A stretch of DNA of 55,607 bases from IMG/VR virus record IMGVR_UViG_3300030098_002332, positions 1 to 55,607 of that record, one strand, 5' to 3'. This stretch comes from a virus. Its lineage: Duplodnaviria > Caudoviricetes. How positions within the stretch are numbered: position 1 is the first letter of the stretch; each line of letters opens with the position of its first letter. The notes under the pieces are model-generated. The model was not told where the DNA came from. It ran no database searches and was given only the letters and a program-made list of their open reading frames with translations. Both the position numbers and the translations under genes were made by a program. Shown piece by piece: positions 1 through 55,607 of this stretch.

Positions 1-405
1 AGGATCTTTTGATTTTTTATATTTAAGTTTTGGAACTTTGGTTGATCGTTTTTTTATGTATGCTAGTAACTCCTCTTTTACCTGTGGTTGTTCATGCCAC
101 TGATTGTGTGTTACTATACTATACCTTTGTTCTCCATTAAAGTTCTGCCAAAACTTAACAGACTTTACGTCTGCCATTGTTAATCCATTGTCTAATAAAT
201 GTTTTTGGAAAGCTTGACTTGTAGTAAGTTCATGACCATTATCATTATTCATTCTTTCTTGTATCCACTCTTCTGATGTTACAAGTTTTTTACAATCTCT
301 AATAATAGCTATATCTACCTCCCACTTATCTGCTAACCACTGTGCTCCTTTTTTTAAAAATCCTTTACGTGTTCTAAATTTCTCAATAATTTCATCTCGT
401 GTCAT
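1..405 (-). CDS. Hypothetical protein, N-terminal part, truncated by window edge (possibly the N-terminus of a metallophosphoesterase)
   Basis: Read manually: ATG at 405, open to base 1 (MTRDEIIEKFRTRKG...VKSVKFWQNFNGEQRYSIV...); start overlaps primase stop. Function is a guess from context. Confidence 0.7.
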   Translation of the reverse strand, partial: MTRDEIIEKFRTRKGFLKKGAQWLADKWEVDIAIIRDCKKLVTSEEWIQERMNNDNGHELTTSQAFQKHLLDNGLTMADVKSVKFWQNFNGEQRYSIVTHNQWHEQPQVKEELLAYIKKRSTKVPKLKYKKSKDP

Positions 406-1393
406 TTAATATAAGTTTAAGTTCATTAAAACTACATTCCTTAGACACCAAGTCAGATGGATCCTTAGACTCAAATGTTTTTGGTATGCAGATGTTTTTT
501 AAACCATATAAGTTACAAATTTTCTTTGCCATTCTCTGGCCCGGATTATCTGCTTTATTAAAATCATTATCATATAAAATTTCTACTGTATTGAATCTTT
601 GTTTTAGCTCACTTATTAATTTCTCATCAGGTATTTGCATCTCACTTTGCATAGCAATCGAATGATAGCCTGCAGAATGTAAACACATAACGTCTTTGAG
701 GGAAGAAGTAATGATAAGTCTCTCACCTTTGTTCGGGAGTTGGTTATAACCTTGTATATCACTTTTATTAGTATTACTTAACCACTTATTCTTTTCTTCA
801 TAAGGAGAATAGATTTTATATCGATTTTTGAATTTAAAAGCATAAGTAATTGATTTACAAGTAAATCTGTTACCATTAACCCAAAAATGACTTACTGGTT
901 CAACCGCAAACTTAGTTAATATTTTTTTACTAACCAAATATTTAGACCAAAATTTAGCATCTACTGTTGTCCACGGTCGCCTTTTCTTTTGAATTATAAC
1001 TTGTTTTTTTGTGTAGTCAATAGTTTTATTTTGTCTATAAGCCATATAACCCATAGTAAATTGCACTTCTGACTTTTTAGGACTAAGCCCAAGATTAAAG
1101 TCACAATCAATAATTCGCAGAGCATCAATAAAATCACAATTAAATCTATGTTTAACATAATTAAAACAATCAAACGTATGATCAGGGTTACCAAAGTCTT
1201 TGTACAGTAATTTACCATTATACATGGTTATATATACTGTAGGAGAATTATCATCACGCAAACTACTGCGGAACTTCTTGCCTAACTTTTTAAACTCAGG
1301 TATATAATACACAAAAATGTCATACTCAGTAATTTTACTAAGTATGACATCAGTGTGTAAATGATCATTACTGTCTCTGCTATTTATTGGCAT
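392..1393 (-). CDS. DNA primase (crAss-like DnaG/TOPRIM)
   Basis: TOPRIM motifs ITSSLKDVM and LYDND, C-terminal KDPSD; N-terminal domain FRSSLRDDNSPT...YKDFG lacks Zn-binding Cys; replication module. Confidence 0.85.
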   Translation of the reverse strand: MPINSRDSNDHLHTDVILSKITEYDIFVYYIPEFKKLGKKFRSSLRDDNSPTVYITMYNGKLLYKDFGNPDHTFDCFNYVKHRFNCDFIDALRIIDCDFNLGLSPKKSEVQFTMGYMAYRQNKTIDYTKKQVIIQKKRRPWTTVDAKFWSKYLVSKKILTKFAVEPVSHFWVNGNRFTCKSITYAFKFKNRYKIYSPYEEKNKWLSNTNKSDIQGYNQLPNKGERLIITSSLKDVMCLHSAGYHSIAMQSEMQIPDEKLISELKQRFNTVEILYDNDFNKADNPGQRMAKKICNLYGLKNICIPKTFESKDPSDLVSKECSFNELKLILNDTR

Positions 1394-2187
1394 TAGAACG
1401 GTAAATCCTCTGCTTCGCTGTTACTACCAACAGCTGCAGGTTGTGACGTCCAGTCTTCATCTTCACCGATAGTATCAGGAGAGTCAGGCTTAACTAGTTC
1501 TGCAGAAGATACGTGTGGACCCCACTTAAGGTCTGCGTTAAAGTCTGCGTTAAACTGACCATAGTCATCATTTAAAGCTTTGATAAATAAATCATCACGC
1601 TGTGGCTTTATTCTGCCAAAGTATTTAGTATACACTTGCTGATATTTATCATCTTTTACACCAATAAGAACTCTAACCTCATTATTAGTAAGACTTTTTA
1701 GAAGAGCTTTTATCTCTGTAACGTTACCAGCAGCTATAGCAGGCATAGTGTCAAAATATACATTGTCACCAGACGCTACGTTAGCCCATGCTTTTACAAA
1801 ATTTATAAGAGTCTCCTCACCTGTATAAGCTTTCCTTTCACCTTCTTTCTTCCACCAGTCATACGATGGTGCGTCTTCAGACCATGTAGACTGACCAACG
1901 TTATTCATCCACTGGTGTTTGCCAGTTTGTGATACTCTAGGTGTGTTCTGCATTAGAATCTCTAGTTTAAAGTTACCATCTGCGTTAGCTAGCCAGAATA
2001 CAATTTTATTATATTCACCATTTGGCATAGTCACTGAATAGTTTGGTTCTGATTTTACATTTATGTCCATCGCATGTAACTCAGCCATAGTAGGATTTAC
2101 TGCTACAACTCTTACATTTGTTAGACCTGAGTAGGTTCTAATTCCACCTACAACTTCTTGATTACTTGCATTACTTTGTATTGCCAT
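1393..2187 (-). CDS. Putative single-stranded DNA-binding protein
   Basis: Acidic tail ending EDLPF; lies next to primase. Confidence 0.6.
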   Translation of the reverse strand: MAIQSNASNQEVVGGIRTYSGLTNVRVVAVNPTMAELHAMDINVKSEPNYSVTMPNGEYNKIVFWLANADGNFKLEILMQNTPRVSQTGKHQWMNNVGQSTWSEDAPSYDWWKKEGERKAYTGEETLINFVKAWANVASGDNVYFDTMPAIAAGNVTEIKALLKSLTNNEVRVLIGVKDDKYQQVYTKYFGRIKPQRDDLFIKALNDDYGQFNADFNADLKWGPHVSSAELVKPDSPDTIGEDEDWTSQPAAVGSNSEAEDLPF

Positions 2188-2213
2188 GTTTTTAAAATTT
2201 TATTGGTTATTAA

Positions 2214-2753
2214 TTATAATTCGAACGTATCATCGTCCATTTCTATTTCATCTTCATCATCTGTAGATATTACTTCGCCTCCAGATTTTTCTACTGCTTG
2301 ATGTAAATCATCTATTGTATTAGATGCAGCTTTCAATAAAGTTTCTTCTGGAGTTTCATATTCAGTAGGACTCATCATGTCAACAATAGCTTTCTCTGCT
2401 TCTTGCAGTTCTTGTTTAGCATCTTCTACTGTATCTATAACTTCGTCAATAGCTTGCTCTAGAGTTACTTGATTAGGATCTACCTCTTGTAGTGCCTCCA
2501 CTGCTTCTATCATACCAGTTTCTTTTGTAGATACATCATCAACAAAGTCAAAAGATAGTGCTTTCTTTCTACTAGGCCTTCTACCTTTTAAGAATGGATG
2601 CTTGAACATCTCATCTACCTCCCATGGTTTAATGTTGTACTTTACAGCCATTTCTGCTTTGCTGATACCATTCTTTAGATCATTATCAATCATAGATACA
2701 GTAATTTTAGCAGGCGTTTTACCCGGCTCAGGTGTTTTTCTTACGTCAATCAT
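2214..2753 (-). CDS. Hypothetical protein with N-terminal HTH-like region and acidic coiled-coil tail
   Basis: GISKAEMAVKYNIKPWEVDEMF resembles an HTH; very acidic C-terminal half. Confidence 0.55.
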   Translation of the reverse strand: MIDVRKTPEPGKTPAKITVSMIDNDLKNGISKAEMAVKYNIKPWEVDEMFKHPFLKGRRPSRKKALSFDFVDDVSTKETGMIEAVEALQEVDPNQVTLEQAIDEVIDTVEDAKQELQEAEKAIVDMMSPTEYETPEETLLKAASNTIDDLHQAVEKSGGEVISTDDEDEIEMDDDTFEL

Positions 2754-2774
2754 TTTTTTACGTTTAATTAATTA

Positions 2775-3473
2775 TTAGTCTATATATATATCTGACCAGT
2801 TCATAGGCATGGTCTTGCCCTTTAGATGTGCACAGCGTGAGCCAGCAGTTATATCATCAAGAGAGTTAAAGCTAACCATAGTCTGGTCATCTTCTCTGTA
2901 AATATAACCAACAGCATCAGCGTTAGCACAAGTGATTTGCTTGATTTTGCCAGTTAAGTCAAGATCCTTTACAGCAACCTCTTTACCTTTCTTCTCAAGC
3001 ATTTTGTCTTTTAGGTGGCCAACTAAGATAACATGATCCGCCAACAGGTTTAGTCTATCTATCCACTTTTTGTAGGCCATCCGCAAATATAGATAACCAG
3101 CGCCATTTGGCAATGATAATATTGACATTCCTGGGTTTTTAGTCTCAAAGTTTTTACCCATAGGTGTTTTCATATAAATTTTCTTGCCTTCTGCTTCACA
3201 CCACTCCTCAAGTTTAGATATAGTGTCGATAGCAACATATTTATATGGTTTTCCAGCTGTTATAATAGCTCTACCAACATCACCTAGTTCTTTTAAATTA
3301 TTTGCTTTAATCTTTAAAGCATCAACCATGTCTGAACCATCTTCTAGGTCGATGATTAGACAGTTGTCAAGTTGTGATAATACTGTAGTCTTGCCAATCT
3401 TTGGCGGACCATAGATTATCATGTTTTTAGGCGATTTACGGCTAGCCTTTACCTTCTCTTTTGGTAATTCCAT
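2775..3473 (-). CDS. AAA_24/Sak4-like P-loop ATPase
   Basis: Walker A YGPPKIGKTT, IIDLEDG, Walker B VAIDTI, ILVGH, ADAVGY. Confidence 0.8.
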   Translation of the reverse strand: MELPKEKVKASRKSPKNMIIYGPPKIGKTTVLSQLDNCLIIDLEDGSDMVDALKIKANNLKELGDVGRAIITAGKPYKYVAIDTISKLEEWCEAEGKKIYMKTPMGKNFETKNPGMSILSLPNGAGYLYLRMAYKKWIDRLNLLADHVILVGHLKDKMLEKKGKEVAVKDLDLTGKIKQITCANADAVGYIYREDDQTMVSFNSLDDITAGSRCAHLKGKTMPMNWSDIYID

Positions 3474-3474
3474 A

Positions 3475-3633
3475 TTAATTAGTTTTTAATTTACTTCTAA
3501 CTGCGTCTCTTCTAGACATTAACTGTGTTGTTTTTTCTTCGTCATTCTTAAACCTCTTTAGTCTTTTGTCTATAGCGTTTATTTCATTTAGAAGCGCCAG
3601 CTTGGCTTTGTTTTTTGCGTTCCTTTTGCTCAT
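3475..3633 (-). CDS. Small basic coiled-coil protein (52 aa, not in ORF track)
   Basis: MSKRNAKNKAKLALLNEINAIDKRLKRFKNDEEKTTQLMSRRDAVRSKLKTN fills the gap to the ATPase start. Confidence 0.6.
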   Translation of the reverse strand: MSKRNAKNKAKLALLNEINAIDKRLKRFKNDEEKTTQLMSRRDAVRSKLKTN

Positions 3634-3766
3634 ATTCTTTTAAATTTTTTTCTAGATTATTCTTTTTACTGTCTATATAATTTTCTAGCTGTGTAAGAGT
3701 ATATGCTATACCTACAGCTATACCTAAAACAGCTAACATTATTGGTACTACTGGTATTTCTTCCAT
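3584..3766 (-). CDS. Small membrane-anchored protein
   Basis: N-terminal hydrophobic helix, charged tail; operon-packed. Confidence 0.55.
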   Translation of the reverse strand: MEEIPVVPIMLAVLGIAVGIAYTLTQLENYIDSKKNNLEKNLKEYEQKERKKQSQAGASK

Positions 3767-3769
3767 AAT

Positions 3770-4714
3770 TTATTTTCTTTCGTTAATAGTAAATGTTGAC
3801 ATCTCTGCCTCATAAGGTATCATACCTAGCAGGCCATCACGATTTTTCTCAACGTGACATGCTAGTAGCTTAAGAGGATCTTCACCACAATATAGATCTG
3901 TAATGCCATACAAATCATGTGGTCTTTGTAGCATCATAACAACATGTGCGTCCTGACCAATACTGTCACCGCCAAACAAATCTGTCAGCAGTGGTTGATA
4001 CTGTGCCTTTGCACGATGTTCTTGCTCAATGTTACGATTTAGCTGAGACAATAAAATATTTATAGTGCCCATTTTAGCTTGTAGCCACATACAACCTTTT
4101 GACACCTCATTTAGTTTCTGCAACTCATTGTCTTTATCACTAAGGATAAGTCTAGAGTGGTCAAATACATTTATGATTGTGTGATCCGGCCTTTTATTTG
4201 TTATCTCAACGTTAGCATTTTTAACAAACTCCATATCTCTAGGAATATTGTTAAAATAAATAGGGTAGTGTGCATACTTAAATACCTCTTTCTTAAACTT
4301 CTCGTATGCATCCATCTCTAGCTTTTGTTCTACAGATAGAAGCTCACTAACCTGTTTGTTTACACCTTTAGCACCAGCACGCATAATTTGCTGATGACCA
4401 GGCATCTCAAAACTCCAGTATAATACTAGTAGTTTCTTGTTTTTGTTATTATCTAGTAAATCAAATATCAATTGGTTACTGAATGCAGATTTACCTACAC
4501 CTGGACGGCCAGCTATAACATACATTTTACCAGGCTGTAAACCACCTAGTAAGTTTCTGTTTAACCTTGTCCATTTTGTAGGATAAACCTGTCTTCTACC
4601 ATTAATACCATTCTCTACCTGATGTAACGAAGCACCAATAGCTGTCTTGATGCTCTTAAATCCGCTATCTTTAAAGGGATCTTGTAATTCTTTGGGCAAC
4701 TGTTCTTTTGTCAT
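3770..4714 (-). CDS. dnaB: DnaB-like replicative helicase (RecA core)
   Basis: Walker A GRPGVGKS, SFEM, LSQLNR, SIGQDAHVV, KNRDG. Confidence 0.9.
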   Translation of the reverse strand: MTKEQLPKELQDPFKDSGFKSIKTAIGASLHQVENGINGRRQVYPTKWTRLNRNLLGGLQPGKMYVIAGRPGVGKSAFSNQLIFDLLDNNKNKKLLVLYWSFEMPGHQQIMRAGAKGVNKQVSELLSVEQKLEMDAYEKFKKEVFKYAHYPIYFNNIPRDMEFVKNANVEITNKRPDHTIINVFDHSRLILSDKDNELQKLNEVSKGCMWLQAKMGTINILLSQLNRNIEQEHRAKAQYQPLLTDLFGGDSIGQDAHVVMMLQRPHDLYGITDLYCGEDPLKLLACHVEKNRDGLLGMIPYEAEMSTFTINERK

Positions 4715-5201
4715 TCTCGTTTATGTTTTCATACTTTTCCCAAGTATGGTTATTAATCCATGTTTCTAAATTCTGTAAGTACGCCAAGTTATCTTGTTGT
4801 ACATTTAATTGTACCTTCAATAGCTTAATTATTCTATTGTGTACATGCAATTTATTGCCAACAACTTTCTTGTATCTGTTTTTGGCTTTTAAATTGGATT
4901 TAGCTTTAGGATCAACAGCATGCAGAACTCTGACACCGTTAGAACTATCAACTTTGCTAGGATATACAGATATTAACTCTTCAAACATAGCGTCAAAATT
5001 ATTAGAAAACAAACTTCTAAATTTACTTGTTACCGCCTTGTCTTTTATATATCCTTGAGTCTCTAGTTTATTCCAATCGATGTTTAAGTTCAGCTCGTCT
5101 AGGTAAGTATAACCTTTTCTCAGTTCCAAATAAAGTCCAATGTATTCGTCAGCAGATAAATTTGTTGTTTTTAATAATTCTAAGTCTATTTCTATTGTCA
5201 T
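4671..5201 (-). CDS. Putative replication initiator/helicase loader
   Basis: FEELISVYP...YLQNLETWINNHTWE pattern; directly upstream of DnaB. Confidence 0.45.
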   Translation of the reverse strand: MTIEIDLELLKTTNLSADEYIGLYLELRKGYTYLDELNLNIDWNKLETQGYIKDKAVTSKFRSLFSNNFDAMFEELISVYPSKVDSSNGVRVLHAVDPKAKSNLKAKNRYKKVVGNKLHVHNRIIKLLKVQLNVQQDNLAYLQNLETWINNHTWEKYENINENDKRTVAQRITRSL

Positions 5202-5213
5202 ATCTATATATTT

Positions 5214-6392
5214 TTAGGGTAGCCAATTTACGTTATTTAATGATTTTACAGCATTTTTTAACCACTTTTCTTCCTGCGAGTTTTCAACATAAAGTATATA
5301 AATTTCACCTACTTTACCCTCTTGGAATCTAATCAATCTACCTACACGCTGTATCATAGGCAGTGACTTGCTAGTAATACCACACATAACACCCATGTTA
5401 GCGTCAGGTATATCTAGACCCTGATTCAAAGCTTTAGTAGAACACAGTACATTTATCTTACCTGATCTAAAATCTTCTATAGCTTGCTCTCTCTTTTTCT
5501 TAGTTACTTTAGAGTGATAAGAAGCAGACAAAGGGCTAACAGATGCACACATCTGATCTGTAAAATCATTTGCACCACTGAATGCGAGTATCTTGCTATC
5601 CATGTTATTAAGAACTAGTTTCTGAAACTGTGTAATTTTATTGCTAGCAAAATCTACAATCTTTTTACGTTCCCTTATAGCTCTGTAAAACATGACTGCA
5701 CATTTCTTGTCTGCAGGATGCGCATTCTTGTCCCCCATAATTCTTTTTGCCTCGTCAAATGCATTGAACTGTCCAAGCTGGTATTTATAGTAAACAAATG
5801 AGTTGTTTATCTTTTTATATTCATCTTTCTCGGTCGATGTCAATTGCACAGGCATGCAATAAATGTTATAGGGAGAAACTATGCCCTTAGCTACACACTG
5901 ATCTAAAGTAATTTTATAGACAGTAGGTGAAAGTGTAGCTAAAAGCTGTTTATACTCTATTTCTTCTGGTAGTGTAGCAGTCATACACAATAGTCTATCA
6001 TAAGTATTGTTCTCAAAAAACTTACGATACTCCGGCGACAAGCCTAGATGTATCTCATCACACAACACAAGGCTGTAGTGATTACCTACAAGTTTATACG
6101 CACTTTGATAACAAAGAATATCAACGTTATCTAGGCAGTCTTCTAGTCCCCACTTCGTGAACTCTTCTGCAAACTGAGTTTGTAGTTGTACTGTAGGTAC
6201 TAGGATTAAGATTTTACTATCGCTATCAATATTATAAACATGACTAACTGCAAGAACACCACATCTAGATTTCCCAAAACCAGTACCAGCAATAATAGAA
6301 CCGGTATACCCAGCTTGTGCCCAGCTGTTAAGCGCTTTCTTTTGTTCTTCATCTCTTGTTTTATTTATATTCATAGTTATACTGCTTCCCAT
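5214..6392 (-). CDS. Superfamily 2 DExH helicase
   Basis: AGTGFGKS, LVPT, DEIH, TAT, GLDIP, QRVGRLIR. Confidence 0.9.
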   Translation of the reverse strand: MGSSITMNINKTRDEEQKKALNSWAQAGYTGSIIAGTGFGKSRCGVLAVSHVYNIDSDSKILILVPTVQLQTQFAEEFTKWGLEDCLDNVDILCYQSAYKLVGNHYSLVLCDEIHLGLSPEYRKFFENNTYDRLLCMTATLPEEIEYKQLLATLSPTVYKITLDQCVAKGIVSPYNIYCMPVQLTSTEKDEYKKINNSFVYYKYQLGQFNAFDEAKRIMGDKNAHPADKKCAVMFYRAIRERKKIVDFASNKITQFQKLVLNNMDSKILAFSGANDFTDQMCASVSPLSASYHSKVTKKKREQAIEDFRSGKINVLCSTKALNQGLDIPDANMGVMCGITSKSLPMIQRVGRLIRFQEGKVGEIYILYVENSQEEKWLKNAVKSLNNVNWLP

Positions 6393-6637
6393 AATGTCAC
6401 TGTTCTGTTTGTTTGTGTATCTTTGTGTGTACCATTTGCTTTTACCATACCCTTGTTAACTAGCTCTGTCACTCTACCTGTAACTCTGTTTATCTCCCAA
6501 CCTAAAGCTTTAGCTATATTCCTATTTGTAGGTTTAGATATAGCTTTAATCACTCCATACACCGTCATCTGTTTCTTCCCAATAGTTGGCTTCAGTGTTT
6601 TTAAAGAAGCTACCTGTGTTTTTCGTATTTTTTTCAT
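6377..6637 (-). CDS. Winged-helix DNA-binding protein
   Basis: TNRNIAKALGWEINRVTGRVTELVNKGMV. Confidence 0.7.
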   Translation of the reverse strand: MKKIRKTQVASLKTLKPTIGKKQMTVYGVIKAISKPTNRNIAKALGWEINRVTGRVTELVNKGMVKANGTHKDTQTNRTVTLWEAV

Positions 6638-6848
6638 AATCCTCTGTTTTTATAAATTTTTCTTTTATCTCATTACATCTACTATCAAAATTGTAACTGT
6701 AATGACTAATTAATACTTTAGTAGGCTCAATCTCACCACTGTATTTAAAATAATCATTAAAATCAATGTGATTGTCTTCCCACCTTTGTCTCCATTCTTG
6801 CTCTTGTTTGCACTCTGCAATAAAAGCTTTTACGAGTGTTTTATCCAT
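6546..6848 (-). CDS. Hypothetical protein
   Basis: ORF in the packed minus-strand operon. Confidence 0.55.
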   Translation of the reverse strand: MDKTLVKAFIAECKQEQEWRQRWEDNHIDFNDYFKYSGEIEPTKVLISHYSYNFDSRCNEIKEKFIKTEDYEKNTKNTGSFFKNTEANYWEETDDGVWSD

Positions 6849-7042
6849 ATTTTATTTTTATCTATAATTTGTTCTAACTCATGTATCCTGTCTAAATGCT
6901 CTGTAGTTTTCTTGTATGTAAATAAAAATGTACATGCAGCACCAAAAACAATACCAATACCTGCTGTAAGACCTATCTCTGTTAATGCTAATATACTATC
7001 TATACTCATAGCTCTACTCTCATTTGTTGTGGAACTCCCCAT
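6830..7042 (-). CDS. Small membrane protein (start probably MSIDS)
   Basis: One TM helix followed by a charged tail. Confidence 0.55.
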   Translation of the reverse strand: MGSSTTNESRAMSIDSILALTEIGLTAGIGIVFGAACTFLFTYKKTTEHLDRIHELEQIIDKNKIWIKHS

Positions 7043-7689
7043 TGTATAGGTTGTTCTAACTTAGTATTGATTTTCTTAAAATGTCCACATGTAAAGAAAC
7101 CAGCTCTACCACCAGAGTATGACTCTGCAGCAGGATGAGGCGCCTTAAGTATAGTATGTCCAGATGGATACATAATATGCCTCTCATACTCCTGTGCCTT
7201 CTTACCCCATAACACCCAAATAAGATCTGACTTTTCTACAGACAGTCTAGTTATAATATCTCTTGTAAATGGCATCCACATATTTACATGTGACCCAGCT
7301 CTACCTTTCTGAACAGTCAAGGCAGTATTTAACAACAACACACCTTGTTTAGCCCAGCTTTCTAGACTTTTATCTACATTTACAGGTCCAAAATCATTCC
7401 TTACTGCCTGTATTATATTATTTAAACTAGGACTAGCTCTACCACCATCATTTGCAAACGCTAATCCTGTTGCACTACCATCATGATATGGATCTTGTCC
7501 TAGTATAACAACTCTTACAGACTCTAGAGGACACATTTGAAAAGCTCTAAATGTTTTACCTCTTTCTGGATACACCTTACTCGTAGTCACATTATTTCTG
7601 TGCTGCTTAATTAGCTCTTGGAAGTAATCCATTTTAAATATAGGCTCTAGTATCTTATACCACTCTCCTACTTGTTCTTGTACATTCAT
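7006..7689 (-). CDS. ung: Uracil-DNA glycosylase, family 1
   Basis: GQDPYH, ATGLAF, SLNNI, GVLLLN, LWG, HP motif. Confidence 0.93.
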   Translation of the reverse strand: MNVQEQVGEWYKILEPIFKMDYFQELIKQHRNNVTTSKVYPERGKTFRAFQMCPLESVRVVILGQDPYHDGSATGLAFANDGGRASPSLNNIIQAVRNDFGPVNVDKSLESWAKQGVLLLNTALTVQKGRAGSHVNMWMPFTRDIITRLSVEKSDLIWVLWGKKAQEYERHIMYPSGHTILKAPHPAAESYSGGRAGFFTCGHFKKINTKLEQPIQWGVPQQMRVEL

Positions 7690-7859
7690 AAATTATATTT
7701 TTTAATTATACTATCTCTTTTCTTTACTAAATCAGACTTCTTAGGTCTTGGTAATTTAAATATTTCATGGTCAGTCTTTGGCTGTATCCCATCTTTACCC
7801 ATATACTTTATTGTCCTATTTAGATTTTTAACAACTTCTATTGCTTTCTTTCTTGTCAT
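7686..7859 (-). CDS. Small basic protein (57 aa, not in ORF track)
   Basis: MTRKKAIEVVKNLNRTIKYMG...IIKKYNL; stop overlaps the UDG ATG (ATGA). Confidence 0.6.
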   Translation of the reverse strand: MTRKKAIEVVKNLNRTIKYMGKDGIQPKTDHEIFKLPRPKKSDLVKKRDSIIKKYNL

Positions 7860-7868
7860 AATAATTAT

Positions 7869-9758
7869 TTATTTTTCCCAGCAGTTACTAACTGATACCT
7901 CAGCTTTTAACAAACCGTTCGTTACTATCTCTAGTGCAGCCTCCTCCATCATTCTTTGCATGTTGTGTGTCCAATCAGATAAATAATCGTTTCTACATAT
8001 TGTATCTATCTGATCATGCACAGTCATGACTAGCTTGACAGGCAGGTCAAATTGATTGATATGATTACGCATCAATATCAACGCTTTCTTAGTCATATCT
8101 GCGCTAGCTCCCTGTATAGGTGTGTTTTTAGATGCACGTTCAATACTACCTAGCTCCATAGATGATGACTTGTTATCCCATATTCTAGGATACCAGTTAG
8201 TAAACCATCTACGTCTGTTATAAGGAGGAAATGTTTTTATATACCCATATTTCTTACCAAAATTACCTAGCTTCTCCAAAAATCCTTTAATTGATGGAAA
8301 AGCTGTAAAATACTTTTCAATAAGTAATTTAGCATCGTCAACAGAAATGTTGAGAGTGTCTGCAAGTTTATGAGGACCCATGCCATAAGCCAGGCCAAAA
8401 TTAATAGTTTTAACATTATTTCTTAGTTTTTTGTGGGAAGGACAATTGCACTTTTGCTTACGACTAAAATAAGCACAATCGTCTTCACCACTATTTAACC
8501 ACTGATCACCATAGACTAACTCAGCACACGTGGAGTGTAGGTCTTCACCATTCTTTAACGCCTCAATCCATACAGGATCTTTAGAACCAAATGCAATAAC
8601 ATTTAACTCTTGACTAGAATAGTCAGCCGAAACAAAACTCCAACCATCGGGTGCAGTGAAGCAATTCCTAAAACTATTATCAGCAGGTATTTGCTGCATG
8701 TTAGGCTTGCTACTACTTACACGGCCGGTGTCTAATATTTGATGAAAACTAGTATGTATTCTTTTATCAGAAGCTAGATTCTTAAAAAATGCATCACCAT
8801 AAGATGTACACAGTTTCATAGCCTCCTTGTATTTTACATACTTGTCTATTAGTGGATATTTAAATCTGTGTTTGTACATCTGTTTACCATTTACATTATC
8901 TAAATCAGGTACAATACACTGAAACACCTCTAGCACTTGCTTTGGTGATGTCCATTTTACATCTACATCTCTAAGCTCTTCTACAGGTGTAAACATGTCT
9001 GCTTGTATGTATTTAGCCACAAACTTTTGTAATCTGTGATCCATCTTAACCATGTTATCTAATGTAGACATCAAAGCATCAGCTTTACTTGTATTTAAAC
9101 TTTCAAGCTCTCTCCATGCTTCTGTATCTAAATCTAAGCCATTGTACTCCATGTCAGCAAAAGCCTTTACTACCTCGTTTTCTAGTTTAACAACATTGTG
9201 CAGTTTATATTTATCTATATCTGCTTGTTGTAGCTCTTTTATTTTACATAGGTATTCTACATCCTTTGCACCATAGATTATCTGATCATCTGTAAAAGGA
9301 TGTCCATGTAAATCTATAAACAAGTTTCTAACCTCCTTGTTTAGCTCTACATTTAAATATCTTTTACATAAATCTTTTAATCCATAACCTAGAGATTTAC
9401 CACAGCTTATAATTAACTCTACAAGAAATGTATCATAAATACCTTCACAGGTTATATTAGCCCATTTTTTAATAAACTTGTAATCAAACTTAGCATTGTG
9501 AAATATCTTTACAATATCATTTGATTCTAATATCTCTCGTAAAGGCTCTATACTTACAAATCTTGTATCTATAATATATTGATTATTAGTATCACCTATC
9601 TGAAACATTATCATCTTTTTACATGTAAAGTCAAATCCTTCTGTCTCCGTGTCTACACCCAAAACTTTCTTAGTTTTACAATATTCTACTACATCATCTA
9701 TAGTAGCATCTGTAAAGTTTGCGTTTAAACTCTTAGTGTTACTAATAAAGTATATCAT
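7869..9758 (-). CDS. polA: Family A DNA polymerase with 3'-5' exonuclease
   Basis: Exo DTET, HNAKFD, YGAKD; TGRVSS..PNMQQIP; motif A ADYSSQEL; motif B KTINFGLAYG; motif C VHDQI. Confidence 0.95.
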   Translation of the reverse strand: MIYFISNTKSLNANFTDATIDDVVEYCKTKKVLGVDTETEGFDFTCKKMIMFQIGDTNNQYIIDTRFVSIEPLREILESNDIVKIFHNAKFDYKFIKKWANITCEGIYDTFLVELIISCGKSLGYGLKDLCKRYLNVELNKEVRNLFIDLHGHPFTDDQIIYGAKDVEYLCKIKELQQADIDKYKLHNVVKLENEVVKAFADMEYNGLDLDTEAWRELESLNTSKADALMSTLDNMVKMDHRLQKFVAKYIQADMFTPVEELRDVDVKWTSPKQVLEVFQCIVPDLDNVNGKQMYKHRFKYPLIDKYVKYKEAMKLCTSYGDAFFKNLASDKRIHTSFHQILDTGRVSSSKPNMQQIPADNSFRNCFTAPDGWSFVSADYSSQELNVIAFGSKDPVWIEALKNGEDLHSTCAELVYGDQWLNSGEDDCAYFSRKQKCNCPSHKKLRNNVKTINFGLAYGMGPHKLADTLNISVDDAKLLIEKYFTAFPSIKGFLEKLGNFGKKYGYIKTFPPYNRRRWFTNWYPRIWDNKSSSMELGSIERASKNTPIQGASADMTKKALILMRNHINQFDLPVKLVMTVHDQIDTICRNDYLSDWTHNMQRMMEEAALEIVTNGLLKAEVSVSNCWEK

Positions 9759-9760
9759 AA

Positions 9761-10009
9761 TTAATAAATTTTGTTATCAGCATAATGCTCTTCTTCTTCT
9801 AACTGCTGTTGTATATGCTGATCATACTTAGCAACCAGTTTGTTGTCATCAACATACTTAACTACACTTTTAGCGAAAGACTTAACAAAAGTTTGTCCTC
9901 CAAAATTAAAGCTAGTTGAGTCTGTTAAGACGCATTTAATGTATAACTGTTTGAATCTCTCATAAGATCCATCCATAATCATACTATAAATCCATTTCAT
10001 TTGTCCCAT
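9761..10009 (-). CDS. Hypothetical protein
   Basis: ORF with A-rich leader, adjacent to polA. Confidence 0.65.
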   Translation of the reverse strand: MGQMKWIYSMIMDGSYERFKQLYIKCVLTDSTSFNFGGQTFVKSFAKSVVKYVDDNKLVAKYDQHIQQQLEEEEHYADNKIY

Positions 10010-10045
10010 TGTTTTGTGTTTAATTAATACTTGTTTAATTAGTTT

Positions 10046-10083
10046 AGAAAAATAAAGGACTATAAATTAATATAGCCCTTTAT
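10046..10083 (-). terminator. Intrinsic terminator-like hairpin
   Basis: Minus strand ATAAAGGGCTATA-TTAATT-TATAGTCCTTTAT followed by TTTTCT. Confidence 0.6.
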
Positions 10084-10199
10084 GATTCTTACTAAAATAC
10101 TGATTTTAAAGTCTTATCTGACTGGTTTTTGATTAAAGTCGTGAGTATCAGATACTTACAACATTATATAAACAATTCTTTTATAACTTTGTACTCAAT

Positions 10200-10268
10200 T
10201 AGTTTACAAATATAACAAAAAGAACTACACTACACAAGCAATGTAGAACTTTTTATTATATATTAACT
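10200..10268 (-). promoter_or_regulatory. Bacteroidota-type promoter (TAnnTTTG) with upstream TATATAATA box
   Basis: Minus strand TATATTTG (10214-10207) followed by TAAACTA; upstream AGTTAATATATAATAAAA resembles the boxes at 18571 and 23523. Confidence 0.6.
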
Positions 10269-10270
10269 AA

Positions 10271-10906
10271 TTACATGCCTACTCCCAATACCTCAACCTC
10301 ATCTGCTGTTACACCTGTATTAGGTTTTACAGTAGTTTGAAGGCTAGTATCAGAAGCTAGAAATACATGTGCAGGATTACTACCTTTTGGTAATAAATCT
10401 ACATATGAGTTTCTAAATATATGCTGACCTTTGTGTAAGATCGCATCTCCTCCTTTACCTGCTCTTTTACAAAAATGCTCAACTACATCCAATCCGTTAT
10501 CCTCTGCATAGTCTTTCTGTGATTTTGTAGGCTCTAGTGTCTCCTCAAGTCTAACTCTAAAGAATACGTTGTTAAATGTAGGATTTAATATATTCAAATC
10601 CATCATCTCAACTTTTTTTCCGTTAGCTTTCTCTCCCAAATACCAGTCACCATCATCTCCAAAGTTTGTTTTAAATATTTTAGATGCATCTGCTATCTCA
10701 GCAACAGCCCAACCTCTAGCTGCTCCAGAGCTAAATCTATTATCACTAGCATTTAATGCTGTTAGTGCAGACATTGGTCTATCTTTTGATGTAACTTTCT
10801 CAGCAAACTCAAGCTGTATTTTGTCTGTTGATGTTTTGTATGCTTTTGTTATCATACATTCTCCTACTTTTAATGTGTTTAAGTCACCACTGTTTAATTC
10901 ATTCAT
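10271..10906 (-). CDS. Hypothetical early protein (possible OB-fold)
   Basis: 211-aa ORF with conserved TAAATCAATTAAAC-ATG leader. Confidence 0.7.
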   Translation of the reverse strand: MNELNSGDLNTLKVGECMITKAYKTSTDKIQLEFAEKVTSKDRPMSALTALNASDNRFSSGAARGWAVAEIADASKIFKTNFGDDGDWYLGEKANGKKVEMMDLNILNPTFNNVFFRVRLEETLEPTKSQKDYAEDNGLDVVEHFCKRAGKGGDAILHKGQHIFRNSYVDLLPKGSNPAHVFLASDTSLQTTVKPNTGVTADEVEVLGVGM

Positions 10907-10924
10907 GTTTAATTGATTTAATTA

Positions 10925-11185
10925 TTAATAATTGTTATTGATTCTATATTCTTCAAGCTCCTTATTAGTATGTTCTGTAGTATCTACAGGATTCTCCCAA
11001 TAAAATAGCTCTGGATGTACATCTTTTACATTATGTGTACAACTAGTACACTCAGCAATAAAATGTATTGCATCCATCTTGTCTGTAAAGGTTTTGATAC
11101 GTGACGATGTAATCTCATCACGATGACAGTCATGATTACCTTTGGAATCACAACCGTAGATAATTTTAATCTCTTTCATAGGCAT
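10925..11185 (-). CDS. Hypothetical early protein, Cys/His-containing
   Basis: Same 17-nt leader as the 10271-10906 gene; CxxC. Confidence 0.65.
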   Translation of the reverse strand: MPMKEIKIIYGCDSKGNHDCHRDEITSSRIKTFTDKMDAIHFIAECTSCTHNVKDVHPELFYWENPVDTTEHTNKELEEYRINNNY

Positions 11186-11196
11186 GTTTAATTGAT

Positions 11197-11310
11197 TTAG
11201 TTAATAATATGGTTTTCTATAAGTAATGCAACAATGATAAGTAATATCCCACAATAACTGTAGGATAATACTCTCATTGAATATTTGTAACTATCATTTT
11301 TATACATCAT
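11197..11310 (-). CDS. Small hydrophobic peptide (37 aa, not in ORF track)
   Basis: MMYKNDSYKYSMRVLSYSYCGILLIIVALLIENHIIN; ATGA overlap with the upstream gene. Confidence 0.45.
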   Translation of the reverse strand: MMYKNDSYKYSMRVLSYSYCGILLIIVALLIENHIIN

Positions 11311-11534
11311 TTTACTTCATTGTCTTTCATCATCTTCTCCATTTCAACGTATAGTTTTTCATAGTCTTGCTCAAGAGCTTTGTTCTTTTCTTTTAACTCA
11401 ATAATCTCAAGTTTATATTGAACAGCTTCTGTTGTTAGTCTGTCAACATCTTGCAATGCTCTTGTTAATTCTAGATTCTTAGTTCTAATTTTTTGTTCTT
11501 CATCATAATTGATGTTGTTAATTGGTAGTGCCAT
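11307..11534 (-). CDS. Coiled-coil early protein directly downstream of the twister ribozyme
   Basis: Heptad pattern; AATTAAAC-ATG leader. Confidence 0.7.
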   Translation of the reverse strand: MALPINNINYDEEQKIRTKNLELTRALQDVDRLTTEAVQYKLEIIELKEKNKALEQDYEKLYVEMEKMMKDNEVK

Positions 11535-11562
11535 GTTTAATTAATTTTAGTTAATATTTTAG

Positions 11563-11629
11563 CTAATTGTGCTCACTCTGTATTTTCACGGGCTTGTGAC
11601 CGTCCTTGGCTACATTAAGCACGAATTAG
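11563..11629 (-). ncRNA. Twister ribozyme (type P1)
   Basis: Minus strand GUGCU-UAA-UGUA-GC-CAAGG-ACGG-UCACAAG-CCCGU-GAAAA-UACA-GAGUG-AGCAC. P1 GUGCU/AGCAC, P2 UGUA/UACA, P4 ACGG/CCGU, pseudoknots CAC/GUG and GC/GC. Predicted cleavage U/A between 11617 and 11616. Confidence 0.9.
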
Positions 11630-12104
11630 GGGATTACAAGTCCCAAAGTAATACCATCAGGTTTTTACACCTGTAAATCTCGATACATATTATACATCTC
11701 CCAATGTATTCTTATAATTACTAATCCACTTGGACGTCATAATTACATCAAATAATCTACTACAGATTAAAATATACTATCATCAGTCAAAGGCGTGACA
11801 TCATAGATAGTTTAGTATCATACTAACAATCAGTTTGTTTTTACTTAATTATTAGTTATTACTTTAGATGTATCCAACTGTTAAGTTAGTGAAGCTATAA
11901 CATTTGTTATAACCTATTCGTCTGGATGACTATACATCTCTGTCCACTCTTGCTAGTACAAGTGTTAACGACAGTTCTAATTCTAAGGAGTCTTGCAATA
12001 CTCCCTACGCTATTCTGTTCTGGTCTCTATTACCGAGTGTGGTAGCCAGTTCCCCTATTTATCCACTTTTTACTATTAGTCTCCTGTAAGGACACACTAA
12101 TAGT
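11627..12104 (-). ncRNA. Large multi-branch structured RNA candidate (unassigned)
   Basis: No ORF; abutting inverted-repeat-closed domains 11645-11865, 11866-11939, 11940-11974, plus hairpins 11987-12004, 12020-12049, 12072-12104; long-range TAGGGGA/TCCCCTA (11627-33/12051-57). Strand inferred from flanking genes. Confidence 0.55.
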
Positions 12105-12112
12105 CATATTTA

Positions 12113-12188
12113 AAATAAAGAATAGTCCACATGCCTTACGGTTTACCACTGCAGGTTGTTATCCAAGACGTTCTACTATTCTTTATTT
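12113..12188 (-). ncRNA. Stem-closed RNA module A
   Basis: Perfect 14-bp IR AAATAAAGAATAGT/ACTATTCTTTATTT enclosing a more GC-rich 48-nt core. Confidence 0.6.
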
Positions 12189-12213
12189 GTGTTTAGTTAA
12201 TGTTTAGGTTAAA

Positions 12214-12303
12214 AACTATCATGAGTGTCTTAGGTAATTATTTAGACTATTAGATACACACGACCTAACCAAGACCATTACCCTTGGATCTCTCATGATA
12301 GTT
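12214..12303 (-). ncRNA. Stem-closed RNA module B (junction with pseudoknot)
   Basis: Perfect 12-bp IR AACTATCATGAG/CTCATGATAGTT; inner hairpin CCAAG/CUUGG whose loop GGUAAU is complementary to downstream AUUACC. Confidence 0.6.
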
Positions 12304-12310
12304 ATTATAA

Positions 12311-12421
12311 AACAACAACAGTAAGTTTACTACATGTTCTAGGTGAATATTAGAATATTCGATAAGTTTTAAATGTGGTTTCATCATCAGAACACTCCAC
12401 TTTACCTTACCTGTTGTTGTT
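12311..12421 (-). ncRNA. Stem-closed RNA module C (hammerhead-like core or pseudoknot)
   Basis: Perfect 11-bp IR AACAACAACAG/CTGTTGTTGTT plus GTAAG/CTTAC; core CUGAUGA-U-GAAAC. Confidence 0.55.
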
Positions 12422-12423
12422 AT

Positions 12424-12510
12424 AATGCAACCGTTGCCTCTATCTCTGGTCGGTTAACTACTAAGCACCAACTAGTATTTATGCTTTTCGTGATTATTAT
12501 AAGTTGCATT
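12424..12510 (-). ncRNA. Stem-closed RNA module D
   Basis: 8-bp IR AATGCAAC/GTTGCATT; inner AAGCAU/GUGCUU and alternative GUUGGU/ACCGAC pairing. Confidence 0.45.
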
Positions 12511-12530
12511 TGATTAGAAATGAACAGTTT

Positions 12531-12755
12531 CTACACTTGTTCAGGTGTTATTATTTTGTAACTATGGTTGTCCCAGAGTTTACGACTACATCTTCTTACA
12601 AGTGCAGTTGTTCTTCCTTCTAATGGAGTTTCATGTACATATTCTACAAACTTGTCATGTTTTTTAACAAGTATACAATTAGATCTTCCAGACTCCATGT
12701 TAATTATTATACATCCTTCATTTCCTAAAGAGTATTCATTCATATTTATTCTCAT
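12531..12755 (-). CDS. Hypothetical early protein
   Basis: 74-aa ORF with A-rich leader. Confidence 0.6.
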   Translation of the reverse strand: MRINMNEYSLGNEGCIIINMESGRSNCILVKKHDKFVEYVHETPLEGRTTALVRRCSRKLWDNHSYKIITPEQV

Positions 12756-12906
12756 AGTGTTATATTGTATTATATTAGTATTCTAGTTAATTGTCAAATT
12801 GTGTAGAAAAGTGGTGAATGTGATGTGGTACACACACTAACGAACAGTGTAATATACCACCCCACCCATAGATTAGTAACAACATTGTTACAATCCCCAC
12901 CTATAT

Positions 12907-12933
12907 AAAAAAAAGAAGAAGTCCTTAGACTTC
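12907..12933 (-). terminator. Terminator overlapping the stop of the first leftward gene
   Basis: Minus strand GAAGTC-TAAG-GACTTC then TTCTTTTTTTT. Confidence 0.6.
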
Positions 12934-13125
12934 AACTTTTAGTGGTTTACCAGAATTGATTTCGTCCCACCTGTCGAAGGCAGATTCAAGACTGGTGTAC
13001 ACAACTTTTTCTTTGGTGTGAGTATCAGTTTTGGAATCAAAGGATTCTTCCGTGATTCCTACTCTACATGGTGTTCCGTTCTTGTCCACTTTAGTGTCAA
13101 GAACTTTTACTACTGTTAGTATCAT
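12925..13125 (-). CDS. Hypothetical early protein (first leftward gene)
   Basis: 66-aa ORF with more GC-rich codon usage than its neighbours. Confidence 0.6.
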   Translation of the reverse strand: MILTVVKVLDTKVDKNGTPCRVGITEESFDSKTDTHTKEKVVYTSLESAFDRWDEINSGKPLKVEV

Positions 13126-13162
13126 AATTAAAAGTATTTTAGTTAGGATAGTTAATATTATT

Positions 13163-13202
13163 TGTGGGGGGTACCCTAAACCCCCAACACTAGCCGGGGT
13201 GT
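13163..13202. other. GC-rich palindromic element at the strand switch
   Basis: TGTGGGGGGTACCCTAAACCCCCAACACTAGCCGGGGTGT in otherwise AT-rich DNA. Confidence 0.5.
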
Positions 13203-13285
13203 CTGTACAAGGAGGACCGTACGCTCACAGATCTACCTCAAAAAAATTTTTTATATTTTATTTTTTTATTCCATTTATTTTATTT

Positions 13286-13293
13286 TATCTTTG
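13286..13293 (+). promoter_or_regulatory. Bacteroidota -7 promoter box
   Basis: TATCTTTG(CA) after a T-rich tract. Confidence 0.6.
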
Positions 13294-13297
13294 CACC

Positions 13298-13540
13298 GCA
13301 ACAATATTCATCCCTCGGTAACCAAAAAAGGGAAAAGACATCGGATTGTAGGGCTAAATAAGTCTAGAGTTTTCTCCGGTAGTTGCAAAAGAACAAGTGT
13401 ATAAGTTCTAGTTGGGGTAAATTACACATAGGTAAGTGTGATGAATTAACATCAGTTTTATTATCCCTGGGTCTCTGTAAAAAGAAGCACTGCTAGAGTG
13501 AAATCCAAGTTTGAAAGAGAAATCCTAAGGGGGATAACTA
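13298..13540 (+). ncRNA. ~240-nt structured ncRNA candidate
   Basis: Begins just after the promoter. Helices GCAAC/GTTGC, TCCCT/AGGGA, ATCGGA/TCCGGT, AGAAC/GTTCT, TTACAC/GTGTGA, GATG/CATC, TTATCCC/GGGATAA, TCTCT/AGAGA; no credible ORF. Confidence 0.5.
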
Positions 13541-13567
13541 TATCCTAATCAAAAATACTGTAAAACA

Positions 13568-13600
13568 TTTGGAAGTATAAAAAAATTGTTTATATATTTG
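13568..13600 (+). promoter_or_regulatory. Bacteroidota sigma70 promoter (-33/-7)
   Basis: TTTG (13568-71), 21-nt spacer, TATATTTG (13593-600); 17 nt upstream of GroES ATG. Confidence 0.75.
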
Positions 13601-13617
13601 CACAAAAATATATAGAT

Positions 13618-13881
13618 ATGAAATTTATACCAAACGGATCGTGGGTTGTCCTACCTGACCCAAGTAAAAAGAAAACAGATTCTGGAATTATCTTAGATGA
13701 TAAGACTGCCAGAAAACAATCAACTAACATTTTAGAGGTATTGGCTGTAGGCCCACACTGTACTTTTGTAAAAAAAGGTGATACTGTTATGGTTGATCCT
13801 AGAACAGAAGCTGTAATTGCAAATATAGAAGACACGCAATACTTATTAGTTGGAGAACATCAATTATTAGGTAAGTGGTAA
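13618..13881 (+). CDS. groES: GroES/Cpn10-like co-chaperonin
   Basis: FIPNGSWVVL, KTDSGIIL, EVLAVGP, VKKGDTV. Confidence 0.85.
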   Translation: MKFIPNGSWVVLPDPSKKKTDSGIILDDKTARKQSTNILEVLAVGPHCTFVKKGDTVMVDPRTEAVIANIEDTQYLLVGEHQLLGKW

Positions 13882-14117
13882 AAGGATCTGTTACAATAGA
13901 CTTAAAAGATTACCACGCTTTACTAGAATCAGCAGAAAAAACGATAGAAGTAAAAGAAAAGTTTTTTACAGCCGGTAAAGAACTGCAGGTTTTTTTGTCT
14001 TTTTTAACGTCTAGAGTAGATATAGAGAAATATGTAGAGGAATTTAACAGACAATCTAAAACATCTAGAATAGTCTTTGAAGGTACAACAGCAAAAATAG
14101 AATTAAAAGATGAATAA
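13875..14117 (+). CDS. Hypothetical protein
   Basis: Coupled ORF (GTG start). Confidence 0.6.
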   Translation: MVKGSVTIDLKDYHALLESAEKTIEVKEKFFTAGKELQVFLSFLTSRVDIEKYVEEFNRQSKTSRIVFEGTTAKIELKDE

Positions 14118-14442
14118 AAGAAAAATAACAGTTAATATAGATAGTACCTATAAATATTTGCAATTATGGAATGGCATTTTTAATTTAACAGATAAAGAGC
14201 TTTCTATTTTAGCATCTTTTATAGATACTAATATAATTAAAGAGGATATTAACATATGTAGTGTATCTAATAAAAAATCTGTAGCTAAAATAATGGGAAT
14301 AAAAGATTATAATACTTTAAATAACTATGTAAAAAAATTTAAAGATAAAGGAGCGATAATACTATCAAATAATACTTATAAACTTAATCCTTTTTTAAAT
14401 CCAGATACAGATTCAGTAGAAATAACAATATCAAGAGGATAA
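14110..14442 (+). CDS. Winged-helix (RepL-like) DNA-binding protein
   Basis: LTDKELSIL...VAKIMGI...LNNYVKKFKDKG...YKLNP. Confidence 0.6.
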   Translation: MNKRKITVNIDSTYKYLQLWNGIFNLTDKELSILASFIDTNIIKEDINICSVSNKKSVAKIMGIKDYNTLNNYVKKFKDKGAIILSNNTYKLNPFLNPDTDSVEITISRG

Positions 14443-14606
14443 TGTTTAGCTTACTAGTAGTTAGTTATTATAATATAGATATATATGAAATTTTAATTAT
14501 ACAATCACCTAGTGGAGATTTATTATCAATAAAAATAGAAGAATATGAGCCAGAACAACGAGCAAAAGCCCCCGAGCATTTTCAAAATGATGAAAACGTT
14601 CACTAA
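14442..14606 (+). CDS. Small hypothetical protein (54 aa, not in ORF track)
   Basis: TAATG-coupled; MFSLLVVSYYNIDIYEILIIQSPSGDLLSIKIEEYE... Confidence 0.45.
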   Translation: MFSLLVVSYYNIDIYEILIIQSPSGDLLSIKIEEYEPEQRAKAPEHFQNDENVH

Positions 14607-14841
14607 TGAGTTAGCAAATTGGATAAAAGAGGGGGCACCAAATGTAACACCAGAGTCTTATGCAAAAAGATTAGATATATGTAACGAATGTGAACACATA
14701 AATAAAGTATCAATGAGATGTATGGCTTGTGGTTGTTTATTAGAGCATAAGGCAAAGTGGAGAACTACAGATTGCCCAAAAAAGAAATGGCCTAAAGAAT
14801 ATACAGACGATTTACCTAAGCCAGGAGATGAGCAGGAATAA
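14545..14841 (+). CDS. Cys-rich metal-binding protein (DUF6171-like)
   Basis: RLDICNECEH...RCMACGC...CPKKKW. Confidence 0.7.
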   Translation: MSQNNEQKPPSIFKMMKTFTNELANWIKEGAPNVTPESYAKRLDICNECEHINKVSMRCMACGCLLEHKAKWRTTDCPKKKWPKEYTDDLPKPGDEQE

Positions 14842-15052
14842 AAAATTAATTATATACTATTTGGCAAATAAATATAATTTATCATTAAGCAAAATAGAAA
14901 AAATAGTTAACCATCAATTTAAATATGTAGAGAAGATAATGAAAGAAGGTAAATTTGAAAGTATTCGTTTACCATATTTTGGTAAATTTTCTGTAAAACA
15001 AAGTAGATTAAAGCATATAAATAAAAACAAAAATGATAAGGATAAGATTTAG
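14828..15052 (+). CDS. HU/IHF-like DNA-binding protein
   Basis: SIRLPYFGKFSVK. Confidence 0.7.
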   Translation: MSRNKKLIIYYLANKYNLSLSKIEKIVNHQFKYVEKIMKEGKFESIRLPYFGKFSVKQSRLKHINKNKNDKDKI

Positions 15053-15515
15053 AGCTTGGATAATACACAAACTAGTAAAACTAATATATTGGTTTGGAGG
15101 TTTTGTAGCTCTAGAACCTTTAGTGTTTTTTAGACCTGCTTATATAAAAATAAAAGATTTAGAGTCTTATAAAAAAATTATAAGAAAATATTGTGGTAAT
15201 TCAAATAGATATAAGTGGGATTTACTAAAAAATAGTATTAAGGAAGAAGGTTTAAAAAACAACTTATCTGTATATTATACTTATCATGATACTAGTACTA
15301 AAATGTATGAACTTGTTGATGGTCATCACAGAGTTGCAATATTAAGAGAGTTATATGGTGACGATTATAAGATTAAAGTAAATTTATATGTACCAGATCC
15401 ATTTGATGCTTATTACAAATATAATTTACTAAATAGATATGGAGGAAAAATGTCTGACAAAGAATTAAATGATGTAACATATAAAATAAAAAAACAATTT
15501 AACAGTGAAAGATGA
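15033..15515 (+). CDS. ParB/Srx-domain protein
   Basis: SIKEEGLKNNLSV...YELVDGHHRVAIL. Confidence 0.75.
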   Translation: MIRIRFRAWIIHKLVKLIYWFGGFVALEPLVFFRPAYIKIKDLESYKKIIRKYCGNSNRYKWDLLKNSIKEEGLKNNLSVYYTYHDTSTKMYELVDGHHRVAILRELYGDDYKIKVNLYVPDPFDAYYKYNLLNRYGGKMSDKELNDVTYKIKKQFNSER

Positions 15516-16020
15516 TTTAATATATATAAATGATGGTGTTGCAATGCCAAGTTCTTACGCTTTAACTATTTTAGAGTTTAAAGATTTATCAGCTACTGAA
15601 TTAGCTTTTGTATACTTCATGGTAGACCATAGATCACCTTTTTCAATATATGACTGGGACCAACGTATTAGTGAAGTAAAAAATAGTATCTTTGGTGACA
15701 AGAAAAAATGGAAACCTTCTGCAAAAGTGCTTGCAGCTTGTGATAAATATGATAAATTAATAGAAACATCTTCTGTAAGATTGTTAAAAGCAGCTAGAAC
15801 TTCTATTGTTAAGTTAGAAAAGTATTTTAAGGATATAGATTTACATTTAATGGATGACAATGGTAGACCTATATTTCATGCAAAAGATTTAATAGCTAAC
15901 TTATCTAATATGGGTAAAGTTGTAGACGGATTAACAAAACTTGAGGAGATAGTTAAGAAGCAGGAGCAAGCTGCTAATACAAACAGAGGTGGAATAGAAG
16001 TTAATAAATATAGTATGTAA
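15505..16020 (+). CDS. Conserved protein upstream of TerL (possible small terminase)
   Basis: Position and pattern ELAFVYFMVDHRSP...RGG. Confidence 0.5.
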   Translation: MKDDLIYINDGVAMPSSYALTILEFKDLSATELAFVYFMVDHRSPFSIYDWDQRISEVKNSIFGDKKKWKPSAKVLAACDKYDKLIETSSVRLLKAARTSIVKLEKYFKDIDLHLMDDNGRPIFHAKDLIANLSNMGKVVDGLTKLEEIVKKQEQAANTNRGGIEVNKYSM

Positions 16021-16319
16021 TGGATTTTTTAGAAGACATGGAACTCTATGAAGAGGCAATGAAAAACGCTTATCAAATTATAACTAAAAAGAAAACTTTA
16101 GATGACATTTACTATGATCTAGAAGAAGGAAAAATAAATAGATTACCACTACCTTTTGACCCTCTTAGTGAGGATGGTAGAAGTGAAGATGTAATAGATG
16201 TTGTTATAGAGTATTTTACTAGTATAGAAGAATACGAAAAATGTGCAGAGTTAGTTAAAATTAAAAATAAATGTTTAAAAACACCGATAGAGTCAGAAGA
16301 TCAGCAATATCTTTTATAG
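16020..16319 (+). CDS. Small protein with UVR-like motif
   Basis: EEYEKCAELVKI. Confidence 0.6.
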   Translation: MDFLEDMELYEEAMKNAYQIITKKKTLDDIYYDLEEGKINRLPLPFDPLSEDGRSEDVIDVVIEYFTSIEEYEKCAELVKIKNKCLKTPIESEDQQYLL

Positions 16320-18235
16320 ATAATGGTTATTATACAGCTGCTTTACCTGGAACTAAAGATTATTATGATTTTTGGGACGAGGAAAGAAACAGATGTTTGT
16401 ATGGATACACAGATGGTGATATAAGTGTTACAGGATTTCATTATTTTTACCTAAACTATTGTCCTATTGACAGAGCGGTAGATGAAATAATGCCAGATGG
16501 TACTGTACAGTCTAAACGTGAGCGTACATTCCCTAGATTTTACGATGGTGACTGGGAATATTTCCAAGAGATAGATAAAGCAAGAGCACAGAACAAACAT
16601 ATGATTGTTTTGAAAGCAAGGCGTAAAGGATATTCTTATAAAGCTGGATCTATGCTTGCACGTAACTATTTTTTTGTACGTAATTCTAAAAACTTTGTAT
16701 TTGCATCACAAAAAGAATATTTAATTGGTGATGGATTACTTTCTAAAGCGTGGGAGTTTTTATCTTTTATAGATGACCATACTGCATGGGCACAACCAAG
16801 ATTGAGAGATAGAGAAATGACTAAAATGGCTGGATATAAAAAGAAAGTAAATGGTATAGAGATAGAAATGGGTATGAAGTCACAAATTATGGGGGTATCA
16901 CTAAAAGATAACCCAGATAAGGTAAGGGGTAAGGCAGGTGAGCTAGTATTCTTTGAAGAAGCCGGATCATTTCCTGGATTATTAAAAGCATGGGAGGTGA
17001 CTATGCCAACAATGCGTCAAGGAGCAAAAACATTAGGATTAATGATTGCATTTGGTACAGGTGGTACAGAAGGCGCAGATTTTGAGGCTATGGAAGAGAT
17101 ATTTTACAACCCAGAAGCATATGATTGTATGAACTATGATAATATATGGGATGAAGGAGCAATGGGTAGTCAATGTGGATATTTTATACCTATACAAAAA
17201 AATTTAGATGGATTTATAGATGATGAAGGTAATTCTTTAGCAAATAAAGCTATAGAATATGAAAAAGAAATGAGGGAAAAGAAGAAAGGTGCTGCAGATG
17301 CAAAATCATTAGACCAATATATAGCTGAGCACCCTTTTTCTCCTCAAGAAGCTACATTACAAGTAACAGCTAATTTATTTGATGTAGCATCTTTACAAGA
17401 ACAGTATAATAACATAAAAGCAAATAATTTACACTCTGTAGGTACAGTTGGTAGATTATATTATGCATCTGACAATCAAATTAAATTTAAACCAGACGGA
17501 GATCTAAAACAAATACTAAAATTTCCACATAGAAAAGATGATAATACTACAGGAGCTGTTGTTATATATGAATCACCGTATAAAAATCAGAAACAACAAG
17601 TTCCTTTAAATATGTATGTAATATGTCATGACCCTTATGGTCAAAATCAGTCTGCAGATAGCTCATCTTTAGGAGCGGCGTATGTATTAAAAAGACCAAA
17701 CAATATTTCTCATCCTGATGATATTATTGTAGCATCTTATGTAGGTAGACCAAAAACACAAGATGAATATAATAGAAATTTGTTTATGTTAGCAGATTAT
17801 TATGGGTGTAAGATAGGATTTGAGAACGATCGAGGTGAAGTAATAGCTTATGCAAAAAGACATAGAAAGTTACATAAACTACAGGAAGAATTTGAGATGT
17901 TAGATAAAAAAGAATTGAGAAGTAGAAATGTAAAACGTCAATATGGTATGCATATGACAGAAGCAAGGAAAAGGCAAGGTGAGATATATATAAGAGATTG
18001 GTTAAATACTGTAAGAAGAACTGATGAGAATGGAAATAAATTATTAAACTTGCATAAGATATATGATCCTGCATTATTAACAGAGTTAATTAAATTTAAT
18101 CATGCTGGTAACTTTGACCGGGTAATGGCGTTAATGATTGGTATGTATCACACTAGAGAATTGTATAATGCAGAAGTAAAAGAAATACTAGAAGATAGGT
18201 CAGCCGATAAATGGTTTGATCAAAATTATTATTAA
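16271..18235 (+). CDS. terL: Terminase large subunit
   Basis: LKARRKGYS (Walker A), VFFEEAG (Walker B), GTGG, nuclease ICHDPY, FENDRG, FDRVMA. Confidence 0.92.
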   Translation: MFKNTDRVRRSAISFIDNGYYTAALPGTKDYYDFWDEERNRCLYGYTDGDISVTGFHYFYLNYCPIDRAVDEIMPDGTVQSKRERTFPRFYDGDWEYFQEIDKARAQNKHMIVLKARRKGYSYKAGSMLARNYFFVRNSKNFVFASQKEYLIGDGLLSKAWEFLSFIDDHTAWAQPRLRDREMTKMAGYKKKVNGIEIEMGMKSQIMGVSLKDNPDKVRGKAGELVFFEEAGSFPGLLKAWEVTMPTMRQGAKTLGLMIAFGTGGTEGADFEAMEEIFYNPEAYDCMNYDNIWDEGAMGSQCGYFIPIQKNLDGFIDDEGNSLANKAIEYEKEMREKKKGAADAKSLDQYIAEHPFSPQEATLQVTANLFDVASLQEQYNNIKANNLHSVGTVGRLYYASDNQIKFKPDGDLKQILKFPHRKDDNTTGAVVIYESPYKNQKQQVPLNMYVICHDPYGQNQSADSSSLGAAYVLKRPNNISHPDDIIVASYVGRPKTQDEYNRNLFMLADYYGCKIGFENDRGEVIAYAKRHRKLHKLQEEFEMLDKKELRSRNVKRQYGMHMTEARKRQGEIYIRDWLNTVRRTDENGNKLLNLHKIYDPALLTELIKFNHAGNFDRVMALMIGMYHTRELYNAEVKEILEDRSADKWFDQNYY

Positions 18236-18572
18236 TATGAATAAATGTAAAAAGAAAAAACCTTATAACCCTCTACCAGAATACTTAATGATAGGTCCAT
18301 CAAACATACACGGGGCGGGAATCCTAGCTAAAGAAGATATTCCGGGAGAGGTAGTTATAGGTATAAGTCATGTGTACGACCCAAATTTTCAACATGATTA
18401 TATACGTACACCTCTAGGTGGTTTTATAAACCATTCTGATAAACCTAACTGTGAGTTAATAGATGATGATGAAAATACGGATTATAAAAAATTAAAAACC
18501 ATAAAAAAAATAGAAACAGGAGAAGAATTAACTTTAAAGTATGGTTTATATGATATATGTAACTACTTGTAG
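18216..18572 (+). CDS. SET-domain protein (putative lysine methyltransferase)
   Basis: SNIHGAGILAKEDI, FINHSDKPNC, IETGEELTLKYG. Confidence 0.88.
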   Translation: MIKIIINMNKCKKKKPYNPLPEYLMIGPSNIHGAGILAKEDIPGEVVIGISHVYDPNFQHDYIRTPLGGFINHSDKPNCELIDDDENTDYKKLKTIKKIETGEELTLKYGLYDICNYL

Positions 18573-18648
18573 TGTTATATATATAATAAAAGGTTTAAAA
18601 TATTTAGTAGTGTAAAAAATCAACAAAATATAACTAATTTTGTAAACT
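18571..18648 (+). promoter_or_regulatory. Bipartite promoter of portal gene
   Basis: AGTGTTATATA (18571) ... ACTAATTTTGTAAACTA containing TAATTTTG (18635-42); repeated at 23523-23600. Confidence 0.7.
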
Positions 18649-20949
18649 ATGGGATACGATAAAATACCTAGGCAGAAACTGCCTATGAGCAAAAAAACAA
18701 AAAAGTGGAGAGAGTCTTGTGTAGAAGCATACATAGAGCTTTCTAATTCAGGTAGAAGTTCTGGAAGTAATAGAAAAGAATCTCTACAACAACTATATGA
18801 ATACTATAACGGTGTAATTGACGAGGCGGATTATAAATACGTGCTAAAACCATACGGTAAAAGCCGTAGTAACTTCCCTTCTGAAATGCGTAATTATCCC
18901 ATAATTAAACCTATCGTTGATCTTTTGTTAGGTGAGAAATCCAAAAGACCTCTCAATTTCACTGTTACAGTACAAAATGCAGACACAGTTTCTACTAAGG
19001 AACAGGCTTTAAAAGATTTGATATATCAAAACTTTCAAAAACAATTTGCAAATGAATTGATAAAAACAGGCAAGTTTCAAGGAGAGCTAAACGAGGTGCA
19101 ACTGCCTAAACATATACAAGAACAATTTGAAGCATCCTATGTAGACAATAGAGCAATTAAAGGACAACAAGCTTTAGATTATATTATGCATAGTCAAGAA
19201 CTACATGATAAATTTCAAAAAGCATGGTTTCATTTTTTAGTTTCTGGAGAATGTTATACACATAGAGGTGTAAGAAATAATGAACCGTTTTATGAAGTAT
19301 TAAACCCACTTGACGTAGACTATGACCTTGACCCAGATTTAGATTTTGTAGAAGATGGTGATTGGGCTATTGTTAGAAAATATGTACACGCATCTAGTGT
19401 AATAGATTCTTATTATGATTATTTAACTGAACAACAAATACTAGAATTAGAAGAGCCAAGACATTCTGAGTCTGACTCATATTTTTTATATACTAATTCT
19501 ATGAATAAAGATCCAAATGCATATAGAAATAGATTAATAGAAGTTGCACATGTATATTGGAAATCTAGAAAAAGAATTGGATTTTTATCTTTTAACGATC
19601 CTCAGACAGGAGCTATGGAAGAAAAAATAGTAGAAGATGGATTTAGAATGTCAGAAGATCTTAAGATGATAGGAGCTAAAATGGATTGGAGATGGGTAAA
19701 CGAAGTTTGGGAAGGAACAAGAATTGATGGTAGGATGTATGTTAAGATACACCCAGTAGTAAACCAAAGAAATGATATAGATAATAATTCTGTTTGTAAA
19801 CTTCCTATTAATGGTATTAGATATTCTAATATAAACTCTTCAAATATATCTTTAGTAAAATTAGGTATACCTTACCAGTTAAATTACAATATATATAAAT
19901 ATAGATTAGAGCTTGCAATAGCTAGAAGTAAAGATATTATTGCACAGTTTGATATAAATATGATTCCTAAAAAATGGGACATGGATAAGTTTATGTACTA
20001 TGTAGAAGGAACAGGTATTGCTTGGGTAGACTACAATAAAGAAGGAATACAACTAAATCCACAACACCAATCTGTTATGGACATGTCTATAAAAACAATA
20101 GAACAATATATTGCTTTGTTAGAGTCTATAATGCAAGAATGGGAAAAATTATCTGGAGTAAATAGACAAAGACAAGGACAAGTAGGTAGTTATGAGGGTA
20201 AAGCAACATCACAACAGGCTATCGTACAATCATCACATATTACAGAAGACTTGTTCCGTAAATTTAACAGAATGGAACAAAGAGATTTACAAGGTTTGAT
20301 TGACTATTCTAAAGAAGCTTGGTTAGGAGGAAAGAAAACTATGTACATGATGCCTGATGGTACAACAGATTTTTTAGATTTAAATAGTTTAACTCACATG
20401 GAGTCTAACTATGGTATATTTGTTTCTGACTCTGGTAAAGAGCAGGATAAACTAGAAGCAGTTAAAGCTTTATCACAATCTATGATACAAAACGGAGTTC
20501 CAGCATCTACTATTACAGAAATGTTTGATTCTTCTAGCTTTACACAAATAAAACATAAAATTAAATTAGCTGAGCAAGCACAAGAGAAATTAGCACAACA
20601 ACAACAAGAAGCTCAACAACAAATGGAGCAGGCTAAACTTGATCAACAAGCTAAAGAAGCTGACAATGATAATATGAACAAAGAGAAAGATAGAGAAACT
20701 CAAATCAAAGTCGCTATGATACATGCTAGAGATAATGATACTAATGCTAAGTTAAATTTAGCAAAAGGTATGAGAGAGTTAGACATTAAAGACAGAGAAG
20801 TTGATATTAAAGCTAGAGAAGCTGAAGGAAAAGTACAAACAAATAGAGATAATGCAAATCTTAAAAGAGAAGAACAAAGATCTAAAGAAAAAATAGCTAG
20901 AGAAAAAAATAGAGCAGATATAAATAAATCTAAATCTAAGGATAAATAA
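18649..20949 (+). CDS. Portal protein
   Basis: 766 aa after TerL; NYPIIKPIVDLLLGE, WVNEVWEGTRI, coiled-coil C-terminus typical of crAss-like portals. Confidence 0.88.
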   Translation: MGYDKIPRQKLPMSKKTKKWRESCVEAYIELSNSGRSSGSNRKESLQQLYEYYNGVIDEADYKYVLKPYGKSRSNFPSEMRNYPIIKPIVDLLLGEKSKRPLNFTVTVQNADTVSTKEQALKDLIYQNFQKQFANELIKTGKFQGELNEVQLPKHIQEQFEASYVDNRAIKGQQALDYIMHSQELHDKFQKAWFHFLVSGECYTHRGVRNNEPFYEVLNPLDVDYDLDPDLDFVEDGDWAIVRKYVHASSVIDSYYDYLTEQQILELEEPRHSESDSYFLYTNSMNKDPNAYRNRLIEVAHVYWKSRKRIGFLSFNDPQTGAMEEKIVEDGFRMSEDLKMIGAKMDWRWVNEVWEGTRIDGRMYVKIHPVVNQRNDIDNNSVCKLPINGIRYSNINSSNISLVKLGIPYQLNYNIYKYRLELAIARSKDIIAQFDINMIPKKWDMDKFMYYVEGTGIAWVDYNKEGIQLNPQHQSVMDMSIKTIEQYIALLESIMQEWEKLSGVNRQRQGQVGSYEGKATSQQAIVQSSHITEDLFRKFNRMEQRDLQGLIDYSKEAWLGGKKTMYMMPDGTTDFLDLNSLTHMESNYGIFVSDSGKEQDKLEAVKALSQSMIQNGVPASTITEMFDSSSFTQIKHKIKLAEQAQEKLAQQQQEAQQQMEQAKLDQQAKEADNDNMNKEKDRETQIKVAMIHARDNDTNAKLNLAKGMRELDIKDREVDIKAREAEGKVQTNRDNANLKREEQRSKEKIAREKNRADINKSKSKDK

Positions 20950-23522
20950 TGCTGAGTTCTAAGGAACAGATGGAAATAATCAAAGCAGCTATTGATAGAA
21001 AATATCAAGGTCCTGTATATGAATTGATAGAACAGGCTATGATAGAGCGTGCTGCTCAGATAGAACAAAAGCAAAAAGAAGGAGATCAAAATCAACCTTT
21101 ACAACCAGTATCTTTAGGGTCTATAGATCCAGAAGTTCAGGAGCCAACATCTACAGAAAGAAATATAATAATGCCTGGTCAATATAAAGATGGAGGTGTA
21201 AAAGAAGATAAAGATCAAGTTGCATTAAATGTTTATTATCCAGAGGTAGAGGTAACTGGGAATCGTTTAGAGCCTGCAATAAGTGGTGGTGATATATCTG
21301 AAGTAACTACTGAACCTAAAAAAACTTTGCTAGATAAAATTAAAAATGTTGGTTTGAATTATATTAATCCTTTATTAATTGCAGACAATACATTACAAGC
21401 TTTAAGCATACCTTCTAACATTATTAGAGAAAGCATAGAAGGTATAGGTGGTAAAGGAGATGCTAAGTTTAATTGGAAAGATATTATTCCAGATGTATAC
21501 AATACTACTATATTTGATGAGGATAAAAAACAAGAACCAGTTTCAAAAACATTAGGTGTAGAAGGCTTTTTTCCAAGTTTGCTTGTTGATCTAGCTACAG
21601 ATCCTACAACATATGTAGGCGCAGGAGTTGTTAAAAATCTTGTACAAAAAAGTGGTAAAACAATTTTACCTAAAGTTGGAAAGCAGGTAAAGAAAATAAA
21701 ACCAGGATATAAATCTCAAAGCCCTACTACAACTACAACAACAACTAAACCTACAACAGCTAAGGTTGATAAACCTAAAAACGATATAGTAACCAAAGAA
21801 AATATAATTACACCTACAGCTAAAGAAGATAAACTTATTAATGAGGCTCTAGACAATTCTTCTAACTTTTATCAAAAACAATTTGAGGGGGCTGTTAATC
21901 AGAAGAAATTAGATGAGATGGGTCCGTATGGAGATCAAATAAGACTTAATTATAAAACTAGTCTAGACCTTGGGACTTTTGGATCACAGACTCGTTCAGG
22001 GTTGGGTAGTGATATAAGTCAAATGGGCTATTCTACCACGTTAGATATTAACAAAATTGGTCAAAGACGTGCTGTAGATTTTGATGGTGATTTAAAATTT
22101 CTAGACTATGACGCACCTAATCCTAGAGTAAGTTTTGTAAATAAAAGTCAGAGTCTTATGGGATATAGGCAGAAAAGTAAATTTAGTGTAGGTAAAAATA
22201 TTGGTGGTAAGATAAAAACTCAAGCTGATGTTGATGATAATTTTGTAAAAAGTCTTGGAGAAACTGATATTCATGAAACCTCTCATAATCTTGGTATGCC
22301 TACCAATTTTAAAGCATACTATAGACCCAGCAAAGGAGAGAATGCAGGTAAAATTGTAAGTTATAATCTCCACCCTAATAACATGTTTACTCTTCACAGA
22401 AACAAAAATTTAGTTTTTGACCCAAGGCAACCTGCAATAAGATATGGAGAGGGTATAGCTACAAAAGTTACTGATGAGGGTGTAACATTTACAACAAAAT
22501 GGAATCCAAAAAAAGAACAATTTGACACAGAGTTTGTTAAAAAAAGTGATTTGCCTGTAGATCAATACAATCTCTTGAATACTATGAAAAACAAACCAAG
22601 TAGCCAAAAAAGGTTTAAGAATTTTTTTGAATATAAAAGGCAACCCCTTGAAATAGTTCCTAATATGCAGGCGTTTAAATATCAGGGTAAATATACAGAT
22701 GACCTTTATGGAAATATTGGTTCTGGTACTGCTGACAAACTTTATGGTAAATTAAAAAATTCTGATCGTACGCAATGGGCTTTATTTAGAGATAGTAAGG
22801 CGTTTCAAAATATATTTAATAAATCTACTTATGGTGCTGTGCCTGTTGGAGGTATAGGTGGGGCAACTATATTTAATAATAAAGAAACTAGCACAGGTTA
22901 TAGGAAAGGAGGTTTTAAAAAAGAAAATGGTGGATTTAAAATATCTTTAACAAAAGAAGGTTTTCGTCCTATAGATGATCAGTTCTTTTCTAGATATAGA
23001 TATTACAAAGGTAAAAGTTGTGAAGAAACAGATTCAGCATGTTCTTACAGACCAAACACTACAATAGGGTTTAATGCAGGAGATAGATCTTTATTTGCAT
23101 CATATACTCCAGAAATTGAAGTTCCTCTTGGAGGAGATAGAATAAGAACAGGTGGGGGTATCTTAGCACTAGGCACAAACTTTGAAGGAACTTTAGATAA
23201 GGATTTAAATATTGATAGCTCTATAACAGGTACTGGTAGAATTGGTTGGAACAGATATGAACGTAGACAAGAAAATCAAGGATTAATAAATCCTTTTACT
23301 GGTAAGAGAATGGACAAAGTTAGACCACAAGTAGAAGCTGGTATTTATGGTAACTATGATTTACAAAATAAAAATATAAAAGATGTTGGTTTGTATGGAA
23401 GGTATGGAGCTTTGTCAGGTAATTTAGGATATGACTTAACAGACAAACAAGTCAAAGCTGGAATAGGATTAAAATTTAAAGAAGGAGGGAAAAAAAGAAA
23501 ATGTAGATATGGATGCTGGTAA
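20949..23522 (+). CDS. Composite virion cargo-like protein: HExxH zincin-like region plus C-terminal beta-rich region, punctuated by xxGG motifs
   Basis: DIHETSHNLG; YKDGG, YRKGG, KKENGG, FKEGG; DLATDPTTYVGAG. Confidence 0.55.
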   Translation: MLSSKEQMEIIKAAIDRKYQGPVYELIEQAMIERAAQIEQKQKEGDQNQPLQPVSLGSIDPEVQEPTSTERNIIMPGQYKDGGVKEDKDQVALNVYYPEVEVTGNRLEPAISGGDISEVTTEPKKTLLDKIKNVGLNYINPLLIADNTLQALSIPSNIIRESIEGIGGKGDAKFNWKDIIPDVYNTTIFDEDKKQEPVSKTLGVEGFFPSLLVDLATDPTTYVGAGVVKNLVQKSGKTILPKVGKQVKKIKPGYKSQSPTTTTTTTKPTTAKVDKPKNDIVTKENIITPTAKEDKLINEALDNSSNFYQKQFEGAVNQKKLDEMGPYGDQIRLNYKTSLDLGTFGSQTRSGLGSDISQMGYSTTLDINKIGQRRAVDFDGDLKFLDYDAPNPRVSFVNKSQSLMGYRQKSKFSVGKNIGGKIKTQADVDDNFVKSLGETDIHETSHNLGMPTNFKAYYRPSKGENAGKIVSYNLHPNNMFTLHRNKNLVFDPRQPAIRYGEGIATKVTDEGVTFTTKWNPKKEQFDTEFVKKSDLPVDQYNLLNTMKNKPSSQKRFKNFFEYKRQPLEIVPNMQAFKYQGKYTDDLYGNIGSGTADKLYGKLKNSDRTQWALFRDSKAFQNIFNKSTYGAVPVGGIGGATIFNNKETSTGYRKGGFKKENGGFKISLTKEGFRPIDDQFFSRYRYYKGKSCEETDSACSYRPNTTIGFNAGDRSLFASYTPEIEVPLGGDRIRTGGGILALGTNFEGTLDKDLNIDSSITGTGRIGWNRYERRQENQGLINPFTGKRMDKVRPQVEAGIYGNYDLQNKNIKDVGLYGRYGALSGNLGYDLTDKQVKAGIGLKFKEGGKKRKCRYGCW

Positions 23523-23600
23523 AGTGTTATATAATAATAGAAAAACCAAAAAATAAAAAACTATAAAAAATATAGATATAATTACTAATTTTGTAAACTA
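23523..23600 (+). promoter_or_regulatory. Bipartite promoter of scaffold/MCP operon
   Basis: AGTGTTATATA (23523) ... ACTAATTTTGTAAACTA with TAATTTTG at 23586-93. Confidence 0.7.
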
Positions 23601-23616
23601 ATAAAACAATAAATAT

Positions 23617-24720
23617 ATGGACCCAAATGAAAAAATACAACTAGATGACATCTCTTTTGACGATGTTATTGCTGGTGACGGAGTAGCTACAGAAACTGTA
23701 GAACCCGTAGAAGAAACCAAAGAAGAACAACAACCTGTAGAAACTACAGAAGAACCTTTAGAGGATATTGCGTTAGATGATACCGAAGAGGAAGAGGAGG
23801 AAGAAGTAGAAGAAGAGGAGTATGAAGAAGCTGAGGAAGAGGAATCTTATGAGGATGATGAAGAAGGTGAAGGATACTCTACAGTAGTTGGAGAAGTTTT
23901 AGATAAACTAGGATATGACCTAGAAGGTGATAGCTATGATGACACAGCTGAAGGTTTGGCAAATATGACTGCAGACGTAGCATCACAAATGGCTGATGAA
24001 AGAATTGATAAAGTTCTTGAGGCGTTTCCTTTAGTTAAAAAACATTTAGATTATGTTTTAGCTGGAGGAGAGTCACAAAATTTTATGGAAGCGTATGACC
24101 CTAACTTGGATTATAATCAAGTTAACATTGAAGAAGATGACCACAGGTCTCAGAAAGCAATATTAGGAGATTACTTAGAATTAAAAGGACATGATCAAGA
24201 CTTTATTGAAGAGATGTTAAATGACTTTGAGGATACAGGTAAATTGTATCAAAAAGCAGAAGCTGCTCGAGGAGCGCTTGCTAAACATCAAAACAGTCAA
24301 AGAGAACAGTTGGTAGAAAGACAAAGAAAAGAAACAGAAGCAAGACAAGCAGAGGTACAAAAATTCTGGAACAATGTTTCTGATACTATTGAGGATGCAG
24401 ATTCTTTTGCTGGTATAGCAGTACCAAAAAAAGACAAAGAAGACTTTTTTGACTATCTATCAACACCTGTAACCAAAGAAGGTTACACACAAAGAGACAT
24501 AGATCATGCAGAAGCTGATATGGAAATAAAATTAGCTATTGACTATCTAATGTACACAGGGTTTGACTTAAGTGATTTAATATCTACTAAAGCTAAAACT
24601 CAAAATGCTAGAACGTTGAGAGAACGTATTAGTAGAAATGAAGATAGAGTTAAATCTACTCGAAGATCAACAAGAAGAAGTAAAAATGTTGATTTAGATA
24701 ATTTAGATCTATCAATTTAA
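23617..24720 (+). CDS. Putative capsid scaffold protein
   Basis: Very acidic, helical, directly upstream of MCP. Confidence 0.7.
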   Translation: MDPNEKIQLDDISFDDVIAGDGVATETVEPVEETKEEQQPVETTEEPLEDIALDDTEEEEEEEVEEEEYEEAEEEESYEDDEEGEGYSTVVGEVLDKLGYDLEGDSYDDTAEGLANMTADVASQMADERIDKVLEAFPLVKKHLDYVLAGGESQNFMEAYDPNLDYNQVNIEEDDHRSQKAILGDYLELKGHDQDFIEEMLNDFEDTGKLYQKAEAARGALAKHQNSQREQLVERQRKETEARQAEVQKFWNNVSDTIEDADSFAGIAVPKKDKEDFFDYLSTPVTKEGYTQRDIDHAEADMEIKLAIDYLMYTGFDLSDLISTKAKTQNARTLRERISRNEDRVKSTRRSTRRSKNVDLDNLDLSI

Positions 24721-24780
24721 TAACGGCAATTCTTCAAGGAGACTTGAATTTTGTATATAACTTTAAAAAATAATTAGAAT

Positions 24781-26235
24781 ATGGCAATTAACGGAACAAA
24801 CATAAGCGTTCAAAAAACGTTTTACAATGACTCGCAAATGACAGACATGAACAGTCTATCAGCTGCATTGTTGGCAAAACCGACTGAGCTGTCTCCAATT
24901 ATTACTCATTTAGCAGGAAAAGACGATAAAAGATTTCCACTATCTTTCTTAACGGAAGGTGTTGGTAACGTAAAATCTATTGACCGCTTGGAGTATGAAT
25001 ATCGTGTGGCAACACATAGATTGAGAACGAGACCAGTAGCGGCGACACCAGCATCAACTTCAAATGTTGGTCTAGGAGGAGCAAGCTTCGAGCTTGAATT
25101 CCCTGACAAGCATTTTGTATTTCCATACGTATTAGTATCTCAAGGAGGTACTCAAGCACGTATAATGAAAGAGCCTCAGCAAGTGGCTGGTGGAACTTCA
25201 TACAAGTATACATTACAATTAGTAAATCCAGCAGCTACAGCAACTGTTGCAGCAGCAGATATTACAGTAGGAGCTCTTTGGGCTCAAATGTATGCACCAG
25301 TAGGAACTGACTTCTCTAGAGGTAATGCTTCTAACTGGGAAACTCCAGGTAAAGTAAGAAATAAACTAACTACAGTTAGAAAATCTTACCACATGTCTGG
25401 AAACGCTAAAGATTATGTAGCAGAGTTTGCTCTACCAACTAAAGGTGGATCTACTACTAAACTTTGGATGGACTACGAAGAGTACTTACACATGCTTGAC
25501 TTTAAAGAAGAGTGTGAAATGTACTACTGGTATGGTCAAAAGACTTATGACTCAAACGGGATCACTTACATGAAAGATGAAAATGGTCAACCAGTTGTTG
25601 TAGGTCCTGGTCTATTAGAGCAAATAGTAAATAAAGATACTTACTCTACTATGACTGAAACAAAAATTAAAAACATCATCGGTGATTTATTTTATCAAAT
25701 GACTGATGCTGCTCAAAAACAAGTAACTCTTTACACTGGTACTGGAGGTGCTAGAGAATTTGATGAGGCGTTAAAAGCTCACTTCTCAGCTGCAGGTAAT
25801 GCATTTAAAGTTGGAGGTGAAAATAGATTCATCACAGGTTCTGGTAGATCATTAGGTTTAACTGGTTACTTTACTACGTACGAGCACGTAGACGGACACA
25901 CTGTAAATGTGGTAAAATTACCATTATTTGATCATGGTGCGGTTGCTCAAGCTCGTGCAAAACACCCTGTTACTGGATACTCTTTAGAATCATACAGAAT
26001 GGTATTTGTTGATCAATCAAATTATGATGGTCAGAATAACCTACAAATGATTTCTAAGAAGGGCCGTGAGGCGATGAGATGGTGTGTAGCTGGATCTGTA
26101 GTCCCTAGAGGATTTAGTTCTACTGACGCTAGAGCATCTGATGTTGATGGGGCGTCTGTACACATGTTAAAAACTGCAGGTATCGCATTAAGACGTTTTG
26201 ATACTTCTTTAGACATTGAGTGTACAGCATCTTAA
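24781..26235 (+). CDS. Major capsid protein (crAss-like)
   Basis: 484 aa with biased codons; FPLSFLTEG, NKLTTVRKS, GPGLLEQI, YTGTGG..EF; followed by hairpin. Confidence 0.85.
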   Translation: MAINGTNISVQKTFYNDSQMTDMNSLSAALLAKPTELSPIITHLAGKDDKRFPLSFLTEGVGNVKSIDRLEYEYRVATHRLRTRPVAATPASTSNVGLGGASFELEFPDKHFVFPYVLVSQGGTQARIMKEPQQVAGGTSYKYTLQLVNPAATATVAAADITVGALWAQMYAPVGTDFSRGNASNWETPGKVRNKLTTVRKSYHMSGNAKDYVAEFALPTKGGSTTKLWMDYEEYLHMLDFKEECEMYYWYGQKTYDSNGITYMKDENGQPVVVGPGLLEQIVNKDTYSTMTETKIKNIIGDLFYQMTDAAQKQVTLYTGTGGAREFDEALKAHFSAAGNAFKVGGENRFITGSGRSLGLTGYFTTYEHVDGHTVNVVKLPLFDHGAVAQARAKHPVTGYSLESYRMVFVDQSNYDGQNNLQMISKKGREAMRWCVAGSVVPRGFSSTDARASDVDGASVHMLKTAGIALRRFDTSLDIECTAS

Positions 26236-26271
26236 TTTGGCATTAATTTGCAGTCTATATATTGGTTTTTG

Positions 26272-26309
26272 ATTAAGGTTGTGGGGGAACAATCCCCCAC
26301 ATCTTTAAT
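26272..26309 (+). terminator. Hairpin/terminator after MCP
   Basis: GTGGGGGA-ACAA-TCCCCCAC core with extended flanks. Confidence 0.65.
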
Positions 26310-26374
26310 TACAATTATATAATCGGGGAGTTATTCTTTACACCCACTAACTAAAACTTTAAAAGAACTGAATT

Positions 26375-27187
26375 ATGGAAAAAAAAGTGTATTTAAGGAG
26401 AAAAGACCTAGATGGTCATCTACCTAAAGCAGTAAGAGCAGAAGCTACAATGAAATTAAGTAGTGTGTTTGTAAACAGACAACCACTTAAACCATTTAGC
26501 TTAGCTGAAGAAAAAAAGTATATGGAAGGAATTTTAGATGTTAATCCTGATCATGTTGATTGGCCTAAACATTCTAAAAAATTCTGGGCAGAACTTACAA
26601 TACCTGTTGGTTTTACAGGAGTAGAACTAGAAATAGGAAAAGATGAAAATGGGAGACCATTAAATATTATGGATTTTATTAAGTACAATTTTGCACTTAA
26701 ACACCCTCATGTATCTTTAACTAAACAGGAAATGGATAAAGATTACAATAAAAGATTTTATATCCAAGATCTTACAAGAGATGATAAAGTTAAAAATAAC
26801 CTTATCAAACTTAAGAAAGACGCAGATAAAGAATTTATTAAAGTATCTTCTAATCCTTCAAACATGAAGAGAATACTAAGATTAATGTCTAATACTAATC
26901 CTGCTAGGATGAGTTTAGAACAAATTGAAAATGCTCTTTATGAAATTAAGAATAAAGAACCTAAAAGATTTATTAAAATTGCAACTGATAAAAACTTAGA
27001 ACTAAAAGCAGAGATTGAAGAAATGGTTTCTTCTGGGGTTTTAAGAAAGATTGGTAATCAGATAATTTTTATAGACGAGGTTCTTGGTGATACTACAGAA
27101 GACACTGTTGTTCATTTAAAAGACAAAAAGAATTCTGGTAAATTAACAATACTTAGAGCAAAACTCAAAGAATTAGCATTAACATAA
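26375..27187 (+). CDS. Conserved crAss-like protein downstream of MCP
   Basis: Synteny with the crAss capsid module. Confidence 0.65.
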   Translation: MEKKVYLRRKDLDGHLPKAVRAEATMKLSSVFVNRQPLKPFSLAEEKKYMEGILDVNPDHVDWPKHSKKFWAELTIPVGFTGVELEIGKDENGRPLNIMDFIKYNFALKHPHVSLTKQEMDKDYNKRFYIQDLTRDDKVKNNLIKLKKDADKEFIKVSSNPSNMKRILRLMSNTNPARMSLEQIENALYEIKNKEPKRFIKIATDKNLELKAEIEEMVSSGVLRKIGNQIIFIDEVLGDTTEDTVVHLKDKKNSGKLTILRAKLKELALT

Positions 27188-27188
27188 T

Positions 27189-28358
27189 ATGAATGTAACA
27201 GAAATGCATATAGCAGTACAGCAAGGAGTGGATAAAATAAATTCACTCCAAGCTGACATGCTATTACCTCAAGAAATAGATATAGAATTAAATAAATCTG
27301 TTTCTAGATTTTTAAACACGAAGTACGGAAAAAACAATAAATATGGTAGGGGTTTTGAAGAAAGCCAAAAAAGAATAGATGATCTTAGAAGTTTGGTTAA
27401 AGAATATTCAGCTCCAGTAATTTTTAAAGAGCAATATAGTGACAGATTTTGGGTAGATCAATTTAGATTACCTTCTGATTATCTATATTTAGTAAATCAA
27501 AGGTCTGAGGTTTTTACAGATATTAACTGTGATCCAATATCATTTTCTTATGATGATAATGACCCTACAGCATACTATGTAATGCCTTTGACTGAATTAC
27601 ATGATGGAACTAATATGGCTGAGGGAGCAGCAATTATGGCTGATCCTTCTGATCCTAGTTTAGGATTTAATTATGTATTTGTAAATCAAGGTACATATAC
27701 ATACCCGCAGGATATACAAGCATTTAAAGATTTTTTAATAGACCCAGCTAATTGGCAACCAGGTATACAAGTATATTGGGAACAGTATGGTCAATTACAA
27801 TTTCCTAATTCTTTTATAATTATAGTAGACTTTGTAAATACTATAACATATCTTAATTGGGATGCGGCAGATCCTCAAGCTAATGCTACAGCTCCTACTT
27901 TAGTAACACCTATAATTACATCTTATCCAGGATCTACTGGACCAGAAGATGATGCCAATGGAGTTATCTATGTTCAATACACTGAAAACGGATTAGGCAC
28001 AAAAAGATTACCTCCTGCATTTGCAGTGAGAAAATTTGCAACAAACAAATTTATACAACACGACGACATATTTACCTTATTAGATGATCCTTTTAATACT
28101 ACAAAATATACATCACCATTAACAACTATGCGTGGAGAATATATTGACTTGTATACGAATGATATATTTATAATAGACAAGGTAAAAATAACATATATAA
28201 GAAAACCAAGGCAAATTTCACTAACTTTGGGGATTAGTTGTGAACTTCCTGAACATACTCATCAAGAGCTTGTGGACATGACAGTTAGCAGCATTTTAGA
28301 GGGAATTAGTGACCCTCGATACAAAACTCACGAAGCAGAAGTGAGTAAAAATGAATAA
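27189..28358 (+). CDS. Neck/ring structural protein with central insertion
   Basis: GFEESQKRIDDLRSLV, ITYIRKP, CELPEHTHQELVDM. Confidence 0.7.
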   Translation: MNVTEMHIAVQQGVDKINSLQADMLLPQEIDIELNKSVSRFLNTKYGKNNKYGRGFEESQKRIDDLRSLVKEYSAPVIFKEQYSDRFWVDQFRLPSDYLYLVNQRSEVFTDINCDPISFSYDDNDPTAYYVMPLTELHDGTNMAEGAAIMADPSDPSLGFNYVFVNQGTYTYPQDIQAFKDFLIDPANWQPGIQVYWEQYGQLQFPNSFIIIVDFVNTITYLNWDAADPQANATAPTLVTPIITSYPGSTGPEDDANGVIYVQYTENGLGTKRLPPAFAVRKFATNKFIQHDDIFTLLDDPFNTTKYTSPLTTMRGEYIDLYTNDIFIIDKVKITYIRKPRQISLTLGISCELPEHTHQELVDMTVSSILEGISDPRYKTHEAEVSKNE

Positions 28359-28382
28359 ATATTAATTTAAAAAAATAGAAAA

Positions 28383-29312
28383 ATGGCAAGACATTTGTTT
28401 ATCGGAAACGAGGTTGCGGTTAGCTACACTAATGGTGTATTAGCTAATGGTGCTCTTGATGTCCAAAAATTAAGTGCTTCAGGACCTACAAGTATGGTAG
28501 CTGGAGACACAGTAGCAGACTCTCCACAATTTAGAATTGTACAGGGTAATGGAACAACTAATATTGTAAGTCCTTGGATTTATGGTAAAGATGTGATTAA
28601 CTGGAGTGGTAAAGGTCACGCTGCACAAACTGCGCAAGTTAGAAATGGAGCATTAACTACTAATGCAACAATTGCTGGTGAGCACACTTTAAAAATCATA
28701 AACAAAACTAACGGTAACGAACCTTTTGAAATGAAGTCATATACAATTAGTGTAGCTGCAAATGCAACTCCAACTCAACAGTGTATAGATTTTGCTGCTG
28801 CTATTAATGCTGATTTACCTCACTGGGTAAACAGTATTACTAACAACGGTACAGACATTGATTTTACTGGATTTAAAAAAGGTGAAGTTAAGGCTGATGG
28901 ATCAGTTCAAGAAGATTTAGTTGAAATGGAATTAGCTTTTGAAGCTATTGATGGTGGCGGTAACGGTACTACTTTAGCAGATACAAATACAACTCCAGGA
29001 TCTAGAGGAGTTGGTGATGGTTTTTATGTAGAAAAGATGGAAGATATTGCAAGAGGTGTTAACTATGGTTTTTACCACAGAGGTCACCTTCCAAATACTC
29101 CAGCTTTAGTAACTAATACTGCTAGTCCTTACGACATGTATCACATTGCAGCTACTAAAGATGGTTCATCTAATTCTCAAATTCACGGTGTTGATAATAT
29201 TATTGAGTTTAATATTGCATTCGATAACGGTACAGGTTCTATAACGCAAGCGTTTGAGTCAGTACTAAACGGATATTTAGCGTCAGTAAATTTTGCACCA
29301 GTTAACTTATAA
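28383..29312 (+). CDS. Putative auxiliary capsid protein
   Basis: Ala/Gly/Thr-rich, biased codons, crAss-like position. Confidence 0.55.
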   Translation: MARHLFIGNEVAVSYTNGVLANGALDVQKLSASGPTSMVAGDTVADSPQFRIVQGNGTTNIVSPWIYGKDVINWSGKGHAAQTAQVRNGALTTNATIAGEHTLKIINKTNGNEPFEMKSYTISVAANATPTQQCIDFAAAINADLPHWVNSITNNGTDIDFTGFKKGEVKADGSVQEDLVEMELAFEAIDGGGNGTTLADTNTTPGSRGVGDGFYVEKMEDIARGVNYGFYHRGHLPNTPALVTNTASPYDMYHIAATKDGSSNSQIHGVDNIIEFNIAFDNGTGSITQAFESVLNGYLASVNFAPVNL

Positions 29313-29336
29313 TATTAACCTTTAAAATTTAAAAAA

Positions 29337-29693
29337 ATGAGTAAATTATCAAACGTAAAAACAGCTTCATTTGACACTGGTGTTATGACATCTGCTGGAG
29401 ACTATCCTTCTGGAGGAAGTGGAGTATATTTACCTGCGGGAGCTTTAGTTCTTCGTGCACATTTAAGTGAAATAACTACATTAGCTGGTGGTACAAATGT
29501 AAAGCTAGTTAGTGGTTCTACAGACTTAATGGGTACACTAGCAACTGGATCTATAGATGACTACAATGCTCTTACATTAACAGCAAATAAATTGTCTGCT
29601 GGAGGAGAGCTTAAACTAACTACTACTGGAACTTACAGTGGTGGTAGTAGAGCTATCTTACATGTAGAGTATGTAACTGAGATTGACGAGTAA
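29337..29693 (+). CDS. Small beta-rich structural/decoration protein
   Basis: LPAGALVLRA...; followed by a strong terminator. Confidence 0.55.
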   Translation: MSKLSNVKTASFDTGVMTSAGDYPSGGSGVYLPAGALVLRAHLSEITTLAGGTNVKLVSGSTDLMGTLATGSIDDYNALTLTANKLSAGGELKLTTTGTYSGGSRAILHVEYVTEIDE

Positions 29694-29709
29694 AATCGTA
29701 TAACTATAT

Positions 29710-29750
29710 AAGACTAATAGGGGGCATAGTCCCCCTGTCAGTCTTTTTTT
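29710..29750 (+). terminator. Rho-independent terminator
   Basis: AAGACT..AGGGGG-CATAGT-CCCCCT..AGTCTT followed by a T-run. Confidence 0.85.
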
Positions 29751-29766
29751 ATAAAAATAAAATAAT

Positions 29767-30270
29767 ATGGGATTTAATATAAGCGTAGAAAACTCTTGTA
29801 AGTTAATAGCTATATCTGGAGACAGATACGATCAGACAGCTACACAAGCTGACATTGTGCTTGAAAATATGGAAGACGGAACTTCATACACAGTAACTAT
29901 GGCGTATGATGGTTCAGGTAAAGGAACTTTAAATTTTCCTTCTGAAAACTTACCATCGCAGTATGGAGTGTATAGAGCATGTTTATCAGAAAACGGCCTA
30001 GAATATGGATGCAAACCATTTATAATTAAATGTAATATAGATTGTTGTTTAAACAAACTAACATACGAATTAATAGATTGTCATTGTGATTGTGCAAGAT
30101 GTGCAACAGCTATGGCAAAAGCACAAAAAATATATTTACTATTACAAAGCGCTATTTCTTCTGTAGAGATTGCAGGAGAAAACCAAAGTAATTCATATTA
30201 TATTGATATACTACATAAGTATAACAAAGCAAAAGAAATTTGTGATAACAGTTGTGGGTGTGATTGTTAA
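29767..30270 (+). CDS. Cys-rich structural protein (possible tail hub)
   Basis: Many Cys, including CCL, CHCDCARC and terminal CGCDC. Confidence 0.5.
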   Translation: MGFNISVENSCKLIAISGDRYDQTATQADIVLENMEDGTSYTVTMAYDGSGKGTLNFPSENLPSQYGVYRACLSENGLEYGCKPFIIKCNIDCCLNKLTYELIDCHCDCARCATAMAKAQKIYLLLQSAISSVEIAGENQSNSYYIDILHKYNKAKEICDNSCGCDC

Positions 30271-30290
30271 TCTTATAATTAAACTTTAAA

Positions 30291-33200
30291 ATGGCATACG
30301 AAGAAAATCCACTATCAGAGGAAGAACTTAGAGGGGCTGTAAGATCTAGAGACACAAGAGAGGCCCCTTCATCTGACAGAACACCAGCAGAAAGAGTTAA
30401 AGATGAGGTAGATGAAATAAGAAGATCAGCAGAAGAATCACAATACGGTTCTTCTTATGGTACATCTTTAATAGAATTATCTGCAGATGTTTATAGTAAT
30501 CCTTTAAACCCTAAGACTAGAGAAAATTTAGAATCAAGAACATTTTTAGAGGGCAAGATAGGCAGAAGTAGTGGTATGGTAACTCCTGCTAGTACAGGTA
30601 AAAGATGGATTTCTGTACAAGCTTATAATCACAGGATTTTTGAAGATGCTTATGATACAGCTAATACAGACATAGGTTTAATTATTACTGTAGCTAAAAA
30701 ACCAAGTACTGGAACTGGCTGGGATCCTGTTGTAGAAATAGTCGATATAACAAATTATACTCCCTCACAATGGCAAGGATCATTACCTCCTAACTCTTCT
30801 ACTAAAGTATCTACTGTAAATACTACAGATAATATAAGTTTATACTATCAAAATAATGCATTTACTCCAGGCGGAGGAGCAACTAATATTCCGTCAACTA
30901 ATGGTTATTTTGAGATAGATTTACAAGTAATTTTCCAATCTGGTCATATTGAGTATTTTACATCTCAAGGTTTTCAAAATGATAATGGACCAATATTGTG
31001 TCCTGTTGGAAATCGTTATCATACTATGCTTGATTATAATTGGGACCCGATGTCTTCTGGTGCTAATACTGAAAAGTTTAATCTTGTAAATGCATGTGGT
31101 AATAAGGCTAATACATACTTTTACAGTAAGGGAATGAATATTCTTAAAGGTGTAAATGCAATAGGAGACTATTCATTACTTACCAGATATGCTCCAATAC
31201 ACAATCCGTCAGGAACTTTAATAGAAGCAGGGTACTATAAAGAATATATTAATGGTGTTTCTCAAAGTGATAGTGCATTTATAGAGCTTGTAAATCAAGT
31301 ACCATTTTCTTGGGGAGACCCTTTAACATCTTATTTAGGACAAAATGGTGTTATAACTCCAGATTATAATCAAACGCAAAGACAATCGTTTAAAAGAATT
31401 GATCTTTTATTTCAGCATAATAATACAAACTACCATACAGAGATTTTTGGGAATAATACTACAGGATTTATAGATGAAACCTGGTTTCAATCAAATTACC
31501 AAGGTATAACTTTATCTGGAGGTTTTGAAGGATATGACACTAGCTATACAAATAATGATATAAGTAGTTTTGAGCATATAAGAAATCGTGTGCAAGCTGC
31601 AATGCAAAAGCAGTATATATTTAGCTATACAGCATATTATTCAGAAAATATTACTTCATGCACACCATCGCAGTCAACTTCTTATACTGTTTGTGATAGT
31701 CAAGGTAATGCTAGTCATTATGTAACAACAGGTAAAGATTGTGCTGGTAATACAATTCCGGCTGCAGATTTACCTGGAGGTGCTAATAATGCTAATGTTT
31801 TGTTTATACATGATCAAGCTTGTTGTACTGCTTGTACTTTAACATTAACAGCAAATAGTATAGATGCTAGTTATGGAGGTACTGATGGTATTATTACTTG
31901 GAATGCTAGAGATTTAGGAGCTCCATCAGGAAATCCTTTTAATACTGGCAGTATGTATACTGTTACAGTAACAGATTCTAGTGGTGTAGCCGTAGGTGTA
32001 ACTGCGCCATCAGGAGGTAATACATTTACAGATAATACTTGTGATACTAACACAACAGCTGGTACAGCTAATTTAGTGACTTGTGATCCAAGTAACAAAA
32101 TTGTTCCTGGTATGCAAGTATCTGGAACTGGAATACCGGCTACTGGTACAGTTTTTGTAGGGGCAATAACGGCTGGTACAGTAAGTTCAAATGTAACTCA
32201 ATTTTCATTAGTTGACACAGCAGGAGGACCTGTTAATGCAAATGCAATAGGTACTAATGTAACTTTAACGTTTTCAACAGGAGATACAGGACAACAAGGT
32301 AATTTAGCGCCTAATGATACTGCTAATCCTTTTTATACTGTATGCGTAACTGATGAGGATGGGTGTCAAGAGTGTGTTCAACTTGTAGTAAGAGAAGCTC
32401 CAAATGCGCCTACAGGTTGTACAGATAACACTGCTGTAAATTATGATGCAACTGCAATTATTGATGACGGTAGTTGTATTTTATGTAATGCAACTTCTGG
32501 ATTGTTAGAAGATCCAGCTGGAACAAATACAACACCTTTATTTGGTAATACATATGCAGGATCTACTTCAGCAACCTGGAATAGTGGTTTTGGAGCTAGT
32601 GCAACACATAATAGTGATGGTACTTTATCAGTAAGTGCGTCGCCAATAGCGTCTGCTATGGCTTATATGGATTGGGATGCTAACTCTAAATTTGAAATAC
32701 TATTATATAAAACTTTAAATCCGGGAGATCCAAGCACAGCAACAGGAGCAGTTCAAATAGGAGGAACTATAAACGCTGGTACTTTAGATATTGTAACAAC
32801 AGCATCTCACACATTTACAGGATTAGCTTATGGTTACTATACTATAAGAGTTAGATATGTAGATACAAATACTGTTAGCACACTAGAAGATTGTTTTACA
32901 GAATTTTACGGTACAGTACAAGCACAGGTTTGTGATGCAATAGGAAACGCACATTATATGACTGTGCCATCAGATCTTGCTTTACAAGACCCACAAAACA
33001 GTTTACTTTGTTCTAATACTATACCTTGTTGTACACTACAAGATATTACAGAATCTTTTGATCTTGGAAATTGTAATCCAATATTATTTTCTAATATATT
33101 TTGTGACCCTTCAAGAACTGTAACAGTTACATGGTCATATAGTACTAATGGATCTACTTACACAAATCTTGGTAGCTACAATTTAGGTACTATAAATCCT

Positions 33201-34901
33201 GGATCAGGAGTAACAGCATATGCAGCTCCTGGAAATAATTATGCTTCAGGTCACTGGTTTGCGCAAAATGGAACGGGTTATTATAAAGTAGAAATAAGTG
33301 CTGTTACTGTTGGACATACTTCAAATACTTGTATAGAACAAAAGGTTGGTTATTTTACTTTCCCTGTAACAGGGTGTATGGATGCAAATGCACACAATTA
33401 TAACCCAAATGCTGTATGTCCTGGACAATGTGCTTATCCTAGTTATGAGTGTGACCAAGCAACAGGACAATGCTATGATCCTTGGCAGGGTACATTTACA
33501 GGATACACTCCAGGTCAATACAATTGTTTAAATGGTCCTGGTTGTTGTAACTCTGCTTGTATTCCTCCAACTGTTTATGGGTGTACAGATTCGTGTGCAA
33601 CAAATTATAATGCATTAGCAACACAAGACGACGGTTCGTGTACATATACAGCATGTTTAGACCAGCTAGCATCAAACTATTTACAAAATTGTTGTAATCA
33701 AAATTATTACGCTGCAAATCAAGTTGTAGGGCCAGACAATAGTTGTTGTATAAATCCTTGTACTAATCCAAATACTTTAGATGTAGTAACAACAGATGCA
33801 ACTTCTACATGTACTGTATTTAATAATGATGGTACAGCAACTTTAACAGTTACAGTAAACACTGGGGCTACAACGTGGACTTGGGAACTTTTTGATGTGC
33901 AAGGAAATTCAATATACTCTGATGGTATTACATATACAGGGTCAGGATCAGCTCCAACGTATACTACATTAGGAACAGGAAGTTATAGCATTACAGTAAC
34001 AGATAATTTAGGATGTGTTGAAACTAATAATTTTATAGTAGACAGTAATGGACCTACTGTAGGTTGTACTGATCCAAATGCAGATAACTACGATCCAAAT
34101 GCAGTTTGTGATTGTGGTTGTTGTTTTATAGAAGGGTGTATAGATCCTAACGCTACAAACTATAATCCTAATGCAACCGTGCCTGATGGTAGTTGTGAAT
34201 ATGCAGATATACCACCTAGCCCATGTGTACCAGAATCTTTAGAAACAGAAAGATTTAAATTAGATATATGTATAGCTCAAAAAGGATCAAGATGGTTAAA
34301 CAATTATAAAATAGGTAGAACAGATGATTGTTCGTTAATGAATAAATGGAAATTAATTCTAATAGATTATTTATTAAGTCAACATGAGCTAAACTGCCTG
34401 TTTAATTGTGCTGATATAGAATCATCAAGTGTATCAGCAGTTCAAGATTGTAATGCGTTATGGGTAACTGGAGGTCCTAGTACAGGGCAAAACCATGACC
34501 CTAATCATTTAGGAGCAAGTATAGTAAACCCAGGAGAAGGAACAACTATTACAGAATATGATGGTTATCCAAATGGTTGGTTTGGATATGTGCCAGGAGG
34601 TAGCCCTACATGTAATTTTAGTTTTGTAGGAGATGTTGTTAAATTTGATTTACCAACAGGACATCCACTGGCAACATGGTTAAATGGAACAATATGGACA
34701 CTTACAGCAAATCCTGCTAATAATCCAACTGGAATGCATCAAGGTTGTAAACTATCAAAAATACAACATTATACACAATGTTTAGACTACAGATCGGTAA
34801 CAATAACAACAACTGAAAATTATTACGATAAATATATTAACTTTGTAACTAAATTCTGTGCTGACTGTGACACCAAGATATTAAAAAATAAAACAAATTA
34901 A
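30291..34901 (+). CDS. Large Cys-rich tail/appendage protein with GCxDxxAxNY repeats and SprB-like repeats
   Basis: GCTDNTAVNYD..DDGSC and about five similar; GSYSITVTDNLGC; no signal peptide. Confidence 0.65.
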   Translation: MAYEENPLSEEELRGAVRSRDTREAPSSDRTPAERVKDEVDEIRRSAEESQYGSSYGTSLIELSADVYSNPLNPKTRENLESRTFLEGKIGRSSGMVTPASTGKRWISVQAYNHRIFEDAYDTANTDIGLIITVAKKPSTGTGWDPVVEIVDITNYTPSQWQGSLPPNSSTKVSTVNTTDNISLYYQNNAFTPGGGATNIPSTNGYFEIDLQVIFQSGHIEYFTSQGFQNDNGPILCPVGNRYHTMLDYNWDPMSSGANTEKFNLVNACGNKANTYFYSKGMNILKGVNAIGDYSLLTRYAPIHNPSGTLIEAGYYKEYINGVSQSDSAFIELVNQVPFSWGDPLTSYLGQNGVITPDYNQTQRQSFKRIDLLFQHNNTNYHTEIFGNNTTGFIDETWFQSNYQGITLSGGFEGYDTSYTNNDISSFEHIRNRVQAAMQKQYIFSYTAYYSENITSCTPSQSTSYTVCDSQGNASHYVTTGKDCAGNTIPAADLPGGANNANVLFIHDQACCTACTLTLTANSIDASYGGTDGIITWNARDLGAPSGNPFNTGSMYTVTVTDSSGVAVGVTAPSGGNTFTDNTCDTNTTAGTANLVTCDPSNKIVPGMQVSGTGIPATGTVFVGAITAGTVSSNVTQFSLVDTAGGPVNANAIGTNVTLTFSTGDTGQQGNLAPNDTANPFYTVCVTDEDGCQECVQLVVREAPNAPTGCTDNTAVNYDATAIIDDGSCILCNATSGLLEDPAGTNTTPLFGNTYAGSTSATWNSGFGASATHNSDGTLSVSASPIASAMAYMDWDANSKFEILLYKTLNPGDPSTATGAVQIGGTINAGTLDIVTTASHTFTGLAYGYYTIRVRYVDTNTVSTLEDCFTEFYGTVQAQVCDAIGNAHYMTVPSDLALQDPQNSLLCSNTIPCCTLQDITESFDLGNCNPILFSNIFCDPSRTVTVTWSYSTNGSTYTNLGSYNLGTINPGSGVTAYAAPGNNYASGHWFAQNGTGYYKVEISAVTVGHTSNTCIEQKVGYFTFPVTGCMDANAHNYNPNAVCPGQCAYPSYECDQATGQCYDPWQGTFTGYTPGQYNCLNGPGCCNSACIPPTVYGCTDSCATNYNALATQDDGSCTYTACLDQLASNYLQNCCNQNYYAANQVVGPDNSCCINPCTNPNTLDVVTTDATSTCTVFNNDGTATLTVTVNTGATTWTWELFDVQGNSIYSDGITYTGSGSAPTYTTLGTGSYSITVTDNLGCVETNNFIVDSNGPTVGCTDPNADNYDPNAVCDCGCCFIEGCIDPNATNYNPNATVPDGSCEYADIPPSPCVPESLETERFKLDICIAQKGSRWLNNYKIGRTDDCSLMNKWKLILIDYLLSQHELNCLFNCADIESSSVSAVQDCNALWVTGGPSTGQNHDPNHLGASIVNPGEGTTITEYDGYPNGWFGYVPGGSPTCNFSFVGDVVKFDLPTGHPLATWLNGTIWTLTANPANNPTGMHQGCKLSKIQHYTQCLDYRSVTITTTENYYDKYINFVTKFCADCDTKILKNKTN

Positions 34902-34903
34902 AT

Positions 34904-36346
34904 ATGGCAACTAACAGAAATATATATGATTTAAGAACACTAGCTAAAACAAGTGTAGATAGTAATGACTATTTAGAGGTAGCTAATCAAACAACTAAAG
35001 CGCCATCTAAGTTACTAGTGTCTTCTCTATTTCCAACATTTTCTACAACCGGTACTGGTAGTGAAAATATTTGGATTGATATAACAAATAAAAACCAACT
35101 AAATTTTAAAGGAATAAAGTCAGGAGATACTGGACTATTAACTGTAGCTACAACTTCTAACAATATAGTATTAACAGCTTTAGAAGCAGGTATAGATCTT
35201 AGTTTATGTAATAACACTTCATCAGGATTTATTTCTGGAATAGATTTTTCAGGAACAGTTACTGGAGAAAATTTAGTAATAAATGGTGGAACAGGATTAT
35301 CTACAATTGCAAAAGGAGCTGTATTGTATGCAGATGCTACAGATTCATTAGCGGCTAGCACAGCAATGTCTACAAATGGACAATTACTTATAGGTAATGC
35401 AACTGCTGGTTATCCATCAGTAGCTACACTTACTGCAGGTAGTAATGTAACAATTACTAATGGTGCTGGATCAATTACAATAGCTGCTAGTTTAACAACT
35501 TTAGCTGCAGACTTAGATTGTGATAATAATGACATTGATTTAGGTACAGGATATTTAAGTTCTGATGGAAATCAAAATGGAATACGAGTTACAGGATCAA
35601 ATGCATATATAGGGGCTTCTGGAAACTACCACGATTCAGATGTTTTAAATTTAGCTGGAGGTGGTATAAGATTTAGCAATACAGCATCTGTAGATATAAA
35701 ACCTAATGCTACCACATCAAGCACAGCAGGACAGCCTGTTACAATTGAGGCTGGAAGCAGTGCTTCTGGTAATGCAGGTAAATTAACACTTAAGGGTGGT
35801 ACTGCAGCATCAGGAGGAGGAAACGGTGGAGATGTAGAGATATATGGTGGTAGTGAAGCTGGAGGTACAGCTGCATCTATTAAAAATTATGTATATGATG
35901 GTTCAGGAAGTGCTGTAGAAAGTTTAACAGTAGAAGGAAATAGTGCTAATCCTAATGTAAAAGTATGTAAAGGTAATTTAGTAATTACTGAAGCTACAAA
36001 AGGTATTATACATACAGGTAGTGGTGTAGTTACACAGGCAACTAACCATAGTACAGATGTAACAATTAATTCAACATCTGGTGTTATTACTTTGGCTGGT
36101 GTAGCTTTAGCTGCAGGAGCAGAAGCAGATTTTGCAGTTACAAATAGTACTGTTCAGACAGACTCAGTTATATTATTAACTGTGCAGTCTCCAGCTGCTG
36201 CTAGCGCAACTGACAATGCAACACTAATAGCACAACTTGATGCAGTAGCTAACGGAAGTTTTAATATTAGATTAACTAATCCGGGAGCTGCAACAACATC
36301 AACAAACGCACACAAAATTCACTTTTTAGTGATAAACAATAGTTAA
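34904..36346 (+). CDS. Tail fibre-like protein
   Basis: NGGTG, NGQLLIG, LTAGSNVTITNGAGSITIA; Gly/Ala/Thr-rich. Confidence 0.7.
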   Translation: MATNRNIYDLRTLAKTSVDSNDYLEVANQTTKAPSKLLVSSLFPTFSTTGTGSENIWIDITNKNQLNFKGIKSGDTGLLTVATTSNNIVLTALEAGIDLSLCNNTSSGFISGIDFSGTVTGENLVINGGTGLSTIAKGAVLYADATDSLAASTAMSTNGQLLIGNATAGYPSVATLTAGSNVTITNGAGSITIAASLTTLAADLDCDNNDIDLGTGYLSSDGNQNGIRVTGSNAYIGASGNYHDSDVLNLAGGGIRFSNTASVDIKPNATTSSTAGQPVTIEAGSSASGNAGKLTLKGGTAASGGGNGGDVEIYGGSEAGGTAASIKNYVYDGSGSAVESLTVEGNSANPNVKVCKGNLVITEATKGIIHTGSGVVTQATNHSTDVTINSTSGVITLAGVALAAGAEADFAVTNSTVQTDSVILLTVQSPAAASATDNATLIAQLDAVANGSFNIRLTNPGAATTSTNAHKIHFLVINNS

Positions 36347-36371
36347 TATTAATCAATAAATAAATAGACCA

Positions 36372-36788
36372 ATGACAAAAACAATTAATGCAACAAAAGG
36401 AGAACTAGTAACAATTATAAATGGATTGTTTGGGGTTCAAGAATTAAAAGGTAAAAAATTTAGTTTAGTAGTAAGTAAAAATATTGCTATCCTAAAAGAA
36501 ACTTTAAAAGATCTAGAAGACGCAGGTAAGCCGTCTGAAGAATTTTTAAAAATAGCTCAAGAGGTAAATGAAATTGCCACTAAAAATGAAGAAGGAGCTA
36601 AAGAAAAAATTGATAAGATCGAAGAAGATAACAAAGAGTTAGTTGAAGCTAGAAGAACTCAAATGGATAAAGTAGAAAAAATGATGCAAGAATCTGCAGA
36701 AGTAGAATTAAATACTATTGCAGAAGATCTTTTACCAGAAGATATATCAGCTCAACAAATTAATAAAATAATAAAAATAATAGAATAA
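36372..36788 (+). CDS. Helical protein, possible fibre assembly chaperone
   Basis: Charged coiled-coil directly after the fibre gene. Confidence 0.5.
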   Translation: MTKTINATKGELVTIINGLFGVQELKGKKFSLVVSKNIAILKETLKDLEDAGKPSEEFLKIAQEVNEIATKNEEGAKEKIDKIEEDNKELVEARRTQMDKVEKMMQESAEVELNTIAEDLLPEDISAQQINKIIKIIE

Positions 36789-37081
36789 TGGCTATAAGAA
36801 CAACATCAGAATCTTTATTACACGATAGCGCAATAGCTCTTAACAAAAGCTTAGGAATGCATGGTGTAGTAATGGTTACAGGTACTGCTACTACAACAGC
36901 AACATCTGGAACATATTTTGCAGTACAGTTTGTTACAGATTGTACTCCTACAACATTGACAATCTCTAATTCAACAACAGTAACTAGTGTGCAACACAAA
37001 GCAGGAACTGTTATATACGGAGACATTACAGCAATAACTGCAGGTAGTGGAGAAACTTATATATTATATAAAGCAAAATAA
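36788..37081 (+). CDS. Small structural protein
   Basis: Thr-rich; AGTVIYG.ITAIT..SG...LY. Confidence 0.55.
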   Translation: MAIRTTSESLLHDSAIALNKSLGMHGVVMVTGTATTTATSGTYFAVQFVTDCTPTTLTISNSTTVTSVQHKAGTVIYGDITAITAGSGETYILYKAK

Positions 37082-37875
37082 TGTTAGGATTAGGACTAAG
37101 TAGAACTAAAAGCAGCCTTGTACCGGCACTTCCAGCATTTACAAATGCAGATCCACAAAATGACAGAGGGTTTGTTTTTGATGGTAATGGAGATTTTTTA
37201 CAGGTTAATGATCATGATGATTTTTCATTTAATAATGCTGGCGCAGGTAACAATCCTTTTAGTATAGCTTTTTGGATAAAAAGAGATGGTACAGGGGCAA
37301 ACGAAGCTCTTTTTTCTAAAGCAGCGACTAATAATTATGAGTACAGAGTATTTTTTCTAAATGATGATATTTATTTTGATGTTTATGATACTACTACTTC
37401 TAAATACACTCGTAAATACAAAGGCGGTATTGGAAATACTACTAACTGGCAACATTGGGTTTTTGTTTATGATGGAGGTTTAACTGGTCCAATTTTAACA
37501 ATATATGTAAATGGTAGTGATATAGGGTCTTTAAGTAGTGGTTCTAGTGGTGGAGGTGGAGATATGGAAAACTTAGGGGCCGCTTTTAAACTAGGAGCAA
37601 TGGATGCAGCGTCTTATGATTATGATGGAAAAATGATGCAGGTTATATTATGGGATGCAGAATTAACAGCAGACGAAGCTGCATATATTTATGCATCAGG
37701 AAATGCTGCTAGGAACCCACTAGTTGAAAGTACAACTTATAGTAAACATAATAATGTAGTAGCATGGTGGCCTTTAGATGATGCTAACGGTCACGAAGAT
37801 CATGGAGGTAGAGGACATGATTTTACAAAAAATGGAAATGCAGATTTAGATACTGGCGCTGATGCTCCGTGGTAA
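37081..37875 (+). CDS. LamG/concanavalin A-like lectin-domain protein
   Basis: FDGNGD, FSIAFWIK, WQHWVFVYD, IYVNG, VILWDAELT, VAWWPLD. Confidence 0.8.
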   Translation: MLGLGLSRTKSSLVPALPAFTNADPQNDRGFVFDGNGDFLQVNDHDDFSFNNAGAGNNPFSIAFWIKRDGTGANEALFSKAATNNYEYRVFFLNDDIYFDVYDTTTSKYTRKYKGGIGNTTNWQHWVFVYDGGLTGPILTIYVNGSDIGSLSSGSSGGGGDMENLGAAFKLGAMDAASYDYDGKMMQVILWDAELTADEAAYIYASGNAARNPLVESTTYSKHNNVVAWWPLDDANGHEDHGGRGHDFTKNGNADLDTGADAPW

Positions 37876-37885
37876 TTTAATTAAT

Positions 37886-38992
37886 ATGAAAAAATTAAGT
37901 ACAATATTTTTAATTTTTATAGCATTTAGTTTAAATGCTCAAACTTTTGAAGTTAAAGGGTATGAGTATAATATAAATAATATGTTAAAAGATCAATTAA
38001 AATTTGCTACAATATACGGGGCTGTAAATGGAGGTACATCTATTTCTGATGTAAAACAATTTTCTGTGTTAGATGGACTACAAACTTCAATAGTAGAAAC
38101 TCCCTATGACTATTCTCTTACAATAGGTATACGTAAGATAGCTAGGTTTGGTTATGAGAATAGAGCTAATACTTTTTATGACGGTACTGAGTCTAATTAT
38201 AGTGATGCTGCTACAGTTGGTAAAGTGCAAGGATTTGAATATTTATTTGAAATAGACTATGCTAGACAACAAGGTTTAGATTACATAGACCAGCATCATT
38301 TTATAAGATATAGCTCTGATGATGATTGTGATGGCCCGTTGTGTGTAAACCATTTTGCAGCAAAAGTAGAATACCTTAAAGATGGTTTTGCAGATGTAGA
38401 GTACTTTGAATTATCAGAAAGGTATAGGTTTAAGAAAAATAAAGACTTAGCTTTTAGTATAGGTGCAGCTCACAGATTGGCTCAACCTTATGGTTACGAC
38501 CCTTTATCAGAATGGATGCTATCAAATGGTAATTTACATTATACTTATTTAGCAATACAAGAAGGATACACTATAGATGTTGCAAATAGTGAATATAAAG
38601 ACCCTAGTGGTAATATAGTTGCTAATAGTTCTGATGTTTGGAAAGAGGTTGTAATACCACAAGTATTAGCAGACTATACAAAGAAAAAGAAAGATGAGTT
38701 GGAAAGAATAATACAGCATTCTGTTGTATTAGGATTTGACTACTACACTTATAATAAAAATACATGGCTACACGCATGGGGTAATTTATTACCTTGGCAC
38801 TATAATGATGGTAGTGAATTTTCGTATCATAACTTTATAGAAGATAATCAATGGTATGACTATTCTGCAGGTGTTATTTACGGTATTAAAGTAAATAAAC
38901 AATTAGGATATTTTGCAGAAGGTAAATACAATAAATATTGGAATAGAGAATGGTATGATTTTAAATTTGGAATTAATTATATAATAAGATGA
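37886..38992 (+). CDS. Signal-peptide protein, putative outer-membrane beta-barrel
   Basis: MKKLSTIFLIFIAFSLNA/Q; aromatic amphipathic strands; C-terminal FKFGINYIIR. Start moved from the track's 37862. Confidence 0.6.
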   Translation: MKKLSTIFLIFIAFSLNAQTFEVKGYEYNINNMLKDQLKFATIYGAVNGGTSISDVKQFSVLDGLQTSIVETPYDYSLTIGIRKIARFGYENRANTFYDGTESNYSDAATVGKVQGFEYLFEIDYARQQGLDYIDQHHFIRYSSDDDCDGPLCVNHFAAKVEYLKDGFADVEYFELSERYRFKKNKDLAFSIGAAHRLAQPYGYDPLSEWMLSNGNLHYTYLAIQEGYTIDVANSEYKDPSGNIVANSSDVWKEVVIPQVLADYTKKKKDELERIIQHSVVLGFDYYTYNKNTWLHAWGNLLPWHYNDGSEFSYHNFIEDNQWYDYSAGVIYGIKVNKQLGYFAEGKYNKYWNREWYDFKFGINYIIR

Positions 38993-39111
38993 AAACTATG
39001 AAAGAAAAATTTTGTAAATGGATTCAAGCTATAACGTTTGGATTAGTGTGTTTTAATTTATGTACAAAACCTGAAGTATGTGACGCAGGTGATAATTGTT
39101 GTAAAAAATAA
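38989..39111 (+). CDS. Small Cys-rich peptide (40 aa, not in ORF track)
   Basis: MKTMKEKFCKWIQAITFGLVCFNLCTKPEVCDAGDNCCKK; ATGA-coupled. Confidence 0.5.
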   Translation: MKTMKEKFCKWIQAITFGLVCFNLCTKPEVCDAGDNCCKK

Positions 39112-39115
39112 TACC

Positions 39116-39397
39116 ATGGCAAAAGAACTAAACGAAGATACAGCGTTTAAGCTAAGTATTAAAACAATGATGGGTCTAGGTTTTGCAATAGTAACTTTAG
39201 CTGGTATGTGGTTTACACTTCAAGCAGATATTGCTGAAGCTAAAGAATTACCTGCTCCACCAGATCCTGAAGTTACACGTATGGAATTTGATATGAAAGA
39301 TCAAATGATACGTCAAACTATATTGGACACACAAGAAGATGTAACTGAAATAAAAGCTACTCTTGAGAAAATTGAAGATAAATTATATAACAGGTAA
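39116..39397 (+). CDS. Single-TM plus coiled-coil membrane protein
   Basis: MAKELNEDT; TM MMGLGFAIVTLAGMWFTL; coiled-coil tail. Confidence 0.6.
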   Translation: MAKELNEDTAFKLSIKTMMGLGFAIVTLAGMWFTLQADIAEAKELPAPPDPEVTRMEFDMKDQMIRQTILDTQEDVTEIKATLEKIEDKLYNR

Positions 39398-39398
39398 A

Positions 39399-39755
39399 AT
39401 GAAAAGTCCAGTATGGAAAATTATGGTAACGTACTTACTTGTGCTATTCTTATTATCTGTCTCGTCAGATGCCTTTTCACAGATTACGATAAAGAGCTTT
39501 AATGCTGGGTGGAATAAGTCTAACGCTGTAGAGTGGTTAAATAAATTAAAAGATGTTAAAACTATTAGTTACATAGATGTTGCTAAAGATGTTAAGGCAC
39601 AAAAGAAATATAAGATAGCAGCTGTGCCTACAATAATAATATTTAAAGATGGTGAAGAAGTTGCAAGATTTCAAGCTGATCTTAGTTTTACAATGGTAGC
39701 TACAAAAGAAGAAGTACAAGAAGAAATAGATAATCAATTAATGAGTGATTTTTAA
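39399..39755 (+). CDS. Exported thioredoxin-fold protein lacking CxxC
   Basis: Signal peptide (SDAFS/Q); FNAGWNKSN at the WCxxC position; YKIAAVPTIIIFKDGEEVARF. Confidence 0.7.
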   Translation: MKSPVWKIMVTYLLVLFLLSVSSDAFSQITIKSFNAGWNKSNAVEWLNKLKDVKTISYIDVAKDVKAQKKYKIAAVPTIIIFKDGEEVARFQADLSFTMVATKEEVQEEIDNQLMSDF

Positions 39756-39756
39756 A

Positions 39757-41964
39757 ATGAAAAAAATATTATTACTACTATTATTACCAATAATAACTTT
39801 TGCACAAAAAGAAGTTGTTATACATATTAAAACAGATACATATCCAGGAGAAACTAAATGGACGTTGTATAAAGATGTTTATCAAGGTGATACTATAGAT
39901 TATGTAGAGTATAATTATTATTCTACACCAAACTATATGCATCGAGATACTTTGTATATATCTGATAGTATAACAGATATTTCTTTTGTAATATATGATT
40001 CTTATGGTGACGGTATAACTAATGGAGAATATTATGTAACTATCTGTGGTGATACAGTAGTTAATTATCCTGTAAGTACATTTACTACAGGGCTAATACA
40101 TACTAGGGTTGTACCACAATGTATGCCTCAACCTCCACCAATTCAGTTAGTTCCTGCTAAAGTTATAATAAACTTAGATCAATATCAAAGTGAAACTAGT
40201 TGGGATATTAAAGATACAAATGGAATAATATATGCTTCTGGAGGTAATTATAATACACAGCCTGACTACGCTACAGTAGTTATACCTGTGCAAATACCTA
40301 AAGGAGATTTAGTTTTTACTATATATGATACGTATGGTGATGGTTTAAATGGAAGCCTATGGCAAGGACAAGATGGTTCGTATTTTATAAAACAATGTAA
40401 TGATACATTAGTATATGGGACTGATCCAGCTTTTGGAAATGATACATCACATGTATTTGTTTCTGATTCATGTCCTCCTATATTAGGGTGTACAGATGAT
40501 GATTATGTAGAATGGAATCCGTTTGCTACAGTAGATGATGGAAGCTGTCAAACGTTAAAAATATTTGGATGTGTAGATAGTACTATGTACAACTATGATC
40601 CTAATGCAAACACAATGGAGCTTATAGATACTTGTGAGTATACGTTAATACTACATGATCTTATGGGTAATGGTTGGGTTGGTTCTCATTTAAAATTAAT
40701 ACATCCTGATACATCGTATCAATTTACACATACAGGCGGTTTTAATGATGAATACCAAGTAGGGCTTACAGCACCAGATCCAGTCACCTTTAGATTTCAT
40801 ATATCGTCACAGGCTAGTTTAACAACAATAGAATGTGGGTTTACATTTATAAATCCAGAAGGAGATACTTTAATAAGTATTATGCCTCCATTTATACAAC
40901 CTTTATTACCATATAATATAATAACTAATTGTGGTAATACTTGTGAAGAAAAAGTATATGGTTGTTTAGATTCATTGGCAATTAATTATGACGACGAAGC
41001 AAATACAGAAGATAGCAGCTGTTACTATACACCTGGATGTATGAATTCTTCTTATTTGGAATATTATACACAGGGTTATACGGCAGACTATGACGATGGG
41101 ACTTGCCAAACAGTAGCCGTGTGGGGCTGTATTGATTCTACAGCCTTCAACTATGACTCATTAGCAAACATAGACAATGGAGGATGTATACCTGTAGTGT
41201 TAGGATGTATGCAACCTTTAGCTTTTAATTATGATCCATTGGCAAACACCCCTGATACATGTATACCATATATTTATGGGTGTGTAGATCCAACGATGTT
41301 TAATTATGACTCTACAGCTAATGTGGATGACGGCTCTTGTATACCATTTGTATATGGATGTACAGACTCTACAATGTTTAATTTTAATCCTTTAGCAAAT
41401 GCAGAATATAATCCTAGTAATTGTGTGCCTTATATTTATGGTTGTACCGATCCTTCTATGCTTAACTATAACCCGCAAGCAAACACAGAAAACTTTACTT
41501 GCATTCCTTATGTTTATGGTTGTATGGATAGTACTGCTCTTAACTATGATTCACTGGCTAATACTGACAATGGTTCGTGTGTGGCTGTGGTTGAAGGTTG
41601 TATGGACAATGGTGCCTACAACTATAATATACTTGCTAATGTTAATGATAGCAGTTCTTGCTTATATGACGCTGGTTGTGTCACTGGGGCGGGTATACCT
41701 TATTGGCTAAACGATCCTTGTTATGCCTGGGTAATTGAGGTAGATGAGTACTGTTGTAATAACGAGTGGGATAGTGTGTGTGTATTAACATATGAACATT
41801 GTCAAAATAATTGGGTGGGACCTATACCTAAAAGAGTAACAACTAAAAAATTAATAGGTATTACAGATCTTTTAGGAAGACCTGTAAATAATATAAACAA
41901 TAAACTTCTATTATATATATATGATGATGGAAGTGTAAATAGAAAAATAATAATAAATAAATAA
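39757..41964 (+). CDS. Secreted Cys/Asp-repeat protein with T9SS-type C-terminal sorting domain
   Basis: MKKILLLLLLPIITFA/Q; duplicated ETxW..YDxYGDG domains; about 11 GCxDxxxxNY repeats; C-terminal LIGITDLLGRPV...LYIYDDGSVNRKIIINK. Confidence 0.75.
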   Translation: MKKILLLLLLPIITFAQKEVVIHIKTDTYPGETKWTLYKDVYQGDTIDYVEYNYYSTPNYMHRDTLYISDSITDISFVIYDSYGDGITNGEYYVTICGDTVVNYPVSTFTTGLIHTRVVPQCMPQPPPIQLVPAKVIINLDQYQSETSWDIKDTNGIIYASGGNYNTQPDYATVVIPVQIPKGDLVFTIYDTYGDGLNGSLWQGQDGSYFIKQCNDTLVYGTDPAFGNDTSHVFVSDSCPPILGCTDDDYVEWNPFATVDDGSCQTLKIFGCVDSTMYNYDPNANTMELIDTCEYTLILHDLMGNGWVGSHLKLIHPDTSYQFTHTGGFNDEYQVGLTAPDPVTFRFHISSQASLTTIECGFTFINPEGDTLISIMPPFIQPLLPYNIITNCGNTCEEKVYGCLDSLAINYDDEANTEDSSCYYTPGCMNSSYLEYYTQGYTADYDDGTCQTVAVWGCIDSTAFNYDSLANIDNGGCIPVVLGCMQPLAFNYDPLANTPDTCIPYIYGCVDPTMFNYDSTANVDDGSCIPFVYGCTDSTMFNFNPLANAEYNPSNCVPYIYGCTDPSMLNYNPQANTENFTCIPYVYGCMDSTALNYDSLANTDNGSCVAVVEGCMDNGAYNYNILANVNDSSSCLYDAGCVTGAGIPYWLNDPCYAWVIEVDEYCCNNEWDSVCVLTYEHCQNNWVGPIPKRVTTKKLIGITDLLGRPVNNINNKLLLYIYDDGSVNRKIIINK

Positions 41965-41972
41965 ATAATAAT

Positions 41973-42341
41973 ATGGCAACATTAATCGCAAAATTAACAC
42001 TAACAAGTAATAACGCTACAAGCGATGCTTTAAACTTAACAGTAACAGATACTTTAACAACTGCTAACCCAACACAGGGATTAACAAGAGTTAGTATTGC
42101 TTCTGGAGACTCTCTATCAATTATAGCTGCGTCTGGTACAGGCTCTGTATATTTATATGCAAAAAATACTAATACTGCTGGTTCTGGAAAATTAATTTTA
42201 GCAAATGCAGCGGGGCAGGGTTTTGGAGTATTAAATAATGAGGAGTATGCATTTTTCCCAATTGATAAAGCTAAAGGATTTAACTTTGAAGCAAATACAG
42301 CAGATGTAGTAGTTGAGTATGGATATTTTACTAAAGGGTAA
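41973..42341 (+). CDS. Small beta-rich structural protein
   Basis: Thr/Ala-rich; VYLYAKN, EYAFFP. Confidence 0.55.
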   Translation: MATLIAKLTLTSNNATSDALNLTVTDTLTTANPTQGLTRVSIASGDSLSIIAASGTGSVYLYAKNTNTAGSGKLILANAAGQGFGVLNNEEYAFFPIDKAKGFNFEANTADVVVEYGYFTKG

Positions 42342-42345
42342 ATAG

Positions 42346-42834
42346 ATGGAAAGAATAAGTAAACATATAAGCTGGAAAGAGGGTACTTATAGCAGGACAG
42401 GCGAAAGGCTGGATTTAGACAACACTCCTAACGAGGATCAAATAAAATGTATGAAAGAAGTTGCAGAAAACTTGTTTGAACCATTAAGAGAATGGGTTGG
42501 AGGTCCTATAAAAATTAATAGTTTTTTTAGAGGAAAACCTGTCAATACAGCTATTGGGGGATCTAAAACCTCACAACATATGAAAGGTCAAGCTATAGAT
42601 ATAGATGATACTTTTGGACATAAAACAAATGCAGAGATGTATCATTATATAAAAGATAATTTAGACTTTGATCAAATGGTGTGGGAGTTTGGTGGTGAAT
42701 ATCCTGACGGTAATCCTAACTGGGTTCATATTAGTTGGGTGTCACACAGACCTAATAGAAAGCAAGAAGTTATTGCTATTAAGAAAAACGGTAAAACTAA
42801 ATATATAAAAGATATTGAAAATTATATAAAGTGA
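42346..42834 (+). CDS. Peptidase M15-family endolysin
   Basis: INSFFR, SQHMKGQAIDID, WVHIS. Confidence 0.85.
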   Translation: MERISKHISWKEGTYSRTGERLDLDNTPNEDQIKCMKEVAENLFEPLREWVGGPIKINSFFRGKPVNTAIGGSKTSQHMKGQAIDIDDTFGHKTNAEMYHYIKDNLDFDQMVWEFGGEYPDGNPNWVHISWVSHRPNRKQEVIAIKKNGKTKYIKDIENYIK

Positions 42835-43808
42835 AAAGGATCGGCCAACATATAGTAGATTTTATATCTAGATTTCGTAGTGATGTTTACCTAGATGATA
42901 TAAGCACTGGGACTATTGCTAGTGGTGGTAATTTAGGTTTAGACTCGAATAATAAGATAGTAAAAAATACTGTAGGTGGAGGAGGTACAACAGATTTAAC
43001 TAGTGATGTTAGTGGTGTACTACCTGTAGCAAATGGTGGTACTGGACAAAACGCTTTAAGTAATGTGTCTATAAGTTCTTTTAATAATGATTCTGGTTTT
43101 ACTGCTAACATAGGAGATGTAACAGCTGTTAAGCTTGTTACAGATTCTGGTAATGCTGATTGTATAGGTTCTTCTGGTAATTTAACTTTTAATATTTTAG
43201 GTGGTGAAGGTGTAGATGTTACTAATTCTGGAACAACTATAACTGTGGCTGGGGAGGAAGCGTCTACTTCTAATAAAGGTGTAGCTAGTTTTAATACAGA
43301 AGATTTTTCTGTAAGCTCAGGGGCTGTTAGTTTAGCGCAACAAAAAAGAATGAGGTTTGTATCAGCTAATATGAAAGGACCGCACGGAACTAGTGAAACT
43401 TTTATACCTTTGTCTGGTGTTCCAGATGAGAAAACAGGATTTACTAATGAGCAGGTTGTATTACTTATGCCAACTGGAGGACATGTTAGAGAGATTATGA
43501 TAAGAGCACATTACGGAACATACACTTCTGAAAATATAACAATAAAAGTTTATACAAGACCTGGTAATAAAAAAATGAATGGTAGTGGTCAAGTTGGTAG
43601 TGACATAACTGTTGCGGCTCCAACTCAAAATGGAACAGATGATAACAACACTAGAAAAACTGGAGATTTAGGAACATCATATCCATTTAATCAAAATGAT
43701 TCTTTGGGTATTAGTTTTACCTGGGCTAGCACTGGACCTACAGCTAATAGTGATAAAACTTACATAACTGTAGTTTTAGAAGAGGACTTAACAGATTTAG
43801 GATACTAA
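42831..43808 (+). CDS. Tail fibre-like protein
   Basis: DLTSDVSGVLPVANGGTG, FNNDSGF, KGVASF. Confidence 0.6.
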   Translation: MKRIGQHIVDFISRFRSDVYLDDISTGTIASGGNLGLDSNNKIVKNTVGGGGTTDLTSDVSGVLPVANGGTGQNALSNVSISSFNNDSGFTANIGDVTAVKLVTDSGNADCIGSSGNLTFNILGGEGVDVTNSGTTITVAGEEASTSNKGVASFNTEDFSVSSGAVSLAQQKRMRFVSANMKGPHGTSETFIPLSGVPDEKTGFTNEQVVLLMPTGGHVREIMIRAHYGTYTSENITIKVYTRPGNKKMNGSGQVGSDITVAAPTQNGTDDNNTRKTGDLGTSYPFNQNDSLGISFTWASTGPTANSDKTYITVVLEEDLTDLGY

Positions 43809-43809
43809 T

Positions 43810-44313
43810 ATGGAAGGAGTTGAAATATATAAAAGTATAAGTGGTAATACAGCTACAAGGCTAGATTTAATGACTACTAAGGAGTATAACTACAATAGAA
43901 TATCTATTTGTAATACACATGCAACTGATGACGTGAGTGTAGATTTATATTTATCATATGTTACTAACGAGCGTGGAGAGTATAAAATAGCTGTAGAAAA
44001 TGACTATAGTGATTTAGAACAATTTACTGAGGATTACTATATTTTAAAAAATTGTTTAGTACCTTATGGTAGCACAGTAATTTTAAACGAAGAAGATTTT
44101 TATATAAACAATTTAAAATATAGATTATATATAAAATTAAGTGGAGCTAGTAGCTCTGTAGATATAATGATTTTTGATTTACAAAAAAGTATGTCTATTA
44201 AAAGAAATGGTGATAGATACAAAGAAGATGTTGCACATAAAAAATTAAACAGGAGGCTTGGCGGTAGGACAAATCCAGTTACTGGTGGTTCTATGGGGTC
44301 AGGCAGTTATTAA
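43810..44313 (+). CDS. Structural protein (beta-sandwich-like)
   Basis: ISICNTHATDDVSVDLYL...YYILKN. Confidence 0.5.
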   Translation: MEGVEIYKSISGNTATRLDLMTTKEYNYNRISICNTHATDDVSVDLYLSYVTNERGEYKIAVENDYSDLEQFTEDYYILKNCLVPYGSTVILNEEDFYINNLKYRLYIKLSGASSSVDIMIFDLQKSMSIKRNGDRYKEDVAHKKLNRRLGGRTNPVTGGSMGSGSY

Positions 44314-44327
44314 TAAAAACAAAAATT

Positions 44328-44714
44328 ATGTTAGATAAAATATTTGCCGGAGGGGCAGCAGAATTAGTAAAAGGTGTAGGTGGTGTTATAGATAATTTAC
44401 ATACATCTAAAGAAGAAAAGCTTGAGGCTGAAAAACAAATAAAAGATATGATAATGGGTTACGAGGCAGAAATGCAAAAACAAGTAACTGAAAGATGGGG
44501 TATGGATATGAAATCTGATTCATGGCTCAGTAAAAACATAAGACCTTTAGTACTTATATTTTTAGTAGTAGCAACAGTATTATTAATATTTATTGATGCT
44601 GGTGTTATTGCTTTTGAAGTAAAAAATACTTGGGTTGATTTATTACAACTAGTATTGATAACAGTGATTGGAGCTTACTTTGGCGGTAGATCACTAGAAA
44701 AAGTAAAAAAATAA
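44328..44714 (+). CDS. Holin (3TM/GTA-holin-like)
   Basis: DNLHTSKEEK, SDSWLSKNIRPL, TM helices, GAYFGGRSLEK. Confidence 0.8.
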   Translation: MLDKIFAGGAAELVKGVGGVIDNLHTSKEEKLEAEKQIKDMIMGYEAEMQKQVTERWGMDMKSDSWLSKNIRPLVLIFLVVATVLLIFIDAGVIAFEVKNTWVDLLQLVLITVIGAYFGGRSLEKVKK

Positions 44715-44715
44715 A

Positions 44716-45414
44716 ATGACATTAGACGAGATAGCATATAATCTTTTAAATCTTGTTAGGGGTGGTAGATCTAATAATGATGAACATATATCATTAGATC
44801 AAATTAAATTTAACATTATGCATTATAGAGCAATGTTTATTAGAAGAGACCACGCTAAAAATGGATTTACAAGTAGACACATAGAACAAGACTTAGGATG
44901 CGTTATGATAAAACCAGTTGACGCAAGTAAATGCTGTGACTTAAATACAGATTGTCCTGTATACAGAACAGTAAAACCTATACCTAAAACTATTAGATAT
45001 AACTTTGAAGAAGCTATCTCTCACGTTGGAGATATAACAGGATTTGGAACTATACCTATGGTAAATTCTAATACAATACGATGGTTACCTTATGATAAGT
45101 ATACAAAAGGTAAAATGAAAGCATACATGATAGCAAATTTTTTATACATATATAATGCACAAGGAATAGAAGCTATTAATGTTAGGGGTGTTTTTGAGGA
45201 CCCTAGAGAAGTGTCTGAGTTTGATCAGTGTGATGGCGGTGGTTGCTATGATGATAGTAAGCATCCTTATCCAATATCAGCAGACATGTTAAGTTTAATA
45301 AACTCTGGACTTGTGTCTGGAGAATTGCAATTATTGTCAGGATCATTTAGTGACACAGAGAATGATAGAATGCAAGATCAAAAAACAGTTAGGGGAGTAG
45401 CCCCAAAAAAATAA
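44716..45414 (+). CDS. Neck/ring structural protein
   Basis: TLDEIAYN, QDLGC, NVRGVFEDP, YPIS. Confidence 0.6.
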   Translation: MTLDEIAYNLLNLVRGGRSNNDEHISLDQIKFNIMHYRAMFIRRDHAKNGFTSRHIEQDLGCVMIKPVDASKCCDLNTDCPVYRTVKPIPKTIRYNFEEAISHVGDITGFGTIPMVNSNTIRWLPYDKYTKGKMKAYMIANFLYIYNAQGIEAINVRGVFEDPREVSEFDQCDGGGCYDDSKHPYPISADMLSLINSGLVSGELQLLSGSFSDTENDRMQDQKTVRGVAPKK

Positions 45415-45432
45415 TTTTAAAATAATATAACA

Positions 45433-46737
45433 ATGAAAAAAATGATGTATAAAAAAGCAGGTAAAAAGATGAAAAAAGGTGGCAAGTCATCTTTTGGTAT
45501 GCTAAGTGTAAAAGCAGGATATGATAATAATCCTAACCCTACTGCTGCCGATAGAATTGTTGGGGCTAAAAAGAATAAAATGAAAAAAGGAGGTAAGAAA
45601 AAAATGATGAGTTATGGTATGGGAGGTAAGAAAAAAATGGGCTACAATATGGGAGGTATGCAACAAACTACTCCTCCAGCAGCTTCTTTTATAGAACCAC
45701 CAATTGAACAACCTTTTATGCAACAACCTATGGCTCAACAAAACCCAGCAGAGTTTACAGCTAAAAAAGGAGGTAAAAGAAAGAAGTCAAAAAAAGGAAT
45801 GGGTGGTAAAAAAATGATGACGTATAAAAAAGGTGGAGTAAAGAAAGAAAATGGAGGAGAAGATGAAAACCTTTCTATGAGGGAGTTAAGAAAAAAACAA
45901 AGAGAAGAGAGAAGAGAGGCTCGTAGAAATAGACGTTCAGATAGAAAAGCAGATAGAGAAGCTGTTAGAACATTAAAAAGAACTTCTAGGCTAAAGAGAA
46001 GAGACAAGATAAATGATGCAGGAGAAGAAACAGGAATGACTAGATCTGAAAGAAGAATGGATAGAAGAGCTACAAGAAGAGCTTCTAGAACATTTAGAAA
46101 GCAAGAAAGACAAGCTAGAAGAACAGCAAGAAAAGATATGAGGGCTAAACAAAGATCTGAAAGATCAGATTTAAGAACTAGAAGAAAAGCAGCTCAAGAT
46201 AAATTAACTCAAGATAAATTAGACAAGTTAAATAAATCTGAAAGCTCTTCTGTTAAGCCGGCACCAGTTAAAAAAGATACTACACCTAAGACGAATACAG
46301 ATAATAAACCAAAAACTGAAGAGAAAAAAACAGAAACTAAAAAAGTTACTAATCATGGTGTAACTAATGACATGTCTTTTAGTAAAGCATTTAGAACAGC
46401 TCGTGATTCTCACGGAGGTAAGGGTGGTGTATTTACTTGGAAAGGTAAAAAATATCATACCGGACTAAAAGAAGAAATGAAGAAAAAACAAACGGAAGAG
46501 GAAAGAAAAAAAGAATTACAAGGAGATAAAGGAAAAGAAAAGAAAAAGGACGAAACTCCAATTAAACAAAAACAAAAGACAAGCACTACGCCAAAAACTA
46601 AAGAGCAACATGCAAATCAAGGAACAACATATAATAGGAAAAAAGCTCCTGTTGGTAATGAAGTTTTGATGAGTGGTCCTAAATATAAAAAAGGAGGTTA
46701 CAAAATGGGGTACAGAAGAAGAGGCGGTAGAAAATAA
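45433..46737 (+). CDS. Highly basic Lys/Arg-rich protein with many xxxGG motifs (putative DNA-binding core/cargo)
   Basis: MKKGG, YGMGG, YNMGG, YKKGG repeats; Arg-rich protamine-like helix; FSKAFRTAR..FTWKGKKYHT domain. Confidence 0.65.
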   Translation: MKKMMYKKAGKKMKKGGKSSFGMLSVKAGYDNNPNPTAADRIVGAKKNKMKKGGKKKMMSYGMGGKKKMGYNMGGMQQTTPPAASFIEPPIEQPFMQQPMAQQNPAEFTAKKGGKRKKSKKGMGGKKMMTYKKGGVKKENGGEDENLSMRELRKKQREERREARRNRRSDRKADREAVRTLKRTSRLKRRDKINDAGEETGMTRSERRMDRRATRRASRTFRKQERQARRTARKDMRAKQRSERSDLRTRRKAAQDKLTQDKLDKLNKSESSSVKPAPVKKDTTPKTNTDNKPKTEEKKTETKKVTNHGVTNDMSFSKAFRTARDSHGGKGGVFTWKGKKYHTGLKEEMKKKQTEEERKKELQGDKGKEKKKDETPIKQKQKTSTTPKTKEQHANQGTTYNRKKAPVGNEVLMSGPKYKKGGYKMGYRRRGGRK

Positions 46738-47207
46738 TGCACAATTTAAAAGAAATATATGAAGATTACTGTAAAGTAAACGGAGACATAGACAAGGAAC
46801 TATTTACTAATATATGTCACGAGTTTAACATTATGATAATGGATTATATTTTAGACGGTAAAGAGTTTAATATGGGAAATAATTTATCAACCTTATCTAT
46901 TACTAGGAGAGACAGAGACCCTAGATCTCCTAGAATAGATTGGGGTGAAAGTAATAAATATAAAAAAGAACTATTAGATGATGGTAAAGCTTTATATGAT
47001 CCTATAACAGAACTTGGAACTAAATGGCATATCTATCATACTGATGAGTTTTATTGTAGGTATTACTGGAGAAAAGGTAAGTGTAAAGTACCTAATAAAT
47101 CTGTATATAGATTTGATGCTACACGAGGTATAAAAGGAAACAAAGAAAAGTTAATTAATCTTTTAAAAGAAGATGACTTAGCTTATTTAAAATTTAAAAA
47201 ACAATAA
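46737..47207 (+). CDS. IHF-like protein of the crAss tail module
   Basis: ILDGKEFNMGNNLSTLSI, IDWGES, YRFDATR. Confidence 0.6.
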   Translation: MHNLKEIYEDYCKVNGDIDKELFTNICHEFNIMIMDYILDGKEFNMGNNLSTLSITRRDRDPRSPRIDWGESNKYKKELLDDGKALYDPITELGTKWHIYHTDEFYCRYYWRKGKCKVPNKSVYRFDATRGIKGNKEKLINLLKEDDLAYLKFKKQ

Positions 47208-47208
47208 C

Positions 47209-47775
47209 ATGTCTGATAAAAAAAGAAAAAGAAAAGTTACTAAGGGGTATGTTAAAGATGCTAGATCTAAAAAAGTAGTTAAAACAAATAGAAGAGGGAC
47301 AACTACTACTAAAGAAAAAGTTGATCAGTACAACAAACAGTATCTAGGTCGTGACCCTGAAAACATTAAATATAATGATAAAAACATTTGGTCAAGAAGA
47401 TTTAAATCTAAAGTAAACAAAGAGGGAGAAGAAACTAAACGTAAAGAAAAAATTGTTTTTGATGATGGAAATCAAATGACAAAGCGTACACAACGTAAAG
47501 TTAGATTTGGTAAAAATAAAGGTAAAATAAAAATAAAAACTGTGAACTATAATAGAGGTAAGAAAACTAAAGATGTAAAGTATGCAGATAAAACAGATCA
47601 AATGATGCTTAAGAAAGGAGGAAAGAGAAAAGGATCTGATGGTAAAGCGTGTTGGAAAGGTTATTACTATGCAGGTTACGATGCTAAGAATAAAAAAGAC
47701 ATCTGTAAGCCTATAAAGAAAAAAGAAATGGGCGGATTCTTAGAAGGACCTACACCACTATTATTTGAAGATTAA
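47209..47775 (+). CDS. Lys-rich basic protein
   Basis: LKKGG, CWKGY..C module, C-terminal MGGFLEGP. Confidence 0.6.
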   Translation: MSDKKRKRKVTKGYVKDARSKKVVKTNRRGTTTTKEKVDQYNKQYLGRDPENIKYNDKNIWSRRFKSKVNKEGEETKRKEKIVFDDGNQMTKRTQRKVRFGKNKGKIKIKTVNYNRGKKTKDVKYADKTDQMMLKKGGKRKGSDGKACWKGYYYAGYDAKNKKDICKPIKKKEMGGFLEGPTPLLFED

Positions 47776-47779
47776 AGCT

Positions 47780-48253
47780 ATGAGTAAATATCACATAACA
47801 AGAGACGGTAAAAAAGCTAGAAAAGGTTTATGGTACTACATGAACAAAAGAAAGAAAAGTGGTACATCTAGACCTGGAAAAGGAACTGTATCTGATGAAG
47901 CTATAGAAAAGTCTAGTAAAAAAGATGGAGGAGCTTGGACTAGAAAAGAGGGTCAGAATCCTACAGGAGGTTTAAATGCAAAAGGACGTGCATCATTAAA
48001 AGCTAAAGGTCAAAACATAAAAGCGCCTGTAACTGAAGATAACCCTAAAGGTAAAAGAAAAGCTAGAAAAAAATCTTTTTGTGCTAGAATGAGGGGTATG
48101 CGTAAGAGACAAAAGAAGAGCAATAATACAGGTAAGGATAGATTAAGCTTATCATTAAAAAAATGGAAGTGTAGAGATGGAGGGCCTTGTGGTCCTAATG
48201 CATATAAAACAGGAGGATTTTTAGAGCCTGCAATACCAAACATATTTGAATAA
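47780..48253 (+). CDS. Basic protein with DUF6321-like domain
   Basis: AWTRKEGQNPTGGLNAKGRAS...KSFCARM...SLKKWKC flanked by DGG motifs; C-terminal GGFLEPA. ATG at 47780 preferred over the track's 47765. Confidence 0.6.
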   Translation: MSKYHITRDGKKARKGLWYYMNKRKKSGTSRPGKGTVSDEAIEKSSKKDGGAWTRKEGQNPTGGLNAKGRASLKAKGQNIKAPVTEDNPKGKRKARKKSFCARMRGMRKRQKKSNNTGKDRLSLSLKKWKCRDGGPCGPNAYKTGGFLEPAIPNIFE

Positions 48254-49137
48254 TGAGTATATATAAAACAATATCAAGCAAAACAGTAATTAGAAAAATA
48301 TTTAGAGATCTTAAACCTGATAGAGATAACTGGATAGATGATGCTATAGAGTGGATAGGAGAAGCTTTAGAGCACATTGGAGCAGCTGCACAGTTGTGTC
48401 AAAAACAATGTGTGTTAGAGGTTAAAGACCACAAAGCTCTAATGCCTACAGATTTATATTACATAAATCAAGTAGCAATAAATAATTCTGTATCACCAAA
48501 AACAAAACAAGAGTTAGATACTTTATTAACTAAGGTAAAAGAATTACAACAAAATATAATTGATGCGCAAGCTGATGGTTTAGAATATTCTAGTACTACA
48601 GTAGCATTAAATGAAATAAATAATAGAATTGTTGTTTTAGAAAATATTTATTTTAAAGATAGTAATCAACTACAACCTTTACAATATGGTGCTGCTACTT
48701 TCCACAGAAGCATGCATTGTGATGATTGTGTTAATGAGAATACGCACTATGAAGAAACCTATATTGTAGATTGTGACTATATAAAAACTTCTTTTGAGAC
48801 TGGTAAAATTTGTATAAGCTATATGGCTTTTCCTACAGACGAAGAATGTTTTCCATTAGTACCACAAGACATTAGTTATCAAGAAGCTTTGTTTTGGTAC
48901 ATATATAAGCAAATATTATTAAGCACACCAAGGTTTAAAAACAATGGTATAGATTATAATTTTGCAGATTCTAAATGGAAATACTACTGCACACAAGCTA
49001 GAAATGCAGCTAATTATCCAGACATAGATAAATACGAGTCTTACATGAATCAATGGGTAAGAATGATACCAAACATTAACAGACATGATTTAGGTTTTGA
49101 ACAATTAAATACAAGAGAAGATTTATATAGAGGCTAA
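48253..49137 (+). CDS. Tail ring/tubular protein
   Basis: AIEWIGEALEHIG, IKTSFETG.ICISY, PTDEECFPLVP, WKYYCTQA. Confidence 0.7.
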   Translation: MSIYKTISSKTVIRKIFRDLKPDRDNWIDDAIEWIGEALEHIGAAAQLCQKQCVLEVKDHKALMPTDLYYINQVAINNSVSPKTKQELDTLLTKVKELQQNIIDAQADGLEYSSTTVALNEINNRIVVLENIYFKDSNQLQPLQYGAATFHRSMHCDDCVNENTHYEETYIVDCDYIKTSFETGKICISYMAFPTDEECFPLVPQDISYQEALFWYIYKQILLSTPRFKNNGIDYNFADSKWKYYCTQARNAANYPDIDKYESYMNQWVRMIPNINRHDLGFEQLNTREDLYRG

Positions 49138-52100
49138 TGGCAGAAAAAAGATTTATAAAAGGTTTATTTAAAGATACTGGACACATTGATCAACCAGAAG
49201 GTACGTGGAGACACGCACATAATATGGTTTTAAACTTAAAAGATGGGTCAGTTAGTAATGAAGGTGGTACTGTATTAGATGGGTTCTTAGGAACAAACCC
49301 TAGTAGAGGAGCTCAAAGTGATAAGGTTATTGGGGTTATAGAGGTTGATGATGATAGAGCTATTCTATTTGTTGTTAACGTTGTACAGAGTATAGCTACT
49401 ACGGGTAATCCCCCTAGATCTGAAATAGGGCTATGGGAAAAAGGTGTTTACTATCCTATATTTAATCCTTCTTTAGGTCCAGCAGGTAATCCTACACAAT
49501 GGATAACTAATGACTTAGGGTTTAGAGAAAGTAACCCTATTAACGGTACTTTTAAAATTGACTCTAAAGGAGATCTTTTAGTATATTGGACAGACGATTT
49601 AAATCCTCCTAGAGCTTTTAATGTAGATAGACAGCTTAGAGAAAGTGGTAACGGAACTTTAGCAGGTGTAAATGTTAATATGCTGTATGGTTTAGGTCCA
49701 GCACAAATACAACATATAGATATGTTAAATCTATTTCCTTATTCAGGATCTATTCCACATATAAATATAGATGACCAAGGCACACATCAAAACTGTGTTA
49801 TTGAAGGAGGAGGATTGTTAACTGGTGTATACTATTTAGCACTAGCATATGTTGATGATGATCTTGTAGCTACAAACTTTTTAACAGTTTCTAATCCTGT
49901 TCCTATTGTTGACGAATACGACTATACATTACCTACAAATAAAAAAGATGGGGCTAAGGAAGGTAGTCAAACTACTAAGGCTATTAAGTGGGAAATATCA
50001 AATTTAAATAAAAACTATAAATATTTAAGACCTGTAATAATAAGAAGCAAAGGAGATGCGCAAGAGGCGTTTAGGTTAAATGATATGGTATTTACAACGT
50101 CAACTACAAGTATTGTATATAGTGGATTAGAAACACAATCTACTGGATCTCCATCAGAAGTTATAATAGATACTGTATCTTACGACACAGCAAAGACTAT
50201 ACAACAATTAGATAATATTTTATATATAGGTAACACTACAGGAACTAAAGATGTTGGGTATCAAAAGTATGCAAATAATATAAAGCTAAGAGCAAGGGTA
50301 GATAGAATACCAGACTTTGATATGTTTATAGCGTCAGTAGATAACCTAGAATCTGGATGGGGTTTTTACCCTGTAAATTCTTATGGTGGTAGTATTGGTA
50401 ATCCAGGCCCTGTTATAGACACACCGCATACACAATCTTACAGATATGTTCCTAATCTATTTAGTCGTAGAGGGTACATGAGAGATGAGATATATGCATT
50501 TTATATTGCATTTGTTATGAATGATGGTAGTATGTCTTACGCATATCATATACCAGGTAGAGAAGCTTTAGGGTTTGAGAAAGAACCTGTAGACACTTTA
50601 AGTGCTAATCAGTTTGGAGGTTTATGGGACGATATTCATAAAGTTAGTCCAGAGTTTTCTAAAAGGTTTCACTGGATAGATTCTACTGTAGACTCTATAA
50701 GTGGTCCAACATCTCCAAATCCATATAACGCTCTACTATATATGGGAATGAACTATTGGGAAAACGCTACAGAGTTTTATCCTGATACAGAAAACTATCA
50801 AGTTTGGGATGCACACGCTGCTGGGAACAACGGACAAATATCAACTTTGGTTAATGAAAATGTTAGACATCATCACTTTCCGTCTAACAGAAACAAAAGG
50901 ATGAAGACTATATTAGATGATAAAAAATGTAGAACTGCTAAAACAGCTGGTACACAAAGTAACTTTGTATTGCATGATACTGTTTTAACTGTGTATGATA
51001 CAACTGGTAATTATTTAGGTAATCTTAGTTCTTCATCTTGGAAAAAACAAAGATTTACAAATTTAAATGGTTCAGGATCAGTTCCTAATTCTAATAATAC
51101 TGCAGACGCTTTAGCGTGTTGGAGTACTGATACATTTACTGCAGACTCTCCTATGAGGATAAGAGTTAAATTTGTTCAATGGTGGGAGCAAAATACAGGG
51201 TGGACAACAAAATCTTTTAGAACTAGAGTTAGAACTTCAGCATTAGATTGTAATGGAAACAATGTAGGTAATTGGACTATTACCGATGACACAAACAGTG
51301 CATCGCCTTTTAGTAGTGGAGGTTCTTGTGGGGGAGCTCAAACAGATGCTACTTGGGACTTTCCGGGTACTAATTTTAATTTATTTGGAGGTGGAGGTAA
51401 TGCTCCTGGAGCTTGTGGTGGTGGATGGGTAGAGCTACAGCCTGGAGATCAAGTGTGGTTAGAAACTAAAAAAAATTCATCAGGAGGTGTAGCATATGAT
51501 GCAGCTACACCTAGTCAAATAAATTGTTATGCTAGTCAAACTCAGTGTGTTCAATTTGGTGATACTATACCATGTTTTTCTGTTTTTGAAATAGAAATGA
51601 AAAGTTTAGCTTTGGGTGTTGATACAGATGATTTACACGACGCTCAAATAAATCATGATGTGCAAAGATTAGGATTTGATTTAGAAGATATTAAAATACC
51701 ACAATCAATTGCAGATAAAGTTCAAGGATTTAGAGTATACTATGCTAAAAGAAAACATTCTGATCGTACTATTTTAGGGCAGCAAATAATAATACCAGCT
51801 ATGTATAGAAGAGCTTTACTTGGTGTGTGCGAAGAAGCAACATCAAGTGGTTCGTTAAATCAGGCATTACATGCAATGCAAACATTGCAAACTACACCAG
51901 AACCTTTTTATGATATGCATCCATATGCAGACACATGGACAAGGTATCCTATAATGCCTTACTATAGTGAAAATGGAACAAATGATCCTGTAGGACCTAT
52001 TGTAGAAGATGAAAGAGGTATGAATGTATTTTCTTTTCATGATTTTTATTTACAAAGAACTAAGAATAGTTTAGCTGCAGCAACACATATAGATATACAA

Positions 52101-54713
52101 TACTATGTTCATAATTTAGCTTGGAATGGATCAGCTACGCAACAAGATAAAAGAATGAATACACGGTTGATGAATGATCCTAATAGTACTAGTGATACTG
52201 TTAAAGTAAAAGAAATATGGGGTTGGGATGCAGATCAGAACTGTTATCCACAAGATGTAGCTACAGCTGTTTTTATGGGGTGTGAATATGTAACACCGTC
52301 AGCAAGAACACAACCTAGATTGTTAGGACAAAAAGCTAAAACATATATATTAGGTGATACTATATTTAAAGGAGATGCTTTAGGGTTTGGTGGTAAACTA
52401 TTTAATGAGTTTGGAGAAAGTGCTATTACTTTTAGACTTATGGATAACCATGCAATAAGCGCATATAAAGTTAGAAGTATGCCTTATAGTAACACTATTG
52501 GGTACTTCTTTGATACGTATGGAGCTGGTGCACCTGAATTAGAAAATGGTCATTATGGTAGACCTCATGATGGTTGGCACATATTAACAACTACTTTAGA
52601 TGCTGCAGGTAATTTTAATGGGACAGGAACACACAGTCATAAATATAGAAGTATGTCTGCAATGGTTAATTTAAAAGCTTATAAAACAGATGTATATAAA
52701 TCTATTGATAATCAAGAATTAGTGTGGACTGGGTTTGAGGTTTTAGGCGCTGAGCTACAAGAGTATGTATTTGATAAAGATGGGACTATGCAAGGAAGTG
52801 GTAATACAATAGATACTCATCCTGAAGGCATTTATGGCGGAGACGCACATATATGTAGACATGGTATTACTCCTACATTAAAGCCTAGTAATGATGTATC
52901 ATCATCTGTTCCTATGAGAGCAATACATTATCATATAGTAGAAAGTACTGATAATATTAACTTTAGATATAGTGATTCTGATGATAGTTTATATTTTCCA
53001 AATAGTGTATCTAAATTAATACTTAGAGAGTCTGGTACTAAAGATTTTCATCATTTTGATAATATAAAGTACAATGATAATTACTCTGAATTAAATAGTA
53101 TAAGACCTGCATTCCCACTACCAGTTAGAGATGTAATACAAGATGATTTTGCTACTAGAGTACACAGAAGTGCTAAGCATGACACTACAAGTTTAATAGA
53201 TAATTATAGAATATTCTTAGCTAATCAATTTAAAGACTTACCTAAAAATAGAGGAGACTTATGGAAGTTATCATCGTTTAATAATTTATTATACTTCCAC
53301 ATGGAAGAAAGTTTATTTGCTGCACAAGGTAAGCAACAAATGCAAATGAAAGATGGTAGTGAAGCTTTTATAGGAAGTGGAGATATATTTGCACAAGAAC
53401 CAAATGAGTTAATACAAACAGATGGAGGTTTTGGTGGAACACAATCTCATTACGCTGCTATAACTACAAGGTATGGATATTTCTTTGTAGATGCTGCTTC
53501 TAATAAAGTCTTTATGATGAAGGACAGTATATTAGAAATAAGCGCTATAGGTATGGATGAGTGGTTTAAAGATAATTTAAATTTTGAGTTAGACAACTAT
53601 GGCTTAAATGCTGCTTGTGTTTTAGATAATCCTATAATAGGGTTTGGTTATCATGCTATATACGATCCTAAATTTAAACGTATCATACTAACTAAAAGAG
53701 AGTTTACACCAACACAAAAATTTATAGATGGTTGGGAAGCATCAGGAACAGGTGTGCAACCTTGTCCTGCATATCCAGAAGGTAAAATTAGATTTAATTC
53801 ACAAATATGTAGGTATGAAGTTTGGGGTCCACTAAAAGGCGGAGGATGTGGCTGGAGAACTATTGAGTTTACATGCAGTAGTAGCTTTTTTAATTGTGGA
53901 GGATTTACTATATCATATTATCCTGAGTTAGGTATATGGGGTAGTTTCCATGACTATATTCCTTATATATATTTTAATACATCTACAGAGTTTTATTCTT
54001 TAACAGACAAATATCCAAGACCTGTGTGGGCTGCTGGTACTAATGTTACGAGCCACTTAGGAACAACTTTTGGTAATGCTGGTATATGGAAACACAACTC
54101 AACAGAAGCTCATGGTATATACTACCAAGAATGGAAAGATGTTACAGGTAATATAACTCAAGAAGAGTGGTTAACAACTGTTGATTACTATGATTTTGCA
54201 ATTGAGTTTATACACAATGAATATAAAACAGAAGACACCTTATTGAGTTCTTTTGGTTATACCTTAGAAACAATTAACCAAGAAAATATAAGTGTGTTAG
54301 AAAATGGATTTACATCATTTTTTGTATACAATACATTCCAGATCTCTGGAGAAAATAATTTAGAGTATTTAATAAATACTAGACGTATAGGTAATAACTG
54401 GAAAGTAAATAGATTTAGAGACATGGCTGCTGCCGCTCTTAATACAAATAATTACTATATGTCTACTAACATTAATGTTACAGGAGGAACTAACGTTGGA
54501 ACTGTAACGACTTCTAATGTACAAAATATGTTTATATATAATGGTATGAGTAAAACTGTTAATGCTGCATACCTAGATTTAACTAAAAATTGGAACTTAC
54601 AAAGAAAATTTATAGATAAATGGGTAGGAATACGATTAATCTATAACAATATTTCAAATAATTCCTTAAATTTGTACGGCACTTCTACGGCTGTACGTAA
54701 AATGCATAGATAA
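49137..54713 (+). CDS. Tail stabilisation (muzzle-like) protein
   Basis: 1858 aa; SNEGG, VYWTDDLNPPR, GYMRDEIYAF, VRHHHFP, GDIFAQEP, TISY..W.SFHDYIP. Confidence 0.75.
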   Translation: MAEKRFIKGLFKDTGHIDQPEGTWRHAHNMVLNLKDGSVSNEGGTVLDGFLGTNPSRGAQSDKVIGVIEVDDDRAILFVVNVVQSIATTGNPPRSEIGLWEKGVYYPIFNPSLGPAGNPTQWITNDLGFRESNPINGTFKIDSKGDLLVYWTDDLNPPRAFNVDRQLRESGNGTLAGVNVNMLYGLGPAQIQHIDMLNLFPYSGSIPHINIDDQGTHQNCVIEGGGLLTGVYYLALAYVDDDLVATNFLTVSNPVPIVDEYDYTLPTNKKDGAKEGSQTTKAIKWEISNLNKNYKYLRPVIIRSKGDAQEAFRLNDMVFTTSTTSIVYSGLETQSTGSPSEVIIDTVSYDTAKTIQQLDNILYIGNTTGTKDVGYQKYANNIKLRARVDRIPDFDMFIASVDNLESGWGFYPVNSYGGSIGNPGPVIDTPHTQSYRYVPNLFSRRGYMRDEIYAFYIAFVMNDGSMSYAYHIPGREALGFEKEPVDTLSANQFGGLWDDIHKVSPEFSKRFHWIDSTVDSISGPTSPNPYNALLYMGMNYWENATEFYPDTENYQVWDAHAAGNNGQISTLVNENVRHHHFPSNRNKRMKTILDDKKCRTAKTAGTQSNFVLHDTVLTVYDTTGNYLGNLSSSSWKKQRFTNLNGSGSVPNSNNTADALACWSTDTFTADSPMRIRVKFVQWWEQNTGWTTKSFRTRVRTSALDCNGNNVGNWTITDDTNSASPFSSGGSCGGAQTDATWDFPGTNFNLFGGGGNAPGACGGGWVELQPGDQVWLETKKNSSGGVAYDAATPSQINCYASQTQCVQFGDTIPCFSVFEIEMKSLALGVDTDDLHDAQINHDVQRLGFDLEDIKIPQSIADKVQGFRVYYAKRKHSDRTILGQQIIIPAMYRRALLGVCEEATSSGSLNQALHAMQTLQTTPEPFYDMHPYADTWTRYPIMPYYSENGTNDPVGPIVEDERGMNVFSFHDFYLQRTKNSLAAATHIDIQYYVHNLAWNGSATQQDKRMNTRLMNDPNSTSDTVKVKEIWGWDADQNCYPQDVATAVFMGCEYVTPSARTQPRLLGQKAKTYILGDTIFKGDALGFGGKLFNEFGESAITFRLMDNHAISAYKVRSMPYSNTIGYFFDTYGAGAPELENGHYGRPHDGWHILTTTLDAAGNFNGTGTHSHKYRSMSAMVNLKAYKTDVYKSIDNQELVWTGFEVLGAELQEYVFDKDGTMQGSGNTIDTHPEGIYGGDAHICRHGITPTLKPSNDVSSSVPMRAIHYHIVESTDNINFRYSDSDDSLYFPNSVSKLILRESGTKDFHHFDNIKYNDNYSELNSIRPAFPLPVRDVIQDDFATRVHRSAKHDTTSLIDNYRIFLANQFKDLPKNRGDLWKLSSFNNLLYFHMEESLFAAQGKQQMQMKDGSEAFIGSGDIFAQEPNELIQTDGGFGGTQSHYAAITTRYGYFFVDAASNKVFMMKDSILEISAIGMDEWFKDNLNFELDNYGLNAACVLDNPIIGFGYHAIYDPKFKRIILTKREFTPTQKFIDGWEASGTGVQPCPAYPEGKIRFNSQICRYEVWGPLKGGGCGWRTIEFTCSSSFFNCGGFTISYYPELGIWGSFHDYIPYIYFNTSTEFYSLTDKYPRPVWAAGTNVTSHLGTTFGNAGIWKHNSTEAHGIYYQEWKDVTGNITQEEWLTTVDYYDFAIEFIHNEYKTEDTLLSSFGYTLETINQENISVLENGFTSFFVYNTFQISGENNLEYLINTRRIGNNWKVNRFRDMAAAALNTNNYYMSTNINVTGGTNVGTVTTSNVQNMFIYNGMSKTVNAAYLDLTKNWNLQRKFIDKWVGIRLIYNNISNNSLNLYGTSTAVRKMHR

Positions 54714-54714
54714 T

Positions 54715-55607
54715 ATGAAGAAAAAGAATAAGAAAAGAAGTTACAAATCCAAATATAAAATTAAAAAATATGCCGCTGCAGGAATGTACAATGATAATAC
54801 TGTGGCAGGTGCAGGACAGTCTGCAATGAATTCTACAGCTAATATTGTTTTCCAAGAAAGCGATCCTAATATTTTAAAATCTAAACTTGATCAATTAGAG
54901 CAAGCTAAAAAAGATGCTATGGCAACTAGTGAACAAACTGCATCTGACTTAGCAGCTCAAGATCAGGCAGACCAGCAAAGTATTGCTGCAGCTGCAGCAG
55001 AAGAGGAACAAAAGTTTCAAAAGGGAGAAGCTTTACTTCAGCAAGGAAAACAAGCCTATGAAAAATTCTCAGAAATAGGATCAAATATAGCAAGTAATAA
55101 AGCACAAAAACTGGCAGCTGAAAAAGCAGCACAGTCTATAGCAGGAGAACAGTTTGGTAATTTAGCTAGACAACAAAGTGCAGAAGAGGTTAGTAAAATA
55201 CTAGCTGATCAAACAGTTCAAAAAGGAGCAGAACTAAGTTTAAGTGGAAGCACAGGCGGATCGTCAAGTATATTAAGTTCTTTTGGTGGTACAACACCAG
55301 GGATAACCCCTCCAGGTGTAACAGCCCCAGTACAAACATTAGGTAGTGAAGCTGTTAAGACAGGTGCTACACAGGCTGGAGCAGAGGTTGGTAAAGAAGT
55401 TGTTAAACAAGGTGCTGGTAAATTTGCAGGCGTAGGTGGAGCAGGGGCAGCAGGTACTAGTGGATTTGCTAAGTTTGCTACATCAGGAGCTGGTATTGGG
55501 ACTATTGCATCTATTGCTGGTACAGGTATTAAAATGTTGTCAGATGATAATGATCCTACTAAGTCTAACTTTGGGGAGTATTCAGGAGCAATATTGTCAT
55601 CGGCAGG
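54715..55607 (+). CDS. Cargo/ejection-like protein, truncated by window edge
   Basis: Read manually: MKKKNKKRSYKSKYKIKKYAAAGMY, Ala/Gln coiled-coil, Gly-zipper (GAGIGTIASIAGTG); open to window end. Confidence 0.7.
   Translation, partial: MKKKNKKRSYKSKYKIKKYAAAGMYNDNTVAGAGQSAMNSTANIVFQESDPNILKSKLDQLEQAKKDAMATSEQTASDLAAQDQADQQSIAAAAAEEEQKFQKGEALLQQGKQAYEKFSEIGSNIASNKAQKLAAEKAAQSIAGEQFGNLARQQSAEEVSKILADQTVQKGAELSLSGSTGGSSSILSSFGGTTPGITPPGVTAPVQTLGSEAVKTGATQAGAEVGKEVVKQGAGKFAGVGGAGAAGTSGFAKFATSGAGIGTIASIAGTGIKMLSDDNDPTKSNFGEYSGAILSSA

What the first reader, a model, noticed from the sequence alone, without database searches (positions are those of the whole stretch)
11563..12510. ~1-kb tandem array of stem-closed RNA modules ending in a twister ribozyme
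Seen: in a gene-dense phage this 950-nt stretch has no credible ORF and is tiled by inverted-repeat-closed units. Several abut with 0-10 nt spacing: 11563-11629, 11630-11644, 11645-11865, 11866-11939, 11940-11974, then 12072-12104, 12113-12188, then 12214-12303, 12311-12421, 12424-12510. The larger closing stems are perfect 8-14 bp, and the interiors differ from each other. Known: twister and hammerhead ribozymes often neighbour orphan structured motifs (RAGATH RNAs). Inference: this is an ncRNA operon in the early region. The closing stems insulate portable functional RNAs (ribozymes, protein decoys, anti-defence RNAs), and self-cleavage separates them from the downstream mRNA.
Basis: partly seen in the sequence, partly recalled or inferred. 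Interest (0 to 1): 0.92.

Follow-up and report, generated by a model that had tools for sequence, protein, structure and literature searches.

The report
Phage RNA array ending in twister
A marine phage carries a 1-kb gene-free stretch that encodes several small folded RNAs and one large, elaborately folded RNA of a new kind with a self-cutting twister ribozyme at its end, sitting exactly where sister phages carry the enigmatic GOLLD RNA.

Summary
Window 11535-12530 has stops in all six frames and is read on the MINUS strand. It holds five stem-closed modules (A 12424-12510, B 12311-12421, C 12214-12303, D 12113-12188, E 12072-12104). After them comes one ~440-nt multi-helix RNA, "F" (11617-12005), which ends in a twister ribozyme (11567-11623).

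The twister scores 54.8 bits against Rfam's cut-off of 67.2 because it lacks the P3 hairpin. Its helices and one pseudoknot pair covary in 100 distinct phage copies.

F is a real, strand-specific structured RNA. In 15 sequences, 63 of 106 pairs show compensatory change, against 32.4 ± 3.0 in shuffles (0 of 500 reach it). In 49 sequences, 58 of 92 pairs do. F matches no Rfam family.

Modules A, B and D are separate conserved families that are shuffled between relatives. Metatranscriptome contigs cover F and A-B but not the flanking genes.

In sister phages the same slot upstream of the same genes holds GOLLD RNA.

Function is still inferred.

The parts
12769..12797 (-). sigma70-type promoter (TTGACA, 17 nt, TATAAT), the likely start of the transcript that carries the array
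   Evidence: 12 of 12 consensus matches, the only such site in 11200-14200. A terminator-like hairpin lies just upstream at 12933-12918(-). Homologous promoter-like blocks in L002, L020 and L055 were seen by eye.
12531..12755 (-). 74-aa ORF, the first gene of the transcript, directly upstream of the array
   Evidence: No PHROG or Pfam family. Its last 38 nt are shared with L002.
12424..12510 (-). Module A, 87 nt, closed by a 7-bp stem. It is a conserved RNA family with long invariant unpaired stretches.
   Evidence: 10 distinct copies at 74-100% identity. Alignment of 9: 17 predicted pairs, 5 with compensatory change. In L055 and L022 it lies between an upstream region and the next gene's leader. 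Its fold is not better than shuffles (z -1.0). It is covered by RNA-library contigs from X12 and X13.
12311..12421 (-). Module B, 111 nt, with an 11-15 bp closing stem, an inner covarying stem, invariant junction nucleotides and a variable insert
   Evidence: 8 distinct copies. Alignment of 8: 24 pairs, 10 with compensatory change. z -2.75. In L004 it sits between an ORF stop and the next leader; in L079 it sits right after the promoter-like block. It is covered by RNA-library contigs from X12 and X13.
12214..12303 (-). Module C, 90 nt, with a 12-bp perfect closing stem
   Evidence: z -3.35. No homologue was found except the identical copy in L247, which is probably the same phage, so covariation cannot be tested.
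12180..12215 (-). Conserved ~35-nt leader-like motif. In relatives it stands directly before the ATG of small genes. Here it is followed by module D, and its last 9 nt form the start of D's 5' arm.
   Evidence: 43 blast matches, most of them followed by ATG within about 5 nt; the 15-nt core occurs once without mismatch in the window. Weaker copies lie before the starts at 11534 and 10009.
12113..12188 (-). Module D, 76 nt, with a 14-bp perfect closing stem. It is 100% identical in phages whose DNA polymerase is only 78% identical.
   Evidence: identical in the window, L247, L002, L300, L302 and L020/L018, with variants at 88% (L266) and 76% (L267). Alignment of 3: 23 pairs, 5 compensatory. z -3.83. 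It directly precedes F in L002 and L267, precedes GOLLD in L020, and follows F in L266.
12072..12104 (-). Module E, a 33-nt hairpin with a 9-bp perfect stem
   Evidence: z -2.99. Absent from L002. No homologue beyond L247.
12017..12071 (-). Spacer between E and F, weakly similar to the stretch upstream of F in a few relatives
   Evidence: 76-82% identity over 39-50 nt in L106, L087, L075 and L068. Absent from L002.
11987..12004 (-). F RNA 5' hairpin (H0). The stem covaries. The 8-nt loop (11992-11999) holds the invariant palindrome UUGCAA, a candidate kissing loop.
   Evidence: all 5 pairs show compensatory change. UUGCAA is present in 15 of 15 sequences that were found without using this motif. 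RNA-library contigs of X12 and X13 begin at 12005, one nucleotide 5' of the covarying stem (12004-12000).
11623..11983 (-). F RNA core: about 360 nt closed by the long-range helix 11977-11983/11623-11629. It contains three multi-helix domains (11940-11974, 11866-11939, 11645-11865) and the hairpin 11630-11644.
   Evidence: 15 sequences: 96.6% of cells paired and 63 of 106 pairs compensatory, against 32.4 ± 3.0 in shuffles (0 of 500) and 13-26 for slid partners. 49 sequences: 58 of 92 pairs. Strand test: minus -90.1 kcal/mol with 181 G-U cells; plus -52.0 with 26. No ORF in any of the 8 homologues checked. No Rfam match.
11567..11623 (-). Type-P1 twister ribozyme without the P3 hairpin. P1 is 11616-11622/11569-11575, P2 is 11611-11614/11579-11582, P4 is 11600-11603/11588-11591.
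   Evidence: 54.8 bits, E 3.7e-11. (own model, 82.5 bits). (100 distinct copies: P2 fully paired in 96, P4 in 96; pseudoknot pair G:C in 82, A:U in 15, other in 3). (coordinates).
11616..11617 (-). Predicted self-cleavage site, between U11617 and A11616 of the UAA internal loop
   Evidence: Placed from the alignment to the Rfam consensus. The position of the scissile bond in the family is recalled from the twister literature, not tested here. An RNA-library contig (X18) ends at 11620; contigs cannot prove an RNA end.
11307..11534 (-). 75-aa ORF whose mRNA would begin with the twister body after cleavage
   Evidence: the start codon lies 33 nt after the end of the F match. A homologue follows F in L002. 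In other relatives different small genes follow F.

Best explanation
The stretch is the untranslated middle of a leftward, probably early, phage transcript that starts at a consensus sigma70-type promoter.

It encodes two kinds of RNA on the minus strand:
1. Five independently folding small modules (A-E), each closed by a long stem. At least three (A, B, D) are conserved RNA families that move as cassettes between related phages.
2. A ~440-nt, 18-19-helix RNA of a new class (F). Its closing helix is followed 6 nt later by the cleavage site of a built-in type-P1 twister that lacks P3.

Shown here:
- The structures, their strand and their covariation.
- The modular exchange between relatives.
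- The twister architecture.
- Presence of F and A-B, but not of the flanking genes, in assemblies of RNA libraries.
- GOLLD RNA in the same genomic slot in sister phages.

Inferred:
- The twister cuts between U11617 and A11616. This would give F a defined 3' end with a 2',3'-cyclic phosphate and leave a 5'-OH, ribozyme-capped mRNA for the next gene.
- Free F accumulates as a stable trans-acting RNA that does the same, still unknown, job as GOLLD/ROOL-type phage RNAs. It may act as a homo-oligomer through its invariant palindromic UUGCAA loop.
- The closing stems let the small modules fold without interfering with each other and delimit the units that recombination exchanges.
For: Non-coding: stops in all frames here and in 8 homologues.

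F structure:
- 8 sequences: 47 of 120 pairs compensatory.
- 15 sequences: 63 of 106, 96.6% of cells paired, 0 of 500 shuffles reach it, slid controls 13-26.
- 49 sequences: 58 of 92.
- Strand: minus -90.1 kcal/mol with 181 G-U cells, against plus -52.0 with 26. The same helices read on the other strand are only 85.7% paired.

Twister:
- Rfam E 3.7e-11.
- Covariation of P2, P4 and one pseudoknot pair in 100 distinct copies.
- All 49 full-length F sequences end in it.
- In 64 of 101 phage contexts the same twister type sits within 60 nt of an upstream ORF end, and in 65 of 101 within 60 nt of the next ORF start. This fits a role as an intercistronic cutter.

Modules:
- Mosaic conservation across relatives.
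- L002 has 95% DNA polymerase identity yet carries a different module instead of A-B-C and lacks E.
- Covariation is seen in B, A and D.

Expression hint: at 99-100% identity, RNA-library contigs cover 11699-12005 and 12281-12539 (X12 and X13, one study) and 11620-11816 (X18, another study). None covers the flanking ORFs.

GOLLD in the same slot:
- RF02032 scores 222 bits in L020.
- GOLLD homologues occur in 5 distinct relatives.
- All of these lie upstream of the homologue of the 211-aa gene and the DNA polymerase.
- Identical module D precedes GOLLD in L020 and F in L002.
- A ~200-nt segment is shared between the 5' side of L020's GOLLD and the twister-terminated RNA of L057/L004.

GOLLD and ROOL are phage RNAs of unknown function that form kissing-loop-stabilised nanocages (passages of bioRxiv 10.1101/2024.12.08.627333).
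Against: - No cleavage, RNA end or abundance was measured. The laid runs are assembled contigs, which cannot show ends, strand or level. One contig of a relative (X17) runs through the twister uncut or comes from DNA.
- X12 and X13 belong to one study, so the shared contig ends are not independent.
- The GOLLD argument is positional only. F has no detectable similarity to GOLLD or ROOL (no Rfam match at E up to 10).
- Of 40 relatives with enough upstream DNA, 5 have F or F2 and 6 have GOLLD. 21 have other ORF-free gaps of at least 350 nt of unknown content, and 8 have none. A large RNA in this neighbourhood is therefore not universal.
- Module A folds no better than shuffles.
- C and E have no homologues, so nothing supports them beyond their stems.
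- The closing stems of A-E in the window are pure Watson-Crick and carry no strand information.
- UUGCAA invariance is unbiased only for 15 sequences, because the metagenome scan required it. The related RNA of L057/L004 lacks it.
- Oligomerisation is conjecture.
- In relatives the modules sit between a stop codon and the next leader, which also fits a purely cis-acting role.
Confidence: 0.62

Rival explanations
1. The whole array acts only in cis. It would be a set of intercistronic processing, stabilising or terminating structures, like the RNase III sites between early genes of T7-type phages. These would shape the polycistronic early mRNA, and the twister would be one more cutter. No RNA here would have a function of its own.
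For: In relatives, modules A and B lie exactly between an ORF stop and the next gene's leader, often followed by a U-rich run. The same twister type is mostly a lone element in short intergenic gaps: both gaps are 60 nt or less in 45 of 101 contexts. The genes downstream of F differ between relatives. The T7 comparison is recalled knowledge.
Against: A ~440-nt RNA with 18-19 covarying helices and invariant loops is far more than an end-protecting hairpin needs. Modules A and B keep long invariant unpaired stretches. GOLLD, a free-standing RNA that forms particles, fills the same slot in sister phages. RNA-library contigs cover F and A-B but not the neighbouring ORFs. No terminator-like site lies inside 11535-12530.
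Confidence: 0.2
2. The modules, and perhaps F, are anti-defence or host-takeover RNAs: decoys or sponges for host nucleases, toxin-antitoxin, CRISPR or retron-type systems. Their cassette-like turnover would reflect an arms race. It is compatible with the best explanation and names a function.
For: The array lies near the start of a strongly promoted transcript among small, fast-changing genes. Cassette exchange occurs between near-identical phages. Module D is 100% identical across phages with 78% DNA polymerase identity, which suggests recent transfer or very strong constraint. D's 3' arm is complementary to the conserved leader motif of the small genes.
Against: No similarity to any known decoy, CRISPR repeat, antitoxin RNA or retron RNA: there are 0 relevant Rfam matches, and the PADLOC library was not searched. 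The host is unknown. Nothing here tests an interaction.
Confidence: 0.12
3. The inverted repeats act at the DNA level, as a replication origin, a packaging or recombination site, or miniature mobile elements with terminal inverted repeats. The RNA folds would be incidental.
For: The closing stems are perfect and strand-symmetric. Both strands fold better than shuffles. The location is just upstream of the replication genes. Module D is identical in diverged genomes.
Against: F's helices are strand-specific: 181 G-U cells on the minus strand against 26 on the plus strand, and 85.7% pairing when mirrored. A ribozyme is built in. Each module is single-copy per genome and shows no flanking duplications. 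The stems of B, A and D change by compensatory substitution while unpaired nucleotides stay invariant. The sequences are present in RNA libraries.
Confidence: 0.04
4. F is a strongly diverged member of GOLLD or of another known large RNA family, not a new class.
For: F occupies the same slot as GOLLD. The L057/L004 RNA joins a segment also found at the 5' side of L020's GOLLD to an F-like 3' part. GOLLD's 5' region is known to vary (passage).
Against: No GOLLD, ROOL or other match at E up to 10 on the window or on L057, while the true GOLLD of L020 scores 222 bits. nhmmer with the L020 GOLLD finds nothing in any F locus except a 155-nt piece elsewhere in L062. GOLLD in these phages has no twister (one search found no match in L020, L030, L058, L059 or L060).
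Confidence: 0.05

Closest known systems
GOLLD RNA (Rfam RF02032), and by context ROOL RNA
   Same: A large, many-helix, phage-encoded RNA of unknown function. Sister phages carry GOLLD in exactly this slot, upstream of the 211-aa gene homologue and the DNA polymerase, in one case preceded by the identical module D. The invariant palindromic hairpin loop in F recalls the kissing loops that hold GOLLD and ROOL cages together (passages).
   Different: No sequence or model similarity. F is about half the size: ~440 nt against over 800 nt for GOLLD. No tRNA lies nearby (0 tRNAs in the window). F always carries a 3' twister (49 of 49), whereas the GOLLD copies of these phages have none. Oligomerisation of F is untested.
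Type-P1 twister ribozyme (Rfam RF03160, clan CL00120)
   Same: P1, P2 and P4, the conserved loop nucleotides and the pseudoknots are present.
   Different: It lacks the P3 hairpin and so falls below Rfam's gathering score (54.8 against 67.2). The first loop triplet and its partner read CAC/GUG instead of the consensus CCC/GGG. It is fused to the 3' end of a large structured RNA. Most copies of the same subtype stand alone between genes.
RAGATH-type orphan motifs found near twister and hammerhead ribozymes (recalled from the ribozyme literature; only a search listing of PMC6765202 was seen)
   Same: Unexplained structured RNAs that neighbour a self-cleaving ribozyme in phage-like DNA.
   Different: None of the RAGATH families held in Rfam matched. 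Here the neighbours are a tandem array plus a ~440-nt RNA physically fused to the ribozyme.
RNase III processing hairpins between early genes of T7-like phages (recalled)
   Same: Intergenic stem-loops in a strongly promoted early polycistronic transcript. Modules in relatives lie between a stop codon and the next leader.
   Different: The modules have conserved unpaired cores, inner helices and variable inserts. Cutting here is by a ribozyme. No RNase III dependence was tested.
Phage tRNA islands with attached ribozymes, such as HDV-like 'theta' ribozymes next to phage tRNAs (recalled, not read)
   Same: A tandem array of small, stem-closed, roughly 75-110-nt RNAs next to a self-cleaving ribozyme, in the genomic context where GOLLD and ROOL usually sit beside tRNAs (passages).
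   Different: ARAGORN finds no tRNA and Rfam finds none. The modules are not cloverleaves.

Membership tests
Twister ribozyme, type P1 (RF03160) | Score at or above Rfam's curated gathering threshold | tested here: not met
   54.8 bits against 67.2; absent from the gathering scan. The loss comes from 16 deleted model positions, the P3 hairpin (alignment).
Twister ribozyme, type P1 (RF03160) | Helices P1, P2 and P4 in the family's order, kept by covariation | tested here: met
   (helices 16-19 covary within the F family). P2 is 4 of 4 paired in 96 of 100 distinct copies, with about 20 pair combinations. P4 is 3 of 3 paired in 96 of 100, with at least 10 combinations.
Twister ribozyme, type P1 (RF03160) | Conserved core nucleotides (UAA internal loop, the GGUC.CAAGCCC loop, AAA, GAG) | tested here: met
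   Alignment to the consensus. These nucleotides are invariant in 49 of 49 F-linked copies, except one C-to-U change in the loop.
Twister ribozyme, type P1 (RF03160) | Two pseudoknots between the P4 loop and the junction or internal loop | tested here: met
   The junction nucleotide against the variable loop position gives G:C in 82, A:U in 15 and other in 3 of 100 copies. The second contact reads CAC/GUG where the consensus has CCC/GGG, a double change that keeps pairing. That triplet was fixed by my search pattern, so it could not vary. Which contact is called T1 or T2 is recalled.
Twister ribozyme, type P1 (RF03160) | Site-specific self-cleavage | not testable with these tools
   Needs in vitro transcription and end mapping. 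The contigs cannot show ends.
GOLLD RNA (RF02032) | Match to the conserved 3' domain model | tested here: not met
   No match at E up to 10 on 11300-12800 or on L057. The positive control in relative L020 scores 222.4 bits.
GOLLD RNA (RF02032) | Phage location, usually beside tRNAs | tested here: inconclusive
   The phage location and the same slot as true GOLLD in sister phages are met. tRNA adjacency is not met: 0 tRNAs.
GOLLD/ROOL-like behaviour (works like, not membership) | RNA-only homo-oligomer held by kissing loops | not testable with these tools
   The only lead is an invariant palindromic loop on a covarying stem in 15 of 15 unbiased sequences.
ROOL, hammerhead, hatchet, pistol, twister-sister, HDV-like, group I/II introns, RNase P, tmRNA, 6S and all other Rfam 15 families | Any covariance-model match | tested here: not met
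   0 matches at gathering score in the window. At E up to 10 the only hits are the twister and one snoRNA chance hit at E 3.4. Two CUGAUGA boxes on the minus strand were seen by eye. The one in F is not conserved in relatives; the one in module B falls in its variable insert.
tRNA / tRNA island | Cloverleaf recognised by a tRNA finder | tested here: not met
   ARAGORN finds 0 genes in the whole window.

The most novel reading that the evidence does not exclude
F is a new class of large ornate phage RNA that is functionally interchangeable with GOLLD. Marine phages of this lineage would keep a 'large-RNA slot' upstream of their replication genes and fill it with GOLLD, with F, or with hybrids of the two. 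F would mature by its own twister and then assemble into homo-oligomers through its invariant palindromic UUGCAA loop. The small stem-closed modules around it (A, B, D) would be further undescribed functional RNA classes exchanged as cassettes.
Probability: 0.3. Interest if true: 0.9.

Novelty: new variant of a known kind. Interest (0 to 1): 0.8.

Why it matters
What GOLLD and ROOL do has been open since their discovery. The passages read here still call their function unknown, even though their cage structures are solved. A natural swap helps with that question. Sister phages with the same neighbouring genes carry either GOLLD or an unrelated ~440-nt RNA, and one hybrid exists. Whatever the two RNAs share (partners, timing, particle formation) is a candidate for the function, and F is small enough for structure work.

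The finding also gives twister ribozymes a concrete and testable biological task: making the 3' end of a large non-coding RNA and the 5' end of the next mRNA. It shows too that a P3-less subtype, which falls below Rfam's cut-off, is common in phage contigs.

Modules A, B and D are three further candidate RNA motifs with covariation and invariant cores.

If none of the functional inferences holds, this is still a new conserved structured RNA family with at least 49 distinct members in marine metagenomes.

Tried and rejected
**Readings tested and dropped**
- Coding under another genetic code: rejected, since every frame holds all three stop codons many times.
- tRNA array: rejected.
- Hammerhead, from the CUGAUGA boxes seen by eye: rejected. 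There is no Rfam match, the box in F is not conserved, and the box in B lies in a variable insert.
- A known large RNA: no Rfam match.
- Similarity to deposited phages: only 42-44 nt of the twister matched 2 records, MT835475.1 and Roseburia phage Shimadzu.

**Host search**
- The genome-contig scan gave 11 hits. nhmmer with the F profile matched none of them. The three I read (two Polaribacter MAG contigs and Yeosuana) showed no F homology around the match, and the two Polaribacter matches read as an open protein frame. No host can be named.
- The DNA polymerase is only 26-30% identical to crAss-like phages.

**Rfam on relatives**
- 11 further relatives with unexplained ORF-free gaps gave 0 matches.

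**Flanking proteins**
- No PHROG or Pfam family for the 74-, 75-, 86-, 82- and 211-aa products.
- The Atlas gave only leads for the 211-aa protein: viral hypothetical clusters, and YukJ/DUF2278 at 0.91.

**RNA libraries**
- No contig of X12, X13 or X18 covered 12006-12280 (modules C, D, E) or the flanking ORFs. Absence of cover in contigs proves nothing.
- I name no habitat beyond 'marine metagenome' as printed.

**Literature**
- Searches found no description of a twister-terminated large RNA or of these modules.
- PMC10690425 (over 10,000 candidate structured RNAs from IMG/VR) has 0 occurrences of 'twister' or 'ribozyme' in its main text.
- Of 10.64898/2026.07.01.735769 I saw only the outline and abstract.
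- Of PMC6765202 I saw only the search listing.


Full report
**What the window is.** The window is an IMG/VR virus record of 55,607 bases, estimated 64% complete, with 33% GC.
- Genes up to about 13.8 kb run leftward. They include DNA polymerase 7869-9758, helicases, a primase and a UDG-family protein.
- Terminase, portal, major head protein and large virion proteins run rightward.
- The closest deposited phages by DNA polymerase are crAss-like phages, at only 26-30% identity.
- A TARA scaffold of 77.9 kb (L247) carries an identical copy of the whole array and is probably the same phage.

**The observation.**
- Between the ORFs 11307-11534(-) and 12531-12755(-), nothing longer than 46 aa is open. 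Every frame holds 16-36 stops of all three kinds.
- Perfect repeats of at least 9 bp with 10-130 nt loops number 4, against 0.68 ± 0.82 in shuffles (1 of 500 reaches 4). Three windows around 13.5-15 kb of the record also reach 4.
- The minus strand folds better than the plus strand: -249 kcal/mol against -218.4, with z -3.57 against -2.95.
- Rfam at gathering score finds nothing in the window. At E up to 10 it finds a type-P1 twister at 11570-11621 on the minus strand: 54.8 bits, E 3.7e-11, against a cut-off of 67.2. The 16 model positions of the P3 hairpin are deleted.
- ARAGORN finds no tRNA.
- On the minus strand the array therefore reads 12530 to 11535, and the twister is its last element, 33 nt before the next start codon.

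**Relatives.**
- Two anchors were used: the DNA polymerase (80 of 330 matches kept) and the 211-aa neighbour (3 loci).
- blastn of the region against these loci shows mosaic conservation.
- The 3' ~470 nt is conserved at 74-97% in seven loci.
- The stretches corresponding to modules A, B and D each recur in different subsets of loci.
- A ~35-nt motif (12180-12215) recurs in many loci, sometimes twice.

**The large RNA, F.**
- The conserved 3' block has stops in all frames in all 8 sequences examined.
- RNAalifold on 8 sequences gave 120 pairs, 47 with compensatory change.
- A pattern scan of IMG/VR plus nhmmer added members. A scan for the twister subtype added divergent ones: L193, L223/L135 and L157.
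- With 15 distinct sequences there are 106 pairs, 63 of them compensatory.
  - 96.6% of cells are paired.
  - 0 of 500 column shuffles reach the observed values (shuffled mean 32.4 ± 3.0 pairs).
  - Sliding the 3' partners by 1-3 columns gives 13-26 pairs.
  - The structure was derived from the same alignment, which favours it in the slid control.
- A metagenome scan gave 82 loci. nhmmer gave 62 distinct segments.
- I aligned 49 distinct full-length sequences, leaving out the 13 segments that were cut by contig ends or were only the partial L057 match. That gave 92 pairs, 58 compensatory.
- Strand: minus -90.1 kcal/mol with 181 G-U cells; plus -52.0 with 26. The minus-strand helices mirrored onto the plus strand drop to 85.7% paired.
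- Mapped to the window, the architecture is:
  - a 5' hairpin H0 (12004-11987);
  - a long-range closing helix (11983-11977 with 11629-11623);
  - the hairpin 11644-11630;
  - then the twister.
- H0's loop holds the palindrome UUGCAA in all 15 sequences that were found without using it, while all five stem pairs covary.
- No bacterial or archaeal genome representative holds F. The 11 hits of the genome scan got no match from the F profile, and the three I read showed no F homology around the match.

**The twister.**
- A model built from 10 F-linked copies found 13 matches in 83 sources. These include weaker copies in L004/L007 and L057.
- In 100 distinct copies:
  - P2 is fully paired in 96.
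  - P4 is fully paired in 96.
  - The junction nucleotide covaries with the variable loop position: G:C in 82, A:U in 15, other in 3.
- Relative to the Rfam consensus, the loop triplet and its partner read CAC/GUG instead of CCC/GGG, which keeps the pairing. My pattern fixed these letters, so cannot test them.
- I file it as a twister that lacks P3 and fails only the curated score.
- Context: of 101 contexts with ORFs on both sides, the upstream gap is 60 nt or less in 64 and the downstream gap in 65, with both in 45. In 23 the upstream gap is at least 250 nt, and these include the F family.
- The usual setting of this ribozyme in phages is thus a short gap between two co-directional genes. 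Fusion to a large RNA is the special case.
- All 49 full-length F sequences carry it.
- The scissile bond (U11617/A11616) is placed by alignment and by recalled knowledge of the family.

**The small modules.**
- A: 10 distinct copies; 9 aligned give 17 pairs, 5 compensatory. Long unpaired stretches are invariant. Its fold is no better than shuffles.
- B: 8 distinct copies; 24 pairs, 10 compensatory. It has an 11-15-bp outer stem, a covarying inner stem, invariant junction sequences and a variable insert.
- D: identical over 76 nt in the window, L247, L002, L300, L302 and L020/L018, although L020's polymerase is 78% identical. Two variants give 5 compensatory pairs of 23.
- C and E have no homologue beyond L247.
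- L002 has 95% polymerase identity. It carries a different stem-closed module in place of A-B-C and the motif, keeps D, and lacks E and the spacer, so D abuts F.
- In relatives, A and B lie between an ORF stop and the next leader, or right after the promoter-like block.
- The ~35-nt motif stands directly before start codons in relatives. In the window it precedes D, and its last 9 nt are the first 9 nt of D's 5' arm. D's 3' arm is therefore complementary to that leader. This is noted but not followed up.

**Transcription.**
- A 12-of-12 sigma70-type promoter lies at 12797-12769(-), after a terminator-like hairpin at 12933-12918(-). No terminator-like site lies within the array.
- 20 listed public runs hold at least part of the stretch, 6 of them RNA libraries.
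- Four RNA runs were laid.
  - X12 and X13 (one study) have contigs at 99-100% identity over 11699/11700-12005 and 12281/12293-12527/12539.
  - X18 (another study) has 11620-11816.
  - X17 holds a relative, with one contig running through the twister.
  - No contig of X12, X13 or X18 covers the flanking ORFs.
- These are assemblies. They show presence in RNA libraries, not ends or levels.
- Two coincidences are only weak hints: a contig end at 12005, one nucleotide 5' of the H0 stem (12004), and another at 11620, 3 nt from the predicted cut.

**GOLLD in the same slot.**
- A gathering-score Rfam scan of 11 relatives gave one match: GOLLD in L020 at 4098-4483, 222.4 bits.
- nhmmer with that region finds GOLLD in L018 (the same sequence), L030, L058, L059 and L060.
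- In all five distinct loci GOLLD lies 1-1.3 kb upstream of a homologue of the window's 211-aa gene (42-57% identity), followed by the polymerase. F has the same relation to these genes: the 211-aa homologue lies downstream of F in 12 of 15 loci.
- In L020 the identical module D ends just before the GOLLD region.
- L057 and L004/L007 carry a ~650-nt ORF-free, twister-terminated RNA.
  - Its first ~200 nt match the 5' side of L020's GOLLD region (E 1.7e-17 and 6.3e-15).
  - The rest of the L057 RNA matches F.
  - It has no Rfam match apart from the twister.
- Of 40 relatives with at least 3.5 kb upstream of the polymerase, 5 have F or this hybrid and 6 have GOLLD (5 distinct). 21 have other ORF-free gaps of at least 350 nt, and 8 have none.
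- 11 more loci were scanned with Rfam and gave nothing.
- GOLLD and ROOL are described as phage and prophage RNAs of unknown function, often near tRNAs. GOLLD has a conserved 3' region and a variable 5' region, and both form RNA-only cages held by kissing loops and A-minor contacts (passages of 10.1101/2024.12.08.627333; passages of PMC5737381).

**Reading.** The structures, strand, covariation, cassette exchange and twister architecture are shown. Cleavage, release and accumulation of F, its trans action, its equivalence to GOLLD and any oligomerisation are inferred. The main rival is a purely cis-acting processing and stability array. DNA-level explanations fit poorly because of the strand-specific G-U pairs and the ribozyme.

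**Novelty.** Literature searches and the passages read show no description of F or of the modules.

Noticed in passing
window 13126-13616 (core 13285-13550): A second conserved ORF-free block, 72-94% identical in 14 relatives. RNAalifold on 10 sequences gives 44 pairs, 19 compensatory and 18 G-U cells in the minus orientation. In the plus orientation it gives 56 pairs, 16 compensatory, 88 G-U cells and lower energy. It is probably another structured RNA, read from the PLUS strand, in the control region between the two divergent gene blocks. It has no Rfam match.
   Followed up: partly
L020:3587-4499; also L030, L058, L059, L060: True GOLLD RNA (222 bits in L020) in marine phage contigs related to the window. 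It sits upstream of the 211-aa gene homologue and the DNA polymerase and has no twister after it.
   Followed up: yes
L057:4736-5416 and L004:~110-777: A ~650-nt ORF-free RNA ending in a divergent twister. Its first ~200 nt match the 5' side of L020's GOLLD region and the rest of the L057 copy matches F. It is an apparent natural hybrid and lacks the UUGCAA loop.
   Followed up: partly
window 12180-12215(-) and many loci (e.g. L039:5138-5170, L023 twice, L013 twice): A ~35-nt motif kept at 90-100% identity across diverged phages, directly upstream of the ATG of small genes. It may be a promoter, a translation-initiation region or a regulator site, and it could serve as the homology that lets cassettes recombine. 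Module D's 3' arm is complementary to its last 9 nt.
   Followed up: partly
window 12769-12797(-) and 12918-12933(-): A perfect TTGACA-17-TATAAT promoter preceded by a terminator-like hairpin. Together with the A/G-rich stretch before start codons, this looks more like a host with sigma70-type promoters and Shine-Dalgarno use than like Bacteroidota. The host was not determined.
   Followed up: no
21 of 40 related loci, e.g. L040 (549 nt), L083 (650 nt), L048 (540 nt), 1.6-3 kb upstream of the DNA polymerase: Other ORF-free gaps of at least 350 nt in the same neighbourhood, some forming small similarity clusters. None had an Rfam match in the 11 loci scanned. They may hold further unknown RNAs or very small genes.
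   Followed up: partly
L164, L187 (3 twisters each); L129, L141, L144, L147, L156, L174, L189, L203 (2 each): Unrelated phage contigs carry two or three copies of the same P3-less twister subtype, mostly in short gaps between co-directional genes. This subtype falls below Rfam's gathering score in the two copies scored (54.8 and 37.2 bits), so standard annotation may miss it.
   Followed up: partly
window 10271-10906(-): A 211-aa protein with no Pfam or PHROG family. It is the constant downstream neighbour of both F and GOLLD in this phage group. The Atlas gives only leads: viral hypothetical clusters, and YukJ/DUF2278 at 0.91.
   Followed up: partly
L063:~3440-3520; L002:~3520-3600; L020:3330-3500; L055/L079 after the promoter-like block: Further stem-closed modules with other interiors, seen by eye in relatives. 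One is a GC-rich ~70-nt unit between two copies of the leader motif in L063. Another is a module shared by L055 and L079. The set of cassettes is larger than the five in the window.
   Followed up: no

Follow-up and report, generated by a model that had tools for sequence, protein, structure and literature searches.

A minimal twister ribozyme adjoining a large conserved RNA upstream of the replication genes of a marine phage

Genomic setting of the locus

The stretch analysed here (hereafter the window) is a whole IMG/VR record of 55,607 nt, with a completeness estimate of 64%. It carries two divergent gene modules: a replication module on the minus strand, with genes for a DNA polymerase (7869-9758) and a helicase (5214-6392), and a structural module on the plus strand, with genes for the large terminase (16271-18235) and the major head protein (24781-26235). 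The strand switch between them falls at ~12-14 kb. The head protein is ~31% identical to its counterparts in crAss-like phages; records of Flavobacterium phages matched it as well. Megablast of positions 9000-15000 returned no close GenBank phage, ARAGORN found no tRNA or tmRNA in the window, and every relative found in the analysis derives from a marine virome or metagenome. Between the divergent modules, the intergenic region (13120-13560) is itself ~73-90% identical in more than 20 loci; its invariant stretches are long, and it contains a few hairpins with covariation (13 of 38 predicted pairs compensated). It may represent an RNA, on either strand, or a replication origin.

Close to the strand switch, the minus strand bears a sigma-70-type promoter-like site (12769-12797) in which TTGACA and TATAAT are separated by 17 nt and all 12 consensus positions match. 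Alignment revealed that this block is kept in 12 relatives and in nine DNA-polymerase loci, although near-perfect sigma-70 sites upstream of the unit described below occur only in the window, L032 and L056. The site lies ~1.15 kb upstream of the ribozyme that is the subject of this study and is a candidate start for the transcript that would include it; the cargo that follows the conserved block differs between phages. A canonical TTGACA/TATAAT pair would be unexpected if the host belongs to the Bacteroidota, which we take to be the hosts of crAss-like phages. In the window ORF74 lies downstream of the promoter-like site, and ORF66 is followed by a terminator-like hairpin that has a T run (12918-12933, minus strand). 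Between this hairpin and the promoter-like site, just upstream of the latter, lies a G-rich conserved hairpin region (12800-12917, minus strand) that includes GGUGGGGAUUG... and a long GGUGGUAUAUUACAC... hairpin, and this region is ~76-81% identical in L056, L048, L080, L082, L099, L113 and L119.

At the other end of the locus, an AU-rich leader (11535-11568, minus strand) with two copies of ATTAAYTAAA separates the ribozyme from the start codon of the next gene. The first-pass annotation had placed the ribozyme 28 nt upstream of this gene, a distance counted from position 11563, where its span ended; measured from the ribozyme end at 11569, the spacing to the ATG at 11534 is 34 nt. The leader motif occurs seven times in the window (minus-strand positions include 2763, 10019, 11196, 11536, 11546 and 12192), five of them no more than ~20 nt upstream of minus-strand ORF starts and four at 1-11 nt. 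The copy at 12192-12201 is followed by no ORF, as if a gene start behind this leader-like sequence had decayed. The same leader type follows the ribozyme in relatives and also precedes other minus-strand genes.

The first ORF after the ribozyme (11307-11534, minus strand) encodes 75 aa of charged and leucine-rich composition and belongs to no family, with no PHROG match and only two sub-threshold Pfam matches. The product had been described as an early coiled-coil protein: "coiled-coil" fits both the composition and the two sub-threshold matches, and "early" is plausible, with a conserved sigma-70-like promoter ~1.15 kb upstream. Among relatives the first gene downstream of the ribozyme differs, and in 25 of 43 evaluable units the ribozyme is followed within 60 nt by the start of an ORF of 40 aa or more (median 38 nt, range 11-221 nt).

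A minimal type-P1 twister ribozyme

Analysis of the minus strand identified a type-P1 twister ribozyme at 11569-11622, in the minimal form that is without P0, P3 and P5. Its helices are P1 (G11622-U11618 with A11573-C11569, GUGCU/AGCAC), P2 (U11614-A11611 with U11582-A11579, UGUA/UACA) and P4 (A11603-G11600 with C11591-U11588, ACGG/CCGU), joined by the pseudoknots T1 (C11598-C11596 with G11576-G11574, CAC/GUG) and T2 (G11610 C11609 with G11593 C11592, GC/GC). The UAA position in the Rfam alignment predicts the scissile bond between U11617 and A11616. Cleavage by a twister leaves an upstream product that ends in a 2',3'-cyclic phosphate and a downstream product that starts with a 5'-OH.

The Rfam model RF03160 (twister-P1) matches 11621-11570 on the minus strand over its full length (model positions 1-68 of 68) with 54.8 bits, corresponding to E = 9.8e-12 for a 401-nt search and 1.4e-9 for the whole window. 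Across the whole window this is the sole match at E <= 0.1 among 4,227 Rfam 15 models, and none of 14 control genomes gave an RF03160 match. At gathering thresholds no Rfam model matches the window, the twister standing at 54.8 bits against a cut-off of 67.2, a score that reflects Rfam curation and is not a structural feature of the class. The shortfall arises because 16 model positions of the optional P3 stem are deleted here. According to PMC6154101, P3 is optional and present in 78% of annotated twisters, and a twister form without P0, P3 and P5 has been solved (PDB 4OJI).

The first-pass annotation had recognised a type-P1 twister with the P1, P2, P4 and CAC/GUG pairings and cleavage at 11617/11616. 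The full-length model match (E = 1.4e-9) with all helices and both pseudoknots bears out this assignment, every listed pairing was found on the minus strand, and the predicted cleavage site agrees; the check that it had proposed against the Rfam model thus gives a match significant by E-value, though under the gathering cut-off. Within its span of 11563-11629 the ribozyme part holds, whereas 11629-11623 belongs instead to the 3' strand of a helix that closes the RNA upstream.

The architecture is well preserved in detail. The consensus alignment to RF03160 retains UAA, GC, CGGUC-CAAGCCCG, AAA and GAG-G, and the conserved Rfam core is intact apart from a single T1 pair, which is compensated, and a U-to-A substitution at a junction where viral examples also vary. 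A 60-nt stretch containing the twister folds into P1, P2 and P4 at -15.6 kcal/mol (z = -2.89); of 200 shuffles, one folds equally well. Our own covariance model (R1) gives the window twister 78.7 bits. The window twister shares 22 invariant columns with 51 other viral twisters, many of these columns being fixed by the pattern with which the set was collected.

That pattern, a degenerate description of P3-less type-P1 twisters, retrieved 60 stretches from viral contigs, nine of which are relatives of the window phage. Across the 52 distinct sequences, 94.6% of helix cells in the five helices are paired, as opposed to 78.5% in shuffles (none of 500 as high) and 20.9-45.6% with slid partners. Changes on both sides were observed in 12 of 18 pairs; compensatory changes affect 5 of 5 pairs in P1, 4 of 4 in P2 and 2 of 4 in P4, and the middle T1 pair is AU in 45 sequences, UA in 4 and CG in 3. 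Because the collecting pattern fixed the core, only P1, P2, the outer P4 pairs and the middle T1 pair count as independent covariation, and these free positions do covary.

Comparable diversification is evident within the phage family itself (50 sequences). P2 alternates between UGUA/UACA and AUCA/UGAU, with pair types UA:31/AU:19, GC:31/UA:19 and CG:40/UA:10, while P4 alternates between ACGG/CCGU and CUGG/CCAG (CG:29/AU:21 and UA:29/CG:21), and one P1 pair is UA in 25 sequences and CG in 24. T2, invariant as GC/GC in the pattern-collected set of 52, is compensated to AC/GU in L181 and L131, two diverged twisters (37-49 bits) that the covariance model detected and the regular expression missed; in L087 a C-to-U change in T2 yields a G-U pair. 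Collectively, the element is a real type-P1 twister in its minimal form, and it is probably active as a ribozyme.

A large structured RNA coupled to the twister

Directly 5' of the ribozyme, the minus strand encodes a conserved structured non-coding RNA of ~390 nt (approximately 11623-12005, with conservation from ~12013). It opens with a hairpin, H1 (12005-11986), for which a nested double pseudoknot was considered and rejected in favour of a simple hairpin. A 7-bp long-range helix closes the RNA, formed by GAAUUAG (11983-11977) and CUAAUUC (11629-11623), and its last nucleotide immediately precedes P1. No ORF of at least 40 aa is present on either strand in the ~400 nt 5' of the ribozyme. 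Among relatives the RNA is 80-97% identical, compared with 66-78% for the flanking genes.

Comparative folding supports this structure. RNAalifold on 11 sequences predicted 104 pairs, 58 of them compensated. The 89 pairs outside the ribozyme have 92.9% of cells paired in the same 11 sequences, and 51 of them are compensated, versus 29.2 +/- 3.0 in shuffles (0 of 500 as high) and 8-17 with slid partners, the latter comparison being flattered by a structure derived from the same alignments in which the pairs were counted. In 50 sequences the number of compensated pairs rises to 61 of 89. Folding of the window sequence by itself gives the same helices with an MFE z-score of -4.56, and both the size of the covariation excess and this single-sequence fold point to a real structure. 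Two positions of the closing helix show pair types GC:34/AU:15 and AU:26/UA:23 (50 sequences). Alternations between G-C and G-U are frequent, as in the closing helix (GC:25/GU:25), and are consistent with an RNA of the minus strand and not of its complement.

The large RNA corresponds to no Rfam family: over 11400-12560 at E <= 10, only chance-level snoRNA models and one lncRNA model matched. Group I intron, RNase P, HDV-like and hatchet models, considered for the RNA or its 5' end, gave no match. A pattern for its 5' domain was absent from 185,579 bacterial and archaeal species (one genome each).

The sequences upstream of the RNA vary between phages, some of them being terminator-like hairpins, and no conserved promoter was found in these flanks directly upstream of it. 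The motif WATATARC before the RNA was rejected as a phage promoter, with 22 occurrences against 24 expected. Relative to L032, the window carries a 92-nt insertion (12014-12105, minus strand) that lies exactly on the 5' border of the large RNA and includes a small hairpin whose stem covaries and whose ~20-nt loop is conserved (ACCACACUCGGUAAUAGAGA), without an Rfam match. A hairpin with the ACCACACUCGGUAAUAGAGA loop also precedes the large RNA in L063, L064, L071 and L124.

The junction between the two RNAs is strikingly uniform. The closing helix and P1 occupy adjacent alignment columns (454 and 455) with zero spacer and no insertion in 50 of 50 sequences, and the same contiguity appears in the single-sequence fold. 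Using a pattern built from the 5' domain of the large RNA alone, we retrieved 14 viral and 58 metagenome loci, or 73 entries with the window, of which 60 extend at least 520 nt downstream and the other 13 are too short to judge. A twister follows 352-419 nt downstream in all 60, 59 being found by the strict pattern and the remaining one being L087 with its G-U pair in T2. The large RNA invariably has the ribozyme as its final element, and twister subtypes and large-RNA subtypes are found in mixed combinations. Since contigs are duplicated across collections, the 64 complete units reduce to 48 distinct ones, all from marine viromes or metagenomes and thus from one habitat type. L086 matches the window with 99.7% identity along 1,587 nt and probably represents the same phage population. 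The first-pass annotation had noted structured RNA upstream and a gene directly downstream; both are borne out, and what it missed is the fusion to one specific ~390-nt RNA.

In the diverged L181 and L131, the ~560-nt non-coding region before the twister (L181:5740-6384, L131:130-752) differs or has strongly diverged from that of the window. The logic of the junction is nevertheless kept in both: a hairpin is followed by CUAGUUC, which pairs with GAACUAG ~310 nt upstream, and P1 comes next.

Despite this strict coupling, the pair is not fixed in the phage group but forms an accessory cassette, a feature on which the first-pass annotation had not remarked. We kept the best 80 of 330 DNA-polymerase relatives (69-95% amino acid identity), 34 of which have at least 4.5 kb of upstream sequence. 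A covariance-model search of whole loci on both strands, superseding a regular-expression count of 4 of 34, identified the twister in only five of these 34 (L140, L158, L181, L186 and L190); it also found the twister in four loci with less than 4.5 kb upstream.

The closest relative, L129, whose polymerase is 95% identical, is without the cassette. BLAST and reading of the junctions revealed that a 1,188-nt segment of the window (11569-12756, minus strand), holding ORF74 (12755-12531), other non-coding modules, the large RNA and the twister, is absent from L129. There, the promoter's ...AATATAACAC is joined straight to the leader AATTAC... of the homologue of the 75-aa gene. The segment in the window ends with the twister's ...GAGCAC, that is, with the last base of P1, and the indel boundaries are ambiguous by a 3-nt CAC microhomology common to both junctions. 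The idea that the ribozyme sets a transcript boundary thus gains indirect support, as the edge of the L129 indel coincides with the ribozyme 3' end and the ribozyme always stands last in the RNA. L179, compared with L140 and L068 as a second possible clean indel, was rejected, having a different ORF in that place.

Within the segment lies a second non-coding stretch (12281-12539, minus strand), whose core at ~12510-12425 is a ~90-nt module closed by AUGCAAC/GUUGCAU. This module recurs at 79-93% identity in L069, L122, L080, L113, L116, L111 and L119 and was also read in L146 and L179; the L179 copy stands in a 5' leader without a ribozyme.

The large-RNA region is present in RNA libraries. In two marine metatranscriptome runs of one study, which contain 0.13 and 0.09 of the sampled words, assembled contigs cover 11699-12005 at 100% identity and ~12281-12539 at 99-100%, together with pieces of genes on both sides. 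Contigs of both runs stop at 12005, the first base of H1, which is a weak hint that the 5' end of the large RNA lies there, given that assembled contigs cannot show RNA ends or levels. Gaps, depths and the stops at 11699/11700 carry no weight, and these stops, falling short of 11617, neither show nor exclude the cut.

Proposed role and relation to known systems

We propose that self-cleavage forms the 3' end of the large RNA and at the same time detaches the inserted cassette from the mRNA of the downstream replication genes, a reading to which we assign a probability of roughly 0.6. The composite RNA consists of a ~390-nt multi-helix RNA with a 7-bp closing helix and the twister P1 at the next nucleotide. 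It is part of an accessory cassette whose insertion site is flanked by the conserved promoter on one side and, on the other, by the AU-rich leader with which the replication operon opens at its first gene. Folding during transcription, the twister would cut between U11617 and A11616. The large RNA would be left with the 3' end ...CUAAUUC-GUGCUU and a 2',3'-cyclic phosphate. On the other side of the cut, the mRNA would carry a 5'-OH and have 48 nt of ribozyme body and the 34-nt leader ahead of its start codon. As P1 has 5 bp, the two cleavage products may stay non-covalently paired. The 5' untranslated region of the cut mRNA would then be close to that of cassette-less relatives transcribed directly from the promoter, so that 3'-end formation of a non-coding RNA and operon insulation would be combined in a single element.

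Of these two roles, 3'-end formation is favoured as the source of the strict coupling, because the L179 leader carries a module (window ~12510-12425) without a ribozyme, which also counts against a general need for insulation, and because cassette-less relatives require no ribozyme. More tentatively, and at somewhat less than even odds, the large RNA may represent a new class of phage RNA that acts in trans and depends on a built-in twister for its maturation. A bolder variant would have the large RNA gate the ribozyme and so time when the replication-gene mRNA is let go.

The first-pass annotation had suggested that the cut would set transcript boundaries and stability without host RNases. 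In such a reading from the side of the mRNA, the ribozyme would give the downstream genes a structured 5'-OH end against 5'-dependent decay, and the upstream RNA would be incidental cargo. Nearly the whole ribozyme would indeed remain on the mRNA 5' end after the cut, followed by the conserved leader type. Most unrelated viral twisters of the minimal form sit in intergenic positions between co-directional ORFs: a same-strand stop lies at most 60 nt before 32 of 50, and an ATG ORF begins no more than 60 nt beyond 19 of 47. For bacterial twisters, a part in the processing of polycistronic mRNAs has been suggested as well (PMC6765202). This reading nevertheless leaves unexplained why the ~390-nt RNA always occurs with the twister (60 of 60) and why the closing helix is fused to P1 without a spacer (50 of 50). 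Relatives of the L129 type, which lack the cassette, also appear to have the same promoter and downstream gene with no ribozyme; because L129 manages without one, the downstream mRNA would not need the ribozyme as such, and we consider this explanation unlikely. Less likely again is that the large RNA senses a ligand, a protein or temperature and controls the formation of P1 and the twister, and hence downstream mRNA output. The contiguity of the closing helix and P1 would permit stacking, and the large RNA is bigger and better conserved than a protective 3' structure requires; yet neither a riboswitch nor any other Rfam family matches it, and we saw no alternative pairing that would sequester the twister strands.

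The patchy distribution among close relatives (5 of 34) is what one would expect if the RNA and twister were a selfish mobile cassette spreading between phages, with the ribozyme serving the element in excision or circularisation. The occurrence of the unit behind many different upstream modules, the mixed combinations of twister and RNA subtypes, and the clean indel boundary with its 3-nt microhomology point the same way. Each unit, however, has a single ribozyme and so does not make its own 5' end; no gene for a reverse transcriptase, integrase or endonuclease was seen next to it; and the L129 indel is larger than the unit, including ORF74 and other modules, all of which renders this origin improbable. 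Scarcely credible is a chance resemblance or an inactive relic, as the sub-gathering Rfam score could be taken to mean: the window E-value is 1.4e-9, core positions are kept in all relatives and the helices change by compensated substitutions. Formation of the large-RNA 3' end together with release of the operon mRNA accordingly remains the reading that we prefer.

In size class, multi-domain covariation, phage association and lack of a known function, the large RNA resembles ornate bacterial and phage RNAs such as GOLLD and ROOL, although the models of these families gave no match to 11400-12560 at E <= 10. We know of no built-in ribozyme in either family. The twister itself follows minimal type-P1 twisters (RF03160) in the order P1, UAA site, P2, T2, P4 with the T1/T2 loop, P2', T1' and P1'; what sets it apart is that P1 runs straight into the closing helix of a large RNA. 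The engineered insulator RiboJ, which is derived from a hammerhead ribozyme, offers a parallel in position, visible here from the comparison with L129. In RiboJ, as outlined in PMC6206723, the ribozyme stands between a variable upstream transcript and the leader and produces a uniform mRNA start; that system is synthetic, whereas the upstream part is here a conserved RNA and probably the point of the arrangement.

Among natural systems, the theta ribozymes located beside phage tRNAs are likewise phage ribozymes adjoining a structured non-coding RNA, with RNA end processing as the obvious job, in parallel with the window twister (PMC10879173). They are HDV-like, partnered with tRNAs and found in gut phages, in contrast to a twister with a 390-nt RNA in marine ones. 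RNA viruses of fungi and plants also carry hammerhead, HDV-like and twister ribozymes in their 5' UTRs just before ORFs; self-cleavage is there linked to translation initiation, and DNA-phage ribozymes were set aside as already known (PMC13725137). Those are eukaryotic RNA viruses, unlike the DNA phage with a bacterial-type leader considered here.

As far as could be checked, the ribozyme belongs to an ordinary known class, and the composite and its partner RNA are new: in the accessible part of the literature on twisters with phage, crAss or non-coding RNA, supplementary motif lists aside, we found no description of the combination. According to a 2019 review (PMC6765202), the biological part that self-cleaving ribozymes play in bacteria is, glmS apart, "largely elusive". 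In the present sample a twister is joined, with no exception, to a single partner RNA and a single genomic boundary, which yields a hypothesis that can be tested at the bench. Should it hold, this would be the first twister from a bacterium or phage to which a job can be assigned, namely formation of the 3' end of a functional RNA together with operon insulation. The survey also brought to light a large, strongly covarying RNA of marine crAss-like phages, unrecognised by Rfam and present in RNA libraries. Its patchy presence among near-identical phages supplies natural genomes "with" and "without" the cassette for comparison.

Outside this phage family, a distant search with the unit in 50,697 GenBank phage records gave no DNA match beyond the twister core. 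The core itself has ~90% matches in MT835475.1 (72147-72190) and in LR596903.1 (Roseburia phage Shimadzu, 24288-24329), with no annotated feature at either place. In six unrelated viral contigs (L008, L012, L021, L029, L040 and L043), two minimal twisters lie on the same strand, ~320-1,160 nt apart.

Follow-up and report, generated by a model that had tools for sequence, protein, structure and literature searches.

What does a phage do with a SET domain, the fold whose lysine methylation is central in eukaryotic chromatin and barely explored in bacteria and phages, and which protein would it modify? The question is raised by IMGVR_UViG_3300030098_002332, a virus record (Duplodnaviria; Caudoviricetes) of 55,607 nt, read here on one strand, 5' to 3', and referred to as a whole as the window. 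The original prediction was that a gene between terminase and portal encodes a minimal SET domain, which methylates either the phage's own Lys-rich proteins at KKGG repeats or proteins of the host. No study on what SET proteins do in phages turned up in a literature search outside subscription journals.

The SET gene and its protein

The longest open reading frame of the gene extends from a TTG at 18216 to 18572 on the plus strand. The frame is real, as originally proposed, but the TTG overlaps the 3' end of TerL, and the ATG at 18237, located one base past the TerL stop, is the likelier start; it yields a product of 111 aa, and the nearest SET relatives are mostly 110–112 aa, as from this ATG. 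The predicted placement between terminase and portal, within the packaging module, was confirmed by PHROG and Pfam matches of the two neighbors (Table 1). The SET stop lies 76 nt from the portal start, and no terminator-like site was found on the plus strand between TerL and portal; SET would be read together with the late packaging genes, a late co-transcription that we infer. Best tblastn matches of the window TerL are crAss-like phages (approximately 42% identity), and a PHROG profile search found the major head protein phrog_11589. Judged by sequence, TerL, portal, and major capsid protein are of the crAss type, and the genome is that of a marine crAss-like phage. A megablast search with its TerL-SET-portal stretch as the query retrieved nothing from the phage collection.

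Table 1. Features of the window discussed in the text.
Feature	Coordinates	Strand	Evidence or remark
HU/IHF-like ORF, 74 aa	14828..15052	+	PF00216 E 4.4e-8, profile positions 2-58 of 90
TerL (terminase large subunit), upstream neighbor	16271..18235	+	phrog_6681 E 3.6e-137
Minimal SET-domain gene, stand-alone	18237..18572	+	111 aa plus stop; Pfam SET, PHROG 28741, model, dN/dS
GxG motif G26-A-G28, SET N-terminal strand	18312..18320	+	aligns with GLG of MLL3/MLL4 SET
NHSxxPN motif N65-H-S-D-K-P-N71	18429..18449	+	aligns with NHSCAPN of MLL3/MLL4
EELTxxY motif E96-E-L-T-L-K-Y102, conserved tyrosine	18522..18542	+	aligns with EELTYDY of MLL4
Portal, downstream neighbor	18649..20949	+	phrog_6547 E 3e-128; Pfam P22_portal
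Lys/Arg-rich 434-aa protein with KKGG repeats, earlier candidate substrate	45433..46737	+	K 20%
Lys-rich 188-aa protein, second candidate substrate	47209..47775	+	one KKGGK; C-terminal MGGF..E..TP motif

Pfam SET (PF00856) matches the 111-aa protein with E 8.7e-10 (39.4 bits versus a cut-off of 22.4), a match that spans only the C-terminal half (residues 62–103), was likewise recovered in a six-frame Pfam search of the whole record, and represents the sole Pfam domain of the protein. The match to PHROG 28741, a family of unknown function, is broader, with residues 10–107 on profile positions 3–98 of 100 (E 5.7e-25). NCBIfam returned only a sub-threshold LegAS4 hit for the protein (17 bits versus 550), and PADLOC found no match. 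Across 64 diverse SET relatives, P12, G28, G42, R57, E97, and Y102 are invariant and G26, N65, H66, S67, P70, and N71 are conserved in at least 90%; E97 and Y102 are also invariant in 71 members of the clade. A profile of the 64 relatives matched the SET domain of MLL4 (E 1.2e-11) and that of the chlorovirus enzyme vSET (E 1.5e-9, positions 10–96 of 104).

The AlphaFold2 model (pLDDT 90, pTM 0.77) was matched by Foldseek to many SET structures with probability 1.00, including MLL1 SET (E 1.2e-6) and vSET (3kma; TM 0.64/0.68). Alignment with VIA-align against solved SET domains gave Z-scores of 10–11.7, the best of which was MLL3 (Z 11.7), and the alignment with vSET covered 90 residues (chain length 105) with Z 11.4 and an rmsd of 2.5 Å. 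Pfam, motif conservation, and fold thus all agree on a minimal SET domain with the three intact motifs that had been predicted, and the assignment of the 111-aa protein as a minimal SET lysine methyltransferase is well supported by sequence and model. In solved SET domains, GxG is part of the cofactor pocket. The phage protein is predicted to be catalytically active: it would use S-adenosylmethionine to methylate lysines of proteins at the epsilon-amino group, with GxG and NHSxxPN forming the cofactor pocket and the tyrosine of EELTxxY closing the lysine channel.

A fixed position in one lineage and a mobile family

Relatives of the locus in the same clade place the gene consistently. The TerL end lies at most 200 nt upstream of SET in 78/78 clade loci with room for it, and the portal start at most 300 nt downstream in 75/75. 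In four reference crAss-like phages (cr114_1, Fpv3, crAss001, and phi14:2), portal comes immediately after TerL with no gene between, and SET is absent from their entire records. The SET gene is therefore an insertion between terL and portal that became fixed in one marine crAss-like lineage. Its absence from this junction in the references, and the mobility of its family, would be consistent with a recently acquired passenger without a role in the phage life cycle. Such a passenger is extremely improbable, given the single position that the gene keeps in every informative relative (78 for TerL and 75 for portal), with portal proteins down to 58% identical, and the purifying selection indicated by the median dN/dS (0.14; median dS 0.76), with none of 71 full-length clade copies broken by a stop codon.

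Outside the clade the gene has other neighbors. SET relatives with 44–74% identity occupy different contexts in other marine phages, and none of 57 more distant viral loci has SET flanked by both TerL and portal. The homologues of Kolga, P-SSM7, and P-RSM6 are 45–47% identical to the window SET; in the pelagiphage Kolga, gp27 adjoins an AAA protein on the strand of the replication genes, and in the cyanophage P-SSM7, gene 204 comes after nrdA/nrdB. In five further viral loci with the most similar SET proteins (66–70% identity; L094, L096, L097, L098, and L100), SET is found 0.8–5 kb upstream of a distant TerL. A role in virion assembly would agree as well with the location of the clade gene within the late packaging operon and of these five upstream of TerL.

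The family is large and consists mostly of small proteins. It comprises at least 1,000 clusters at 50% identity, and most of the 150 listed are approximately 95–140 aa long. When longer proteins were searched, only 10 SET relatives of at least 196 aa emerged, none with another Pfam domain, and in a scan of 10 longer SET representatives, one was fused to Amidoligase_2 and the remainder contained SET alone. We found 244 relatives in IMG/VR; the best 120 of 3,071 database matches to the SET protein are 78–93% identical, and nine marine metagenome runs contain half or more of the stretch. Besides pelagiphages and cyanophages, the family occurs in genomes labeled SAR11, Marinimicrobia, and flavobacteria, and 260 relatives are located on bacterial or archaeal genome contigs in conserved chromosomal contexts. 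Viral and cellular sequences are mixed in a SET tree of 137 rows, with 17 label changes, at least three of which are forced by well-supported branches; the SET subclade of the window has no close cellular relative in this tree. The family is thus mobile across marine phages and bacteria. An accessory gene in circulation among them would have been inserted at the terL-portal junction of one crAss-like lineage and subsequently fixed.

Cellular SET homologues are patchy. Counting the centre genome in each case, they occur in 11 of 61 sampled genomes from the family of a Pelagibacteraceae-labeled genome and in 3 of 81 from the family of a Flavobacteriaceae-labeled genome. This patchiness does not imply a universal conserved host target, and it led us to reject the idea that the phage SET is a copy of a core host gene. 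metK is found within 400 nt of the cellular homologue in 15/80 loci. In Marinimicrobia-labeled genomes, the homologue overlaps the start of metK, with ahcY next after metK, and in Pelagibacteraceae-labeled genomes it lies beside dimethylglycine-dehydrogenase-like genes and is also adjoined by a class I methyltransferase and an M24 (creatinase-like) peptidase. Both neighborhoods belong to methyl-group metabolism and, together with the Amidoligase_2 fusion, would be in keeping with a SET fold that acts on a small amine or a different macromolecule in place of protein lysine, or that serves as a non-catalytic binding module. We consider this very unlikely, as the residues defining catalytic SET domains are all retained and invariant, the nearest structures are all protein-lysine methyltransferases, and any SAM-dependent enzyme would be expected to show links with metK and ahcY. 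To our knowledge, no SET enzyme uses a small molecule as its substrate.

KKGG-rich proteins and the choice of substrate

Candidate substrates had been proposed within the same genome: two Lys-rich proteins with repeated KKGGK, and HU/IHF-like proteins. Repetition is true only of the 434-aa protein, as the 188-aa protein has a single KKGGK (shuffle P 0.08). The 434-aa protein contains three KKGGK, five KKGG, and nine [KM]GG, and its five KKGG compare with a mean of 0.15 in shuffled sequences, none of 5,000 of which reached five. The HU/IHF-like proteins are reduced to one ORF, for which NCBIfam gave sub-threshold IHF matches only; no second was found in the genome.

The 434-aa protein has no match in Pfam, PHROG, or NCBIfam, nor in the phage collection. 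It has 51 relatives at E 1e-5 or better, approximately 33 of which match with substantial coverage and the others over short segments. YKKGG close to the N-terminus and a C-terminal GGY-RRRGG are seen in many of the 33, and in 24 relatives G113-G114 is nearly invariant and G421 invariant. The number of KKGG across the 33 ranges from zero to five, with none in 12. Only one of the IMG/VR relatives is full-length; the other 44 loci share only a module of approximately 40 aa (residues ~306–350).

That SET methylates Lys-rich virion or cargo proteins of the phage, either at KKGG of the 434- and 188-aa proteins or in other basic structural proteins, and thereby tunes condensation, ejection, or processing, is a reading with several points in its favor: the gene is fixed beside TerL and portal in a late operon uninterrupted by a terminator-like site, the KKGG enrichment of the 434-aa protein is real, and GG motifs recur in its family. 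Precedents also exist: a review reports that the H1-like protein Hc1 is methylated by cpnSET of Chlamydia pneumoniae, and that MC1-alpha and Lys5 of bovine H4 are methylated by Go1-SET of Methanosarcina mazei (PMC3980110). KKGGK-coding sites number 0, 0, 0, and 1 in the four SET-less crAss-like phages versus four in the window, which are not independent points.

The co-occurrence of SET with KKGG-rich proteins, as far as it was followed, came out against methylation of the phage's own KKGG-rich proteins. Three near-complete SET-bearing relatives have no KKGG-repeat protein: in G003 (100% complete), the syntenic position is occupied only by a Lys-rich ORF of 50 aa; G004 (98% complete) encodes a 286-aa homologue of the 434-aa protein without the KKGG N-terminus; and in G002 (97% complete), a homologue is absent at E 0.01 or better. 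KKGGK-coding sites are sparse in ten clade relatives (1, 2, 1, 0, 0, 0, 1, 0, 1, and 0), and they are missing from 18 of the 20 viral records with SET that lie outside the clade, the other two having one each. No ORF exceeds one KKGG in the complete SET-bearing genomes of Kolga, G006, G018, and G022. The best homologue of the 434-aa protein is encoded by G001 (79% complete), which has no SET match; it also has no TerL and is thus a fragment that is uninformative on co-occurrence. A predicted complex between the SET protein and residues 1–150 of the 434-aa protein scored 0.00 versus a mark of 0.32, with the fold of the partner uncertain, and weighs neither for nor against a link. Because KKGG does not track the SET gene, the repeats are probably not the target. 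Together with the relatives of the 434-aa protein that have no KKGG, the non-structural contexts of SET in Kolga and P-SSM7, and its chromosomal location in bacteria, these results make methylation of the phage's own virion proteins unlikely. Basic virion proteins in general remain reasonable substrates even after the co-occurrence result, because prokaryotic SET enzymes are reported, in the same review, to methylate basic DNA-binding proteins.

The reading we prefer, to which we give an about even chance, is that of a mobile accessory lysine methyltransferase that is active and whose target is a host protein or a generic basic protein rather than the KKGG repeats. The more likely kind of target would be a host protein or a class of basic proteins common to many hosts and phages, and the fallback of the original prediction, host proteins as substrates, fits better with the wide distribution of the family. 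In a further reading, the SET enzymes of approximately 100 aa common to marine phages and bacteria would methylate proteins that travel with the phage DNA at packaging and ejection, at lysines of their basic, GG-studded tails; in this clade, the enzyme would be made together with terminase and portal and act during packaging. We consider such tail marking distinctly unlikely; if true, it would constitute a phage counterpart of chromatin marking that controls the condensation, ejection, or processing of cargo proteins.

The present result is a solid annotation, not a new mechanism. It identifies a minimal SET as a fixed, strongly conserved gene of a crAss-like lineage that is widespread in marine metagenomes. 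Its substrate, once found, would open a new class of phage–host protein modification and, chloroviruses aside, would also provide the smallest SET scaffold of natural origin.

Comparison with known SET proteins

The top profile and structure matches are the SET cores of MLL/KMT2 (for example, 4z4p, 7w6l, and 6u9n), in which GLG, NHSxxPN, and EELTxxY align with the motifs of the phage protein. MLL/KMT2 enzymes are large, with post-SET zinc motifs, and need partner subunits. Unlike their SET domains, the phage protein stops nine residues past the catalytic tyrosine. vSET (A612L of Paramecium bursaria chlorella virus 1; PDB: 1n3j/3kma) is likewise a viral, stand-alone, minimal SET (119 versus 111 aa) that has no pre-SET or post-SET domains and matches by profile over nearly its full length. 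As a dimer, it targets Lys27 of histone H3. The two proteins are only approximately 21% identical, and the virus of vSET infects a eukaryote, whereas crAss-like phages infect bacteria, and the hosts of this phage have no histones. For a histone-free cell, the nearest functional precedents are Go1-SET and cpnSET, which are described as similarly small prokaryotic SET proteins (PMC3980110); their genes are cellular, whereas that of the phage protein is viral. PHROG 28741, Kolga gp27, P-SSM7 gene 204, and the BFVD entry [quoted passage not shown] belong to the same uncharacterised mini-SET family as the window protein, yet the window copy stands apart from the other mini-SETs in that a crAss-like lineage keeps it constantly at the terL-portal junction.

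A SET gene in the packaging module of a marine crAss-like phage

The linear IMG/VR virus record (55.6 kb, G+C 33%) has an estimated completeness of 64%. Its TerL, portal, and major head protein match crAss-type PHROGs (table), a TerL comparison with the phage collection ranks crAss-like phages first (~42% identity) and phages of Flavobacterium and Cellulophaga next, and at least half of the stretch is present in nine marine metagenome runs; on this evidence, the window phage is identified as a marine crAss-like phage. Inside the structural gene block are also genes for a thioredoxin-like protein and an M15 peptidase, and an ORF whose weak match to a GTA-type holin with three transmembrane segments stays below threshold; the last two look like a lysis cassette. 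The 857-aa protein encoded after the portal has no match in Pfam, PHROG, or NCBIfam. It carries an HExxH motif, which may mark a metalloprotease domain within a virion protein.

Translated from its ATG, the SET ORF yields 111 aa, the same length as its nearest relatives. The Pfam SET match (39.4 bits, cut-off 22.4), the conserved motifs, and a confident AF2 model (pLDDT 90) that matches SET structures in Foldseek all agree, bearing out the original prediction of a SET methyltransferase between terminase and portal. We consider it highly probable that the protein is a SET enzyme, and infer that it is probably active. No further domain was found in it. Across an alignment of 64 relatives, P12, G28, G42, R57, E97, and Y102 are invariant, and N65-H66-S67 and P70-N71 almost so. 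A whole-library search returned no fewer than 1000 clusters (50% identity), 407 with E 1e-10 or better; most of the 150 clusters listed consist of stand-alone proteins, roughly 95-140 aa long. Long relatives are scarce (10 found), and none has an additional Pfam domain.

The gene has 244 IMG/VR relatives, and in the best 80, which were fetched, its position is fixed: TerL ends at most 200 nt upstream in all 78 loci with at least 300 nt upstream, and the portal starts at most 300 nt downstream in all 75 with at least 400 nt downstream. Identity in these clade loci is 77-90% for SET, comparable to TerL (76-97%) and higher than the portal (58-96%). Seventy of the 80 loci had a full-length match and, with the window, gave 71 sequences (the remaining 10 were excluded); all are free of stop codons and share the same motif residues, and the median dN/dS is 0.14 at a dS of 0.76. 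The SET enzyme is real and conserved. Because the TerL-to-portal stretch has no plus-strand terminator-like site, the gene is likely co-transcribed with the late genes.

Coordinates of the features discussed, in the window unless a locus is named
Feature	Coordinates	Strand	Remark
TerL	16271-18235		crAss-type PHROG match
SET ORF	18216-18572	+	between TerL and portal; ATG 18237, one base past TerL stop
Portal	18649-20949		crAss-type PHROG match
857-aa post-portal protein	20949-23522
HExxH motif of the 857-aa protein	22272-22286		H-E-T-S-H, residues 442-446
Major head protein	24781-26235		crAss-type PHROG match
Thioredoxin-like protein	39363-39755
M15 peptidase	42346-42834
Holin-like ORF	44328-44714
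434-aa protein	45433-46737
~40-aa module	46350-46480		residues about 306-350 of the 434-aa protein
188-aa protein	47209-47775		bears GGF-type motif at C-terminus
50-aa Lys-rich ORF of G003	L238 1408-1560	-	bears GGF-type motif
286-aa homologue of G004	L242 1468-2328	-	bears GGF-type motif
Long KKGGK frame of G002	L239 (G002 70860-73874)	-	fetched stretch
SET-metK-ahcY, cellular	L160 5001-7938		annotated example
SET context, flavobacterial	L164 3679-5746
SET context, Pelagibacteraceae	L206 1983-6638
Hint/intein-bearing relatives of the 434-aa protein			P0284, P0287, P0301, P0311, P0313, P0315

Distribution of the SET gene among viruses and cells

The portal directly follows TerL in the reference crAss-like phages cr114_1, Fpv3, crAss001, and phi14:2, and the SET gene is absent from all four records. 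It is an insertion at the TerL-portal junction, and mobile. An IMG/VR profile scan found at least 599 SET relatives, of which 60 loci (L092-L151) were examined, three being clade members. TerL and portal flank SET in none of the 57 non-clade viral loci; 51 have neither gene inside the fetched flanks, and in six a distant TerL (20-27% identity) lies 0.8-5 kb from SET. The highest SET identities (66-70%) occur in five of these six, which points to several related lineages with SET close to where the packaging module begins, at a different junction. Elsewhere, SET adjoins an AAA protein on the replication-gene strand (gp27 of the Pelagibacter phage Kolga) or comes after nrdA/nrdB, with talC, hli, and psbA nearby (the cyanophage P-SSM7). 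The 363-aa relative P0211 fuses an Amidoligase_2 domain (PF12224) to a mini-SET domain.

A genome collection contained 260 SET relatives, on contigs up to 4.49 Mb, in MAGs and single-cell genomes that carry the labels Marinimicrobia, Opitutales, Pelagibacteraceae, Flavobacteriaceae, SAR86, Porticoccaceae, and Saccharibacteria. Their setting is chromosomal and conserved inside lineages. In 15 of 80 cellular loci, mostly labelled Marinimicrobia, metK lies at most 400 nt from SET; in L160, the SET gene overlaps the metK start and ahcY is next, which looks like an operon joining the methyltransferase and the SAM cycle. In Pelagibacteraceae-labelled loci, a class I methyltransferase and an M24 creatinase-like peptidase flank SET, which also adjoins a dimethylglycine-dehydrogenase-like gene; in three flavobacterial loci its neighbours are an argC-like gene on one side and proC on the other, and in Porticoccaceae-labelled loci it comes after fabA and fabB. 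The cellular homologues are patchily distributed: counting the centre genome, and with many genomes incomplete, SET occurs in 11 of 61 sampled genomes from the family of a Pelagibacteraceae-labelled genome and 3 of 81 from that of a Flavobacteriaceae-labelled one. One contig of a MAG labelled Rickettsiales (L155, 120 kb) ends in a partial SET gene (75% identical) and shares a 619-aa minus-strand SET neighbour with viral loci L095 and L099, where SET sits after an ORF of 1800-1850 aa; it may be a binned phage or prophage.

For a SET tree, 136 of 146 loci passed (at least 85 aligned residues, no stop), giving 137 rows with the window. Viral and cellular rows are interleaved, with 17 changes, at least three of them forced by well-supported branches. 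Kolga adjoins the Pelagibacteraceae clade on a long branch with modest support (SH-aLRT 83), and the window's subclade is wholly viral; beyond these points the tree, built on just 106 columns, resolves little.

KKGG-rich proteins and the SET gene

The original prediction had the SET enzyme methylating KKGG-rich proteins of the phage itself, with two candidates, or else host proteins. The 434-aa protein is indeed enriched (five KKGG versus 0.15 expected, a count reached by none of 5000 shuffles), but the 188-aa protein holds just one. Within the clade, the expected co-occurrence with SET did not hold, since three near-complete SET-bearing genomes do not keep the 434-aa KKGG protein: in G003 (100% complete) a 50-aa Lys-rich ORF occupies the site, G004 (98%) encodes a 286-aa homologue that lacks the KKGG part, and a search of G002 (97%) found no homologue (E 0.01 or better). 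G002 does encode another long protein with two KKGGK; in a three-frame minus-strand translation, both sites fall in one long open frame, whose start is beyond the fetched stretch, whereas an ORF listing gave no long minus-strand ORF there.

The exact KKGGK motif is a narrow probe, and every one of these AT-rich genomes has small Lys-rich ORFs. The window has four KKGGK-coding sites and ten clade relatives have 0-2; of 20 SET-bearing viral records outside the clade, 18 have none and two have one. P-SSM7 has one, and in Kolga and the complete SET-bearing records G006, G018, and G022, KKGG never occurs more than once in an ORF. In four crAss-like phages without SET the site counts are 0, 0, 0, and 1, which agrees with a KKGG-specific enzyme-substrate pair but is a single phylogenetic contrast. 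Against such a pair, the SET family is far wider spread than the KKGG proteins, and SET is retained in clade members that lost the repeats; we therefore consider it unlikely.

With an E threshold of 1e-5, the 434-aa family numbers 51 proteins, of which about 33 have substantial coverage. MGG at 73-75 and G113-G114 are invariant or almost so in 24 relatives, and many of the 33 carry a YKKGG close to the N-terminus and a C-terminal GGY-RRRGG; each of the 33 holds between 0 and 5 KKGG, and 12 hold none. Six relatives carry Hint/intein-type domains (PF07591, PF14890, some also PF13403) that end in ..VHN immediately ahead of the basic GGY-RRRGG tail, which suggests that they self-cleave and release it. 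A C-terminal motif, Y-x-[KT]-G-G-F-x-E-x-x-T-P-x-L, is common to three proteins (table), and a related stretch, MGG then ..SFIEPP.EQPF, is invariant and internal in the 434-aa family; the shared GGF..E..TP-type motif may serve virion proteins as a signal for docking or processing. Both the 434-aa and the 857-aa proteins have Y-[KR]-[KD]-G-G-[VFY]-K twice, followed by a KKENGG stretch. A ~40-aa module of the 434-aa protein, F..AF..AR....G.F.W.GK.Y.T, is common to 44 otherwise unrelated IMG/VR loci.

Possible targets and known SET enzymes

A host protein or a generic basic protein is a better fit as the SET target than the KKGG-specific pair, and we give it roughly an even chance. Virion proteins stay in play as candidate substrates, given the late-operon position and the prokaryotic SET enzymes reported to act on basic DNA-binding proteins (PMC3980110). 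A literature search, with subscription journals outside its scope, found no study of phage SET function. The SET family profile matches the MLL4 SET domain (E 1.2e-11) and almost the full length of chlorovirus vSET (E 1.5e-9), with the GLG, NHSxxPN, and EELTxxY motifs aligned. In VIA-align, the model reaches Z 11.7 with MLL3 and Z 11.4 with chlorovirus vSET, the latter at an rmsd of 2.5 Å across 90 residues.
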